Shown piece by piece: positions 1 through 64,000 of a stretch of DNA of 64,000 nucleotides. The notes beneath the pieces were generated by a model, which had not been told where the DNA came from, ran no database searches, and saw nothing but the letters and a program-made list of their open reading frames with translations. A program made the translations under genes and the position numbers. The stretch's first letter is position 1; each line of letters begins with the position of its first letter. This DNA comes from Mantamonas sphyraenae STR306. Taxonomy: Eukaryota; Protista; CRuMs. The stretch is taken from NCBI GenBank assembly GCA_026936335.1, contig JAPMXV010000034.1, forward strand, positions 620,001-684,000, written 5' to 3'.

Positions 1-2945
1 CTGAGAACACACCAGCCGTCGTCACCATTCCCCTCCACCCTGACCTTCCAAACAGACCCTGTGCAGCACTGGTGCACGACCCAAACCGTGAGCTAAAGCG
101 AGACCCGTTCACAACAACCACCGTCCAGATCACCAGCGTCCACCCACACGCACTCATTGCTACTGGAATCACACCAGCCGTCGTCACCATTGCCCTTCCC
201 CCCTCACCTCTGGTGCCTCCCAAACTGGCCCCAAGTCTCGCTCCTGCACACGACCCCCGCAAAGTACAGAGAGGGTCCTTCACCACAGCCATCATCCCAG
301 ACCACCATCATCCATCCACCAACACCCATTGTGACTGAGAACACACCAGCCGTCGTCACCATTCCCCTCCACTCTGACCTGTGGTGCCTCCCAAACTGGC
401 CCCAAGCTTCGTTCCTGCACACGACCCCCGCAAAGTACAGAGAGGGTCCTTCACCACAGCCATCATCCCAGACCACCAACATCCATCCACCAACACCCAT
501 TGTGACTGAGAACACACCAGCCGTCGTCACCATTCCCCTCCACTCTGACCTGTGGTGCCTCCCAAACTGGCCCCAAGCCTCGCTCCTGCACACGACCCCC
601 GCAAAGTACAGAGAGGGTCCTTCACCACAGCCATCATCCCAGACCACCATCATCCATCCACCAACACCCATTGTGACTGAGAACACACCAGCCGTCGTCA
701 CCATTGCCCTTCCCCCCTCACCTCTGGTGCCTCCCAAACTGGCCCCAAGCCTCGCTCCTGCACACGACCCCCGCAAAGTACAGAGAGGGTCCTTCACCAC
801 AGCCATCATCCCAGACCACCATCATCCATCCACCAACACCCATTGTGACTGAGAACACACCAGCCGTCATCACCATTCCCCTCCACTCTGACCTGTGGTG
901 CCTCCCAAACTGGCAAGCTTCGTTCCTGCACACGACCCCCGCAAAGTACAGAGAGGGTCCTTCACCACAGCCATCATCCCAGACCACCATCATCCATCCA
1001 CCAACACCCATTGTGACTGAGAACACACCAGCCGTCGTCACCATTGCCCTTCCCCCCTCACCTCTGGTGCCTCCCAAACTGGCCCCAAGCTTCGTTCCTG
1101 CACACGACCCCCGCAAAGTACAGAGAGGGTCCTTCACCACAGCCATCATCCCAGACCACCATCATCCATCCACCAACACCCATTGTGACTGAGAACACAC
1201 CAGCCGTCGTCACCATTCCCCTCCACCCTGACCTTCCAAACAGACCCTGTGCAGCACTGGTGCACGACCCAAACCGTGAGCTAAAGCGAGACCCGTTCAC
1301 AACAACCACCGTCCAGATCACCAGCGTCCACCCACACGCACTCATTGCTACTGGAATCACACCAGCCGTCGTCACCATTGCCCTTCCCCCCTCACCTCTG
1401 GTGCCTCCCAAACTGGCCCCAAGTCTCGCTCCTGCACACGACCCCCGCAAAGTACAGAGAGGGTCCTTCACCACAGCCATCATCCCAGACCACCATCATC
1501 CATCCACCAACACCCATTGTGACTGAGAACACACCAGCCGTCGTCACCATTTGCCCTTCCCCCCTCACCTCTGGTGCCTCCCAAACTGGCCCCAAGCCTC
1601 GCTCCTGCACACGACCCCCGCAAAGTACAGAGAGGGTCCTTCACCACAGCCATCATCCCAGACCACCATCATCCATCCACCAACACCCATTGTGACTGAG
1701 AACACACCAGCCGTCGTCACCATTCCCCTCCACCCTGACCTTCCAAACAGACCCTGTGCAGCACTGGTGCACGACCCAAACCGTGAGCTAAAGCGAGACC
1801 CGTTCACAACAACCACCATCCAGATCACCAGCGTCCACCCACACGCACTCATTGCTACTGGAATCACACCAGCCGTCGTCACCATTGCCCTTCCCCCCTC
1901 ACCTCTGGTGCCTCCCAAACTGGCCCCAAGTCTCGCTCCTGCACACGACCCCCGCAAAGTACAGAGAGGGTCCTTCACCACAGCCATCATCCCAGACCAC
2001 CATCATCCATCCACCAACACCCATTGTGACTGAGAACACACCAGCCGTCGTCACCATTCCCCTCCACCCTGACCTTCCAAACAGACCCTTTGCAGCACTG
2101 GTGCACGACCCAAACCGTGAGCTAAAGCGAGACCCGTTCACAACAACCACCATCCAGATCACCAGCGTCCACCCACACGCACTCATTGCTACTGGAATCA
2201 CACCAGCCGTCGTCACCATTGCCCTTCCCCCTCACCTCTGGTGCCTCCCAAACTGGCCCCAAGCCTCGCTCCTGCACACGACCCCCGCAAAGTACAGAGA
2301 GGGTCCTTCACCACAGCCATCATCCCAGACCACCATCATCCATCCACCAACACCCATTGTGACTGAGAACACACCAGCCGTCATCACCATTCCCCTCCAC
2401 TCTGACCTGTGGTGCCTCCCAAACTGGCCCCAAGCTTCGCTCCTGCACACGACCCCCGCAAAGTACAGAGAGGGTCCTTCACCACAGCCATCATCCCAGA
2501 CCACCATCATCCATCCACCAACACCCATTGTGACTGAGAACACACCAGCCGTCATCACCATTCCCCTCCACTCTGACCTGTGGTGCCTCCCAAACTGGCC
2601 CCAAGCTTCGCTCCTGCACACGACCCCCGCAAAGTACAGAGAGGGTCCTTCACCACAGCCATCATCCCAGACCACCATCATCCATCCACCAACACCCATT
2701 GTGACTGAGAACACACCAGCCGTCATTACCATTCCCCTCCACTCTGACCTGTGGTGCCTCCCAAACTGGCCCCAAGCTTCGTTCCTGCACACGACCCCCG
2801 CAAAGTACAGAGAGGGTCCTTCACCACAGCCATCATCCCAGACCACCATCATCCATCCACCAACACCCATTGTGACTGAGAACACATCAGCCGTCGTCAC
2901 CATTCCCCTCTACTCTGACCTGTGGTGCCTCCTGAACAGGCCCCA
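1..2945. repeat. Tandem satellite array of ~17 related monomers (162-bp type and 168-173-bp types), running off the left edge
   Basis: The anchor CACACCAGCCGTC recurs at 8, 170, 342, 513, 684, 856, 1024, 1196, 1358, 1530, 1703, 1865, 2037, 2199, 2370, 2541, 2712 and (variant) 2883. Monomers of each type are near-identical. Confidence 0.97.
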
Positions 2946-3299
2946 AAGCGCCACTTCTGCCCCCTCCCAAACCGTGCACGGTTTCGTGGTCTGCTCAATG
3001 TGTGAGACTCCGCCGGGTGTTGTAGATGGATGGTGTTTGATTTACCGAGTGCGTGGGTGGGGAAGATAAACCCAGTTCGCCTGCCAGCTCACCCGCACAT
3101 CAAGCCGCGCAGAAAGTTTGGTAGGGACGGTTATCTTGGATCTGTGCTCGCTCTCCTTCGTTAGTGGTTTCCTGGAGGTGTGAAAATCATCGAAGCATTC
3201 ACGGTTGTCGGGAAAAGCTGGTGAAAGAACGAGCAACATCCTGTCCGCGACACACTCGAGGAACTAAGATCGCGTCAAGGAGGACATGGTGTTCTTTTT

Positions 3300-3686
3300 T
3301 TGTTTGTTGTTGTTTTCCAGCAACGAAGCACATGGTTCCAGCATGAGTTTCTCATCACGTACCGTCAAGTGGCGCTGGACCGAAGGGTGGATGATATCCC
3401 ATTGCGCGAGGACCTGGGTTTGCTGGCAACGGAGTCCCAGGGGCAGCTGGAGGTGGACCACTATTGCAGCAGAGCACAGGAGGCCGATCTGCCCACAGAG
3501 GGACTGTCGGCTTACGAGAGGTTTCATTCAGGGCGTATCCCGAGGGAGGCGGTGGAAGAAGCGGGGAGGATGGGAGGTGCCGGGCAGGCTGAGGATGTGC
3601 TGTGGCTGGTGTGTGGATCTGCAGGGTTCTCCAAGCAGTACACGGGGATGGTGAAAGAGATGGGAGGGACATGGCACGAGTTTTGA
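3300..3686 (+). pseudogene. Fragment resembling the NAD-binding C-terminal part of a ferredoxin-reductase-type (OXNAD1-like) oxidoreductase
   Basis: Motifs LITYR, VDHYCSR, GRI and WLVCGSAGF resemble the FNR NAD-binding end. The upstream part (~3165-3290) is broken by a stop or frameshift. Confidence 0.3.
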
Positions 3687-3803
3687 GGAAGGAGTGACGA
3701 GAGGGGGTGTTGTAGGAGGAGGGGTGGAGACGGGGTGGGTAGGGGGCGAGATGAAGAAGTTGTGAGGAAGGGAATGACAAGGTAGCAGTCAAGTAGATGA
3801 GGG

Positions 3804-3908
3804 TGATTGGAAGGGACAGAGAAGTGGATGAAAGAGATGGGGGAAATGGAATACGAAGCAAAAGGAAATTGATTCCGGCTCCGTGGATCGAACACGGGAC
3901 CTTGTGAT
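3804..3908 (-). repeat. Degenerate duplicate of the tRNA-Phe 3' half plus its 3' flank
   Basis: 3879-3908 is identical to 4076-4105 (30 bp, including the T-arm/B-box). The flank TGATTGGAAGGGAC at 3804 repeats at 3994. Confidence 0.85.
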
Positions 3909-4056
3909 GTTGGCGGGAAATTTTGACGAGCGGAAGAGGGGCGGGCGGACGGGGTGGGTAGCGGTTGGAATAATTGGAATGTTAGGATGGAAATGATTGG
4001 AAGGGACGGAGGAGTGGACAAAAAGAGACCGAGAGATGGAACACAAGGAGATGAGC

Positions 4057-4064
4057 AAAAAAAA
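4057..4064 (-). terminator. RNA Pol III T-tract terminator of tRNA-Phe
   Basis: T8 on the minus strand, 5 nt after the discriminator base. Confidence 0.8.
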
Positions 4065-4069
4065 TTGGA

Positions 4070-4142
4070 TGCCGCCTCCGTGGATCGAACACGGGACCTT
4101 GTGATCTTCAGTCACACGCTCTCCCAGCTGAGCTAAAGCAGC
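4070..4142 (-). tRNA. tRNA-Phe(GAA)
   Basis: The reverse complement folds as GCTGCTT-TA-GCTC-AGCTGGGA-GAGC-G-TGTGA-CT[GAA]GA-TCACA-AGGTC-CCGTG-TTCGATC-CACGG-AGGCGGC-A. It is 73 nt with no encoded CCA. Confidence 0.96.
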
Positions 4143-7100
4143 ACGCCCGCAAATGAGCTAAATGGGTCACCATTGTTCCCCATTCGACTTCATCTATGCA
4201 GTTTCCCGCCGATCCGTACAAGGGAGGTCCAAATGCAATGTCGGTGAATGTTGCGACCTCCAAACCCCGTTCACACATCCCTCCTCTCACCTCATCCACC
4301 CTCGCACCCCCGTCCCCATCCACTCATCCACCCATCTCCAACATCCTCCCACCACCGATCATCGACTTGTTGGAGAACTCTCCGAATGTGGTGCATCTGG
4401 ATGCCAGTCGGACTCCCATCACCGAACAGCACCTGGACGTGAGTGTTTCCAGCAAACATGAACCCACTCACACTGTGGCACAATTCGTCATTTCGGCATC
4501 TCGTTTCCTCACATCACAAGCCCCGTCATCATCCACCCACCCTTCCTGCTCCTCTTCTCCTCCTCCTCCTCCTCCTCCACCACCCAACTTCCTCCTCTCC
4601 AACATCCACACCCCCCCATCCCCCTTCTCCCACTCCACACAACCCCCAGCGAGCCCAGAATGCAATACAGGGAATTTCAGTAGAGCGACTCTTTTCCGTG
4701 GGACGAGAAAGCGGAGTGTATTATGTGGGAAATTGTACAAAGACATGTGTCAGTGACCCATACTGTGCTTGCGAAATCCTCATTCAAGTCGCTCATCCGG
4801 ATTGGTTCGTTTGCAGGCTCGTGACACGGTTTTCGAAAGCACGACGGCGGTCACCTTGATCGTCTGTGTCATCTATCTGCACCTCCGCTATCCATGAACA
4901 ACATCTTGTTCGTCCGTGGTGCTTTTAGTGGCAAAGATACTACCCCAGATCGGCAATTGAATGTACTACCCCAGACCTTTGCCACTACCTGCACGGGTTG
5001 GTGTGGCGGTATGGCTTAGGGCTTGTTGTGTCCTTCAGTTGCTTTTCCCATGCGAGCTTCGGGCACACACATGATGTTGATGGACATCCACCAAGGAAAG
5101 CGCAGATCTGGTAGCGTGAGATGGCATCTGGTCACCGTGCACCGTCCGTTCCAACACAACGAGCACAACCGACCGTGAGTACTCGAGACGGCATTTCGCG
5201 AAGGAAAACTCGCAGCTCGGGTCCAGTGCACGTGGATACAACCCAGTATCTTTCTTTGCGCAGAAGTCACGGGCAGCAATTCTGCAGTAGACAGCGAACG
5301 GAAGCTGAGATCGAAGGTTTGCGTGTTCAGAGGCAAAAACAGCAAACGCTCTACCAACACGCAAAAGAGAAGGACTCTGGGCGCACCCCACTGGGTTTTG
5401 GACGCCCTCCTGCAGTAGTGAGAGGGTACGCTACTGTGGGAGCGTTGGATGTGCTGCCTTGGTTTTTTTGTCCTTGAATTCTGCCATCTGACACGCTTCC
5501 TCACACGCTCGAAGGAGAAGGGCCAGAGCTGCAAACAGGCCGAGTGGGATCGTCAAGAACCGAGCGAGGAGACACGACAGGCTATTCTCTCGCGACAACG
5601 AGACCGGAAGAAACAGAAACGCAAGCGCTACAGAGCGAAGATGAGACGAAAATTGCTCGAGTTAAAAAACAGCCAGGAGCCAGCCCCAGGTCACGGTAAT
5701 CAGCCGAATGCGAGTTGCATGGATGCCGGGCATGGTAGGTTGTGCGTGGAAGTGTTTTGGGGGAGCGGTGTACACCACTCCGTGGTTAAAAAGCGGAGGA
5801 GGAAGTTCTCTCACACACACGTCCGTCGGCGACTTTGTTTCGTGCGAGCAGCCAAGGAAAACAAACACAGGAGGCGGACCCTGGGCCGTGGACAGCGACA
5901 GTGAGGAGGAGGGCAGCATGGACGACGCAATTGACGTAATTGGGGAGGAGGAGGGCAATCTGGACGACAGGATGGAACAGGAGGAACAGGAGGAACAGGA
6001 GCAGGAGAACGGCGTGAGGGACGGAAAGACGGAGGAGGGCATGCAAGTCGAGACTCTGGACCTGGGTCGCACACAAAGGAACGAACAAGCAGAGCACCCC
6101 AGGTGAACAGCTCACTCGTGGACGCGGCTAGCGGCGGGCACGAGGATAATCACAAAGAACGAAACCGTGTACGTGGATTCATTACAGCCTCGTTCCCAAC
6201 GCGGGAGGGACACTACCAGCGTTTCACTGACACACATTCGCCTTCACTTATGGCTCTGACCACTGGTGCCCACGGTGGCCTTGCGCGCGCTGTGTTTGCA
6301 AACGGCAGTAAACCTACATTCCCCTTCCCCATACATCCCCCACAACCCACCCACCACCCACCCATTCCTTCTCCTTCTCCTCCTCCTCCACCACCCATCT
6401 TCATCCTCCTCCAACATCCTTCTCCCCCACCCATCCTCATCCTCCTCCAACATCCCCACCAAATCACCCCCTCAACTCATCCACCCTCGCACCCCTCCCT
6501 TTCCCCACCACATCCAACCCCATCCACTCATCCCCAACATCCCCCACAACCCACCCACCACCACACCCTTCCTTCTCCATCTCCTCCTCCTCCTCCTCCC
6601 TCCTCCTCCTCCTTCCCACGGATCCTCCCCTCCCTCCTCCTCCTCCTCCTCCTCCTTCCTCTTCCTCTCCATCTCCTCCACATACTCCCCCACCACTCCC
6701 AACACCTGCTGCGTCCCACCGCCCACCACCAACCCGGCCACCGCCCCACTCACCAACCCGCCCCACTCCTCCTCTCCCTCCCCCGCCGCCATCCTCATCA
6801 CCCTCCCGCCCCACCACCCACCACTTCTCCTCGCCCCCCCTCCACACCACCCACACGCCCCACACACACCCGACCGCCACCACCCACCACGCCCCGTCGC
6901 CCCACCACCCCACCACCCCCATCCCCACCCACAACCCGGCCGCCTCCACCGCCAGCGGCCTCTTTTCCCGCCACAAATCCCCCTCCCACGCTTGCAACAC
7001 CTCCACCACAACCACTGCTGTCCACCACCCGCACCCACTCACCCTGCACCGCGCAAAAGCACCCCGTAAAACAACCACGCGTTGGCCCACGCGTCCACCA

Positions 7101-7573
7101 CCAGGCCCAGCGTGTAGTGCATCGGCACAACCGCCCCGTAGTAAAACAACGCCTGTTCCAACCCCACCTGCAGTGCCAGCGCCACCTCCACCGTCCGCAC
7201 CAGTGCCAGGTCCGCTCCGATCCACCCCAGCCACCCGGCCCACCCGACCCACCCCGTCGGCCACCACCCGTCTTTCGGCCACGGCCCAATCCCACACGCC
7301 GCCCACACCGCCCACGCCGTCACTGCACGTGTCACCATCTGCGCCACAGACGCCCGTCCGCTCCTCATCTCCTCCCCGCCCACCCGTCGCCGCCGCCGAA
7401 ACCCGCGTGTGTACATCCACCACTCCCCGCTGCTTGCCTTGCCCTCCACACCGCACCGCACCACCCCATACACCGCAGCTTCCACTGCGTACGCCACCGC
7501 TCCTGCCACGCTCTCGACCTGCAACATCCTCAGCATTTGCCTTTGGCCCGCCCCCGCCCCGCCCCCGCCCCCA

Positions 7574-8372
7574 ATGTCCTTTGCCTTTCGCCTCCACTAC
7601 TCCACCCAGGAGCTCCTCGACATCCGCGAGGCCCTCGGCGACCTCCCGCCCCCTCCGGACATGCCTGCCTTTTTCTGCAAAGACACTCCCAACAATGTCG
7701 AGGAGGCTGGCCGCCGCGCCCTCGAGCGCCTTGCCTTCCGGCCCCGCCACCTCCGCGACACTCCTCCCGCCCCCTCCCCGCCTGCCCAGCCTCCCCGCTC
7801 TCCGACCCCTCCTCCTCCTCAACAACAACAACAACAACAACACGCCTCGGACGACGCCGACGACGCCGAGCCCGAGTGGATGAACGATTCCTTCACGGGC
7901 GATTTCGATTTCTCCCAAGCTGTGCGTGCCCGCTCCCACCTACGCCCTAACCTTGCCCTCCCTCCCGCTCACCCGCTCACCTCAACCTCCCCCCCCCCCC
8001 CCCCCTCCACCTCCACCCCTCTCCCCACCACCTCACCAGGCCATCCCCGACGACTGGAGGCAAGAAGCCCAAGCCCAAGCCCACGCCCAAGCCCAAGCCC
8101 AAGCCCACCGTACCACCAGCACCACAACCACATCCATCCCCTCCTCTCAACCCTCTCTCACCCTTACCCCCAACCCGACCCCTCTCAACCAAGAGGAACT
8201 CTCTTTTCTCCAGGGCCTGATGCGTGCCCCTTCCCCACCGCCTCCACCTCCTCAGCTTGCCTCCAACCCGCTTGCCCAATGGTTCAACGCCTCCACCCTT
8301 GCTTCCTCATCCGCCTCCTCCCTCCCTGTCGACGCAAAGACCGTCACCGACCTTGAAAAGACAATACACTAG
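7574..8372 (+). CDS. eIF4E-binding, 4E-transporter (4E-T)-like protein, with a frameshift at a C17 run
   Basis: N-terminal YSTQELLDIR fits the YxxxxL-phi eIF4E motif. EPEWM, FDF, LAQWF and TVTDLEK motifs follow. The two ORF halves join at the C17 homopolymer 7989-8005. Confidence 0.65.
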
Positions 8373-8414
8373 ATTTTATTCCCGCCCGCCCTCCTCTTCC
8401 CAATCCAACCCCCC

Positions 8415-10269
8415 ATGATCCCACAATCCTCCCCCACCTCCCCAAGATCCAAATTCCGCACCACACGCTCCACATCTCTCGATGAAGCCGACCGACAAGC
8501 CCTTGCTGGCCTCGCCGCCATGTTGACTTCATCCCATCCACAACCCACCACCACCACCACACCACCACCACCACCACCACCACCACCACCACCACCTCCT
8601 CCTCCTCTGCAAACCCACACCCCCCAACCCACTCCTTCCGACCCGCCCCGTCCTCCCCATCCCTCGACACCCATACCCGCCGCGTATCCAGACACGCACG
8701 CTTCAACTCCGTCGCCACCTCTGCCCACACCCCACATTCCCCCCCTTCAGACGACTCGGAGCCTCTCATGGGCGAGATAAAGTTCCTTGACGGCGTCCAG
8801 CGGCACGGTGAGTCCCGTGGCATTCCTCCCTGCCCGCGCCTTCCCTTTTGCTCACGTCCTCTTTTCCTTTCCCTCCCCTCCCCGCAGACGACGTCCTCCA
8901 GGGAGTCATCAACATCAACAGAGCCGTCGACAGCTACCGTACACAACTCTCCAACGTCCCCGTCTCCCGCACCCAAACTCTGGACCGTCTCGTACGTGAA
9001 CTCTGTCCCTGAATGTCTTGCCCGTTTCCATTTCCATCTCGATCCCTTCCACTCACCGCCCCCCCCCCTCCTCCCCGCAGCTCGACTTTTCCGAAGAACA
9101 ACTCCACCTCACAGAAGCAAGGGCCCTTCACCTTGCACACAGCGACCACCCAAGCTTTGAAAATGCCCTGCAACTCTACCCGGCCCTGGGTGCCCTCGCC
9201 CTCCCCACCGCCTTTCACGTGCCCACACGCCATTCCCGCCTCCGCCGCATCCTCCTCCCGGCCCTTGTATATACCCATCTCCTCGTTTCCTTGGCCTGTT
9301 TGGTTGCAGGCCAGCTCCTCGGCCTGTGGGAGCCCCCGGTTTCCCATGCCTACACAGCCATCTACCTCACCGCCACGCTCTCCTATGCCGCCACCCGCTT
9401 TGCTCTCCAACACCCAAACATCTCTTTTGTGTGTTTTCGCACGTTCACCAATCTCTCCTTCTGCGTCAGCACATCGACTACTGCGTCCTGCGCGTCCGCA
9501 TCCTCACCGTCCTCCTCTCCATCCCGTGGATCCTCCAACACCTCGTCAACGCCATTTCCGGCAACGTCTCCCACTCCTTTTATCCCTCGAATGGCTCTGG
9601 ACCCTCACCCGCCTCCTTGACATCGTCACCATCCACATCCTCATCTCCTCCATGGCCCTCTTCCACCTCGCCTGCAAGGCTCTCGTCATGTCCATCCAGC
9701 GGCTCGCCGTAACCATCCTCGAGGAGCGTGAGGTCGAGTCTGGTGCAGACAACGATGACGCACGCGACCTTCGCCTTGGCTTCATAGAGCGCCGCGAGTA
9801 CGAACTGCGCCAGATCCGCGCCATGGTCCGCACCACCACCCGCTCCTTCCAGCCCTTCTTTGCAATCACCTTTCTCATGACCACCGTCCTTCTCGCTGTC
9901 ACCATCTACACCGTCCTCGTCGTCACCCCTGTCCTCATCGGCATTTCCCTCTCCGACCTCCTCCTCTGCCTCCTCACTCCCGTCCTTGCCTTTCTTCTCC
10001 TCCTCTCGCTCATCCGCTCCGCCACCTCTGTCAGCGTCGCCATGTCCCAGCTCCACTCCTTTGTCGGATACCTCCACTTTGCTGCCCACGGCGCCGAAAA
10101 GGAGTTTATGGAGATGCTCGTCCACGGCGAAATGACCTTTCGCATCTACGGCATGTCCATCGACAGCGAGCTCCTCGCACGCCTCGCCTGGATCGGACTC
10201 AGCATCACTGCCTTTTCCCTACAGCAGGCCCAGTACACCGCCATCCTCGCCTCAGGCGTCCACGTGTGA
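8415..10269 (+). CDS. Gustatory-receptor-like / DUF3537-type seven-transmembrane ion channel (7TMIC), multi-exon
   Basis: Multiple hydrophobic helices and a C-terminal TFRIYGMSIDSELLARLAWIGLSITAFSLQQ resembling the TM7 signature. Likely introns at ~8807-8887, ~8992-9080 and ~9429-9469. Apparent 1-nt frameshifts; the start is uncertain. Confidence 0.65.
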
Positions 10270-10305
10270 CAACGCAGTGGCCAGTGGTGGCGTGGTAGCG
10301 TTCCC

Positions 10306-10492
10306 AAGAGCACTGTGCGACATGAACAACCCCGGTGCTGGCATGAGAGCACGGTGCGACATGAACAACCCCGGTGCTGGCATGAGAGCACGGTGCGACA
10401 TGAACAACCCCGGTGCTGACATGAGAGCACGGTGCGAGCGATATGAACAACCCCGGTGCACTGCATGACATGAACAACACTGTGTGACATGA
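10306..10492. repeat. 39-bp minisatellite (~4.5 copies)
   Basis: CGGTGCGACATGAACAACCCCGGTGCTGGCATGAGAGCA repeated head to tail, degenerating at both ends. Confidence 0.92.
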
Positions 10493-10555
10493 CCGGCCCG
10501 TGGGCACCGCCATCCCCGCCTGCGGCGCGAATGGCGCTGCCCACACCAACCCCCC

Positions 10556-11862
10556 ATGTCCTTCACCATCAAACCATCCACTAAAGCCCTCAACACTCGA
10601 AACCTCATCCGAGAGGTCGTCGACGAAATGGAAATCGTCCCCAACCCAGACCTAAAGATGATCCCTCTCTCCATCGGCGACCCCACCGTCTTTGGCAACC
10701 TCAACATCCCCGACGACGTCGCCGACAAGGTCCACCAGCACCTCAAGTCCCACTCCTACAACGGCTACACCCACTCCATGGGCTACCCGTCCGTCCGCGA
10801 AGCCCTTGCTGCACACTACACCCGAGAGGGTAGGTCCGCGCTTCCGCAAACTCCTTCCCCTCCTTCCCCTCCGCCCCACCTCCTCACACACACTCCCTCC
10901 CTCCCTCCCTCCCCACAGACGACCCCCTCACCGCAGACGACATCCTCATCACCAGCGGCGCTTCTGGGGCCGTCGAGATCTCCGTCAAGGCTCTCGCCGA
11001 GGACGGCGACAACATCCTCGCCCCTCGCCCCGGCTTCTCCCTCTACCAAACCGTCGCCGGCAACAACGGCGTCGAAACACGCTACTACGACCTCAATCCC
11101 GACCAGGCCTGGCAGGTCGACCTCGACCACCTCGCCTCCCTCATCGACGACCGCACGCGAGCCATCGTCCTCACAAACCCCAGCAATCCCTGCGGCTCAA
11201 ACTACTCCAAGGAGCACCTCCAAGACATCGTCGCCGTCGCAGAGAAGCACCAGCTGCCCATCATTGCCGACGAAATCTACGAACACATGACCTTTGACAA
11301 CGAACCCTTTGTCTCCGTCGCACAGGTTTCCCAAAACGTCCCCTGCCTCGTCATCGGTGGCCTCGCCAAGCGCTATCTCGTCCCCGGCTGGCGCATTGGC
11401 TGGATTCGCATCCACGACCGCAACGACGCCTTTGCCGACGTCCGCACTGCCCTCCTCAAGCTCTCCCAGCTCATCCTCGGCGCCTCCACCGCCATCCAGA
11501 GTGTCATCCCCTACCTCCTCACCGAAACGCCCCAGTCCTTCTACGACGACACCATGGCCCAGCTCCAGGACAATGCACAGGCCATTGTCGACGGCCTCGC
11601 CGACGCAAAGGGTCTCACCGTCATCGTGCCCCGCGCCGCCATGTACGTCATGACTCGCATCGACCTCGACCACTTTCCCGACTTTGACGACGACAGCGCC
11701 TTTTCCCAGGCCCTCATCTCCGAGCAGAGTGTCTTTGTCCTCCCGGGCAAGTGCTTCCTCTTCAAGGGTTACTTCCGCATCGTGTTTTGTGCCCCAAGAC
11801 CCATGCTCGAAGAGGCCTGCACACGCATCCAAGCCTTTTGCGACGCCCATTACGTCGAGTAA
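10556..11862 (+). CDS. TAT: Tyrosine aminotransferase (PLP class I)
   Basis: Motifs LSIGDPTVFGNL, NPSNPCG, IIADEIY and GGLAKRYLVPGWRIGW. Intron 10830-10918 (GTAGGT..ACAG) restores the frame. Confidence 0.93.
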
Positions 11863-11889
11863 ACACCCCGCCCATCCCCACCCACACCA

Positions 11890-13104
11890 ATGTCTGATTT
11901 CGACGTCGAGTCCTACCTCGACGCCTCCTCCATCTCCTCCCGCAAGCGATCCCGCTCCCGCTCCCCTCCTCCCCACTATTACAAACGCAGTCGCCACGAC
12001 TACTCTCCCCGACGCCACCACTCTCCTCACCGCCGTCGCCGCTACTCCCCGCCCGACCGTCCTCGTCGCCACCATCCCCATCACCATCACCACCCTCGCC
12101 ACCGCCACCGCCACCCGTCCCCTCCTCGCGACCCTCAAGCCGTCCGCGAGCGTGAACAGCGCACCATTTTTGTCAATCGCTTCCCGTCCCGTGCCACAGA
12201 GGACGATCTCTGGGACTGGTTCCAAGACAACGCCGGCCCGGTTTCCGCCGTCCAGTTTGTCCGCGACCGCGGCTCCCGCAGGCACAAGGGCATGGCCTAC
12301 GTCGAATTCGAGTCCATCGACTCCCTACCCGCCGCCCTTGCTCTCAACCGCACAAAGATGATGGGCACCACCGTCCTCTGCCAGCCTCTGGAGTCCACTC
12401 CGGCCTCCGCGCCCGCCACAACCACCTCTGCCGCTGCCGCCTCCTCCTCCTCCTCCTCCTCCACACCCACACCAGCCTCCAATCTCACTGTCAGCGGCGG
12501 CCCACGCACCCTCGCCCTCCACCATGTGCCCTCCAAACTCACACACGACGACCTCCACGAGCTCTGTGCCTCCTTCGGCCCCCTCGACTACCTCGCCCTC
12601 GACTCGGACGCCCACCCACCCGTCGCCTACGTCCAGTTTGCCGACGCAGATCTCGCCGCCATGGCCCTCGACGCCCTCCATGGCCTCAACCTTTTCGGTT
12701 CCACCCTACACGCCTCCATGGTGCCCAAGAACCGCGGCCACCCAGCCCTCCCGCCCGCCGTCCAGCGCCAGCTCCAACGCGCCCAGCGACGCAACGCCAG
12801 CGTCACTCCCACCCTTTGCCTCGTCCTCAACAATCTCTTTGACCCATCCGACGAAACCACAGACAACTGGGCCTCCGACATTGCCAACGAGGTCCTCCAC
12901 AACGTCTCACGCATGGCTCCCCCCGTCCGCGCTGCCATCCACGACTCGGCCAGCCCCGGCGCCATGTATATCGCCTTTCCTCATGTGCCTGCCGCCACAC
13001 GCGTCCACACCCTTCTCCAATCCCTGTTTTACTCTGGCCGACGCGTCCTTGTTGATTTCGTCAGCCCCGACGCCCTCCTCTCTGCCTCCACACGTGTGTT
13101 GTAG
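11890..13104 (+). CDS. RBM39: RBM39/RBM23 (CAPER)-like splicing factor: RS region, 2 RRMs and a UHM
   Basis: N-terminal MSDFDVESYL, RS-rich segment, RRM1 (RTIFV...HKGMAYVEF), RRM2, and C-terminal CLVLNNLFDP..E...W..DI..EV. Confidence 0.82.
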   Translation: MSDFDVESYLDASSISSRKRSRSRSPPPHYYKRSRHDYSPRRHHSPHRRRRYSPPDRPRRHHPHHHHHPRHRHRHPSPPRDPQAVREREQRTIFVNRFPSRATEDDLWDWFQDNAGPVSAVQFVRDRGSRRHKGMAYVEFESIDSLPAALALNRTKMMGTTVLCQPLESTPASAPATTTSAAAASSSSSSSTPTPASNLTVSGGPRTLALHHVPSKLTHDDLHELCASFGPLDYLALDSDAHPPVAYVQFADADLAAMALDALHGLNLFGSTLHASMVPKNRGHPALPPAVQRQLQRAQRRNASVTPTLCLVLNNLFDPSDETTDNWASDIANEVLHNVSRMAPPVRAAIHDSASPGAMYIAFPHVPAATRVHTLLQSLFYSGRRVLVDFVSPDALLSASTRVL

Positions 13105-13321
13105 CCCCCCCCCCTTTTCCCCTTATGAATCCATTCCAAGGTTATCCACGGATGATCCTCCTCCTTCCTTGTTGCCTTGCCTTCTCCCCGTCGTCGTCAT
13201 CTGCGCCACTTGCCACACGTATTCAGCTGCGGTACAGTACAGTAGGTTGGTGGGTTGCTTGGTCGTCGACTCGGCACTCATGCTCACATCTGCACTCTCT
13301 CTCCTTGCCTGCCTCCTCAGA

Positions 13322-15044
13322 ATGAGCCACAACGAGTGGCACGACTTGCTCCTCCAAGGAGCCTCTGCCAACGACGTGGCCCACGCCATGGAACAAGCAG
13401 GCACCGTGAGTTGACACCCTTGCATGGGCATGACGTCGCGCGCGCGCGTGTGTGTGTGTGTGTGTGTGTGTGTGTCCACTCCCTCACTCTCTCACTCTCT
13501 CACACTCTCACCCACTCTCTCACTCTGCTCTGCACCCTCCCACCACCGTCAGAGCGTCGATTGGGCCACCCCGTTCGACGACGATGCCTCCATGATCCTC
13601 ATGGCACAGGCTCTTGCCTTGCACAGAAACCTGTGCCGTTTAAATCTTGACAACGCACACATCGGTGACAACGGCGCCGTGGTCCTCGGCGACGTCCTCG
13701 CGGATCTTCCCGTCCTCAACACCCTCATCCTTTACAACAACAGCATCGGTGACACCGGAGCAGTGGCTCTCGGCCAGACACTGGCTGGCACCCACTCTCT
13801 TCGACATCTGCTCCTCGACGACAACCTCATCGGTGATCAAGGCGGCGTCGCGCTGGCCAAGGCACTTGCCGTCAATGACACCTTGCACGAGCTTCGCATG
13901 GACTACAACGCGATTGGCGACCAAGGCGCCATCGAATTTGGCAACGCATTGGCTGCAAACTGCGTCCTCAGAGTCCTGTACCTGGTCGAGAACGAAATCA
14001 CAGAGCAGGGTTGCCAGGCCCTCGGCCAAGGCCTTGCAAGCAACCAAACCCTGCGTGGGTTGGATCTGGCAAACAACTGTACCCAGGATGAGGGTGCCCA
14101 GGCCTTGGGCATGGCTCTCGCTACAAACAACGCCCTGCGATTCCTCCACCTGCGCTGCAACAGCATCGGCCCAGCAGGTGCACAGGCATTGGGAAACGCA
14201 TTGGCTGAAAATGCCTCCCTCGAGCGCTTGGACCTATTTGCCAACGCCGTGGGACCCGAGGGCGCCACAGCGTTGGCAGATGGCTTGCAGGGCAACTCCA
14301 CCCTGCAGCAGCTCCACTTGAGCAACAACCGCATCGGAGATCAAGGCGCTGCTGCGTTTGGGCAGTGTCTCCTTCACAATCACTCCCTGCAGCGGTTGAC
14401 GCTCGACGACAACCACATCGGAGAGGCAGGACAGCTCGCCCTCGCACAGGGCCTCGCACACAACCACACCCTGGCCGCGTTGGACCTCAATGGCTGCACA
14501 TCAGCAACAAAGCTGCAAACGCCATACGAGACGCCCTCAAACACAACACGGTGTGCTGCAGTCTGCGCGGAGATCTCCACCCAGAGACGGGGAGCACTCT
14601 CCGTCGCAACGAGATCCAAGCGCAGGCATTTCTTGCCGCTGCAAACGCAGGGGACTTGCAGACGATGGCTGAACTACGAGAGTGGGGTGTGTGTGTCGAT
14701 GCGATCGCAAAAGGCGGTCCGGCACTCACCGTTGCTGTCCTTGCAGAGCAGGACGCCGCCGTCGCCTTGCTCAGGGTCTGGGGAGCCAGGGGAAACAGCC
14801 AAACTGTAGCAAGCGCAATGAGAAAGGGCTGGAGAAAGGCCTGGCATTGGATTGGCAGCGGGCAGGAAGTGGATGCGGCCATGGAGACCGTGCTGGTCAT
14901 GAATGCAGAGGAGAGGGAGGTGATGTTTGAGGCAGGTGGGATGGAGGAGTATCAACCAACAGGGCAGTGGTGGACATTGCCGGACGAGGTCATGGACAAG
15001 TGGTGGAGTGGATGGGGAAGGGCGACTGGCAACTTGAAGAATGA
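13322..15044 (+). CDS. LRR (RI/NLRC3-like 28-aa repeats)-ankyrin-C-terminal cassette protein, copy 1 (frameshifts near 14490 and 15000)
   Basis: LxxLxLxxNxIGDxGAxALA repeats; short first exon followed by a GTGAGT intron; shared C-terminal cassette. Confidence 0.85.
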
Positions 15045-15189
15045 AACCCGGGAGGCGCCAGCGCATCCAAAGCAGCATCATCTCGACGTGGAGTGAGTGA
15101 GCGACAGTGAAAGCACGAGGTGAAATGAAATGTGAGCACGAGTATACGGTGCACTGACATCCTACGGGCTCGTGGGCTCGTGCCGCAGA

Positions 15190-17055
15190 ATGATGAGCGG
15201 CGACTTGGGTGACATGACACTGGAACAAGTGAAAGAGGCCTTGGAGGGCTGCAACACTGTATGTTGTGTGGGAGAAGAAGCAGTGAAAGTGAGTGTAAGG
15301 CTGACACGTCCAGGACCACACACAAAACCCAGCTCTGGCTCGCCAACACTGCGCTGGACGGGAACACGGTGCAGGTGCTGTGTCAAGCACTGGCATCCAA
15401 CACAACTGTGCAAATCCTCGATCTCAACGACACGGACATTGGAGCGCCTGGGGCAGCGTGTGTCGGAGTCGCGCTGGCCACAAACAAAAACGTGCACATG
15501 GTCCAACTCAGCGGCAACGGCATTGACGACGCAGGTGCAGCGTCCCTGGGCAAAAGCATGGCCAACAACGTCACAGTCAAACTCCTGGAGTTGGAGAGGG
15601 ATGACATTGGCGACGACGGAGTGAGGGGTTTGTGCGCAGGCATCGACTCCCTCCACGGCCTCATGCTGGGAGACAACAGCATCGGAGACACGGGTGCAAT
15701 CGAATTGGGAAAGCGTGTGGCGCAAAGCACCTTCCTCCTCGAGCTGTCTCTCGTGAACAACGCGATCGGGGCCAACGGGGCCGACGCCCTCGCCTCAGCG
15801 CTGCTTCTCAGCCAGTCCCTGCGCGTGCTTGTCCTGTCAGGAAACCCCATTGGGGACAAAGGGGCAGTGTCTATTGGCCAGGCCTTGGGCGGAAACCGAG
15901 AACTGCAGCAGCTGAAACTGGACAGATGTTGCATCGGCGACAGAGGCGCCACTGCGCTTGGAAACGCACTGGCAACAAACGCGAACGCTGAAGACCCTGG
16001 ACATCTCGCAAAACAAAATTGGAGAAGAAGGAGGCGTTGCGCTTGGGCTGGGTTTGGCTGCAAACAACGGCGTTGAGCACCTGCTTGCGCCTGCGAACCA
16101 ACTCGGAGCCGACGGGGTCGCTGCAATCGGCTTGGCACTGGCCAAGAACACCACCCTTGTGGAACTGAACCTCGTTTTCAACGGCGCAGGCGACAAAGGA
16201 GCCGAAGGAGTTGCAACAGGACTTGCAGAAAACCGACACCTTGCTGTGCTGCATCTGCGCACAAACGGGATCGGGCAGGCGGGTGCAGCGGCGATTGGGG
16301 CGGCGCTGGCGTCAAACACCTCTCTGAGGGTGCTTCGGCTGGAAGACAATGTGATCGGAGACGTAGCAACCTTGTGCGAGGGGTTGGCAAACAACAAGCG
16401 ACTGCACGAGTTGTCCCTGGACAACAACAAGCTGGGCGACAAGGGCGGCTTTGATGTCGGTCGACTGCTCGCACGCAACACTTCTCTGCACAAAGTGTGC
16501 ATTTGTGACAACGGCATTGAAGAGGCCGGAGTCAACGCGGTCGAGGATGGGATGCTGTCCAACACCACCTGCATCGTGATCGGCGGGGAGAGCTTTTCTG
16601 GACTCTCGGCCCTCGCAAGGAACAAGGCAAAGGCTGTCGAGTTTGTGGCGGCGGCCAACGTGGGCGACATGGACAAGATGGCCGAGTTGAGAGAGTGGGG
16701 GGTGCATGTGGACGTGGCGCCGAGCTGGAGCACAGCTCTGGAGACGGCGGTGGAGGCGGACCAAAGTGAAGTGGTGGAGGCGTTGAGAGCGTGGGGAGCC
16801 GGGCATAGGGAGCAAACGGTGGCCATGGTGCACTGGAAGGGCTGGAGAAAGGCCTGGCACTGGATTGGCAGCGGGGAGGAGGTGGATGCGGCCATGGAGG
16901 TCGCTCTGGTGATGAACACTGAGGAGAGAGAGGTGATGTTTGAGGCAGGTGGGATGGAGGAGTATCAACCAACGGGGCAGTGGTGGACATTGCCGGACGA
17001 GGTGATGGACAAGGTGGTGGAGTGGATGGCAACGGCCGACTGGCAACTTGAATGA
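15190..17055 (+). CDS. LRR-ankyrin-cassette protein, copy 2 (frameshift near 15985)
   Basis: ORFs 15261..16076 and 15958..17055 are successive LRR blocks. Intron ~15289-15332. Confidence 0.85.
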
Positions 17056-17191
17056 ACGCGGGAGGCGCCAGCGCATCCAAAGCATCTTCTCGGAGTGAGT
17101 GTGAAAGGACGAGGTGCAACAGAACACGGAGCACGAGAACACGGTGCACTGACATCCTACGGGCTCGTGGGCTCGTGGTGCAGCAGGAACA

Positions 17192-18987
17192 ATGAGCGAA
17201 CCGTTGACCAGGGAACAGTGGCGAGATCTGCTGAGCAATGCAAACTCTGTCGAGGCCGCCATCAAAGCCTTGGAGCTGGCTGGAACGGTATGTGCCGCAG
17301 CAACCAACCCCAGCCGCCCCAGCCACTGGAAGCGCGCTGACGCCGTGTTTTCCTTCAGCAATTGCCGCTGAAAAACTCCGGGCTGGGTGCAGAGAGGACC
17401 CAAGTGCTATGTGACGCCTTGTTGGTGAATACAACAGTCACAACGTTGGTGTTGAGCAGCAACGCCATCGGGAATGCGGGGGCTGCGTGCGTGGGAAAGG
17501 TTCTCGCCACAAACAAGTCCCTGCGTAGGCTGCATCTGGACTACAACAGGATTGGAGACGAGGGGGCGGTGGCAATTGGTGAAGGAATGGCCAACAATAG
17601 CACCGTGGAGGTGTTGATGGCCGAAAACAACCTTTTTGGAGCGGAGGGAGTTGCTGCTCTCTGCGCTGGGCTGGCTGTCCACGACAACGTGCACACACTG
17701 CATGTGCTCAACAACTCCATCCAAGACAAAGGAGCAGTGGCACTGGGAGAGTATGCAGCTCACAGCAAGTCCCTGCGTGTGTTGCATGTGCACAACGCGT
17801 CCATCACCGCAGAAGGCGCCGCAGCACTAGGTATGGCTGTGGCTCAGAGCAAGACACTGCGAGTGCTAATGATGCCCGGAAACCCGTTTGGGGACGATGG
17901 TGCCGTGGCATTGGGCCAGGCGTTGACTGAGAATCCCGTGTTGGAAGAGTTGGGTCTGACAAGATGCAATGTTGGCAACGACGGAGCGACAGCTCTGGGT
18001 GAGGCATTGAGGACAAACAAGTCCTTGACGAAACTGAACCTGTCGAACAACGAGATTGGGGAACTGGGCGGGGAGGCGCTGGGACGTGGGCTCGCAGAGA
18101 ACGCCACCTTGGAAGTGCTGTTTCTCAGCTTCAACTGCATCGGGGATGGCGGAGCAGAGGCCATCGGCAAAGCGTTGCAGGGAAACACCACGCTTCAGCT
18201 GATGCCACTGGTCAAAAATGGCATCGGAGACGCAGGCGTTCAAGCTCTGGCCGCAGGCTTGGCAAACAACACCGCACTGCTGACCCTGCTCTTGAACGAC
18301 AACAGCTTTGGAGAGGCTGGGGTGCTTGCCATCGGTGAAACATTCGCCACAAACAGATCTCTGCAGTTCGTCTCCCTCCTGGGAATCACACTGGGCGAGT
18401 CTGGAGCCCGTGCCCTGCTCAAAGGCATGCAGAACAACAAAACGTGTGTCGATGTGCTGATCGATGAAAAAGAGCTCCATTGGGGGGAGTTCCTTCGTGG
18501 TGCAGAGTGTGGGCATTGGGAGCAACTGGACGAGACGGGCGAGCTCAAGACCATCCTGGACAGGAACTGCACAAATGGCTGGGCGTTTGTCAAGGCCGCA
18601 GAAATCGGGAATATGGAAGAGATGACCAGGTTGAGGGAATGGGGTGTGAATGTGAACGTCTTTGCCGAACGAGGGACGGCCCTCGACGCAGCCGTGTTCA
18701 AGCGGAACGACGCAGCCGTGCAGACGCTCAGGGCATGGGGAGCCAAACCAAGCGCAGACACTGTGCAGCAAGTGAGAAAGGGAGGCTGGAGAAAGGTCTG
18801 GCATTGGATTGCGGGGAGCCGCCAGGCGGATCACGAGATGGAGCTCGCCTTGGTGATGAACGCGGAGGAGAGAGAGGTGATGTTTGAGGCAGGTGGGATG
18901 GAGGAGTATCAACCAACGGGGCAGTGGTGGACATTGCCGGACGAGGTCATGGAGCGAGTGATTGGCTGGATGGGACGGGTGGAGTGA
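17192..18987 (+). CDS. LRR-ankyrin-cassette protein, copy 3
   Basis: Short first exon, intron ~17288-17358, then the 541-aa LRR ORF ending in the cassette. Confidence 0.9.
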
Positions 18988-19127
18988 GTGCGCGAGTGCG
19001 ACGCAAACAAACCAGGGGTGGCGGGGGTGAGTGAAACAGAGGGGGGGGAGGTTGCGGTGACATAAAGTGGACTGTCCCAGAGTGCTTGTGTGCACAGTGC
19101 CGACTGACATTCCAACACAGGCTGGGA

Positions 19128-21548
19128 ATGACCGCCGTCACACCAGAAACCATCGTAGAGATGTTGAACGACGGAACGACGGTCGAGGAGGTTGCCTCTG
19201 CGTTGGAAAGTGTCGGAGAGGTAAGCAGCGTGGTATGAAACGACCCACAGGTGGCGGTCTCGGTGCCGGAACTGACGCTTCACTCATCGGCACAGAAACT
19301 GGACCTGAAACACGCCAGATTGACCAAAAGCGCACACCAACTTCTGTGCATGGCGTTGAAACAAAACAACACGGTTGCGGTGGCAAAGCTGAGCATGTAT
19401 GATGTGGACGTGGCGTTCCGCACAGAGATACTCTCCAACGTGCTTTGCACAAACACCACGTTGAGGTCCCTGCAGCTCAGCAACACCATCGTTTCGTCTG
19501 AGGGTGTCCCCCATCTGGCCAAAGCACTGCGAGTGAATACGACTCTGCAAGAGTTGCACCTCAGCTTGGCCGATGTGCGTGACGCGGGCGCAGAGGCGCT
19601 CAGCCAAGCCCTGGCTGACAACACAGGCCTGCTCGGGATCCATCTCAGCCTAAACAGCATCCAAAACAACGGGGCAGTGGCCCTGGCCAAGCTCTTGACG
19701 GTGCACCCCACACTGAGGGTTCTTTTGCTCGCTCACAACCGCATCGGCGACGAAGGGGCACAAGCGTTGGCCAAGGCTCTCGAGAAGAACAGGTCTCTGC
19801 ACATTCTACATTTGAGCAACAATCAGATAGGCAACCACGGTGCAGTGGCCTTGGGGGATGCGTTGCTTCATTCCAGAACTCTGCAATCCCTCCACCTGAA
19901 CACAAACGACATTGGCGACGCAGGCTCCCGTGCCATCGGGCAGGCACTCGCGGAAAACACAGCGTTGCAGATTCTCGAACTTGCACTCAATCGCATCCGA
20001 AGCGAGGGGGCCGTTGCATTGGGCGATGGCTTGGCAAGGAATTGCTCGCTGACCGAATTGACGCTGGACCAGAACAAAATTGGCGACGACGGTGCACAGG
20101 CTCTTGGGCGAGCACTGGAAGACAACTGCATGCTCAAAGAGCTTCATTTGGTCGACAACGAGATCGGCTGCGCCGGCGCCGCAGCGTTGGGTCGCGGATT
20201 GGCACAGAATGCCACCCTCTGCGAGCTCAGTCTCCGCTTCAACAGCATCGGTGATGAAGGAGCTGCAGCCATGGGAACTGGTTTGGCGTCGAACCACACC
20301 TTGACGGCATTGCACCTGGACGTCAACACCATTGAGGATGACGGCGCCGCTGGGTTGGCGGCAGCTCTTGCAGTGAACGGGACCTTGCGTGTTCTTCACC
20401 TCGCTTCCAACGAGATTGGGGACGACGGCGCAGTGGCCCTGGGGGATGCTCTTGGCCAGAACCGTGCCCTGCAGGTGCTCTCCTTGTTCGGCAACGCAAT
20501 TGCGGACGATGGCATGGCGGCCATTTCACGTGGCCTCGCTCTCAACCAATCCCTGCAAATGCTCAACATGGACGACAACCAGATTGGAGCACACGGCGTG
20601 TTGGACTTGGAACACTCGCTTGCAGTCAATGTGGCGCTGCAGGCCCTCAATCTCGCAAGCAACTGCATCGGGGACACAGGCACGGCAGCCATAGCACGTG
20701 GCCTGGCACACAACATGCGCCTGCAGGTTTTGCTCTTGGAGGCCAATGAGATTGGAGACAACGGGGCCATGGAGCTGGGGGAGGCGCTGGCGACAAACAC
20801 CGTCCTCCGCGAACTCTACGTGAATCGCAACGAGATCGCGGATGCAGGTGCAGCGGCCATTGCCATCGGCCTCACCAGCAACACATCCTTGAATCTGCTC
20901 TACCTCAACCAGAACCATGTTGGCGATGGCGCAGCAGGAAAATTCGGCCAAGCGCTCGCCAACAACTCGCATCTGCTTTGCTTGCGTCTCAGAGGAAACA
21001 GCATTGGCGCAAACGGCATGCGCTCCATAGTTGAGGGCATGCAGGAGAACAGGACGTGCTGGGATCTGTCCACAGACGAGGACGACACCACGATGCGCGA
21101 CATCCTTGACACAAATCGCAAACACGCCAGCGACTTTGTGGATGCTTGCAAAGCGGGCAACGTCGCCAAAATGGCCGAGTTGAGGGCATGGGGCGTGAAT
21201 GTGGACGCAAATCCCGAACGCATGACAGCGTTGGAGGTTGCCCTGCGTGAGGGTCGCGCGGCCACTGTGGCTCTGCTGAGAGAATGGGGAGCTAGAAAAG
21301 GGTTGAACGCGGTGAAAGAGGCAAGGACAAACAGCTGGAGCATGGCCTGGCACTGGGTTGGCAGTAGCCCAGCCGTGGACGCGGCCATGGAGACGGCGCT
21401 GGTGATGAACGCGGAGGAGAGAGAGGTGATGTTTGAGGCAGGTGGGATGGAGGAATACCAACCAACGGGGCAGTGGTGGACATTGCCCGACGAGGTCATG
21501 GAGCGAGTGGTTGGCTGGATGGGGCAGGGAGACTGGCGGAATGCCTGA
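19128..21548 (+). CDS. LRR-ankyrin-cassette protein, copy 4 (longest, ~20 LRRs)
   Basis: First exon followed by a GTAAGC intron at ~19221; 765-aa ORF of LRRs plus cassette. Confidence 0.9.
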
Positions 21549-22434
21549 GCAGCGTCCCGCGCGATGCCAACCAACCAAGCGGTGGGTGGAAGATGCGCGA
21601 TGTGAAGATGAGCAATACAGTGGGTCATGGCACTGACAATGAACGTGCACGCAGATGTGCGCACAGAAGAGCATCGAGGATGTCAAGGTTGCTCTGCAGA
21701 GTGGGGAGTGCGACGTGACCGTGGACGACGTTGCACAGGTGATTGCCACGCATTCAGTACGTGAAACCATGCGTCGTGTCAGAGTGTGGACTGTACGTGC
21801 GCTGACACAAGCACCCGGGGGGGCCCGCGACACTTCTCCCATTCAGCGTTTTCGCCTGATGAAGAACGAAATCAGTCAGGAAGGCATCCAAGTGCTGTGC
21901 GAGGCCATGGCTCTCAACACAACCGTGACCAGCTTGGATCTGACTCTCAATTTCGCCGGGTACGACAGTGCCGCGTGCGTTGCGGAAGTCCTCTCAACAA
22001 ACACAACCCTTCGTGTGCTGGAACTGAGCTTTGGCAGCATTGGGGACTCAGGAGCTGTGGCACTCGGTGATGCAATGTCCAGGAATGGCTCACTGCAGGA
22101 TCTCTCTCTGTTCCGCATCGGAATTGGGAACGAGGGCCTGGTCAGGTTGTCTCGCGGCCTGGCCGTGCACAACAACGTGCGCACACTCAACCTGGCTTTC
22201 AACCGCATCGGAAACGAAGGGGCAGAGGCGCTGGCAAAGTTTGCCGCCAAGAGCCATTCGTTGTGCAAGCTTCAGCTGGAAAACAACGCGGTTGCAGAAG
22301 CTGGAGGCGTGTCGCTTGGCAAGGCGGTAGGAGAGAGCAAGACCCTGCGTGTGCTGCACCTGCTTGGAAACCCTCTCGGAGACGACGGAGCAGTGGGAAT
22401 AGGCCAGGGTTTGGGCGTAACCCGGTCGCTGGCG

Positions 22435-22443
22435 TACCTGGAC
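22435..22443 (+). repeat. Left target-site duplication TACCTGGAC
   Basis: Exact copy at 27897-27905; identity does not extend on either side. Confidence 0.93.
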
Positions 22444-22635
22444 AAACCAGCGCGCTGTGCACAGTCTCGTTGTCCAACCAGCGGTCACACAAGTCATGTT
22501 ACCGGCTGGAAACTAGGAGCGTAGTGTTCCTGTAGGCAGATCTCAACCCCATCGCCCCATCGCAACGAGCTGGTGGGTGCCAATTGGCCACGTGCTGAGC
22601 CCGTGTCAGCACCTGCGCACCCAACCCGCACGATC

Positions 22636-25600
22636 ATGGAAGGCATCGCCGAGGATGAAGTGCTGGAGCTGGCCAAATCAATCCCCTCTTTGGTCAACGC
22701 CAAGTTTGACGGCGAGGACTGCATGGTGGCGACACTACTCAAACCGCCCGCACCTCTGACTATGACTCCATCGGAGGACCTCTTGAGGCGGCTCTGTTTG
22801 GACGTCACACACGCTGAGGATGAGCTCAGTGATACAGAGTCCGATGTTGCAGAGGAGGAGCTTCCAAAAGATGTTATGTCACGCGTGGAGCTGTTAGACG
22901 AAGAGGAGAGGGGACAGCTGTTGGAGTTCTCCGGGAAACGGAAAGGTAGAAGAGGCAAGGACCGGTCCAAACTGGTGCATGACCACCTGGACGAGCTGGC
23001 CCTGGACGAATGGCAGGTGTACTGGAATGGACTGCATGAAACAGTACGGGGAGACATGGAACGGGGCGCACAAGACGACAGCGCAGGGGAACCGACAGTG
23101 ACCACGGAGGGGGTTGGTGGCATGAAAACCAAACTCCTGTCCACCACTCTCCACGCCCTCAAATTGGCACGTACAGTGTATCACAGGGTTCTAGAGACCG
23201 TCGAGAACGAGCAGGCCCAGAGGGATGCCATGGCATCGGCGAGCAGCAGCAGCAGCAGCAGTGGCAATCGGGCAAAAGAGAAGGCCAAGAAGAAGGTCAA
23301 GCAGAATGCCAAAGGGAAGGACAAGAAGGAGGAAGGTGTACAGTCAGAATCGCGGAGCGACAAGGAAAAGGTGGTTGATGACCTGTTCGAGCTGATTGCA
23401 GGTGGGAAGGCGACGTACGAGGGCGTGGAGTCGGTGCTCGCAAACATCTCCGACTCTGGCGTGCGCAAGAAACTCGGTCCATGCAAGGAGTTGTTTGGGC
23501 TGCAACATACACAACACACGGGGTGGGATGTGAACAACCGTGAGGCCTCAACCCTAGTCATCGATCTGCATTTGGTGTCGTCGACCCCGATCAGGAGTCC
23601 CAATGCTTCCACAACGCTCAACTGCAGCTACAAAGTGATGAGGCAGCTGTTGTGCCTTGTACGCAGTGCGAACTACGAGCAGATCTGTTTCGTCTCGACC
23701 AGACCCTCGTTGCAGGATGCTCTCAGCGGATTGTGCCCACCGGGTGATCAGATCGCCGCGACTCGTGCTCTGTCTCGGCTTTGCGCCTTCCACGCTCTCG
23801 GTACGAGCGCAAACAGCCGGCAGAAGCGTGCCGCTGCGCTTGCAGGTTCTGCAGATGTCAGTATGGCCCAAGGAGTGTGGCTTCTGCGGAACGAGCTCTG
23901 TGAATCCGGGTCTTCCGTGCGCGAGGTGACCATCAGCGAGGCCATCCAGGAGGAGCATCTGGATGTGGTCAGCAACAACCTGAAACTTCCCAATGTCATG
24001 TACGTGTTGGGCTACAGCGGCCAACTGGCGTGGTTGTCGCCTGACGAGGTCCCGGAGTTTCCGCTGTATGTCAAAGACGATGGCATGCAGGAAGAGGAGG
24101 ACACAGCCGACAGTGGCCCGCGGGATGAGGACACAGCCGACGATGATGGCATGCAGGAAGAGGAGGACACAGCCGACAGTGACCCGCGGGAAGAGGACTC
24201 GGGCGGCGATGGCACGCGGGAAGAAGGCGGTGATGCCTCCGACGGCGACAAGGTTGGCGGAAAACACCGCGTCCAGCAGCTACAAACACACGCTACGGCC
24301 GCCAAAAACAACTTGCAGCAGGCCGTACGCCATATTCATGCGTTCAACCAGGTGGTTGCGGCAAAGCACTTGGACTGGACCAAGTTGGAGGAGGTGGAAA
24401 ATGAGCTGGAGCAGCAGCTGCAAGGGGCGATCCAGGAGGCCCAGGACGCAGAGGCAAGCACGACAACCATCGGCGGGTTGCACGAGTACACGCTGGACCA
24501 CAGGGTGCTGAAGCGGAACGCCGTGGGAGCGATCCTCTGTGGCCTCCACGCCGGAATGGTCGGTGCGGCGTTCACCAAGCGCGAAAGGACCCAAATCATT
24601 CAAACAGCGACATCAGAGTCACCGACAGACTGCTTTCGCTTGCCCTTCGTGCGTAAGAAGTTGCGGACATTGCGGAAAAACGCGGCCGTTCTTGGCGCTG
24701 CCTCCGCACGAACTGGCACGGATGCTCTGCACAGCTACACGCCTGCAGGCGTGGTGCAGGAGGCACTGGGCACGGATACCATGGACTGGGCTCTGCTCAA
24801 CAGGCTGTGCTCCTACACACAGGCTTGCGACGGCAACATCGATCTGCTGCGTGAGCCTGAATTGGTTGACGTCTGTGTAGAGCTGCCACAGAAACTTGCA
24901 GTCCACAAACGGCATACAGTGGAGCTCAAGGATGGCAAGAGGGGGGTTGTTAACGTGGGCATGCACTCTGTGCTGCCACGCAACCCGTCCGTTTTCGTTG
25001 ACGAGGATCTCAAGGAAGCGTTCCGTGTGTTGATGAGCCCACCGGCTCAAGGGGGACCGCAACTGTCGGAAGAGGCCAAGGTTATCGAGGAAATGCTGAA
25101 GTGGCTGAAATCCAGGCAGGAAGGCACCGCCGAGGGTGGAGGGGACGGGAAGGGGGGGTTGGACACCGAGATCGACGCATCTGACGAGGAGCAGTCGCAG
25201 TCGAGCAGCGTGGCAAACGCGATGGAGCAGGACACAACGCTTGACACCACGCAGCTTGGTCTGCTCAAATCCCTGCTGCAGATGATGCGCTGGAAAGAGA
25301 TCGCTGAGGTTACGAAATCTTTGGCCGCCGTTTCGTCACAATGGGCACCTGACCATGATTGTGAGGCAGCCACACAGCTGGGTGCTATCTCCCGGCTAGC
25401 GAATGACGTGAAGAAGGAGGAGATCTCGCGCGTGAACAGTCTGTTGCGCGGCGCGACACCGAACGCCGAAGCAGCTGCCGGGACCAGCGCTGCGCGCGCT
25501 GCAAAGCAAAAGGCTAAAGCAGCGCTGTCGATTCGTGAACAAGAGCTTTTGCCCAACGGAGCTACCCTGTCGAAGGCCTTCGCCATCGTCAGGGACAACA

Positions 25601-27714
25601 CGGAGGCAGCGGGCGAGCTGCGCCCACAGCCGGCCCTGTCCGCAAAGATGGTCGATACCCTGGTCAAGTTCACTGCAGCAGAAGTCAAGGCAAAGGTGAC
25701 AGCGTCTTCGGTGCCCCTTCGCTTCGGCAAGTGTGTGGCTGAGGCGCTACAGCTGCTGGGCGGCGATTCTCAAAACCCTGAGGCAATGGCTGCAGCGCGA
25801 GATCTCGCTGTGTGTGCAATCGCCAGGTTGGAATACTGGACGGTGAACGGGGTACTTAAGTCGCTGTCTAACCACGAGGTGAGCGACACGACTAATTGGA
25901 AGCTGGTGGATTGGAAGAGGAAGAAGACGCACACGACTCGTGAGTGGAGGGAGCACGTGAAGAGTATGTACACCAAGCGACACGGCGAGCACGGTGTCAC
26001 AATGCTGGAGCGCTTGGGTGAGATTCTGGAGAAAGACGGGGTGACCAACTTTTTCGACACGGACACGACCACGGAGGAAGAGGACGATGGGGAGGAGCAG
26101 GCGGAGGACACTGTGGACCACACGGTCGTTCAATACCTGCAGAACTCTGGTGTACAGTTCAACAGCGACGACAAACAACTCGTTCTCACACCAACCCATT
26201 TCAATCCGGGGGGCGGTTTGAGCGCGTTGCTGCCAACAGGCTCATTGAAGTCAGAAGCAGATGCACTGGCGCATTGGGACGTGGTCAAGACGTCTCCCTT
26301 CCTGCACAAGGAGGAGTACCTGTCCGTAGCCGAGTACGACGCGAGCTGGCACCGAAGGGTTCATGGGCTTCCAGTCGACAAGCACTCGGGGCTCACGGCG
26401 CCAGCACTCGCAGCGTTGCCAATGCTGCTCTTCATGGCTCCCCTGGTGAGCCGTATGAGCCGACAGGTGCTGGATGCGTGGTGCGGTGGATGGAGTGTGT
26501 CACCAGAAGGGAGGCTTCGCGTGGTTCTCTACAAAGCCGCGAACGCACCAGCCAAGACCAACGACCTGCAGGAGATCCTCCAGCCCACTGATGGGTTCAG
26601 GAGGGCGATCGACAATGCACGTGAGAACCTGAGCAAAGCACACGACGTGCACACCCAGCGGCAACTTGCCAAAGACTTTGTGCGCGTGCTGGTGACGGCC
26701 AAGCGGGCTGGGCTGGGCAAACAGGTCGTACAGGCGTTTGGATTCGACCTGGGGTTTGACTGGCTTGCCCGTGTGCCTGGGCGTGGCCGTACGGGAAGGA
26801 AACACCAACGGGACTTTTCGGGTATCCAGGGCAACCCGTCGCTTGTCAAGGACACGGTGTTCCTCGTGGACGACATTGGGAGACGGAAAGACACATACTG
26901 TGTGTTTGTGTGGGATGGGAACGAGCTGCTGCAACACAAGATCGGCAACCCTTCGCACTCGGACCTGCGCGCAAAGGCGCACTTGCATCGGCTCGCACGG
27001 TTGGACAAGCACAAAGACAAGCACAAGTGGAGGGCCGAGCATGAACACAGCAGAAAGGTACTACGACAAGAGGCTCAGCGCCTGGTGAGCATCACGCGGC
27101 AGGTCGCAAAGGCCTACGGAAAATCGCACTGTGTGCTGCTCGCGCAGAGCAAATTCTATGGCGGGCTATCACTGTCAAACAGGGTCAACACACTGATTGC
27201 AGAGGAGATGCCTTGGGTGGATGTGGCTGAGTGGCACACGTCCAGCGTGTGCATTTGCGGGCGGGCACTCACACGCACGGTGGAGCACACTGTGTCCAAG
27301 TGGGATCGCCAGTTGGCCTGTCTGCACTGTGGAGGGTCCCAAAACCACCACAACGCCCGCACGGCTCTGTTTGCGTACATTCAGGACAAGATTGGGCTGC
27401 CGATAATCTCGGATCGCGATGTGCGGGGATGCCAGGGAATCGTGTGGCGGATGATGTGCTTGTGGGCAACGGGGAAGGAGCCAGAGGCATTCAGCCCCAG
27501 GTGCAAGAAAGCACAGAAGAAGAAATGCGCAGAGGAGGAGCTGAAGACGTGCCTGCTGCGCGTGTTTGGAGATGCAGAGCCTAAAACGGAGGTGATCGAG
27601 GTTACGTTGCAAGAGCAAGACAAGCAGTCGGAAGAGATGGCGCAACCTACGAGGAGAAGTGCAAGGATTGCTGGGAAGCGACGAGCGGATGTACAGGGAG
27701 GGGGGAAGGAGTGA
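22636..27714 (+). CDS. Giant Fanzor/TnpB-family RNA-guided nuclease (1,692 aa from the first ATG; intronless)
   Basis: The C-terminus has RuvC-I VFLVDDIG (26857-26880), EWHTSSVCICG (E at 27229), CLHC zinc knuckle (27319-27330) and RuvC-III SDRDVRGCQGI (27409-27441), in the TnpB/Fanzor order and spacing. Confidence 0.85.
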   Translation: MEGIAEDEVLELAKSIPSLVNAKFDGEDCMVATLLKPPAPLTMTPSEDLLRRLCLDVTHAEDELSDTESDVAEEELPKDVMSRVELLDEEERGQLLEFSGKRKGRRGKDRSKLVHDHLDELALDEWQVYWNGLHETVRGDMERGAQDDSAGEPTVTTEGVGGMKTKLLSTTLHALKLARTVYHRVLETVENEQAQRDAMASASSSSSSSGNRAKEKAKKKVKQNAKGKDKKEEGVQSESRSDKEKVVDDLFELIAGGKATYEGVESVLANISDSGVRKKLGPCKELFGLQHTQHTGWDVNNREASTLVIDLHLVSSTPIRSPNASTTLNCSYKVMRQLLCLVRSANYEQICFVSTRPSLQDALSGLCPPGDQIAATRALSRLCAFHALGTSANSRQKRAAALAGSADVSMAQGVWLLRNELCESGSSVREVTISEAIQEEHLDVVSNNLKLPNVMYVLGYSGQLAWLSPDEVPEFPLYVKDDGMQEEEDTADSGPRDEDTADDDGMQEEEDTADSDPREEDSGGDGTREEGGDASDGDKVGGKHRVQQLQTHATAAKNNLQQAVRHIHAFNQVVAAKHLDWTKLEEVENELEQQLQGAIQEAQDAEASTTTIGGLHEYTLDHRVLKRNAVGAILCGLHAGMVGAAFTKRERTQIIQTATSESPTDCFRLPFVRKKLRTLRKNAAVLGAASARTGTDALHSYTPAGVVQEALGTDTMDWALLNRLCSYTQACDGNIDLLREPELVDVCVELPQKLAVHKRHTVELKDGKRGVVNVGMHSVLPRNPSVFVDEDLKEAFRVLMSPPAQGGPQLSEEAKVIEEMLKWLKSRQEGTAEGGGDGKGGLDTEIDASDEEQSQSSSVANAMEQDTTLDTTQLGLLKSLLQMMRWKEIAEVTKSLAAVSSQWAPDHDCEAATQLGAISRLANDVKKEEISRVNSLLRGATPNAEAAAGTSAARAAKQKAKAALSIREQELLPNGATLSKAFAIVRDNTEAAGELRPQPALSAKMVDTLVKFTAAEVKAKVTASSVPLRFGKCVAEALQLLGGDSQNPEAMAAARDLAVCAIARLEYWTVNGVLKSLSNHEVSDTTNWKLVDWKRKKTHTTREWREHVKSMYTKRHGEHGVTMLERLGEILEKDGVTNFFDTDTTTEEEDDGEEQAEDTVDHTVVQYLQNSGVQFNSDDKQLVLTPTHFNPGGGLSALLPTGSLKSEADALAHWDVVKTSPFLHKEEYLSVAEYDASWHRRVHGLPVDKHSGLTAPALAALPMLLFMAPLVSRMSRQVLDAWCGGWSVSPEGRLRVVLYKAANAPAKTNDLQEILQPTDGFRRAIDNARENLSKAHDVHTQRQLAKDFVRVLVTAKRAGLGKQVVQAFGFDLGFDWLARVPGRGRTGRKHQRDFSGIQGNPSLVKDTVFLVDDIGRRKDTYCVFVWDGNELLQHKIGNPSHSDLRAKAHLHRLARLDKHKDKHKWRAEHEHSRKVLRQEAQRLVSITRQVAKAYGKSHCVLLAQSKFYGGLSLSNRVNTLIAEEMPWVDVAEWHTSSVCICGRALTRTVEHTVSKWDRQLACLHCGGSQNHHNARTALFAYIQDKIGLPIISDRDVRGCQGIVWRMMCLWATGKEPEAFSPRCKKAQKKKCAEEELKTCLLRVFGDAEPKTEVIEVTLQEQDKQSEEMAQPTRRSARIAGKRRADVQGGGKE
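24076..24198 (+). repeat. In-frame 66-bp tandem duplication in the acidic linker of the Fanzor-like ORF
   Basis: DDGMQEEEDTADSGPRDED / DDGMQEEEDTADSDPREED, with copies starting at 24076 and 24142. Confidence 0.9.
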
Positions 27715-27896
27715 GATTTTTGATTTCGCAGCCGGCGTGGGCAGACTTGCAGAGCACAAAACACATACACAAGAGGGGTCCTGCGGGGTAGTATCACCAA
27801 CTCCGCAGGCATTGTCGCCGTGTTTCACCGCCAGGCGCACCTTTAAGTTGTAGGTGTCGTGCTCTGCCTGTGTGCACAGCCGGCTGACGCCAACAA
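27715..27896 (+). ncRNA. Putative Fanzor omega-RNA scaffold
   Basis: Lies between the stop codon and the right end. Nested stems: 27729-27736/27879-27886, 27749-27757/27859-27867, 27780-27788/27801-27809, 27816-27819/27834-27837 and 27838-27842/27852-27856. Confidence 0.72.
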
Positions 27897-27905
27897 TACC
27901 TGGAC
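27897..27905 (+). repeat. Right target-site duplication TACCTGGAC
   Basis: Exact copy at 22435-22443. Confidence 0.93.
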
Positions 27906-29064
27906 CTGTGCAGGTGTGGAATCGGCGACACCGGAGCAAAGGCCCTCGCCATGGCTTTGCAAACGAACGGGACGTTGACCCATCTGGATGTGAGCCACAA
28001 CGAGTTTGGGGAGATTGGTGGGGAAGCATTCGGGGAGGCCATTGCAGCGAACCGGTCGCTGCAGACGCTCGAGTTGTCTGGCAATCGATTTGGGGACGAT
28101 GCAGCAAAGGCGATCGGCAAAGGGTTGGAGGTGAACGGAGCATTGCATCGTCTCAATCTGTCGTACAATCAGATCGGCGACCCAGGGGTAGTGGCCATCG
28201 CGGCCGGCCTGGAAAGCAATCACTGCTTGCTCGAGCTCGTCATGGACGAGACCCACATGTGCGAGAAAGGAGCGGTCGCGTTGGGCAACGCGCTGAAAGT
28301 GAACGATGCACTGGAAGTCCTGAACCTTCACGGCAACACGATCGGGGATGGCGGCACGCAGGGCATTGCCCAGGGTCTCGAGTCGAATCGGTCCCTCCGC
28401 AGCCTTCGTATGTACAGGACGGGCCATACAGGTGACGCGGGCGCAGTCGCCATTGGAGAGATGCTAAGGAGGAACAAGCATGTGCAGGTGATTGCCATTG
28501 ACGACGTGGGAGACGCGGGTGAAGAGGCGATTTCGGACGCGATGGAGTCCAACACGACGTGTTTGCAGTTTGACGGCATGTTGGATGTGTACAAACACTT
28601 TCAGAGGAACCGAAGTGCAGCGAGTGCGTTTGTCGAAGCTTGCAAGGTGGGAGATTTTCAGCAGATGGCAAAGCTACGCGCATGGGGCGTGTCTGTGGAC
28701 GCCAAACCCTACGGGCTGTCCACAGCACTGGAGATGGCTGTGCGGGCGCACAAAGAAGACACTGTGGAAACGCTGAGGTTGTGGGGCGCCAAAAAGACAA
28801 AAGGAGCAGTGGAAGCAGCGAGGGGGAACAACTGGAGCAGGGCGTGGCATTGGATTGGAAGCAGCCTCGAACTGGACGTGGCCATGGAGACAGCGCTGGT
28901 GATAAATGCGGAGGAGAGGGAGGTGATGTTTGAGGCAGGTGGGATGGAGGAATACCAACCGACAGCACAGTGGTGGACATTGCCGGACGAGGTGATGGAG
29001 CGAGTGATGCAGTGGATGTGGCAAATCGGCTGCGCTTGATTCTGCCTCCTCTCCCTCTCTCTCC

Positions 29065-30680
29065 TCAAATGCAACCATCCTTGTCTCCAATGTTGGGACA
29101 CTCGATTGCCTTGCCCGGCAGGCCCGTCCACATGGCAGTGGACGCGGAGAACGCAGGGGCAATGTCGGCAGAGATAGCGACGGTGTTGTTCAGGAACGAA
29201 ATGGCCGGGTTGCTCAGCTTGAAGCTCTTGAAGGACGGAAGCGGCAGGTGCTTTGCAGCCAGGATGGCGTTGGCCTTGGGCAGCTCCAGCGTGATCAGGA
29301 ACTGAAGGATGTTGTCGATCCAGCTCTCGTCCACCACCGTGTGGTTGGCATAGATCTCCAGCTGGATGCTGTCGATGACCACACCCTTCAGCTGCACCAT
29401 GGCGTAGTCGCCCGCGGCGTTGATCTCCACCACCGTGTCAAAGTCCATGGACGCGTCCAGTTGGAACTGGAACGTGCCGTTGATGCTCCACTGCATGTCT
29501 GCGTCGATGTGCACCACAGGGCCTGCGGCACCAGCTGCAATCGACATGGTCGGCGCTTGCTTCAGACCAAACACGATGCCCAGCGTCCCCTCGGGGAACG
29601 GCAGAGTGATGTTCTTGGTCAGCAACCCCTCGTCGTACATGGCCCACACAAAGTTGGACAGCACACACTCGTGGATCAGCAGATGGGCCTTGCCGTCCGG
29701 CGCAACCAACGGGATGCCTCCCGTGGGAGGGAACGGGCCGGGCTTGTTGCCGTCCTTGGTTGCCAACACCGTCATGTCACCCACAATCTGCAGCGCATCG
29801 TTCAGCGTCTCGGTGCTGTTGTCAATCGTCCACTGCACCGCCGTGTCGTTGCCCACGGGGATGGTCCCTGGCAGTTCGCCCAGGATCTTGGCCACCTCCG
29901 ACGCAACCATCGGCCCAATCAGCTTCTGGATGTTGGCCGACACTTGTCCCAGCTCCCCTCGGATCTGGTCGTTGATCTTTCCGCAGATGTCGTCGCTGGC
30001 CTCTGTGGCCGCGAACGTCTCGCCGCTGGGGGTCACCAGCGGCATGCCTTTGGTGTCTGCCGAGATGTCCAGCAGCACACTGCCCAGTCCGTTGATGGTC
30101 ACCTGCTTGCCGTCGCCCTTGCATCCGTACAGCGTGCTGCACCCGTGGCCAAAAGGGTCGTCGTGCAGGCACAGCCTGTAGTTCAGCATAATCTCCACCT
30201 CGGCACCCACCTGCACCGCCATCCCAGCTGTCGTGATGTTCAGATCACCTTCGGGCTTCACCGAGCCGTACTTGATCGACTGTGTGTGTGTGTGTGTGTG
30301 TGTGTGCGGCGCCCGGGGTCCGGTCAGCAAACAACCACTTCCTCCTCCCGCCGCGTCCACGCAGCGATTTCCCGGTGCCACGCAAAACCCACCGTAAAGT
30401 CCAAATGAACGGCCTTGGCGCCCACGTTGTCGTAGCAGCACGACGTCGGCAGCGTGTTGCTTTGGATGAGCGCTGCCAGCAGAGGCAGCTCCTGTGCAAA
30501 CTTCTGTTTGAGCACCTCGCCGGGCAGCAGAAAGGCAAAGTCCGCATCGGGCACCACATCGCCCACAGGCGCAGGGCCACCGCGCCCCGCGTGTTCCGTG
30601 ACTCGCATAGGCACACGGCCATTCGCCTCTACAACAGTGCACACAACCAACAGAAGCAGAAGCAAGAATGCAGTGCGCAT
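29065..30680 (-). CDS. Secreted BPI/LBP (TULIP)-family lipid-binding protein, paralog A
   Basis: Signal peptide MRTAFLLLLLL, AHLLIHECVLSNFVWAMYDEGLL and LPKANAIL..HLPLP motifs. Intron 30280-30392 contains a (CA)n tract. Confidence 0.75.
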
Positions 30681-30733
30681 GATGGTCGTTGGGTGGTTTG
30701 TTTTTGTTTGGCCCCCCTCGCACACATGAAACT

Positions 30734-31462
30734 TCATCCCAACAGTGCACTCATGTCGTCGCCACTGGAGAACCACACTGGATCCTTGTCCCAGGCGTCA
30801 CTTGCAAACAGCCGCGCCTTGGCCACGCCACCGAGGGTGAGGGTGGTTCCGGACAAATCCAGCCACGCGCCTTCCATCAGTCCCACCACTGCCGTGTCGT
30901 TCTCCTCGTGAAACTCCTGCAGGCGCTTCATCCGGCTCTCGCCGTTGTGGCCCTCCTGCGTAAACTCTGTGTAGTGGGCGTTGATCTGGAACGGCACCAG
31001 GCCCAGCGCCTGAAACGACGGCGGCTGCACAATCGGCATGTCGTTTGTCGTCTTTAGGCTCGGCGTGGCCACGTTGGTGCCTGCACTCGTGCCAAAGTAC
31101 GGCTTGCCTCCAGCCACCGCCTCTGGGATGGCCTTGATCAGCTCCGTCTCGTACAGGGCGTTGAGCAGCCGGAACGTGTTTCCGCCCCCAATAAACACCG
31201 CGTCACACTCCTCCACACATGCCACAGCGCCCTCGCTGTGTGCATGCACACCCTGCACCTCAATCCCCGCCGGCGCAAACGCCTCCACAGCCTTGGCTGT
31301 GTACCCGTCGTGGTCTGCCAGGGCGTACGGCACAAACGCAAGCTTCTTGGCCTCCACTTCGGCCAGCACAGCCAGCATCGCCTTCATGCAATGCTCCAGA
31401 TACCCTTCGCCAAAGTTTGTGCTGTTGCTGATCAACAGAGCGCGTGGTGCTGTGGTCGACAT
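30734..31462 (-). CDS. pepE: Dipeptidase E (peptidase family S51)
   Basis: Motifs LLISNST, FVPYA, GGGNTFRLL, GTSAG nucleophile motif, TTNDMPIV and GLVPFQINAHY. An alternative start at 31513 is possible. Confidence 0.92.
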   Translation of the reverse strand: MSTTAPRALLISNSTNFGEGYLEHCMKAMLAVLAEVEAKKLAFVPYALADHDGYTAKAVEAFAPAGIEVQGVHAHSEGAVACVEECDAVFIGGGNTFRLLNALYETELIKAIPEAVAGGKPYFGTSAGTNVATPSLKTTNDMPIVQPPSFQALGLVPFQINAHYTEFTQEGHNGESRMKRLQEFHEENDTAVVGLMEGAWLDLSGTTLTLGGVAKARLFASDAWDKDPVWFSSGDDMSALLG

Positions 31463-31676
31463 TCGCGAGTCGTCAAAAGAGTGTTGGAGTGGGTCCCCAG
31501 ACGTCGTCGACATCCATGCACCTGCTCCCCCTCCCCCTGCACGCTCCCTGTGTGTTTCCCTCGGCAATCTCCACCGTGCATGCGGCTCTTGATCCAATGA
31601 CCCCTGTCCCCGGTTTTGGCAGCCGCAGAGGCCACCAAGCAAACGCGCAAAAACACACACACAGCACAAAACACCC

Positions 31677-32534
31677 ATGTCGGAGACGGAGAAACCGAAA
31701 GATGAGGTGAGCAACAAGGAGCAGGAGGACAAGCAGGGAAAGGATCAGGGCGGGGACAAGGGCAAGAAGGACAAGGGGGGAGACAAGCAGGAGGGCGGCA
31801 ATGCGTCAACGGACAAGTCAAAGTCGTCAGGCGATGAAAAAGGTGCCGGAAAGAAGGACGGCAAGGAGAACAAGGAGGACAAGGGCAACACGAAGGCCGG
31901 CTCGGGCAGCAGCAGCAGCAGCAGCGGAAACGGCGGAGGTGACAAGGGCCAGGTGGAGCTGAGCGAAAAGTTTGAAGAAGCCAAAAAGGTGGCGGAGGAG
32001 GGCAAAAAGGCGATTGAGGAAGCCAAGAAGGCGGTGGAAGAAGGGCGCAAAGCGATTGCAGAGGGCGAGGCGGCCATTGTGGAGGGCAAAGCATCGTCGG
32101 ACAACGCAGGCAAGGCCATGTCGCAGAGCAGGTACATCATGCAGCAGTCGCAAAAGGTGATTGAGCAAGGCCAGAAGCTCATGCTCGCCGGCCAGGCAGC
32201 CACCAAGGCCGGTGAGGCGTCGATCCAGGAGGCCAAGAAGGCCACAGAGGCAGGCGAAAAGGCCATTGCTGCAGGTAAGGAGAGCGCACAAAAGGCCAAG
32301 GAGGCCATGGACGCGTCCAAGGCCATGATTGAGGATGTGAAGAAGGTCATCGAGGAGGGCCGCCGTCTGATTGAGGAGGGCCAGAAGGCCAGCCAAGCGG
32401 GCAAGAAGAGCATCGAAGAGGCACGTGAAGCCACAGCCAAGGGCCGCAAGGCCATCGAGAGGGCCAAGGAGACGCGTGAGCAGGCAGCCAGCGCAGGAAC
32501 AACCAGCAGCGGCAGCAGCAGCAGCAACGCCTGA
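31677..32534 (+). CDS. Hydrophilic heptad-repeat (LEA-like/coiled-coil) protein
   Basis: K/D/G-rich N-terminus followed by repeated (A/G)KKAIEE-type 7-mers. Confidence 0.7.
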   Translation: MSETEKPKDEVSNKEQEDKQGKDQGGDKGKKDKGGDKQEGGNASTDKSKSSGDEKGAGKKDGKENKEDKGNTKAGSGSSSSSSGNGGGDKGQVELSEKFEEAKKVAEEGKKAIEEAKKAVEEGRKAIAEGEAAIVEGKASSDNAGKAMSQSRYIMQQSQKVIEQGQKLMLAGQAATKAGEASIQEAKKATEAGEKAIAAGKESAQKAKEAMDASKAMIEDVKKVIEEGRRLIEEGQKASQAGKKSIEEAREATAKGRKAIERAKETREQAASAGTTSSGSSSSNA

Positions 32535-32684
32535 CCTGGAGGAGGAGGAAGAGACACAGAGAGCACACACTGTGAACGAGGCACAGGTGGAAGAGAGGAA
32601 AGGAGAGGAAAAGCACAAAAAGAAAAGCATGGTTTGTTCGTTTGCACCGCCCTGCCCTATCCTTGCCAACCAAGCAGGACCGGA

Positions 32685-33683
32685 ATGTTTGCACGCGCTG
32701 GCAAAAGGTCAACAACAACGGCGGCGGTGGTGGCGAAGCAGATGGGAGGACAGCGGTGGCGGACAATGGCAACGAGCAGCACTGGGAACACAGAAGCCGG
32801 AGAGTCGCAAGCGGGTCGACGAAATCCCCCCGACCTGGAGACGACGCGTGTGCTTGCGTTGCAGGCGGCCCTGCCCAGGGCTGTGCAACACGGATGGACC
32901 ATGGAGGCACTGGAGGCAGGAGTCGTGGATGTGATGAAGGCCAACGGGGCGGCAGCAGAAGGCAGCGGCGGACCGGCCGTGGGCATGGCTCGCTCGCTGT
33001 TTCCGCGCGGGGCCATCGAGTTGGTGGAACACTTTGTGATGAAAGCTGATTCCCGGATGAAACAGACGCTGGAGAGCAGCAACATGGCCAACATGGTGCA
33101 ACGGGAGCGGGTGGTCAAGTGTGTGCGCACGCGTCTGGAGCAACTGCTGCCCTATCTGAGTGTATGGCCGCAAGGAATGGCCATGCTGGCCATGCCCCAA
33201 CACGCCGTCGACTTTACCCTGCCCCAGTACGCACGCATGATCGACGAGATGTGGTACCAGTCGGGCGACCGTAGCGTCGACCTCAACTGGTACCTCAAGC
33301 GAGCCGCCCTCCTCGGCGTCTACTCCTCCGCCGAGCTGCACCTCATCGTCGACGACTCTACAAACTACGAAGCCACCTGGGAGTTTGTGGAGCGCCGTGT
33401 CGATGACATGGTCATGGCAGGCCAGCAACTCGGCAAGGCACAGCAGCTCGGCGAGGGCCTCTTTGGCTCTGCCATCGCCCTCCTTCAGCAGCATGCTCCG
33501 TCTGCAAACACCCTCAGCAAACTCGTGCCCAACGTCGAAACTCTGGCTTCCGTCCTGCCCAAGCCCGACGACATCCAACGCGTCGTCGAGGACAAACTCG
33601 GCAAAAAGGCAAGCGACGACGTCCGCAAGGCCGTCCACGAGGCCGGCAACGTCGGCAAGATGAAGCCTCCCATGGTTGAATAG
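32685..33683 (+). CDS. COQ9: Ubiquinone biosynthesis protein COQ9
   Basis: Motifs HGWTMEAL, LFPRGAIELVEHF, WPQGMA, IDEMWYQSGDRSVDLNWYLKRA and TWEFVERRVDD. Basic N-terminus resembles a mitochondrial presequence. Confidence 0.92.
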   Translation: MFARAGKRSTTTAAVVAKQMGGQRWRTMATSSTGNTEAGESQAGRRNPPDLETTRVLALQAALPRAVQHGWTMEALEAGVVDVMKANGAAAEGSGGPAVGMARSLFPRGAIELVEHFVMKADSRMKQTLESSNMANMVQRERVVKCVRTRLEQLLPYLSVWPQGMAMLAMPQHAVDFTLPQYARMIDEMWYQSGDRSVDLNWYLKRAALLGVYSSAELHLIVDDSTNYEATWEFVERRVDDMVMAGQQLGKAQQLGEGLFGSAIALLQQHAPSANTLSKLVPNVETLASVLPKPDDIQRVVEDKLGKKASDDVRKAVHEAGNVGKMKPPMVE

Positions 33684-33726
33684 CAATAGACCCATTTGAC
33701 CCGTTGAACATCGACACCCTCACCCT

Positions 33727-34683
33727 TCATTTCGTCAGCCACCCGCTCAGCGCCTCCACGTACTGGTCGGGGTCCTCGATGGGCCCGTAGTGCTTCAGAC
33801 CCTTGGCCGTGAACAACGTAGCGTGCGGGATGAGCTGCATGAAGCGTTTGTGATGTGCATAGGGGCAGATCTCGTCGTGCTCGCCCCACAACAGCAGCAC
33901 AGGACGCGAGGCATCCTGCCCCAGGTGCGCAATGTGCTGCTCCACATTGCGCACGGGAAAGTCGCGTGTGCAACGGCCCACGGAGATCGCAAACGCAGGA
34001 TTGTGTTCAAACTGGTCCTTCCAGCCAGCCTTGATGGTTGCCTGCAGGCCCCGGATCCGCTCGTCGTCTTTGGAAAACTCCCGTGCCGCCAGCTTGTTCA
34101 GAGTCGCCGGCACCGCGTGAGGGGCAAGCACGTCCATGAGTCCCGGAATCTGTGCCATGCGCACCGTCCATGGCAGCGGTGCAGCCAGACCTGCGGGCGA
34201 AATGGCCGCCAGGGCAGACACCCGCTCGGGGTGTGCTGCCGTAAACGCAAACGTCACCGGCCCTCCCAGCGAGTAGCCCAGCAGGGCAAAGCGTTCGTAG
34301 CCCAGCTTCGTGGTCAGCTCAAACAGCTGCGACACATACAGTTCCGCCGTGTGCGCCGTGTCTGGCGAGTCGGAAAACCCGCGTCCGTACAGATCGTAAA
34401 TCAACACGCGGTACCCCTTCTTGGCCATCTGCTCCGCCATGGGCAGGTACACTGCCGACGACGACGCAATGCCGTGCACACACACCAACCGTGGGGCACT
34501 TTTGGCCTCGGGACCAAACTCCCGGTAATGCGTGTCCCCGTACGTCGTGTGCACAAACTTGCCCGGCGCAGACGTCGACGGCGTGTACCGCCCCAGCGAT
34601 CGGATGGGCGCCGGCCCAGGCGCCAGCGTGGTGTGGTACACAATGGGAGTGAGGATCAGAAGCGCAATCACAAACGAGTTCAT
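33727..34683 (-). CDS. Alpha/beta hydrolase with an N-terminal anchor
   Basis: Motifs VCVHG, YDLYGRGFSD, GYSLGG nucleophile elbow, WGEHD and catalytic H in GLKHYG. Confidence 0.88.
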   Translation of the reverse strand: MNSFVIALLILTPIVYHTTLAPGPAPIRSLGRYTPSTSAPGKFVHTTYGDTHYREFGPEAKSAPRLVCVHGIASSSAVYLPMAEQMAKKGYRVLIYDLYGRGFSDSPDTAHTAELYVSQLFELTTKLGYERFALLGYSLGGPVTFAFTAAHPERVSALAAISPAGLAAPLPWTVRMAQIPGLMDVLAPHAVPATLNKLAAREFSKDDERIRGLQATIKAGWKDQFEHNPAFAISVGRCTRDFPVRNVEQHIAHLGQDASRPVLLLWGEHDEICPYAHHKRFMQLIPHATLFTAKGLKHYGPIEDPDQYVEALSGWLTK

Positions 34684-34752
34684 CCACAAGTGCTGTGCTT
34701 TCGCTGTGGCCGCGGTCGCGCCGCCAAACACCAAACCCCGCCAGCGTTTTGC

Positions 34753-36252
34753 ATGTCCACCCACACGCGGACGGTCGTGCAAATTCTGACGCTGACGGCC
34801 ATTGTTGCCACGTTGGCATCTGCCTCTGTGCACATTCCCATTCCTGTGCGGAGTGGGGCGCGCCCGGAACTCGTTGGAGGGACCGTCCAGGGCGCCGACT
34901 TTGCCATGCTTCTCCCCGGCGAGGTGCTCCAGCAAAAGTTTGCCCAGGAGCTGCCGTTGGTGGAACAGATGATCAAGAACATGACCCTGCCCACCACCTG
35001 CTGCTACGACAACGTGGGCGCACGTTTGGTCCACCTTGACTTCCAAGGAATCCACTGGGGCAGCATCAAGCCCGAAGGAGGCCTCAAGATCACCACCGCG
35101 GGCCTCGAGGTCCAACTGGGCGCAGAGGTTCAGGTCATTCTCAACTACAGGCTGTGCCTGCACGACGACCCCTTTGGCCACGGCTGCAGCACGCTGTTTG
35201 GATGCAAGGGCGACGGCAAGCAGGTCACCATCAACGGACTGGGCAGCCTCACCGTGGACATTGGCGCAGATGCATCGGGTAAGCCCGCTGTCCGACCGGG
35301 CCCCGTGAAGCTCAGTCTGACGGAGGCCAGCGACGACATTTGCGGCAAGATCAACGACCAGATTCGCGGCGAGCTCGGCAAGGCCGCTGGCAGCATCGAA
35401 AAGCTCATCGGACCCATTGTGGCCAAGGAAATCGCAAAGATCCTGGCCGAGATCCCGGGCACCGTCCCTGTGGGCAAGGACATCGCCGTCGAGTGGACGC
35501 TGGACAACAGCACAGAAACCCTCAATGACGCCGTTCAGGTCGTGGGTGACATGAAAGTGTTGGCCGCAAAGGACGGCAACAAGCCGGGGCCCTTCCCTCC
35601 CATTGGCGGCCTGCCCCTCGTGGCCCCCGATGCCGACGCCCATCTGCTCCTCCACGAGTGCGTGTTTTCCAACTTTGCCTGGGCCATGTTTGACGAGGGC
35701 CTCCTGACCAAGAACACCACCGTGGCCATGTTTGACGTCGAGCTCGCCCTGGCCAAGGTGCCCACCGTCTCCATTGCCGCAGGTGCTCCCGGGCCCGTCC
35801 TCCAGCTCGACGGCTCCATGACCTGGAGCAGCAACGGCACCTTTGACTTTGCCCTCGACGTCAGCATGGCCATCGACACCCAGCTCATCCTCAACGACAA
35901 GGGCGACTATGTCGAGGGCCAGCTCAAGGACGTCGACGTCGAGGACGTGGAGCTCATCGTCACCTCCAACCACACCGTCATCGACCCGGCCTGGATGAAG
36001 GAACTCGTCCAGCTGCTGATCAACACAGAGTTGCCCAAGGCCAACGCCATCCTGGCCACCCACCACCTGCCCCTCCCGTCCTTCAAGAGTTTCAAGTTTG
36101 CCTCGCCTGCCCTCGGCTTCCTCAACAACACCCTGGCCGTGTCGGGCAAGATCACACCCGAGTTTTCGCCTGCCACCGCCATGTGGCAGCAAACTCCCGT
36201 CTCCAAGGCCATTGCCTGCCCCAACATCGGAGACAAAGACAATTGCATGTGA
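34753..36252 (+). CDS. Secreted BPI/LBP-family protein, paralog B (intronless)
   Basis: Colinear with and highly similar to paralog A (e.g. LNYRLCLHDDPFGHGCSTL, CPNIGDKD); has a signal peptide. Confidence 0.78.
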   Translation: MSTHTRTVVQILTLTAIVATLASASVHIPIPVRSGARPELVGGTVQGADFAMLLPGEVLQQKFAQELPLVEQMIKNMTLPTTCCYDNVGARLVHLDFQGIHWGSIKPEGGLKITTAGLEVQLGAEVQVILNYRLCLHDDPFGHGCSTLFGCKGDGKQVTINGLGSLTVDIGADASGKPAVRPGPVKLSLTEASDDICGKINDQIRGELGKAAGSIEKLIGPIVAKEIAKILAEIPGTVPVGKDIAVEWTLDNSTETLNDAVQVVGDMKVLAAKDGNKPGPFPPIGGLPLVAPDADAHLLLHECVFSNFAWAMFDEGLLTKNTTVAMFDVELALAKVPTVSIAAGAPGPVLQLDGSMTWSSNGTFDFALDVSMAIDTQLILNDKGDYVEGQLKDVDVEDVELIVTSNHTVIDPAWMKELVQLLINTELPKANAILATHHLPLPSFKSFKFASPALGFLNNTLAVSGKITPEFSPATAMWQQTPVSKAIACPNIGDKDNCM

Positions 36253-36275
36253 CGATGAACTTCCTCCATTTTCCC

Positions 36276-39200
36276 TCACCCCGTCGCTCCATCATCGTCC
36301 ACGTCGCCCCCATACACGTCTTGTGCACTCTTGAGCGCCGTCTCGACCATGCTGTCGCTGACCTCGACCACAACCCCGGAGCTGCTCGAGCTTGCCTCTG
36401 CGTCGTCGTTCGCGGGCTTCATCGCCGTCAATTCCAGCAGCGTGTCCAGCACGTCTGCGTTGCTGCTGCTGCTCAGCTGCAGGCGTGCCAGCTGTGCGCG
36501 CAGCTCGTCCAGTCCGTCACGCATGCTCTTCACCACCGTGCTCTCCAGCGCCACACGCTCGTCGCTGCTGCCCATCTTGGTGTCCAGCACCCCGCGCATA
36601 CGCTGTTCCAGCTGCACAATCTCCAGGCGCTCCACCACCTGCGCAAACGACGGGCGGTACTCCTCGCACGATGCCCAGCAGTCCTCAATCAGCTTCTTCA
36701 GCACCTCGTGTGTGCCTGCAGGGATCGGCTCGCGGAAGTTCGGGTTGCGTACCATCTGCGTGATGATCTGCATCGCGTTCTTACCCTCAAACGGCAGCTT
36801 GCCTGTCAGCATCTCCCAAAGCAGCACTCCAAAGCTGTACACGTCTGCACTCTGGTCGTACTTCTCGCCCACCAACAACTCCACGCTCATCCACTGCGGC
36901 GTGCCCACGTTGCCCGTCATCGTGTTGCTTTGCTCACGGATGCGCGCCATGCCGAAATCGGTGATCTTGGCGTTCAGCTTCTCGTCCAGCAACACATTGT
37001 GTGGCTTCAGATCCCGGTGCACAATCTGCGGCTCAAATGAGTGCAGGTAGTTCATGCCCGCCGCAATGCCCAGAGCAATGTGCACCACCTCCTCCTCCGA
37101 CAACACCTGGTTGCGCACGTGCAGGAGGTCGTACAGCGATCCGTTCGGCACAAACTCTGTCAGAATCGACACGTTCGGCTCCTGGTTGCACACGCCCTTG
37201 AACATGATCAGGTTGCGGTGACGCACTGCTGCCAGCAGGTTCACCTCGCGCACAAAGTCCTGGTACGCCATCTCGTGCTCAAACGTCTGGAACTTCAGCT
37301 GCTTCACAGCCACCGTCTCTCCCTTGTACACCGCCTTGAACACAAACGCAAACGCTCCTTCGCCCACCTTTTCCAGCACGTTCACGTCCACAAAGTTCAC
37401 CAGCAGGCTCGTAGCAAGCTCGTCGTTGTTCCACTGCACGTCCTTGAACGCCGCAAACGTGCCCTCCTTCAGCTTCGCCTCCAGCTCAAGCCGGAACGGC
37501 TCCATGCTGTCCAACCCCTGCTGCGACTCCACGTGCGCCTTCAGCGCAGCCTCAAACTCGTCGGCTCCAACAACCCGCACCAAATCTCCATCCTTGTCCT
37601 GGTACTTGGCGTGGAACTCGTCCATGTTGATCTCCAGCTTGTGGTTCACCAGCGCCTTGAACTCGCCCAGCTTGATGGTCGACTGCACAGGGATCACGCG
37701 CGCCTCCTCACCCAGCTTGATCTTGACGTTCAGGCTCCTCGGGCCGTTCAAGCGCTCCACAAGCTCGGCGTTGGTCACAGTGCCGCTGCTGCTGCCGCTG
37801 CTACTGCCGCTGCTGCTGCCGCTGCTGCTGCCCTCGCCTCGCGTTTCCTCCACGTACTTCTGGTGACGCACGTTCCACAGCTCCTGCAGCACGTGCGAGT
37901 CCTGCCTCTGGATCGACGTGTTCAGCATCTTGTCCACGCCGTCGGAGCGCATCACCGTGCACATCTTGCGCACCTCCTCGCCAAACATCTGGCTCTTGAG
38001 CGACAGCAGACCGATGATGTGGTCCAACTTTTGCAAATCCGGGCGGTTGCGGTCCATTCGGATCTGGTGGCAGTCCACGTCCGGCAGCGTCTGCATCTTG
38101 GGGAACATCTTGCCCGGCTCGGCTCCCACCAGGAACGAGATGAACGTGATCTTGGCCGGGTACACCTCGCGCCAGTACTTGCGGAACCAGAAGCGGAAGT
38201 CGCGGTTCTCCGTGTACTTGTTCTCCACCTCATCGGTGACCACAATAAAGTGCTTGATGATCTTCTTCTCCTGCAGAAAGTCGTACATGCACGCGCCAGG
38301 GTTTGTCTTGCCACGCGGGTGCACGTGCTGCGCCATGTACACCACGTCGTTCACGTTCTGCGGCACATAAGCGGGCACGTGCGAGCGGCCGGTGAAGAAA
38401 CGCAGATCGGCTTCGCTCATCACGGCCAACAGACCCGAAATGATCGTGGCCGTGCGCACAGCCACCTCCATCGACGCCGACGCGTCACCCAACACAGCCA
38501 CCGGCGCTTCCAGGTCGATGCCTGCGTCCAAGCGCATGAGACGCTTCATCGCCACGGGCTTCAGCAGCTCCACAAACTCGGGCACGTCCTCCTCCTCCAC
38601 ACCCTCCACCAGACTCAGGATGCGCTGCATCAGCTTGCCGTAGTTTGCACGCGCGCCACGCGGCTCCTCGCCAGAACTCAGGCGCTCGTAGATGTTCTTG
38701 TCCACCTCGGGGCATGCCAGCTCCGGGTAGAACCACACCAGGTCGCCCAGGCTCATGTTGCGAGCCATCTGCAGCCGAAGACCGCTCGACAGCTGCTCGG
38801 GGTTCACAATTGTGCGCAGGAAGGAGTAAGGCACGTCATACTCGGACAGGGTCACCATGTTGTGGTGCGACTGCGCCTCGTCCTTAAAGTCCAGAGTGCT
38901 GGCAGCGTGCAGCAGCGTGCCCTCGCGCTTCTCTCCGGTAAACACATGTTCGGCAAACCCCTCCAGCTGAAAGTCCTCGGGCTTCGGGTGCACGATTTCG
39001 CACACCATGCGCCAATACACTGGGTCTTGCACCAGAGCCGAGAACAACAGCTCTCCCTTGTCCACGGTGCGGATCCACTTGCGGATGTGCTGCGCAACGC
39101 TGCGCGACACGGTACCCACACTCTCAATCTCCTGCAGCTCGCGCATCTTTGTGTTCCACTTCTTGAATGTCTTGATGCGCACCCGCGGACTCGCAAGCAG

Positions 39201-39756
39201 CTTGTTGACGCGTCGGGTCACCGCTGCCAAGCGGCGCTTGTTGTCTGCAATTTGCAACGCCTTGGCCACGTCGTACACCGAGAACTGGTTCGACGCAAGG
39301 CAAAAGTCCAACACCTTCAGGTTGCGCGTAGCAATGCACGACACAAGAATACTGTTTCCCGCCGCGTTGTGTCAGTCCCGTGCTGTGTTTGCGCCCCTTT
39401 GGCTGTGTTCCCCAGCACGGCATATTTCTGATGAACGCAAGAGCCCTCTCTCACTCTCCAACGCCGCACCCCGTCCGCACTCACTTCTTCTTGTTGTTCG
39501 GCGGCAGGATGATGTTGCGGTCCAGAATGCACACCAGAGTGGCGTCAAATGCATACGGATAGTTCTCCTGTGCCTTGACCAGCTCTGCCAGCGTCGTCGT
39601 CGTGTCCAGGAAAGTCAACTTCAGCGACTTCTTCGGCTTCTTGTGATGGTGGTGATGGTGGTGCTTGCCTGCCTTGCTGTTGTCCACCTTGATCTGATCA
39701 CGCTCCTCATCCGCGTGCGGATCGTGCTCCTCCAACTTCTGAGTGCGCGACGACAT
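36276..39756 (-). CDS. vWA(MIDAS)-like + PB1 + TKL/Raf-like protein kinase
   Basis: Motifs GDASASM and FIVVTDE; PB1 KYQDKDGDLV; kinase GEGAFA, VAVK, HRDLKPHN, DFG and GTPQWM. Intron 39352-39484 joins the upstream exon in frame. Confidence 0.85.
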
Positions 39757-39837
39757 GTTCCTCTGTTGTCAGTCCGTCGAGTGGTTTCAGGTGGCTGCTG
39801 CAGCGCGTCTGCATCCACGCCATTTTTGTATTTTCCC

Positions 39838-40532
39838 ATGTCCACGTCGGCCAAGCGACCATTGGACGAACACGGCAACGATGATTGCGTGTCGCCGTCC
39901 AACCATGACCATGACGAGGCTGAGAGTCCCAAGCGCCAACGCGCCGGCTCCGACAGTGGCGGGGACAGCCTTGTGGAACGCGTCACCCTGTGTGCATATG
40001 ACCCAGACTGCCATTTGAGTGACCTGCAGCACTTTAACCGTCTTGTGTTTCCCGTCCGCTACAGCAAGCGCTTCTACGCGCGCTTCCTGATCAGGGTGCC
40101 CTTGTCCAAGTCGCCCTGCTCGACGGCGAGCTCATTGGCAGCGTCGCCGCAAGACTGGAAGAGGTGGAAGAGCAGCAGCACGACGTGTACATCATGACAT
40201 TGGGAGTGCGTGCAGCACACCGTGGCCAGGGCCTGGGACGACTGCTGCTGCAGGCGCTCGTCAACGAGTGTCGCTCTCGCAAGGGTCTACGCCGTGCCTA
40301 TCTCCATGTGCAGACCAGCAACGACACCGCCATCGGGCTGTACACCTCGTTGGGTTTCCACATTGCCCAACGCCTCGAACACTACTACCGTCGCGTCCAG
40401 CCGCCTTCCTGTTACATCCTGGAGCTTCCCCTGGACGACGCATACACTGGGACACGCCTGTCACCGTCCTCTTCCTCCTCCTCCTCCTCCTCCTCCTCCG
40501 AAGGCAACTTGGCACCAGCTGGCCCGCGTTGA
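39838..40532 (+). CDS. NAA50: NAA50-like GNAT N-acetyltransferase (frameshift near 40090)
   Basis: Motifs NRLVFPVRYSKRFY, YIMTLGV..HRGQGLG and YLHVQTSNDTAIGLY..LGF. Confidence 0.8.
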
Positions 40533-40546
40533 CGCATCCATCGGAA

Positions 40547-43456
40547 ATGGGCTGGCACTGTTCCCAACGACGTCGTTTGCTGGGCATGGCTGCCATCATT
40601 TGGATGGCTGGCATGGGCCTGTACATGGCGTCGCTGCTGGTGGACGACCTGCCCACGGAGCTGCGCGACCACATGAGCCACGTGGCGTCCATCCGACGAC
40701 ATCCCAACGCGCACGACGGACGGGCCTGCACCTTTGCCTCCTGCTTCGACTCGTCCCGTTGCCCCGACGGCTCTCCCCTCCGCGTGTATGTGTACCCGCA
40801 TGTAGATAAATCGTGCCATTACGCACACTGTGTGTCCCCGTCCATGGCTGCTTTTCTCCAGGCCATCCGCACCAATGGCTGGCTCGTCGACTCGCCCCAC
40901 GACGCCTGTCTCCTCGTCCCTCCCGTCGACTTGTTTCTGCCCGGTGCCGTGCCCGATGTGCCTGTTCCCCATCCCACCCAGGCTGTGGTCTGGCGCAACA
41001 TCGACACCTGGGAAAACAAAGAGCAGCTTCACTCGGTGCGCCAACAGAGCGTCCTTGGCCCGCTGTTGCCCTACTTCAACAGTACCACGTGGAACAAGGG
41101 TCAGAATCATGTCCTTCTGTGGCAACACCGTGCCCTCGAGGATCTCCTGGACCAACCCCTGTCCTCCGATGTTGCCCGACAGCTGCGTGCACACGGCCCG
41201 TCCGCTTGGGGCTCGCCCGCAAGCTACGACACAGAAGCCACCCTTGTGCAACTCATGATTGGCAAGGCCATCCTCGTGCGCATGAATCCCCTCCAGAGCA
41301 CCTTTCGCCAGGGCATGGACCTCAGCGCCGACCTGCGCCTGCACGTCTTCACCCTCCCCTCCTCGGGCATCCTCAACGAGCTCCATTATCAGCCGCAGCG
41401 GCTGTTTGAACGCGCCACACACGCCTCGGTCGGTGTATGCCACGCCGAACCTGTCTCCAATGCCCACAGCTACCTCTTTGGCACCACCATGGTCCGCCAA
41501 CGCCTTCCCTCCATTGTCGAGCAACTGGGCGACCTGTGGGATGGCACCCAACACGCCTCTCTTCCTAATTTATCTGCTGCCTGGTGTCAACACACCTTTG
41601 CACCCACATCCCGCGCCTGGGAGGCCCGGGAGTGTGCGGTAAACGCTGTGCGAACCCATCTGCAGCTCCAATCGCTGCTGGACAACGATCCAGAGCCCCA
41701 AAGCCTGTGGAAACGGTGCCGTGTGCAAACAGTCACACGTGCATTTCGCTCTGCCCGCTCTCCTTTCACGATGATGCTGCCCATGCTCAAGTTTGGCGTC
41801 GTCCCCCTGCTTCTCGACTCGCTCACCGTGCTGCCCCTCCACGACACGGTTCCTTGGCACGACATTGCTGTGCGTGTGCCCACCTACGCCAATGTGAGCA
41901 CCATCCGCTCTGTGCTCTCGACACGCGTGCGTTCAGACACCGCCTGGCAAGCCCAGCTGCAACACGCTCGCTCTGTGTACGATGCCCACCTTGGCAGTTA
42001 CCACGGCATGCTCACAGGCGTAGTGCACGCCTTGCAGGCTCGCATGGGTCATGTCTCTCCACTGCCCGCCCTGCGTCGTGTCGAGGACGACACCATGGTT
42101 GTCCTCACCGTGCGTGCACGTCAGTTGGCCCTGCGTGATCACGCTTTCGTCCATGACCAGGACGTGCCGGATGCATCACACACGGGCGCACACATGGACG
42201 ACGACGTGGCCCGTGCAGATGCAGAGTGGTTCCTGCAGGGTCGAGCACACTCTCGTCTCGCACACAACACGTTGGCGCAGTTGCAGACGCTCCAGAGGTC
42301 GCCTGCCGCACGTCCATCACTCGGCCAGCTGCGTGACTGCACCTTTGATGCCTGTTTCGATCGCTCCCGTTGTCGCAGCGGACACTTCCGCGTGTGGATG
42401 TACCCGCCTCCGGCAACACTTTGTCCAGACTACTCTTGTCTCTCGCCCTTCTTTATGCGTCTCGTGCGTACCATCCAAAACAGTGCGTACTACACGCAGG
42501 ACGCCAGCCAGGCGTGCGTCTTTGTGCCCCTCATCGACCTCTTCAGCTACCTCACCGGCGGCGATGGCTCCCACGCTGCCATGGCTGCCTGGACCAAGAA
42601 GCAACCACAGTGGAACAAAGGAAGCAACCATCTCATTTTCGACCCCACCGATTGGCACAGCGTCAAGTTTGACCTGGAGAACGCCATTCGCATCAAACAC
42701 GGCGTCCACGCAAGCGACTACAGGCCCGGCTTTGACATTGTCGGCGACGCCTGCCTGACGAACGACATGTATGCACCGTCGACCAAGAACGCTCACAATC
42801 TGCTGGATCCGCGTGTGCAGGACGCAGCCAAGAACAGCACTGCCACGCCGTCTCCGCTTCTCCTCAGCTTCCTCGGCTCTCGGTACCGAAGATCCAGCGA
42901 CGACCACGACCGTAGCTCACCCGAACTGCGCAATCGCATCAACACGCTGGACAATGGCGCAGACGTGCTTGTCTTCTCCACATGCAAGTTTGCCCAGGAG
43001 TACGCGGCCGAGCCGTTCAACATGCTGCTCTGCGAGGAGGACCGCGTCCGTGCACAGACGCACAATTACACCGGACAGTACGACGAAATCCTGGCACGGT
43101 CCGTGTTTGGACTCTCGCCACGAGGTGCAGGCATGCACAGCTATCGCGTCCTGGAGTACGGCCGTTTCGGAGTCCTGCCTGTTGTTTTAGGCGACTATGG
43201 CCTCTTGCCCTTCCCAGAACTCATCGACTGGGGTGCCATTGCCGTTCAATTGCCTGAGCACCAGTACAGCCTCGTGCCCGAGCTCTTGCGCCGTTTGCCA
43301 CAGGACGAGGTGATCCAACGTCGCAGCAGGCTGCGCGAGGCATTTGCACGTGTCATGCAGACCACAAAACATGCTCTGGACAACGGAGTCTTTGGCATCT
43401 TGAGGAAGCGACTCGGCGAGTGCGGCAACGACGGTGACAACTGCGCGGTCGTGTAG
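40547..43456 (+). CDS. Exostosin (GT47) glycosyltransferase with two tandem EXT-like domains, type II membrane anchor
   Basis: CTFASCFDSSRC..LRVYVYP..ACLLVP..WNKGQNH is repeated as CTFDACFDRSRC..FRVWMYP..ACVFVP..WNKGSNH. Also SVFGLSPRG..SYR and LPFPELIDW. Confidence 0.85.
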   Translation: MGWHCSQRRRLLGMAAIIWMAGMGLYMASLLVDDLPTELRDHMSHVASIRRHPNAHDGRACTFASCFDSSRCPDGSPLRVYVYPHVDKSCHYAHCVSPSMAAFLQAIRTNGWLVDSPHDACLLVPPVDLFLPGAVPDVPVPHPTQAVVWRNIDTWENKEQLHSVRQQSVLGPLLPYFNSTTWNKGQNHVLLWQHRALEDLLDQPLSSDVARQLRAHGPSAWGSPASYDTEATLVQLMIGKAILVRMNPLQSTFRQGMDLSADLRLHVFTLPSSGILNELHYQPQRLFERATHASVGVCHAEPVSNAHSYLFGTTMVRQRLPSIVEQLGDLWDGTQHASLPNLSAAWCQHTFAPTSRAWEARECAVNAVRTHLQLQSLLDNDPEPQSLWKRCRVQTVTRAFRSARSPFTMMLPMLKFGVVPLLLDSLTVLPLHDTVPWHDIAVRVPTYANVSTIRSVLSTRVRSDTAWQAQLQHARSVYDAHLGSYHGMLTGVVHALQARMGHVSPLPALRRVEDDTMVVLTVRARQLALRDHAFVHDQDVPDASHTGAHMDDDVARADAEWFLQGRAHSRLAHNTLAQLQTLQRSPAARPSLGQLRDCTFDACFDRSRCRSGHFRVWMYPPPATLCPDYSCLSPFFMRLVRTIQNSAYYTQDASQACVFVPLIDLFSYLTGGDGSHAAMAAWTKKQPQWNKGSNHLIFDPTDWHSVKFDLENAIRIKHGVHASDYRPGFDIVGDACLTNDMYAPSTKNAHNLLDPRVQDAAKNSTATPSPLLLSFLGSRYRRSSDDHDRSSPELRNRINTLDNGADVLVFSTCKFAQEYAAEPFNMLLCEEDRVRAQTHNYTGQYDEILARSVFGLSPRGAGMHSYRVLEYGRFGVLPVVLGDYGLLPFPELIDWGAIAVQLPEHQYSLVPELLRRLPQDEVIQRRSRLREAFARVMQTTKHALDNGVFGILRKRLGECGNDGDNCAVV

Positions 43457-43503
43457 CCAGTGGACAACCACAAGCAACAAACACATCCCATGTTGATTTC
43501 CAA

Positions 43504-46500
43504 TCACGCCATGCCCAGCAACTGGCTGACAATCACCCTGTTCTCGCTGCTCTGCTGACCCACCACGTCGTCAAAGACACCCTGCGCTTGCACATCGATC
43601 CCAATGCCACTCAGCCGCTCCTGCACCAACCGACTGCTCTCAGACGCCTGTGCAGCCGCCGTGAAACCGTCCTGCAGCGTGTGCAGGCATTGTGCAAACT
43701 CGTTCAGCAGTGCGCTCAGGTCTTCTGGTTCGTCGTCCCAGTCGTCCCAATCGGATGCACCCGACGCATCGCTGTCCTCGTGGTGGTGCAGGTGGTGGTT
43801 GTCTCCTGGCACCAACTCCATTCCGGGCACGTCCGGCTGGCCCAGCTCCTTCACTGGCACCGCTGGCGTTGTCGCAAACACCGATTCGCCGTCGCCCATG
43901 CTCACTGCATTGCCGATTGTGGATCCTCCCCACAGATCGTCTGCATTCTCTGCATGCAGCCGCTCGCACATTGCACCCAGCAGCTGGGGCAGGAAGCGCA
44001 GGTCCACAAACAGGAAGCACAGCGAGTTGCACAGCTCCAGCGCTTTGCGCAACACCACTGTCTCGGTCGTGCTCTGTACAATCAACTTGGCCATCTGGTC
44101 GAGACACAGCTTGGCCAGGGTGGTCAGCACGTCCTTGGGCAGTGCCTGCAGCGCCTGTGCCTCCACGCTCACATCTTCGCGCAACATCTGCAGGAGCAAA
44201 CCGTGGCTCATCCGCTCTTGGCCGCCCACATCCACGCGCAGCCTGCCCTTGCCCCTGCTTTCACTCTGCTCCTGCACCATCCGTGTCTCTGCAGCCAGAG
44301 GGCCGTACACGTATCGGATCGGAGCGTACAGCGCCGCATTGAGGCTGTCCAGCAGCATCAGCTGCACATCCATGTCGTCGTGTGCAGCCAGCAGATCCAG
44401 AACCACGGGCACGCACGCAAACGCCGTCGTTACCGCACAGTTGCCGTACAGAAACTCGGGCAGGGCGCTTGCAGCTGCCGCCATGAACGCCTTGCGCGCA
44501 GCCTTGGCCTGTTGCCGTGACAATGCTCGCATCTCCTTTCGCTGGCCCTCACCTCCTTCCTCCTCCACAATGTACAGCAGCGTGTGTGCCACGCTTGCCT
44601 TTTTGCGGTTCGGCATCAGCGCAGACGCCTGCACGTGCGCCATCCAGCGCACGACGTCGTACAAAACAGCCTCGGGCACACGTGCCACGTCCTCCTCCGG
44701 CACCAAATCCCGTACCAGCGCATTGTTCAGGAAGCTTTGCATGCGCAGCAGCAGCTCAGCCGCAATGATTTGCAGCTTGACAACGCGAGATTCCAGCAGC
44801 AGAGCGTGCAGCTCTGGCACCAGGTTGCCCAGAGCAGGCACGTATGCACGCAACAATGCTTTGAGACGTGCGTGGCTGTTCGATGGCCATCCACTGCGTG
44901 TGTTGTGGCCCTGCATGCTCTGCACCGTACGCACCAACCTCCCCAGCCGTTTCATCCCGTGTTTCAGTGTCTGGGCGCCCACCCAGCACACATTTGTGTC
45001 GTGCATGCCCAGGTATTGGCCCCACAGCACACACACCATCTTCGGATCGTACAGCACCAGCAGCTCCGAGAAAGGACGCGCAATCTGCTCGCCCATCCTC
45101 TTCAACTCCCACTGCGACTGCACATCCTGACACTCTGCCACCTGGAAGAACATCGCACGCAACACATCCCCTAGCGAGTCCACTTGCACACTCTGCCACC
45201 ACTCGGGTTGGCCCTCCCGCTGCGGCTCCAGGTGCGCATGGTACGGGTTGGCCGCAAACGAAGGCGACAGCGGCGACATCAGTGGCTGAAGACGGCTCTG
45301 CAGTCCCACAGACAGCGACGACGCCACGGTGCGTCGGCTTTGGTGTGGTGTGGACGGTTGCACAGAGATGTGCGGACCCTCCGTCCGTATCTTGCTTCTC
45401 ACCCGACCCCGATTCCTCCACTGCCTCGACTGCCTTCTCCCGCACACGCGCTGCACGCTGCGTGTCACTTTTTCGCACAAGATCCAGCAGCGACAACACC
45501 GACTCGACGCTCGAACCCGTGCTCACGCCCTGCCTGTTTACCCCCTCCACGATGCCGCTCATGCTGCTGCCAGTTCCTCCAGCCCCTTCACCGTCACCGA
45601 CTCCGCTGCTGCTGCTACCACCACCACCACCACCCCCACCACTGATACCATCTCCGCTTCGTGCAGAAAAGGCGTTTCGAAGCGGCGTTTGCCCAGGCCC
45701 ATCCTTCGCCGTCTCGCCATCTCCACCCTGCACCGAGCTGCTCACATCTGCGTTGCCGTCTGTTCCCAACGAGTCGCTCGAGTGAGAGCGTGGCCGTCCA
45801 CTTGCCGAACTTGCTCCGCTGCTCTCGCTCGTCAACTCGCGAGCCGTCACGCTTCCACTCATCGAAACCGCTCCGGCGTCCGAGTCTCTGCCCTCACCCG
45901 ACCCCAGCTCCGCCACACTCTTGCTCGGCCGCAGCGCACTCATGTTCAACGGTGGCGGCGTCATTTGACTCGCCTGTGCCCCGTGTTTCAACGACGGACT
46001 GCTAGCCGTGCCTCCAGACGACGGCGAGAATACAAGCGCCGAACTGTGTCTGTAGTGCCTCCTCGGGTTGCTCTTCCCGTCTTCCTGTCCTCCGCCACCC
46101 GAACCTTCTTCCTTTCCGTCCTCGCGGTGCTCATCCACATCCTCCTCCTCGCTCTCAAAGCACCACGTAAACAGTGTGCGCGGACTAGGCCGCCGGTACC
46201 GCATCCCACGTGTCCCATTCACCTGCAGCAGTGTCGGCGTACGTTCGCCAAACCCGTCCGCAGACTCGGTAGACCGAGCAGACATGGGCGACATCATTGG
46301 TGTTGTGCCCGTGGGTGTGCTTGCCACGGTCGACGAAGACGTGGAAGAGGACGACGATGACGATGCCGATGTTGGCGGGCCTTGCTCCGAATCGCCGTCG
46401 CTGTTGCTTGTCTTTCTCCTGCCAAGCATGGGGGGTACTGGGAAACACGTAGTAGGCGTGGTTGGTCAACACAAAGTTGATGATTAGCTCGTACGCAAGC

Positions 46501-48381
46501 ATGCGGCCTTCCTTCCACTGCCAGCTCTTTTCTGCCATCTGATCTGCCTTTCGCCACGCCACCAGCTGGGCGGCGTCTTCCTGGTCGATGCTGCTCATGT
46601 CGTACCGCGGCGCATCCAGCTGCTGCACAAACACATTGTCCGCCTCCTCTTCGCGTGTGTCGCCCTGCGTGGCACTGCCCATGCTGCACATCGTCGTGTA
46701 CGACACCGGCCAGCCTGCACACAGGTCTTGCAGGATCAGATTCACCAGCGCCGGCCGACTTGCGTTGCGTGCCAGCAAGTACTTGAAGATGGTGCTGGTC
46801 GTCTGGCGCACAGTTGCCGCAGGGTGTGCGAGGTACCGTGAACACACTCCCATGTACACGCACCAATGAGGCAGCATCAATTCAATTGGAATCAGCTTCA
46901 CCAGTACAACCAGCACGCTCAGGATCCCGTCTGCCTCGTGTGGTGCAAGCAATTGCTCACCCAGACCCTGCAAATACTCGCCTGTGCGGTCTCCTTCCGG
47001 CAGCAGCGATGCATACTTGCCGCTGCCTGTCCATCGCTCTGCCTCTGCCTTTGCCTCCTCCCCTTGTGCATCCCCTCCGTCAGCCCCCTCCAGCGCTTCT
47101 CCCTCCTCGTCGCGATTGCACAGCCGCGCAAACACGTGCCGCCATGTCTCCACACTCTGATCAAACGCAGAGCGAGACAGATACGCAGACAACACCGTCG
47201 TCACGTGCTCACGCACACTCAGCTGTACATGTGTCACCAGTCCAAACAGTGACTTGACAAAGCCCGCACTCACATAACCGGGCAGCGTCAGCGTGTAGTA
47301 CTTGTTTGCAAAGCACAAGCAGCGCACCAAACGCTCACTTGGCCGTGTCAACTGTTGTGACCTCTCTTGTTGTCCCTGCTCATCCGCCAGCGCATGGAAA
47401 GTCCAGTTGAAGTTCTTCAAGATGGCCGTCAGCCCCATCAGCGCTCCTTCCAGCACCTGCCACGCCGGCGTTTCTTCCTGTGTACACATCTCCAGCAGTG
47501 CCATCCACACTGCCTCCAGCTGCTCCATGTTGAATGCCTTGACGGCCTCAAAGAATCGCCGCGCGCAGTTTTGCCGCAACATCGACCACATGTCCGTGAC
47601 ACTCAACACCATGATGTCCTGCACACACAAGGGCACACTTTGCTGTCAGCGACCGTCTCTTCCGGCTGTGCTGCGTTTCTTCTCCACACGCTCCTCCGCA
47701 TGCCCACTTACCGACACAGCCTGGAAATGCGCGTCCAGCCTTGTTGCAAAGTCGTCCTCCTCCTACCCAGTCGACATCCCCACACACACGCCAAATGTCC
47801 CAAACGAGTGTTAGCTATGCGTTTGCCTCTATGCGTATCCGTGGGATCCACCCACGCCCTTGGCGGTTGTCTCTGACTCTGCTCTGGCCAAAGTTGTCGC
47901 CCCTTTCGTGGCAACATGCCACACACACACACGCAAGCAACCACACACACACACACAGCATGCACCCTTCTCTGCTCACGTGCTGCATTCACTCGGCGCA
48001 GCCGTGGGCGGCTGTACGCGCTTTGCAAACGGGCAACGCGCGCGGACCTTGCTCATTTGGGCAAGTCGCGCGTGTCGTTGGGGCCCAGTTTCCTGCGAGG
48101 CACCTGGGCCTCCGCCACTCTCTGTTGCACACCCGGGACTGTGGTTCGCCCACAGCCAACTGCAGGTGTGCCATCATGACGCCCTCGTCGCTTCCATTGT
48201 CGCTCCCGCTGTCCTGTTCTCCACCTACCCGCTTCTGTTGGAACCACTGATAGAACATCTTGAACCGCTGCGCCCGCTGTGTCCATTCAGACGCCCCTTG
48301 CCCTGTCAACTCCTGCCCCAAATCCTGCAGCTGATCCCACTGCAGGTCTTGGCCGCCGTCGGTGCCGCCCGAGCCAGACAT
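43504..48381 (-). CDS. Large HEAT/ARM-repeat-like protein of unknown function (multi-exon, apparent frameshifts)
   Basis: Successive same-strand ORFs (47989..48486, 46185..47636, 44756..46429, 43504..45480) carry HEAT-like segments (WQVLEGALMGL, QLSVRE, HPAATVRQ, WQWKEG). The gene model is uncertain. Confidence 0.5.
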
Positions 48382-48424
48382 GGTCCTTGTTCTGTGTGTC
48401 TGCGCCTGCGCGCACACCCCGACG

Positions 48425-49731
48425 ATGAGCAGCACCACAGCAGGCAACGCCGGCAGAAGCAGCAGCAGCGCGTCCAACATCAACATCTCCCAGAGCCAGG
48501 ACTCGGCCCTGCACCTTCAGGTCAAGGTCCAGACTGTCCTCGAGGCCGTCGTCCACCCCGTCGTCTTCTTCTCCATCCTCGACGCCCACGTCCGTCGCGG
48601 CGACAAGAAGCGTGTCATTGGCACCATCCTCGGCAAGCGCAAGGGACGCACCGTCATTGTCAGCGACTGCTTCCCGGTCCCGCACAAGGAGACCTCCGAC
48701 ATGGTGCGTTGGGGTGCCAGCAACCCCCGTTTGCCTCCACTTGGCCTCTGCCAATTTTGCCACACACAACCATGCTCCCGCCCTCCTTGCTGCATCCGCC
48801 CTCTGTGCACACCTTGTCTCTTTGCGCATTTCTTTCCTTGTCTCCATTCCTATTCCCTGGTGACACGTCGGCCCGTGTGTGTGGGTCCCTGTGACCTCTG
48901 CTTGTCGGCCAATCGATCCCCGCATGCGTGCCTACCGAGAAATCTCACCTCCTTTTTGCCGCTGACACGGGCGCCCGTCTGCCTCTCGTTGCCCCTCTTG
49001 CTGCCCCGTTGCTTTGGGCCATCTCTCAGGTCCAAGTGGACATGGAGTACCAGCGCCGCCGCCTCGAGCTGCACACGCAAAGCAATGCGGACGAGGAGAT
49101 CGTCGGCTGGTTCTCCACTGGCGACGAGATTACCGAGCACAGCAAGCTCATCCACGACTTTTACAGCGACGAGGTCAAACCTAACCTGGCTGTCCACTTG
49201 CAGCTCAACACAAACGTAGGCGAGGGTGCCATGCGTCTCAAGGCGTACACCTCGGCCAGCGTGGAGATCCAGTCCCGCTCCCTCGGCTACCACTTCCAGT
49301 CCATCGAAATGCAGATGGGCACCAGCGACGCCGAGCGCCTGGGCCTCGAATTTCTCGTCCAGGATGCCTCTGGCGACAAGGTCAACGCCAAAGGCAACGA
49401 ACTCGAGCAGCTCACTGCTTCCCTCGAGGAGCTTTACAGAATGCTCGAAATTGCCCAGGAGTACGTCAATCAGGTGCTTGAAGGCAGCATGGAGGAGCCT
49501 GACGAACAGATTGGCCAGTACCTCCTCCAGGCCGTCAACGCCGTCCCTGCCATCGAGCCCGAAACCTTTGAAAAGACCTTTGCCGACAACGTGCAGGACA
49601 TGCTCATGATCATGTATCTCAGCAAGCTCGCCAAGGCCCAGCTCGGCATCAGCAGCAAGCTCCAGACACTCGAGCGCGAGCCCAGCGTCGTCGACAGCAC
49701 TGCCGTCGCGGCCTCTGCCTCCGCCGAGTGA
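48425..49731 (+). CDS. EIF3F: Translation initiation factor eIF3 subunit F (MPN)
   Basis: Motifs VHPVVFFSILD..RR..RVIGTILG, CFPVPH.E, EEIVGWFSTG and VQDMLMIMYLSKL..QL. Intron 48704-49029. Confidence 0.92.
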
Positions 49732-49927
49732 TTTCTTGCCGCAACTTTCCACACGCGTGGGCGTGGAAGTGCTTGTGCGCCTTGGGGTCAAGTGGCGCAC
49801 ATGTGCACACACACACAAACACACAACACCACACACAAACACACACACACACACAAACCGTCAACGCAGAACACCAAGTCAATACAAAGCATGCTTTCTC
49901 AAGATGATCATCCATTCCTTTGTCGCT

Positions 49928-51754
49928 CTATGCACTCTTGATCTCCTCAAACTGCGCAATGTTCTCCTGCAGGGCACGGATCTCCTCCTGCATGACGGAC
50001 AGCTTCTCCTGGTCCTTGGCCTTGACGTTGTCCTTGACATTCTCCTGGTAGGCCGGGACCTGTGTCTTGGCCTCCAGAGCGTCATGGCGCTTCTGGACCG
50101 CAGCCAGGTTCTTGTTCAGCTTGGCAATCTCCTTGTCGACGTCAACGAGGTCCTTGATGTACAGGAAGATCTCGCAGTTCGGGATAATCGACAGCGCACA
50201 GCCCTTGGGCGGCTCCTCGCCGTCGGTCAGGACGTTGATCTCGGACGAGAACGTGGTCGACGCAATGGCAGCGGAGCCGTCGCGGAACAGGTCGACTTGG
50301 TCGGCCGAAGCCGGGCGCAGGAACGCAACCGTCTTTTGCTTGTTTGCCAGCTTGTACTGTGCGCGGACAGAGCGGATGCCCTTCATGATGTCCTGCAGCA
50401 TGACAAAGTCGGTCTCCAACTGTGCGTTGCTCCACTCGTCGTGGCCCTTGGGAAAGTCCGCAAGCATGATCGAGCGTGTCTCGTCTCCCGGGCGTCGCGG
50501 CAGGTGCTGCCACAATTCCTCCGTCAGGAACGGCATGAACGGGTGCAGCAGGCGCAGCGATGTGTCCATGCACGTGTACAGCGTGTTGCGGACGCTCGCA
50601 ATGGCCTCCTCCGTGGCGCCCTCGTTGCGCACCATGTCCTTGGCCATTTCCAGGAAGTTGTCACACAGGTCATACTGGAAGAACGAATGAATGCTGCTCG
50701 TCGCCTGGTCAAACAGGTAACCGGTCATGGCCTGGTCGTACGCAGTGACTGCAGAGTTGAGTTTGCTCAGGATCCACGCCTCGGCCATGTCTGCCGGTCC
50801 GGCGCTGCTCAGCTCGTTGTCCGCGGGCGTAAAGTCCTTGCCCAGCAGCTGCAGAATCAACTTCTGGCCGTTCCAGACCTTGTTGCAAAAGTGACGGTAC
50901 GACTCGACGCGCTTGATGTCCAGGTTAATGTCGTGCGTCTGCGAAACAAAGGCGCACAGCGAAAAGCGCAGCGCGTCTGTGCCACACCTCTCGATGCCGT
51001 CGGGGAAGTTCTCACGCTGGCCTTCGATGGCCTTGAGGATCTCCGACTCGGCCAGGTTACCGTTGTACAACTTCTGGTGCAGCTGCTCAAGCTCGATGCC
51101 CGAGATGACATCCAGCGGGTCGATGACGTTCCCCAAGCTCTTGCTCATCTTGCGCCCCTGCGCATCGCGAACCATCGGGTGCAGGTAAACCTGCTTGAAC
51201 GGCAGCTTGTCCGTCAGCTGCAGGCTCATCATAACCATGCGTGCGACCCAGAAGAACAGGATGTCGTGGCCCGTCTCCAGCAGCTGGTTCGGGAAGTACT
51301 TTGCGACGTCCTCCGTCTCCTCGGGCCAGCCCAGCATCGAGAACGGGAACAGGCCCGACGAGAACCATGTGTCCAGGACATCCGGGTCCTGACCGACCTC
51401 CAGGATATCCTCGTCGCTGCAGCCAAACTTGGCGCATGCCTTTTCCCTGGCCTCCTCCTCCGAGCGAGCTGCGATCCAGTACTCAGGCTTGACGTCCTGT
51501 GTGTTCCGACGGCGTGTGTTTGTGTGTGTGTGTGTGTGAGTGGATCCAGTCACCTTTTCGTTTCCTCCCCACGGCTGTGTGCCTCGGCATCCACAGACAC
51601 ACACCACACGTCTGGCTTTGGCGTTGTTCATATTTAAAAAGCTCGTTTGATATTGTCTCCTCAACGTGGACATTTGCCCGCGATCAGATAAAGCACATTA
51701 TCAATTGGATAATCCTCACAGAGCGCCAGCCCGACGTGTGTGACGTGTGTGTGT

Positions 51755-51797
<43 letters not shown>

Positions 51798-53880
51798 CGT
51801 GCGTGCGTACGTGTGCGTGTCCATCTCTTGCTCTCTTAAACAAAACTTACTCCAAACTGGTCCAGAGCGTCGTCCTGACCGCGAATGCTGACCCAGTAGG
51901 CCGGGACACGGTGGCCCCACCACAGCTGGCGCGAGACGCACCACGGGCGAATGTTGTCCAGGTAGTTGAACCAGGTGCTCTCGTGGCTCTTGGGAACCAG
52001 CTCCAGGTCGCCCTCGCGGACCGCGTCGGCGGCGCGCTTGGCCATCGTTGTGCAGTCGACAAACCACTGCGGCTTCAGGATGGGCTCAATGACGTCCTTG
52101 GAGCGGCTGCAGATACCCAGGCGCATCTCGTGCGGCTTGGTCGAGATGTACAGGCCCTTCTCCTTCAGCGCCTCGATGACTGCCTTGCGCGCCTCGAAGC
52201 GCATCATGCCCTCAAATTCCAGGGCGTTTGCGTTCATGGAACCGTCATCGTTCATGACGTTGATCATCTCCAGGTTGTGGCGCTTGCCGCACTCGTAATC
52301 GTTCGGGTCGTGCGCAGGCGTAACCTTGACCGCACCCGTACCAAACTCCATGTCGACCAGCTCCGAGTCCAGGACAATCGGGATCTCCTTGTTTGAGAAC
52401 GGGTGGATGACATACTTGCCGTGCAGGCTTGTGTAGCGCGGGTCCTCGGGGTGGACAGCGACGCCCGTGTCGCCCAGAATCGTTTCCGGACGCGTTGTGG
52501 AAACCTGCAGGTACTCGTCCTTGGTGCCTGCAACCTTGTACTTGAAATCAGTGATCTCTCCGAACACGTACTCGCCGTCGTGCTTGTAAACCTTGCGTGT
52601 TTTGGGCTGGTCCAGCGTGAGGTAGTCGACCTCAATGTCCGAAATGGCCGTGTTCAACTTGCAGCACCAGTTGACCAGGCGAGTGGAACGGTAGATGAGT
52701 CCCTCGTCAAACATACGAACAAACGCCTCCTTGACCGCGGTGCTCAGACGCTCGTCCATGGTGAAAACCTCGCGATCCCAATCGTACGAGCCGCCCAGGC
52801 TCTGCAGCTGCGTCGTGATCTTCTCGTGGTACTCATCCTTCCACTTCCAAACCTGGTCGACAAAGGCTTCGCGGCCCAGGTCGTGCCTCGTCTTCTGTTC
52901 CGTGCGCCACAGCTTCTTCTCGACAACAGTCTGCGTGGCAATGCCTGCGTGGTCCGTGCCCGGGTTCCACAGCGTGACGTGGCCTTGCATACGGTGCCAC
53001 CTGACCAACGCATCCTGGATGGCGTTTGTCAGCGCGTGGCCCAGATGCAGCGCGCCCGTGACGTTCGGCGGCGGAATGGGAATAACAAACTTCTCGGCCT
53101 CGTCCAGCTCCTGTGCGTTGGACGATTTGGCGTTGACCTCGGGCTTGAAGAAGCCCTGTCCCTTCCACCAGTCGTACCACGCTGCCTCGACGGCCAGCGG
53201 GTTGTAGGTCTTTTGCATCTCCTCCGGCAGATGCTTAAACTCGCCCTTGGGTGTGGTGTTCTCGTAAGGCTCGTCGTCCAGCACCTTCTTCTGCTTCTTG
53301 CCCTGGTTGGCCAGAATAGCCTGGCGCTTGGCCTCCTTCTTGGCCTCCTTGGCTGCACGAGCTGCATCCGCCTGAGTGTTGCCTCCTCCCTCTTTCTTCT
53401 TCTTGCCTCCCTTGCCCTTGCCCTTCTTGCCCTTCTTGTTGCCCGACACCACGTCCATGCCTGCCAGCTTCTTCAGCTCCAGCAGCTTGCTGATGGCTGC
53501 CTGGATGTCGCCCTCGGCTCCGCCCTTGATCAGGCGCACAATGTTCCCCTGCGCACCAACCGCCTCTGCGTACGCCTTTTTGCCCTCCTCGCTGTCCGCG
53601 CCGTGGCCCTCAGCCGTCGCAATGGCCGCCTCGACCTGTCCTTGCAGCGATTCGATACTCTCCTCTGTTGTGGACACTGTGCCGTTGCGTGTGCAGTCCG
53701 TGTGGGTGTCCGGTGCCTTGTGAGCCGCGCATGCGCCACAAATTCCTCCCATGCCCATTCTCCCCTCTCCCGCCCCACTCCCACGCCACGCTGCTTTTGC
53801 CCTGTCTCCTCGGGCCAACACACACATCGCGCACACATCCACGCCTGGGTCACCACACCACGACCCCCGCTTCACATACT
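49928..53880 (-). CDS. VARS1: Valyl-tRNA synthetase with an N-terminal WHEP-like segment
   Basis: Motifs PPPNVTGALHLGHAL, DHAGIATQ, SRQLWWGH, DVLDTWFSS and KMSKS. Intron 51497-51850; probable 5' intron 53677-53879 (start uncertain). Confidence 0.95.
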
Positions 53881-54049
53881 GTCTTGTTTCGGTGGCCCAA
53901 ATCGCGCACACTCCTCCCAGACCCTTTGACCTGCTCACCAATCCGCCGAAATCGACCCAGAGAGGAAAGCTCAAGACAGGCGAACGGCAGGGAAGTGTGC
54001 TTGCCAAACTTCGACTCCATTTCCCATCGCCCCACTGCATCCAATGCAA

Positions 54050-55054
54050 TCACGCAGCCGATGTCAAGCTCGACGTCGGCTGCGTTTTCAGCGGCCGCGG
54101 CTTGCGAGACACCTCGACCACAACAATCTCCACGGGGTCGGCCACCGGCTGCGACCGGGCATTGCTTGCTGCTGCCTGCGCTTCCAACATGTCCAGCACC
54201 GCGTTCAGCGAAGTGCGGTCGTTGTTCACCAGAGCTGTGTGCCGAGCAAGGCATGTGTCAGTGGCCATCTGTCCACACTTCCATCCGCGTCCCACTGCCA
54301 TTGCTTTTTCTCCTGCACACACGCTTTCCACGAACCCAACACCGATCCCGTTCCACTTACTCTGAAGGGTGAGCACCTTCAGATACAGGAGCCCATAATA
54401 CATCGAGCCGCCAAAGATGATGTCCACGATGGCTGCACCCACAGCGCACAGGGGGCACTGGGCCACCGAGTAGATGGCCAGTGCAGTATAGTACAGAGAG
54501 AAGAGGAGGACCATGCTCAGGAAAATCATCGTCACAAGCAGTAGGCCGCGGTGTTGAAACAGGCATCCGATGATGGCCAGAAGCACAAACATAAGCAGAA
54601 TCACACCCCAGAAGTACAGGCCCACGCTGAACGTCAGGATGGGTCCAGCCAGCTGCAGCAGGCAGAAAAACAGGAAGCCCGTGCGCAGTTTGCGAATCAG
54701 CGGCGTGGTCGGAATCATGTGCTGCGTCAGCGACTCGGGACACCGTGCAATCAGTGCGTCCAGAAAGGACAGCCTCTGTACACCCTCCTCTTCGCCCGCT
54801 TGTCCCGCTTGCCCTTCAGGCTCTCCTTGGCCGCCCTCCGCGTTCTCTTGTGCGCCTTCGTCGTTCACGTTTCCCTCTTCCCGGCCATCCTGCGACCCCC
54901 GTGCCGCCTGCTGGCTCTGCTGGCCGTTGTTCAATAATTCAATTGTGTCCATCTCCACCTCCTCCCGTCCCGCGTAGTCTCCTCCGTACCCGTCGTCGTC
55001 GTCGTCGTCGTCTACACTCCCACGCAGTTGCTGGAAGCCGTGCCCTGGGCGCAT
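54050..55054 (-). CDS. Multi-pass membrane protein of unknown function
   Basis: Acidic N-terminus followed by about four hydrophobic helices; may contain a 3' intron. Confidence 0.6.
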   Translation of the reverse strand: MRPGHGFQQLRGSVDDDDDDDGYGGDYAGREEVEMDTIELLNNGQQSQQAARGSQDGREEGNVNDEGAQENAEGGQGEPEGQAGQAGEEEGVQRLSFLDALIARCPESLTQHMIPTTPLIRKLRTGFLFFCLLQLAGPILTFSVGLYFWGVILLMFVLLAIIGCLFQHRGLLLVTMIFLSMVLLFSLYYTALAIYSVAQCPLCAVGAAIVDIIFGGSMYYGLLYLKVLTLQSKWNGIGVGFVESVCAGEKAMAVGRGWKCGQMATDTCLARHTALVNNDRTSLNAVLDMLEAQAAASNARSQPVADPVEIVVVEVSRKPRPLKTQPTSSLTSAA

Positions 55055-55324
55055 GCTGCAGAACCGCGAAAATGGCAAGTGTCAGAAAGCGCGCCTCCTC
55101 ATTCCCTCCCGCTTGCCAACACACGCAAGCACACATGTGTGGATAAGTAGCTCAAGAACACCACTACAAGGGTTGTCGTCACGTCGGCAATGGCCGACTA
55201 TTCCGCAAAAATGCGTCATATCTTGCTTTTCTCATCATCGCTTCCACACATGCACACAGAGAGAGAGAGAGACAAGAGCCTCTGTCAACTCTGAAGCCCT
55301 TGAAGCCCTTGTTGCATTGTTCAC

Positions 55325-56941
55325 TCACATGCTACTGCCCGATGGCTGCGTTCCGCGTTGCGTTTGCTCCGCAGGCGCAGGCGCAGAAAACATCGCCCCT
55401 CTGTCCATCTCTGGCTCTTCCTCGTCCTCCTCGTCCTCCTCCTCTTCTTCTTCCTCCTCGTCCTCCTCTTCCTCTTCAATCCCACCTGCAAACACATACC
55501 GATTCGGGGCAACCCTGCGCGGTTCGTAGTCAATCCTCTCCCCGTCCATAAACTCGTTCCAGCCCATCTTTGCGCACACATATTTCACAATATCGTCGCA
55601 ATAACCCAACAGCTCAATATCAAAGCGGTCGGGATGGCCGACCACCTCGCGGTTGATCAGCACCTGCGGCACACGACTGTCAAGGTGCGACGTGATGGTG
55701 GCCACAGGCGCCACCTTCAGCGACGATCCCATCACAATAAGCAGATCTACCTTGGGCACATCCTCCTGCAGCGATTTGCCAAACGACGCCGGCAGTGATT
55801 CTCCAAAAAACACCACGTCTGGTTTCAAGATCGCCGCTTCGTCGTCCTCGTCGTCCTCGTCTTCATCGTCGTCGTTGCCCGCCCCTCGGCCACGCTCCTC
55901 TGCCTCTGCTTCACACACTTCACAATACGGAATGGACTGCGACATGATGTGCCTCCGGATGTCCTCGCCTGGCACTGTGCGTCTGCAACGTGTGCACGTC
56001 GCGGTTGCAAACGAGCCGTGACACGACACCACTCGCTCAATTCCTGCCACCTGTTCCAATGTATCGATGTTTTGTGTGTAGTCACGCAGAAGCTTGCCCT
56101 TGCGCTCCAGCAGCCGGATAAAGTGGTGGCTCGGCGACGGCTGGTACGCACCGGGAAAGATCTCCCGGGCAAAGTGGAAAAATGGGCGCGGGTCGCTGCG
56201 AAAGTACTCAATGTCAAACATGGCCTCGGGTTCAGGCAGGCCGTACCGGTCGTTCAGCGACTGGTAGATGCCGTCGTGCGAGCGGAAGTCTGGAATGCCA
56301 CAGCTCACAGAAACCCCAGCCCCACAAAGAACCATGATGTTGTTGCACGACGAAAGTAGCGCACACAGCGCGTCCATTGTGTTGTACTGCTCCAGCGGCT
56401 GTCGTGGCAGGTGCAGCATCTGTCCCTCGGCCATGGCCTGCAGAACCATGCGCAACATTCGTAGCAGGTAAAAGTCGCTGTACGACGGAGGCACATGGTG
56501 GGCTTCCAGTCCCACCTTGAGCAGCATCTGTCGCGGCGTCATCCCGTCTTCCAGCTGCTGCCGGATAAACTCGTCGATTTGGTCCGTGTTGACCGTGGGG
56601 CGCACGGGCGAGCTTGCGGGACTCACCTCGGGCGACTCGAACCCGTCAACCGCAGAGGATGACGACGACGACGACGACGTTGCTCTCTGGTAGTCATCCT
56701 CCCCTGGTTGTGTTGTGCTTTGCTCCACAGTGTGCGTTTGTACACGTGTCTCCACTTGTGTGGCCGTCTGCGCCTGACGTTCCTTGTCGCCCTCTGTGCG
56801 CTGTCGCTTCTGGGTCGTCAACTCTTCCTCTTCGTCCCCCACAACCACATGCGTCGTCTTTCTCCCTCCAGACATTCCCTGGATGCCACCCGCTTCGCGG
56901 TCCCTCTTGTTGCCACTTGTGGACATCCTTTCCTTGGCCAT
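55325..56941 (-). CDS. SIRT1: Class I sirtuin (SIRT1/Sir2-like NAD-dependent deacetylase)
   Basis: Motifs GAGVSVSCGIPDFRS, YTQNIDTLE, CHGSFATA.C..C, KPDVVFFGE, GSSLKVAPV and LINRE. Confidence 0.93.
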   Translation of the reverse strand: MAKERMSTSGNKRDREAGGIQGMSGGRKTTHVVVGDEEEELTTQKRQRTEGDKERQAQTATQVETRVQTHTVEQSTTQPGEDDYQRATSSSSSSSSAVDGFESPEVSPASSPVRPTVNTDQIDEFIRQQLEDGMTPRQMLLKVGLEAHHVPPSYSDFYLLRMLRMVLQAMAEGQMLHLPRQPLEQYNTMDALCALLSSCNNIMVLCGAGVSVSCGIPDFRSHDGIYQSLNDRYGLPEPEAMFDIEYFRSDPRPFFHFAREIFPGAYQPSPSHHFIRLLERKGKLLRDYTQNIDTLEQVAGIERVVSCHGSFATATCTRCRRTVPGEDIRRHIMSQSIPYCEVCEAEAEERGRGAGNDDDEDEDDEDDEAAILKPDVVFFGESLPASFGKSLQEDVPKVDLLIVMGSSLKVAPVATITSHLDSRVPQVLINREVVGHPDRFDIELLGYCDDIVKYVCAKMGWNEFMDGERIDYEPRRVAPNRYVFAGGIEEEEEDEEEEEEEEDEEDEEEPEMDRGAMFSAPAPAEQTQRGTQPSGSSM

Positions 56942-56967
56942 CCATGCGCATCGGCGCTGCCAACACG

Positions 56968-59001
56968 ATGTCGCTCTTTGCCTCGCCAGGTCGGGAACAC
57001 CGCACACGCTTTCTCAGTGACGACGAAGACGAAGACAATGACAGCGACAGCTACGACGCCGCCACCTCCTCACACCATGGTGACGACGGGAATGACGACG
57101 AACAGCCCACACATGGCTCCGTGTACCTGAGTTCGTCCGACGACGACGACGCTGGGGACGATCTCGCGTTTCTTCTCAACTCCAAACGCTTCCTACGCTA
57201 CCAACAGCAGACCAGCGCCCTTCTCCAGAGAGACCTGTTGCAGTCCGATGCCCAGCTCAGCGCAGGGGAGCACACTCCCGACGTTCAGATCAGACGCAGC
57301 CGCCGTCGCACAACACCTGGAAGCAGCACCCGCCGCTCCGTGTTTGGCCAGCTCCACGCTCGCTATGGACCCAACCAGAACCAAGAGGCAGACTACTCTA
57401 CAGAGCACAAACATACAGACACTGCGCCGACAGGCGTCGACAGCGATGACGAAATCGAGGCCGAGGTTCAGCGCGCTCTGCAGATCGTTCTCAACAGCGC
57501 CACAAAGAAACTGGAACCGCGCGCAAGAGAACACCGCCACCCACAGGACGACGACGAGGGTGAGCAGGCCACACAGGACGGCCCACAAGCACATCCATCT
57601 TCCCACGGCCCTTTCCACAGTCAGAGGCCTCTGACAAGCTCCACGGTGAGCAACGCCTCCTCGTCTTCCTCGGTCGCGGCCATGAACGACACACTTCTCC
57701 TCAGCATGCTGCAGCGGTTGCCGCCCCAGCGCGACACAAATGACACAACACAGCAAGAAAACGCACAAAGGAGCAGCACATCCACGTCCACGTCACACAC
57801 CAACTCTACCCAGCCCGCACAGGCACGTACTCCCCGCTCCGCAGTCGCTTGGATTGACAAGGTCGCCTCACCATCGAAGCGCTTCCACTTTGATGGAGAG
57901 GATGTCAGCCCATCGGCAACTCACAAACGGCACAGCGCTCGGCATGGCCATGGCAACTCGTCATCATCACACATACCTGCATACGACCGGCTAAACGACA
58001 CAACGTCTACGTCGGACTCGTCGTACACCTCCGACGAGGAAGACGATTACGACGAGCCTGCGTCGCATACACACTCCTTTCCAGGCTCCACGCATGCGTC
58101 TCCTGGTGCGCTCAATCGCAGTCATGGTGTGAAAAGTCCAAGCAAGCGCAAGATGGACCTGAGCAGAAAGCACAGATACCGTCGTGGCCCACACAGTGCA
58201 CGCGGAAACAAACAGCACCACGGAAACAAGAGTGGCAGCAGTGCAGGACGCTCGCGAACAAGTCCAGGCGCAAAGAACCACGGCAAACTCAGCCAGTTTC
58301 AGATCGGCCAAACAAAAGTCATCCGCGCACTGGAGAAACAGGTCCGCGAGCAGAAGCTGGAAATGGAAGCCATGCAAAGGGGCATGGAAAAAGATGCCAA
58401 ACTCATACGCCGCTATCGCTCCACCATCCGCGTGCAACAGCGGCAGATCAGTCAGATGGAAAGCGCCGTCGATCAGGTGCGCTTCCATGAGAGCGTACAA
58501 TCCAAACAATCTATCGACGAGCTGCTCCAGACACAGCAAGACCAACACGACGCACTCATGGACAGCCAGAAACGTGAACAGCGAACACAGGAGCTAAACC
58601 GCAAGCTGCGGGCAAAACTCAATTCCATGAAGAAGGAGCTACAGGAGCGCATCGACGAACGCACAGAGATGAACAAGACCATCAAACACTACGAAAAGTT
58701 GCTGGACACGGCACACAAACAGGTGGTGGAGGTGGAGAAACGCCTCGGCGCACTGGCGCAAGAAAACGCAGACGTCATTCAGGAGAATCGCCAGCTGCGC
58801 AACAGACTGGATGAGTTTCAACAGCAGCAACGCGCGTTTATCTCTGTCGCCCAGCAGGTCAACGATGCCATGGAACAGCAGCGCCATCCCAAGTCCCCGC
58901 CATCGCCTCGTCGCACAGCCACGCACAACGTGCACTGGGAAGATGTCCTCAACGAGTCCACCAACGTGTTGTCCTCCATTGATGCAGTCATTGAATCCTA
59001 G
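56968..59001 (+). CDS. Disordered N-terminus + long coiled-coil protein of unknown function
   Basis: Long ORF with a heptad-rich C-terminal third. Confidence 0.7.
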   Translation: MSLFASPGREHRTRFLSDDEDEDNDSDSYDAATSSHHGDDGNDDEQPTHGSVYLSSSDDDDAGDDLAFLLNSKRFLRYQQQTSALLQRDLLQSDAQLSAGEHTPDVQIRRSRRRTTPGSSTRRSVFGQLHARYGPNQNQEADYSTEHKHTDTAPTGVDSDDEIEAEVQRALQIVLNSATKKLEPRAREHRHPQDDDEGEQATQDGPQAHPSSHGPFHSQRPLTSSTVSNASSSSSVAAMNDTLLLSMLQRLPPQRDTNDTTQQENAQRSSTSTSTSHTNSTQPAQARTPRSAVAWIDKVASPSKRFHFDGEDVSPSATHKRHSARHGHGNSSSSHIPAYDRLNDTTSTSDSSYTSDEEDDYDEPASHTHSFPGSTHASPGALNRSHGVKSPSKRKMDLSRKHRYRRGPHSARGNKQHHGNKSGSSAGRSRTSPGAKNHGKLSQFQIGQTKVIRALEKQVREQKLEMEAMQRGMEKDAKLIRRYRSTIRVQQRQISQMESAVDQVRFHESVQSKQSIDELLQTQQDQHDALMDSQKREQRTQELNRKLRAKLNSMKKELQERIDERTEMNKTIKHYEKLLDTAHKQVVEVEKRLGALAQENADVIQENRQLRNRLDEFQQQQRAFISVAQQVNDAMEQQRHPKSPPSPRRTATHNVHWEDVLNESTNVLSSIDAVIES

Positions 59002-59003
59002 GC

Positions 59004-62000
59004 TCAGGCCGCAAACCACCGCAGCTTGTCCACAAACTCGGGAAAGCCGCTCTTGCGCTCGGTTGGCTCGATCACCAGGCACTCGCCGATGACTTCCAGC
59101 AGCACCGGTGGCAGGTTGCGCTTCGAGAGGTCGTCCAGGGCTGCTTCCAACAGTTCCGGCAACACTTGCACGTCGTACACTCCGTACTTGTCCTTGGGCA
59201 CCTGTCGTGTGAACGGCGCCTCGCGAGTCGCAAGTTCCAACAGCAGGATGCCATACGACCATACATCCACCTTGAGCCACTTGTCCACGTTGCCTCCGCC
59301 TTCCTTGCTCCACTGCACTGCATCCAGAAGCTCGGGTGCTCTGTAGTCTGGTGTACCCACCAGCAGCGACGTCATGCTGCCACTGCTGTTCAGGAACCGG
59401 CTCAGCCCAAAGTCTGCAATCTTGGCTGTGCTGTCGTCGATGTCCAGCAGGATATTCTCGGGTTTCAGGTCCCTGTGTACCACCGGCGGCTCCAGGCTAT
59501 GCAGGTACGCCATCCCGCTGGCCACATCGTGCGCCATTTTCAACACCCTTCGCACCCACACGCTCTCCGATGCCCCCCGCTGTCGCTCAATCAGCGTACG
59601 CAAGTCGCTGGTCATGCGTTCCATAAAAATGTACAGATGGTCCTCGTCGCGGAACGACCCGCTGTAGGACACCACATTCCCGTGCCGCAGCGACGACAGA
59701 ATGCGCACCTCGCGCAGCAGACGCGGCATCATTTCCATGCCCAGCCTTTCAAGGGACACCTTTTTCATCGCCAACAAGCTGCCCTTCACCTTGACCTCGT
59801 ACACGTCTCCAAACGACCCCGCTCTACCCAATCGGTTGCCCATCATCACCTGCTCGATATCGTCCACAAGTGCCTCCTTCCCACCCACTCGTGACTCTCC
59901 AGGGGTGCCAGGCAACCCGCCACTGCTTGTCGTGCTCATCAGTCGGCGGTTGGCCATCAGCTCCATCACTGACCCTTCCGGACCCTCCACGCTTCCGCCA
60001 GCAAAGCCGAGGCCCACTCCCAGAGAGCCACGGCTCGGAGACGAAACCAGACCCACGGATATGCTGTTTTCCTTCATCAGCTTCGGATCCAGACTCTTGC
60101 CTCCAATGTGTGCCTCTCCCGACGCACCGTCGCGCTGGTAGAAGCGGGCATCTTCCGAAAACTCTTTTGTCAACATGCCCGGGTTCTTCATCACGTCCAC
60201 CACGTAGTACTCGTCTTCCAAGCACACCACATTCCACACATGTGCCTCGCCACCCACGTACTGGCCCTGAACAATGCGGCAGAAAATGCCAAGCTTGTCT
60301 GCAAGCACCTTGAACAGAAACGCCCTGTGCCTGCACACCCCCTTTCGCATCGCTCCAATCGGCACCATGTTGCCCATCTGTACGTTGCATTTGACACGAA
60401 ACATGTCGTCGTAAACCTCACGGTAAAATCGTTGGTACTGCTCGATGCTCGACTGGTACGCTTCTGAACCGCCCAGCTGCTCGCTCACATGCCGTGCCAG
60501 GAACAGCACCTGCCTGTACTCGTCAATGCCGTGCAGATATCGCTCCAGGAATTGCAGATGGCCCGCAAGCGTGGCATCCCGTGTAAAATCAGCAACCACG
60601 AGCTCCACGTGGAACGTCATGTCCTGTTTCAGCAGCTCATGCATGTGCTGGAACCTTCCCCCGTCGTCCACTCCTTCGTAAAAGTAGAATCCGTCGTGCA
60701 CAGGCGCCTCCAGCCATGTGTTGGACAAGAAACTTTTCGAGTGCTCGTAGTCCTCCACGAAATGCACAGCCTCCTCACTGTCACTGTTGGGATCCGGGGC
60801 CGCCTGCCACAGTTCTTGGTTGGCTTGCATGAGACGCTGCAACATGTTGGCGCCGATCTTGCTGACGTGGCCGTTTTGCGATTTGCCCAGATGGAACAGC
60901 ACGTCGTCATTCTGCAGCAGCATCTCGTGCGCCCAGCTCGCCGTGTGGTGTGTGATGTACAGGAGCATGCTGCTCACGTGCAGCAGTTGTTCCATCGACT
61001 TGCTGTACTCCGCCCCAACCACGCTCATCTGCTCCCGCGCTCCGCGTTCCTTTTCCAGCAAGCCCTGGCGCTCTTCGACCAGTGCCTGCTTGCTCTCCTC
61101 CATCTTTGCTTGCTCTTCGCCATCCTTTTCACCCTTGATCCGTCGCTTCAGACTCACAATTTCGCTGTTGAGATTTCGTGCTCGGTACGAAGCGTCGTCC
61201 ACGCTGCGCTCCAAGTGGACCATTGCGTCCGCCTGCGTCTCTTGTATGTGCAACTCCTTCTTGGTGAGTTTCAGGATCGATTCCAGCTTTGGTGACAGGT
61301 CAAACGGAGGCTGGACGTCCGTTTTGGGCGTACTGGCCGATGCCGACGATGACGAAGATGATGACGACGACGAAGACGACGAAGACGACGATGACGACGA
61401 AGACGGCTCGTTGGCAGCCTCATGATCCTTGATCTCGCGCGTTGCGTTGGCACTGAGGAGAGAAAACACCTTGCTGAGGGCGATGAGCACATGTCGATCT
61501 GTTTTCTGCCCTTGCTCCGTGGCCAGCACGTCCAGCACGTCCATGAAACGTGTAAACATGGGGTGTGACCACACAAGGGCACGGTACTTGTTACTGTAGG
61601 CCATCTGCTGCAGGAGATGGATGACTGCGAGCAGCACGTACCGTGCGCTTTGCCTTCGAAATCGAAATCGTCCCCTATCGGCTGCGTCAGATGCAGATGT
61701 TTGAGTGGTCCACGAGTGCATGCGTCCAACCACATGCATTCGTTGCCATTGCTCCCTTCTGCGGGCGCCACGTACGTCAGCAGATCGTGGAGAATGTCCT
61801 GCTCTGTCTGCGAGTCCATCATCAGAGTGTGCAGAAACGCAGGATCCTTGCACTCCATGATGAGTTGGTTGAGCATCTTGAAAGCCTTGATTGCGTCGTG
61901 TTGCTGTGTCGACAAGGCGTGTGCGCGGAACCTGTGACTGTTCCAGAGTTCGTCGTCCTCCCCGCCATCGCCAGTTCCTTGCTCGGTGACGCGTGTTTGG

Positions 62001-64000
62001 TCGCCACTCTCATCATACCATTCGCCTATTTCACCAGTTTCTTCCACTTCCTTGAGAAACTCGAGAGTGCGCGTGCCTGCACGGGCCATGAAGCGCGGCG
62101 ACAGGCCCATTTCGTTCATGGCTTGAATATCTGCGCCCATCTGAAGCAGCAGATGGCATGCAGAGCGATGGTTTGCAGCAGCAGCTAGGTGCAGAGGGGT
62201 CTGGTCTGCGTCGTCGGTGGCGTCGACGAGGGCGCCTGCGTCCAAGAGAACGCGCAGACATTGGCACCGGCCAAACGCAGCGGCTACATGCATGGGTGTC
62301 TGTTGGTCGGCATTCTTGGCCTCCTTGTCTGCTTTGTGTCTGCACAGGTGGTGAATAATCAACGGATGGCCGTTGCGCGCAGCGAGATGCAACGGAGCGT
62401 CGCCGTGCTCGTCCTCGGCGTTCACATCCATGTGTTCGTGTTCCACAAGGTACGTGGTGACTTCGAGCTGACCCTGGCCACAAGCCACGTGCAACAGCGA
62501 CGTCTTTTGTTCACCAGCCTTGGAGCCGGCCAAAGACAGGGACGACCAGGATCCGCTGGAGCTCTTGCTGCGTCCCACGCTGAACGAACGCGCACGCTGC
62601 CAGGCCTTGGGCACGCGCATGAGGTGGTGTGATGATCCTTGCTCCAACAAGTACTCAAGGCAGTCAAGGTGACCATGCTGAGCGGCACAGGATGCAGCCG
62701 TGCTGCCGTCGTCATTCATGGCACGCACATCTGCACCGTTCTTCACGAGGAGTCGGATGCAGGACAAGGAGCCTGCGCTAGCAGCATGAACCACCGCCGT
62801 GTTCATGTGCAGGTCTACCCAGTTGACGAGTTCGTCTGCACTGGGTCCTTGGTCACGTTCCTGCACAGCACGGAGAATGAGGCCAATGGCCGCCGGCTGG
62901 CCTGTTTGGGCAGCCAGAAGCACAGGAGTGAGACCGTCGGCATCACCAACAGACAGAGAGCACTGCAACTCGAGCAGGAGGGAGACGACGTCGTATTGCG
63001 AGTGTGCAATGGCGTGGTGAAGCAAGGTGCGGTTGTTTTGCTCTGGCTCCTGAAGATCCAGCCACTCGGGATGATCAGCGAGCTGCTGGCGCAACCAGTC
63101 GCATTTGCTCTCGCGCACGCCCTCGTACAATTGCGTCACAAGGTCGCTTTGACTGGATCGCATCTCCAGGATGGACTGCTGGCGCATACGCGTGTGTGGC
63201 TCCAGCGACATCATCAACGGCGGCGTGGTTGCGCCTTCGAGCCATTGGTTGCTCGTCAGTGATGGTTCGTCAGCGCGTGTCTCTGGGTACAGGTCGTGAT
63301 GGAACGCTGTGCTTTTGCGCAACACGTTGAAGCGGACGACTTCGAGCGAAGAGGAGGCAAGGCGCAAAAAGGCGGCACATTCACACTTGGATGTGTTGAG
63401 CATGGTCTTGGGCAGCATGCACGTGTCCAGCTGCAGGACGCCGTTGCCAGCAGTCCAGCTGTTGAGTGGTTGCAACACCTCCGACTCGTTGCCTAGGGCA
63501 TACAAGGAGATGGACCGGTCTCCCTTGCCACACAGGTAGACAATGCCCAGGTCGGGGTCAAAGAATGGCTGCACGGGAGCGGTGGAGTCGTCCAGCAGTT
63601 TGCGCTCCAACGGTGTCTGCAGACCCGATCCCAGGTCCCAGACGGCCATTTCACGTTCACCGCGTTTGTTGAAGCCCGTTGTAAAGAGGCAAGCAGAATC
63701 GCCCAGCCAGATGGCATGAGTGGCCTTTGTGCTTCCGTGTGCTTCGCCGCTGAACACGGGGGCGTTTGGAGCTTGGCGGGGATCCCACACGCGCACGTGG
63801 CGGTCGTCACTGCTACTGACGAGCAATCCGCCTGCATAGGACCACTCCATGGACGTGGGCAACACGGTAGACTCGCCGGCGGCGGAACTCAGTGCGGCGG
63901 CGTGAGTGAGCGCAATCTCGGCCGCAGGCATCTCCTGGTTAAGGTCCCACACAAGGATGCGTCCGTCACGAGCCATGCTGGCCATGAGGTTGGAGGCGCA
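59004..64000 (-). CDS. Coronin-like WD40 + ankyrin repeats + EDR1/CTR1/ARMC3-type domain + protein kinase (5' end outside the window)
   Basis: Coronin motifs (TTGFN..GERE..VWD, PFFDPD..IVYLCGKGD, RKS..FHHDLYPET), about 9 ankyrin repeats, EDR1-type GVCRHRAFLFKVLAD..HVWNVV..VVDVM, and kinase HRDLKPEN/DFG/GTPDYRAPE. Intron 61675-61775 (GTACGT..CTGAC..TAG) joins the two ORFs in frame. Confidence 0.8.

Follow-up and report, generated by a model that had tools for sequence, protein, structure and literature searches.

A giant, probably Fanzor1-type protein on an apparently non-autonomous Tc1/IS630 element of Mantamonas sphyraenae, with a left junction that may be a repair scar

Within the stretch of Mantamonas sphyraenae DNA analysed here (64,000 nucleotides, hereafter the window), a host LRR gene is interrupted by an insert whose single long ORF encodes a giant protein, probably of the Fanzor1 type. 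The insert is likely to be a non-autonomous Tc1/IS630 element, in which the 9-bp repeat that brackets it would be a scar of repair. Fanzor1 proteins on Tc1-type elements were known already; the new features are the size of the protein, its lack of sequence relatives, the relaxed G-T-N target, a probable FEN1-like insert and the scar pattern. A literature search found nothing on Mantamonas Fanzors or on left-end scars of this kind.

Insertion site, element ends and carrier

The sequence TACCTGGAC occurs exactly at 22435-22443 and at 27897-27905, with 5,453 bp in between; the computed probability that 9 bp would match by chance at fixed ends is ~6e-6. When the insert and one copy of the repeat are taken out, a 640-aa LRR ORF without internal stop is obtained, in which the 28-residue register is unbroken, and Pfam LRR_6 matches lie on both sides of the insert (Table 1). 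An earlier reading made from the sequence only had described the exact duplication, the insertion into a host LRR gene and the restoration of its frame upon excision, and all of these were confirmed. Misassembly of the junctions, which that reading had named as a possible objection, was rejected: both junctions are spanned with zero differences by read contigs in runs X1 and X2 and each is bridged by a contig in run X3, and they are therefore real.

The empty site, for which a check on reads had been proposed, was found neither in a paralogue nor in four read sets. The left-junction contig is unbranched at the junction, and no joint skipping the element occurs in the contigs of any run, which drop rare variants; thus no empty allele is visible in the culture. 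Read depth over the element is 3.7-3.9 times that of the flank, four near-identical copies being present. The published genome of M. sphyraenae is diploid (PMC10492846), and the culture is either homozygous at the LRR locus or its other haplotype is missing or diverged there. A homozygous state would agree with homing to the homologue, but loss of heterozygosity would produce it as well.

Table 1. Features of the interrupted gene and of the element (positions in the window)
Feature	Position	Strand	Basis
Host LRR_6 gene (NLRC3/RanGAP-like), 5' part, interrupted	21655..22443	+	Pfam LRR_6 E 6.7e-22; in frame with 3' part
TA, canonical 2-bp TN target duplication, G before	22435..22436	+	Canonical copies flanked by TN on either side
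Seven target-derived bases in place of the element's first six (TTGTCC)	22437..22443	+	Comparison with six intact copies; register
Left TIR remnant (nt 7-26 of 26), ending in palindrome TGTGCACA	22444..22463	+	Intact TIRs match 18/26
Single intronless ORF, 1,692-aa giant protein, probably Fanzor1-type	22636..27714	+	ATG 22636 to stop 27714
Probable degenerate FEN1/XPG/PIN-like 5'-nuclease fold, aa ~300-470	23533..24045	+	Weak Foldseek and Atlas matches
Acidic low-complexity repeat linker	24076..24240	+	Repeats; pLDDT <50; least constrained
RuvC-I strand with catalytic Asp (codon 26872), D-I-G	26860..26880	+	D and G invariant; strand in model
Relocated RuvC-II Glu (codon 27229), then TNB zinc finger	27229..27330	+	E, T, C invariant
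RuvC-III R-D (Asp codon 27418), helix, G-x-x-P tail	27412..27500	+	R, D, G, P invariant
Basic C-terminal tail	27646..27690	+	Similar tail in C29 relative
Candidate omegaRNA scaffold, 3' tail through 3' TSD end	27715..27898	+	Fold, conservation
Right 26-bp TIR, intact, ending ACAA	27871..27896	+	
9-bp repeat, right copy, original target	27897..27905	+	
Predicted guide, the ~16 nt that follow the 3' TA; fits the empty LRR allele	27899..27914	+	Fanzor1 architecture (PMC13565253)
Host LRR gene, 3' part, interrupted	27906..29039	+	Pfam LRR_6 E 1.2e-19

In the assembly searched (25,061,354 bases in 78 contigs, the longest of 751,365), eight full copies of the element were found, three of them at ~95% and four at ~81% identity to the window copy. 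The ORF is open in seven of the eight. The earlier description of the element as young was upheld, and the element is a multi-copy mobile one. Six of the full copies have TTGTCC as their left end, directly preceding the base with which the element begins in the window copy. With TTGTCC included, 18 of 26 bases match in register between the left and right 26-mers, which make up an imperfect TIR. Five of these six copies are flanked by a 2-bp TN duplication (TG, TA, TG, TG and TC), and the remaining one has a TG/TT mismatch there. TTGTCC was also considered as a host target motif and was rejected, since it supplies the start of the TIR in register and is itself flanked by TN. Because the 26-bp TIRs of canonical copies are flanked by TN, the TSD of the family is, as judged from these alignments, 2 bp and not 9, and the 9-bp repeat in the window is an atypical junction. 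The proposal that a 9-bp TSD would mark the element had accordingly to be given up: further copies, for which a check had been proposed, do exist, and none of the full ones carries such a duplication.

The TN pair at the left junction was tallied over 20 sites, two of which share a flank and some of which were found by a pattern requiring T; it is TA in 10, TG in seven, TC in two and TT in one, and the base before it is G in 17. The target site is accordingly G-T-N, and this is also the predicted TAM. The design of the ends (TTGT, six variable bases, a conserved core and TGTGCACA on the left; ACAA followed by T on the right) is common, together with TN, to family B (8 of 10 copies), C18 and C15, and the TIR of C18 matches in 25 of 26 bases. 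A solo right end of 40 bp is located on C33; the 1,486-aa ORF beside it, considered as a candidate transposase, is an unrelated host gene. Retrotransposition was likewise rejected, as reverse transcriptase was not seen, a poly-A tail is absent and the TIR ends are exact.

The element in the window has 192 bp ahead of the ATG and carries no transposase. In sister family B, an intact 339-aa DD34E transposase is located directly inside the left end, with a paired-type HTH, a Pfam DDE_3 match (E 5.6e-27) and a 34-residue D-E spacing, and it is intact in eight copies (L049 and seven more) of 99-100% identity. The left end of this family shares 18 of 26 bases with that of the window family, including a 12-nt run in register. 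From its ends, the window element looks like a non-autonomous member of the Tc1/IS630 (DD34E) group with an autonomous partner in the same genome, and it is probably mobilised in trans by the sister-family transposase. The suggestion of an undescribed class without a transposase was thus not sustained. The sister transposase, the short TIRs and a 2-bp TSD in which TA is commonest are all features of the Tc1/IS630 DD34E group; in contrast, the window family duplicates TN instead of strict TA, its ends read TTGT...ACAA and the window element lacks a transposase. Since strict TA is not the rule, the family is, by its insertion sites, a relaxed Tc1/IS630 variant and not a textbook member. The occurrence of Fanzor1 within Tc1/mariner elements has been described (PMC3627910; PMC10530073).

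The giant protein and its 3' tail

The single intronless ORF, earlier put at ~1,700 aa, encodes 1,692 aa, and its designation as exceptionally large is justified by comparison with solved Fanzor chains of 590-726 aa; published Fanzors have ~600 aa (PMC10530073). A search of the genome with the C-terminus gave 38 protein matches, most of them in open frames of 1,570-2,060 codons, and one further family was located via its ends. The catalytic codons D26872, E27229 and D27418 (aa 1413, 1532 and 1595) are those named in the sequence-only reading. In an alignment of 19 paralogues, down to 16% identity, the D-E-D triad is invariant, as are the RuvC-I Gly, three Cys and the RuvC-III Arg before the Asp. 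The claim of catalytic integrity therefore stands for the residues themselves, which are intact in the sequence and unchanged among paralogues.

The Fanzor1 motif D-X(125-275)-[TS][TS]-XX-C4 zinc finger-X(5-50)-RD is represented by D1413, TSS at 1535, CxC...CxxC and RD at 1594-1595; the D-to-TS spacing of 122 borders on the published range. E1532 precedes the first zinc-finger Cys at 1539, the canonical RuvC-II Glu is absent, and in none of the families aligned does the fourth strand end in Glu. The zinc finger matches Pfam Cas12f1-like_TNB with E 0.0067. RuvC-I reads D-I-G in the window protein and D-P-G in the same columns of family B. D-P-G at this position is near exclusive in Fanzors, as a tendency rather than an absolute criterion. 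The basic C-terminal tail is taken by us to be a candidate NLS or nucleosome anchor.

In the structural model of the C-terminus, pLDDT is 75-88 in the RuvC core, below 50 around the Glu and the zinc finger, and low outside the core, where WED and REC would lie. Its best fold matches were PpFz (E 5.8e-3), Cas12f, Cas12g, TnpB and SpuFz, and further matches were CasPhi (Z 12.0, rmsd 3.8, 183 residues aligned) and GtFz (Z 8.4). Every list was topped by Fanzor, Cas12 or TnpB folds, as the sequence-only reading had anticipated for such a comparison, the best E still being above 0.001. The Atlas language-model neighbours (0.95-0.96) were TNB clusters of giant viruses, Mucoromycota and Chlorophyta. 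No relatives of the C-terminus outside the genome were detected by PDB phmmer and profile searches, and none among 1.84 billion representatives searched by sequence; word-indexed searches likewise gave none, whether the query was the alignment or the full-length protein, blanks that do not prove absence. For a placement in Fanzor1 as against Fanzor2, no outside relatives were thus available to align. On the fold and language-model searches, the C-terminus is a probable Fanzor1-type RuvC with a D-E-D triad, which upholds, together with the motif and E1532, the earlier assignment to a Fanzor-type RuvC with a relocated Glu. Very probably, the protein cuts DNA in an RNA-guided manner.

The dN/dS ratio is 0.28-0.36 across the whole ORF and, between subfamilies, 0-0.17 in the RuvC and mostly 0.2-0.4 in the rest; the RuvC is the most constrained region and the acidic linker the least. 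As the ratio is low throughout, the whole ORF, with its ~1,300 N-terminal residues, is under purifying selection. Pfam gave nothing credible within the first 1,400 aa. A weak FEN1/PIN-like match apart, ~1,100 N-terminal residues have no assignment, and the earlier statement that more than 1,000 of them lack one still applies. The model of aa ~300-470 has an alpha/beta core plus a long helical insert, with a FEN1-like order of secondary structure. Foldseek on this low-confidence model gave FEN1 (E 0.029, prob 0.92) and T5 exonuclease (prob 0.94); FEN1, T5 exonuclease, GEN1 and XPG recur among the matches, of which 0.029 is the best E, and the Atlas leads (0.81-0.87) are PIN/XPG-like. A wide fold search with the N-terminal model was dominated by a helical hairpin. 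In the family alignment the first Asp (aa 310) is invariant and the later D-x-D positions are not acidic; acidic FEN1-type motifs are present in family F, as judged by eye, and an hhalign comparison of the N-terminal profile with family F was not significant. Given that the first Asp alone is conserved, the FEN1-like domain, if such, probably lacks nuclease activity, and it is conceivable, though doubtful, that it serves as a binding module for nicked or flap DNA.

The 182-nt 3' tail folds much better than its shuffles (z -4.3) and is ~98% identical across the eight copies, and the diverged tail of C29 folds similarly (z -4.5). Covariation is weak, with three pairs in an alignment that includes one diverged sequence. 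In Fanzor1 systems the 5' TSD is part of the TAM, the 3' TSD belongs to the scaffold and the guide is derived from the right flank (PMC13565253). No second match to the guide predicted on this pattern was found within the window.

The left junction and its possible origin

In the window copy, 5-6 bases of the left end are missing and target sequence stands in their place, nearly in register; the seven target-derived bases together with TA form the 9-bp repeat, and the final C is a 1-nt microhomology. The same combination, in which the start of the left TIR is missing and a longer repeat starts at TN, was seen at three independent loci, with repeats of 9 bp in the window, up to 10 bp at L008 and 11 bp at C44, the last being a 35-bp mini-element that is also deleted between two TGTGCACA palindromes. 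Counted along the normal junction, element sequence starts again with its base 7 in L008 (offset 7), with base 9 in C44 (offset 9) and with base 6 in the window copy (offset 7). The target gained versus the element lost is 6 vs 6, 8 vs 8 and 7 vs 5-6, respectively, the replacement being exactly in register at L008 and C44, and each of the three junctions has 1-2 nt of microhomology. Among the copies found via the protein, altered ends number 4 of 21 on the left and 0 of 24 on the right (Fisher p 0.04), in a left-end reading that omits families C, D and E, most of F and three of the C18 group. In C29 and C71, 10-11 bases are missing on the left and few or none have been gained; these two are ambiguous and not in register. 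The window copy is moreover a mosaic, its 5' part being nearest to L002-L004 and positions 26718-27618 nearest to L006 of the other subfamily, from which the 3' part differs by 0-4 bases per 300 bp. Such proximity would be expected if repair synthesis had entered from the right end.

The presence of right-flank bases at the left junction implies either that an emptied site was broken downstream of TN or that integration was one-sided. The former is somewhat favoured here, with the 9-bp repeat as a homing scar, left when the emptied site was cut by the Fanzor and then repaired. The sister-family transposase would move the element in trans and insert it at G-T-N with duplication of TN, and the 3' tail, transcribed into the flank, would yield an omegaRNA with a guide matching the empty site and G-T-N as TAM. 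Excision and rejoining would then expose the site to a Fanzor cut within the right flank, and a filled sister or homologue would serve as repair template, restoring the element (restorative homing). The left broken end, keeping TA and seven flank bases, would invade the filled template via the left flank; if it were extended from the 1-nt microhomology with its tail unremoved, flank bases would replace the first 5-6 of the element. The scarred allele would escape re-cutting, since the guide matches that it keeps fall short of the ~10 nt needed by SpuFz1 (PMC10432273) and the right junction in the window has A rather than G before TA. The retained tails of 6-8 nt count against homing, as the cuts reported for Fanzor1 fall 14-21 nt inside the target, those on the non-target strand at 14-17 nt (PMC10432273), and trimming must consequently be assumed. 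The small number of in-register loci, three, and the left ends of C29 and C71 also count against it.

The one-sided alternative dispenses with a Fanzor cut: the transposase would join the right end alone at TN and the left end, trimmed and with the other strand nicked a few bases away, would be fixed by host end-joining. This less probable, though by no means negligible, course of events is in line with right ends that are exact at TN, with the 1-2 nt microhomologies at left junctions and with C29 and C71, which resemble simply trimmed ends; with 8 of 26 bases differing between the TIRs, the left end may also be processed less well. It leaves without reason, however, why target gain equals element loss in three loci, and Fanzor elements carried by Helitrons, the transposase of which generates no TSD, bear the same signature. 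In Chlamydomonas CRe-1/2/3, variable TSDs of 7-19 bp occur only at non-consensus 5' ends (PMC3627910) and affect up to 70% of copies, versus 1/200 in a Fanzor-free sibling (PMC3627910).

Two further explanations concern the element and its protein rather than the repair of the junction. A new MuDR-like class with a 9-bp TSD, perhaps with the giant protein as its own integrase, would account for the exact repeat at the locus, for the missing transposase and for the more than 1,000 conserved N-terminal residues without assignment, and MuDR-type Fanzor elements with 9-bp TSDs exist. It is nevertheless highly improbable, as a 9-bp TSD is absent from every other full copy, most copies have intact 26-bp TIRs and TN, and relatives sharing the ends encode a DD34E transposase; a MuDR-type element was rejected for want of long TIRs and of a constant 9-11 bp TSD at all copies. 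The protein might also be an inefficient cutter, a Fanzor derivative whose large N-terminus makes it an RNA-guided platform for binding or modifying chromatin. Its giant size, the family-specific N-termini, D-I-G in place of the usual Fanzor D-P-G and the basic chromatin-type tail speak for such a role, which is rendered improbable by the invariance of the three catalytic residues across families only 16-22% identical and by the RuvC being the region under strongest constraint.

Relation to known systems and significance

Among known elements, those of the Mariner-borne Fanzor1 type SPu-1/SpuFz1 (PMC3627910; PMC10432273) resemble the window family in having a lone Fanzor ORF between short TIRs, a 2-bp TSD beginning with T, no transposase, a structured 3' tail and a protein with D...TS-x-x-C4 zinc finger...RD and a relocated Glu. 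They differ in their longer TIRs (33 vs 26 bp), in a TA duplication as opposed to TN with G before it, in D-P-G as opposed to D-I-G, and in a protein of 633-638 aa vs 1,692 aa, with which sequence similarity is undetectable and which has, in addition, the probable FEN1/PIN-like insert. PpFz1 and GtFz1 (PDB 9cf0 and 9cer; PMC11423790) are the best Fanzor matches by fold, and Fanzor1 systems are known to include extra domains as well as omegaRNAs of ~150 nt (PMC11423790); the identity is 13%, and the window protein has ~1,300 more residues without counterpart.

CRe-1/2/3 of Chlamydomonas (on Helitron2) and MCi-2 of Mucor similarly have intact 3' ends and damaged 5' ends, with duplications of variable length from the normal insertion point, the mechanism of which was left open in 2013 (PMC3627910); their carriers, in contrast, are Helitron or Crypton-like, and in-register replacement was not reported (PMC3627910). 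The homing proposed here is akin to that of IS605/IS607 TnpB, with a right-flank guide, a TAM at the left junction, a cut at the empty site and repair from the filled copy. The latter has been shown in bacteria and not yet for eukaryotic Fanzors (PMC13565253), and the window carrier, unlike IS605/IS607, moves by DDE cut-and-paste transposition within a diploid genome.

A bolder and rather unlikely extension would make the giant Fanzors of Mantamonas multi-domain homing machines, in which the RuvC, the FEN1-like part and further DNA-processing domains steer repair towards copying of the element, and the in-register left-end replacements record eukaryotic Fanzor homing in a form that any assembly would reveal. 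A Fanzor of ~1,700 aa from a deep-branching eukaryote, nearly three times the usual size, extends the family to the size of Cas12a and Cas9, and its N-terminus may hold new accessory domains. The locus constitutes a testable kit of protein, tail RNA, predicted G-T-N TAM, predicted guide and cognate transposase. Homing has been shown for bacterial TnpB only. If the in-register replacement is a homing scar, it would account for the variable TSDs of Chlamydomonas, unexplained since 2013, and would provide a sequence signature whose occurrences could be tallied in eukaryotic genomes at large.

Gene content of the related families

In family B, the sister family of the window element, a DD34E transposase is located 5' of the giant Fanzor, whose RuvC-I motif reads D-P-G and whose gene is spliced in appearance (L049 and seven other copies). 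In the C52 and C71 copies, only the first 93 codons of the transposase are retained. A second transposase group (47% identical) is found upstream of the family D Fanzors, the right ends of which deviate, terminating in TACAG. The family F gene probably comprises two exons; its RuvC-III is canonical, its FEN1-like acidic motifs look intact as read from the sequence, and it has a TA target duplication and shares its end design with the window element.

By eye, USP/papain-type protease-like motifs were observed in the N-terminal regions of families B (L046, L049, L051) and D (L044, L050), namely a Cys box (N...CW) and a His box (GxHY...W..yDD), C-terminal to a small Cys-rich region. A Pfam search of these regions gave no match, and the motifs are a lead to a candidate protease of this type.

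Features located in the window and in the genome
Feature	Locus	Contig position	Remark
DD34E Tc1/IS630 transposase	L049:405-1424	G000:C68:288704-289720	Intact; 7 further copies
Rearranged left end	L053 and L022	G000:C29:561255-566905	C29 copy
Family C fragment	L048:7120-7620	G000:C51:218620-219120	5'-truncated; zinc finger to right end
Tandem LRR_6 genes	window:19251-21548 and 21655-29039
Family F giant Fanzor	L065+L071+L066	G000:C15:264233-269605	>1,530 aa

Variant and altered copies

The L023-L028 subgroup (C43, C18, C30, C45, C33) is characterized by an N-D-I-G RuvC-I and nearly perfect 26-bp TIRs (25/26 in C18); its C33 copy carries a frameshift. Among the eight full copies of the window element, the sole broken one (L007, G000:C50) has a frameshift near codon 1225, with intact ends and a TC duplication.

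The left end of the C29 copy contains an inverted duplicate of ~150 nt of the 3' tail, with the omegaRNA-like hairpin, and other sequence replaces the first 10 TIR bases. Elsewhere, L059 (C17:156471) and L061 (C41:146511) share a left flank with unlike right flanks, and the target dinucleotides of L057 and L005 are mismatched between the two ends; these are signs of recombination between copies or, alternatively, of assembly joins. The truncated family C fragment lies within an ankyrin-repeat gene region and is in keeping with the 3' excess that these elements show.

Host genes and possible transcription

In the tandem LRR_6 genes, an ankyrin-like stretch is followed by a C-terminal cassette that is near-identical between them. 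Over window:22180-28150, sequencing run X3, entered as guessed DNA, showed a depth of 9-14 in the flanks, against a maximum of ~1,000 close to the 3' end of the element. Because of this excess, and since its longest contig is 20 kb, the run looks like an RNA library despite its listing. If so, the family of the window element would be strongly transcribed, with one contig reading across the right end into the flank.
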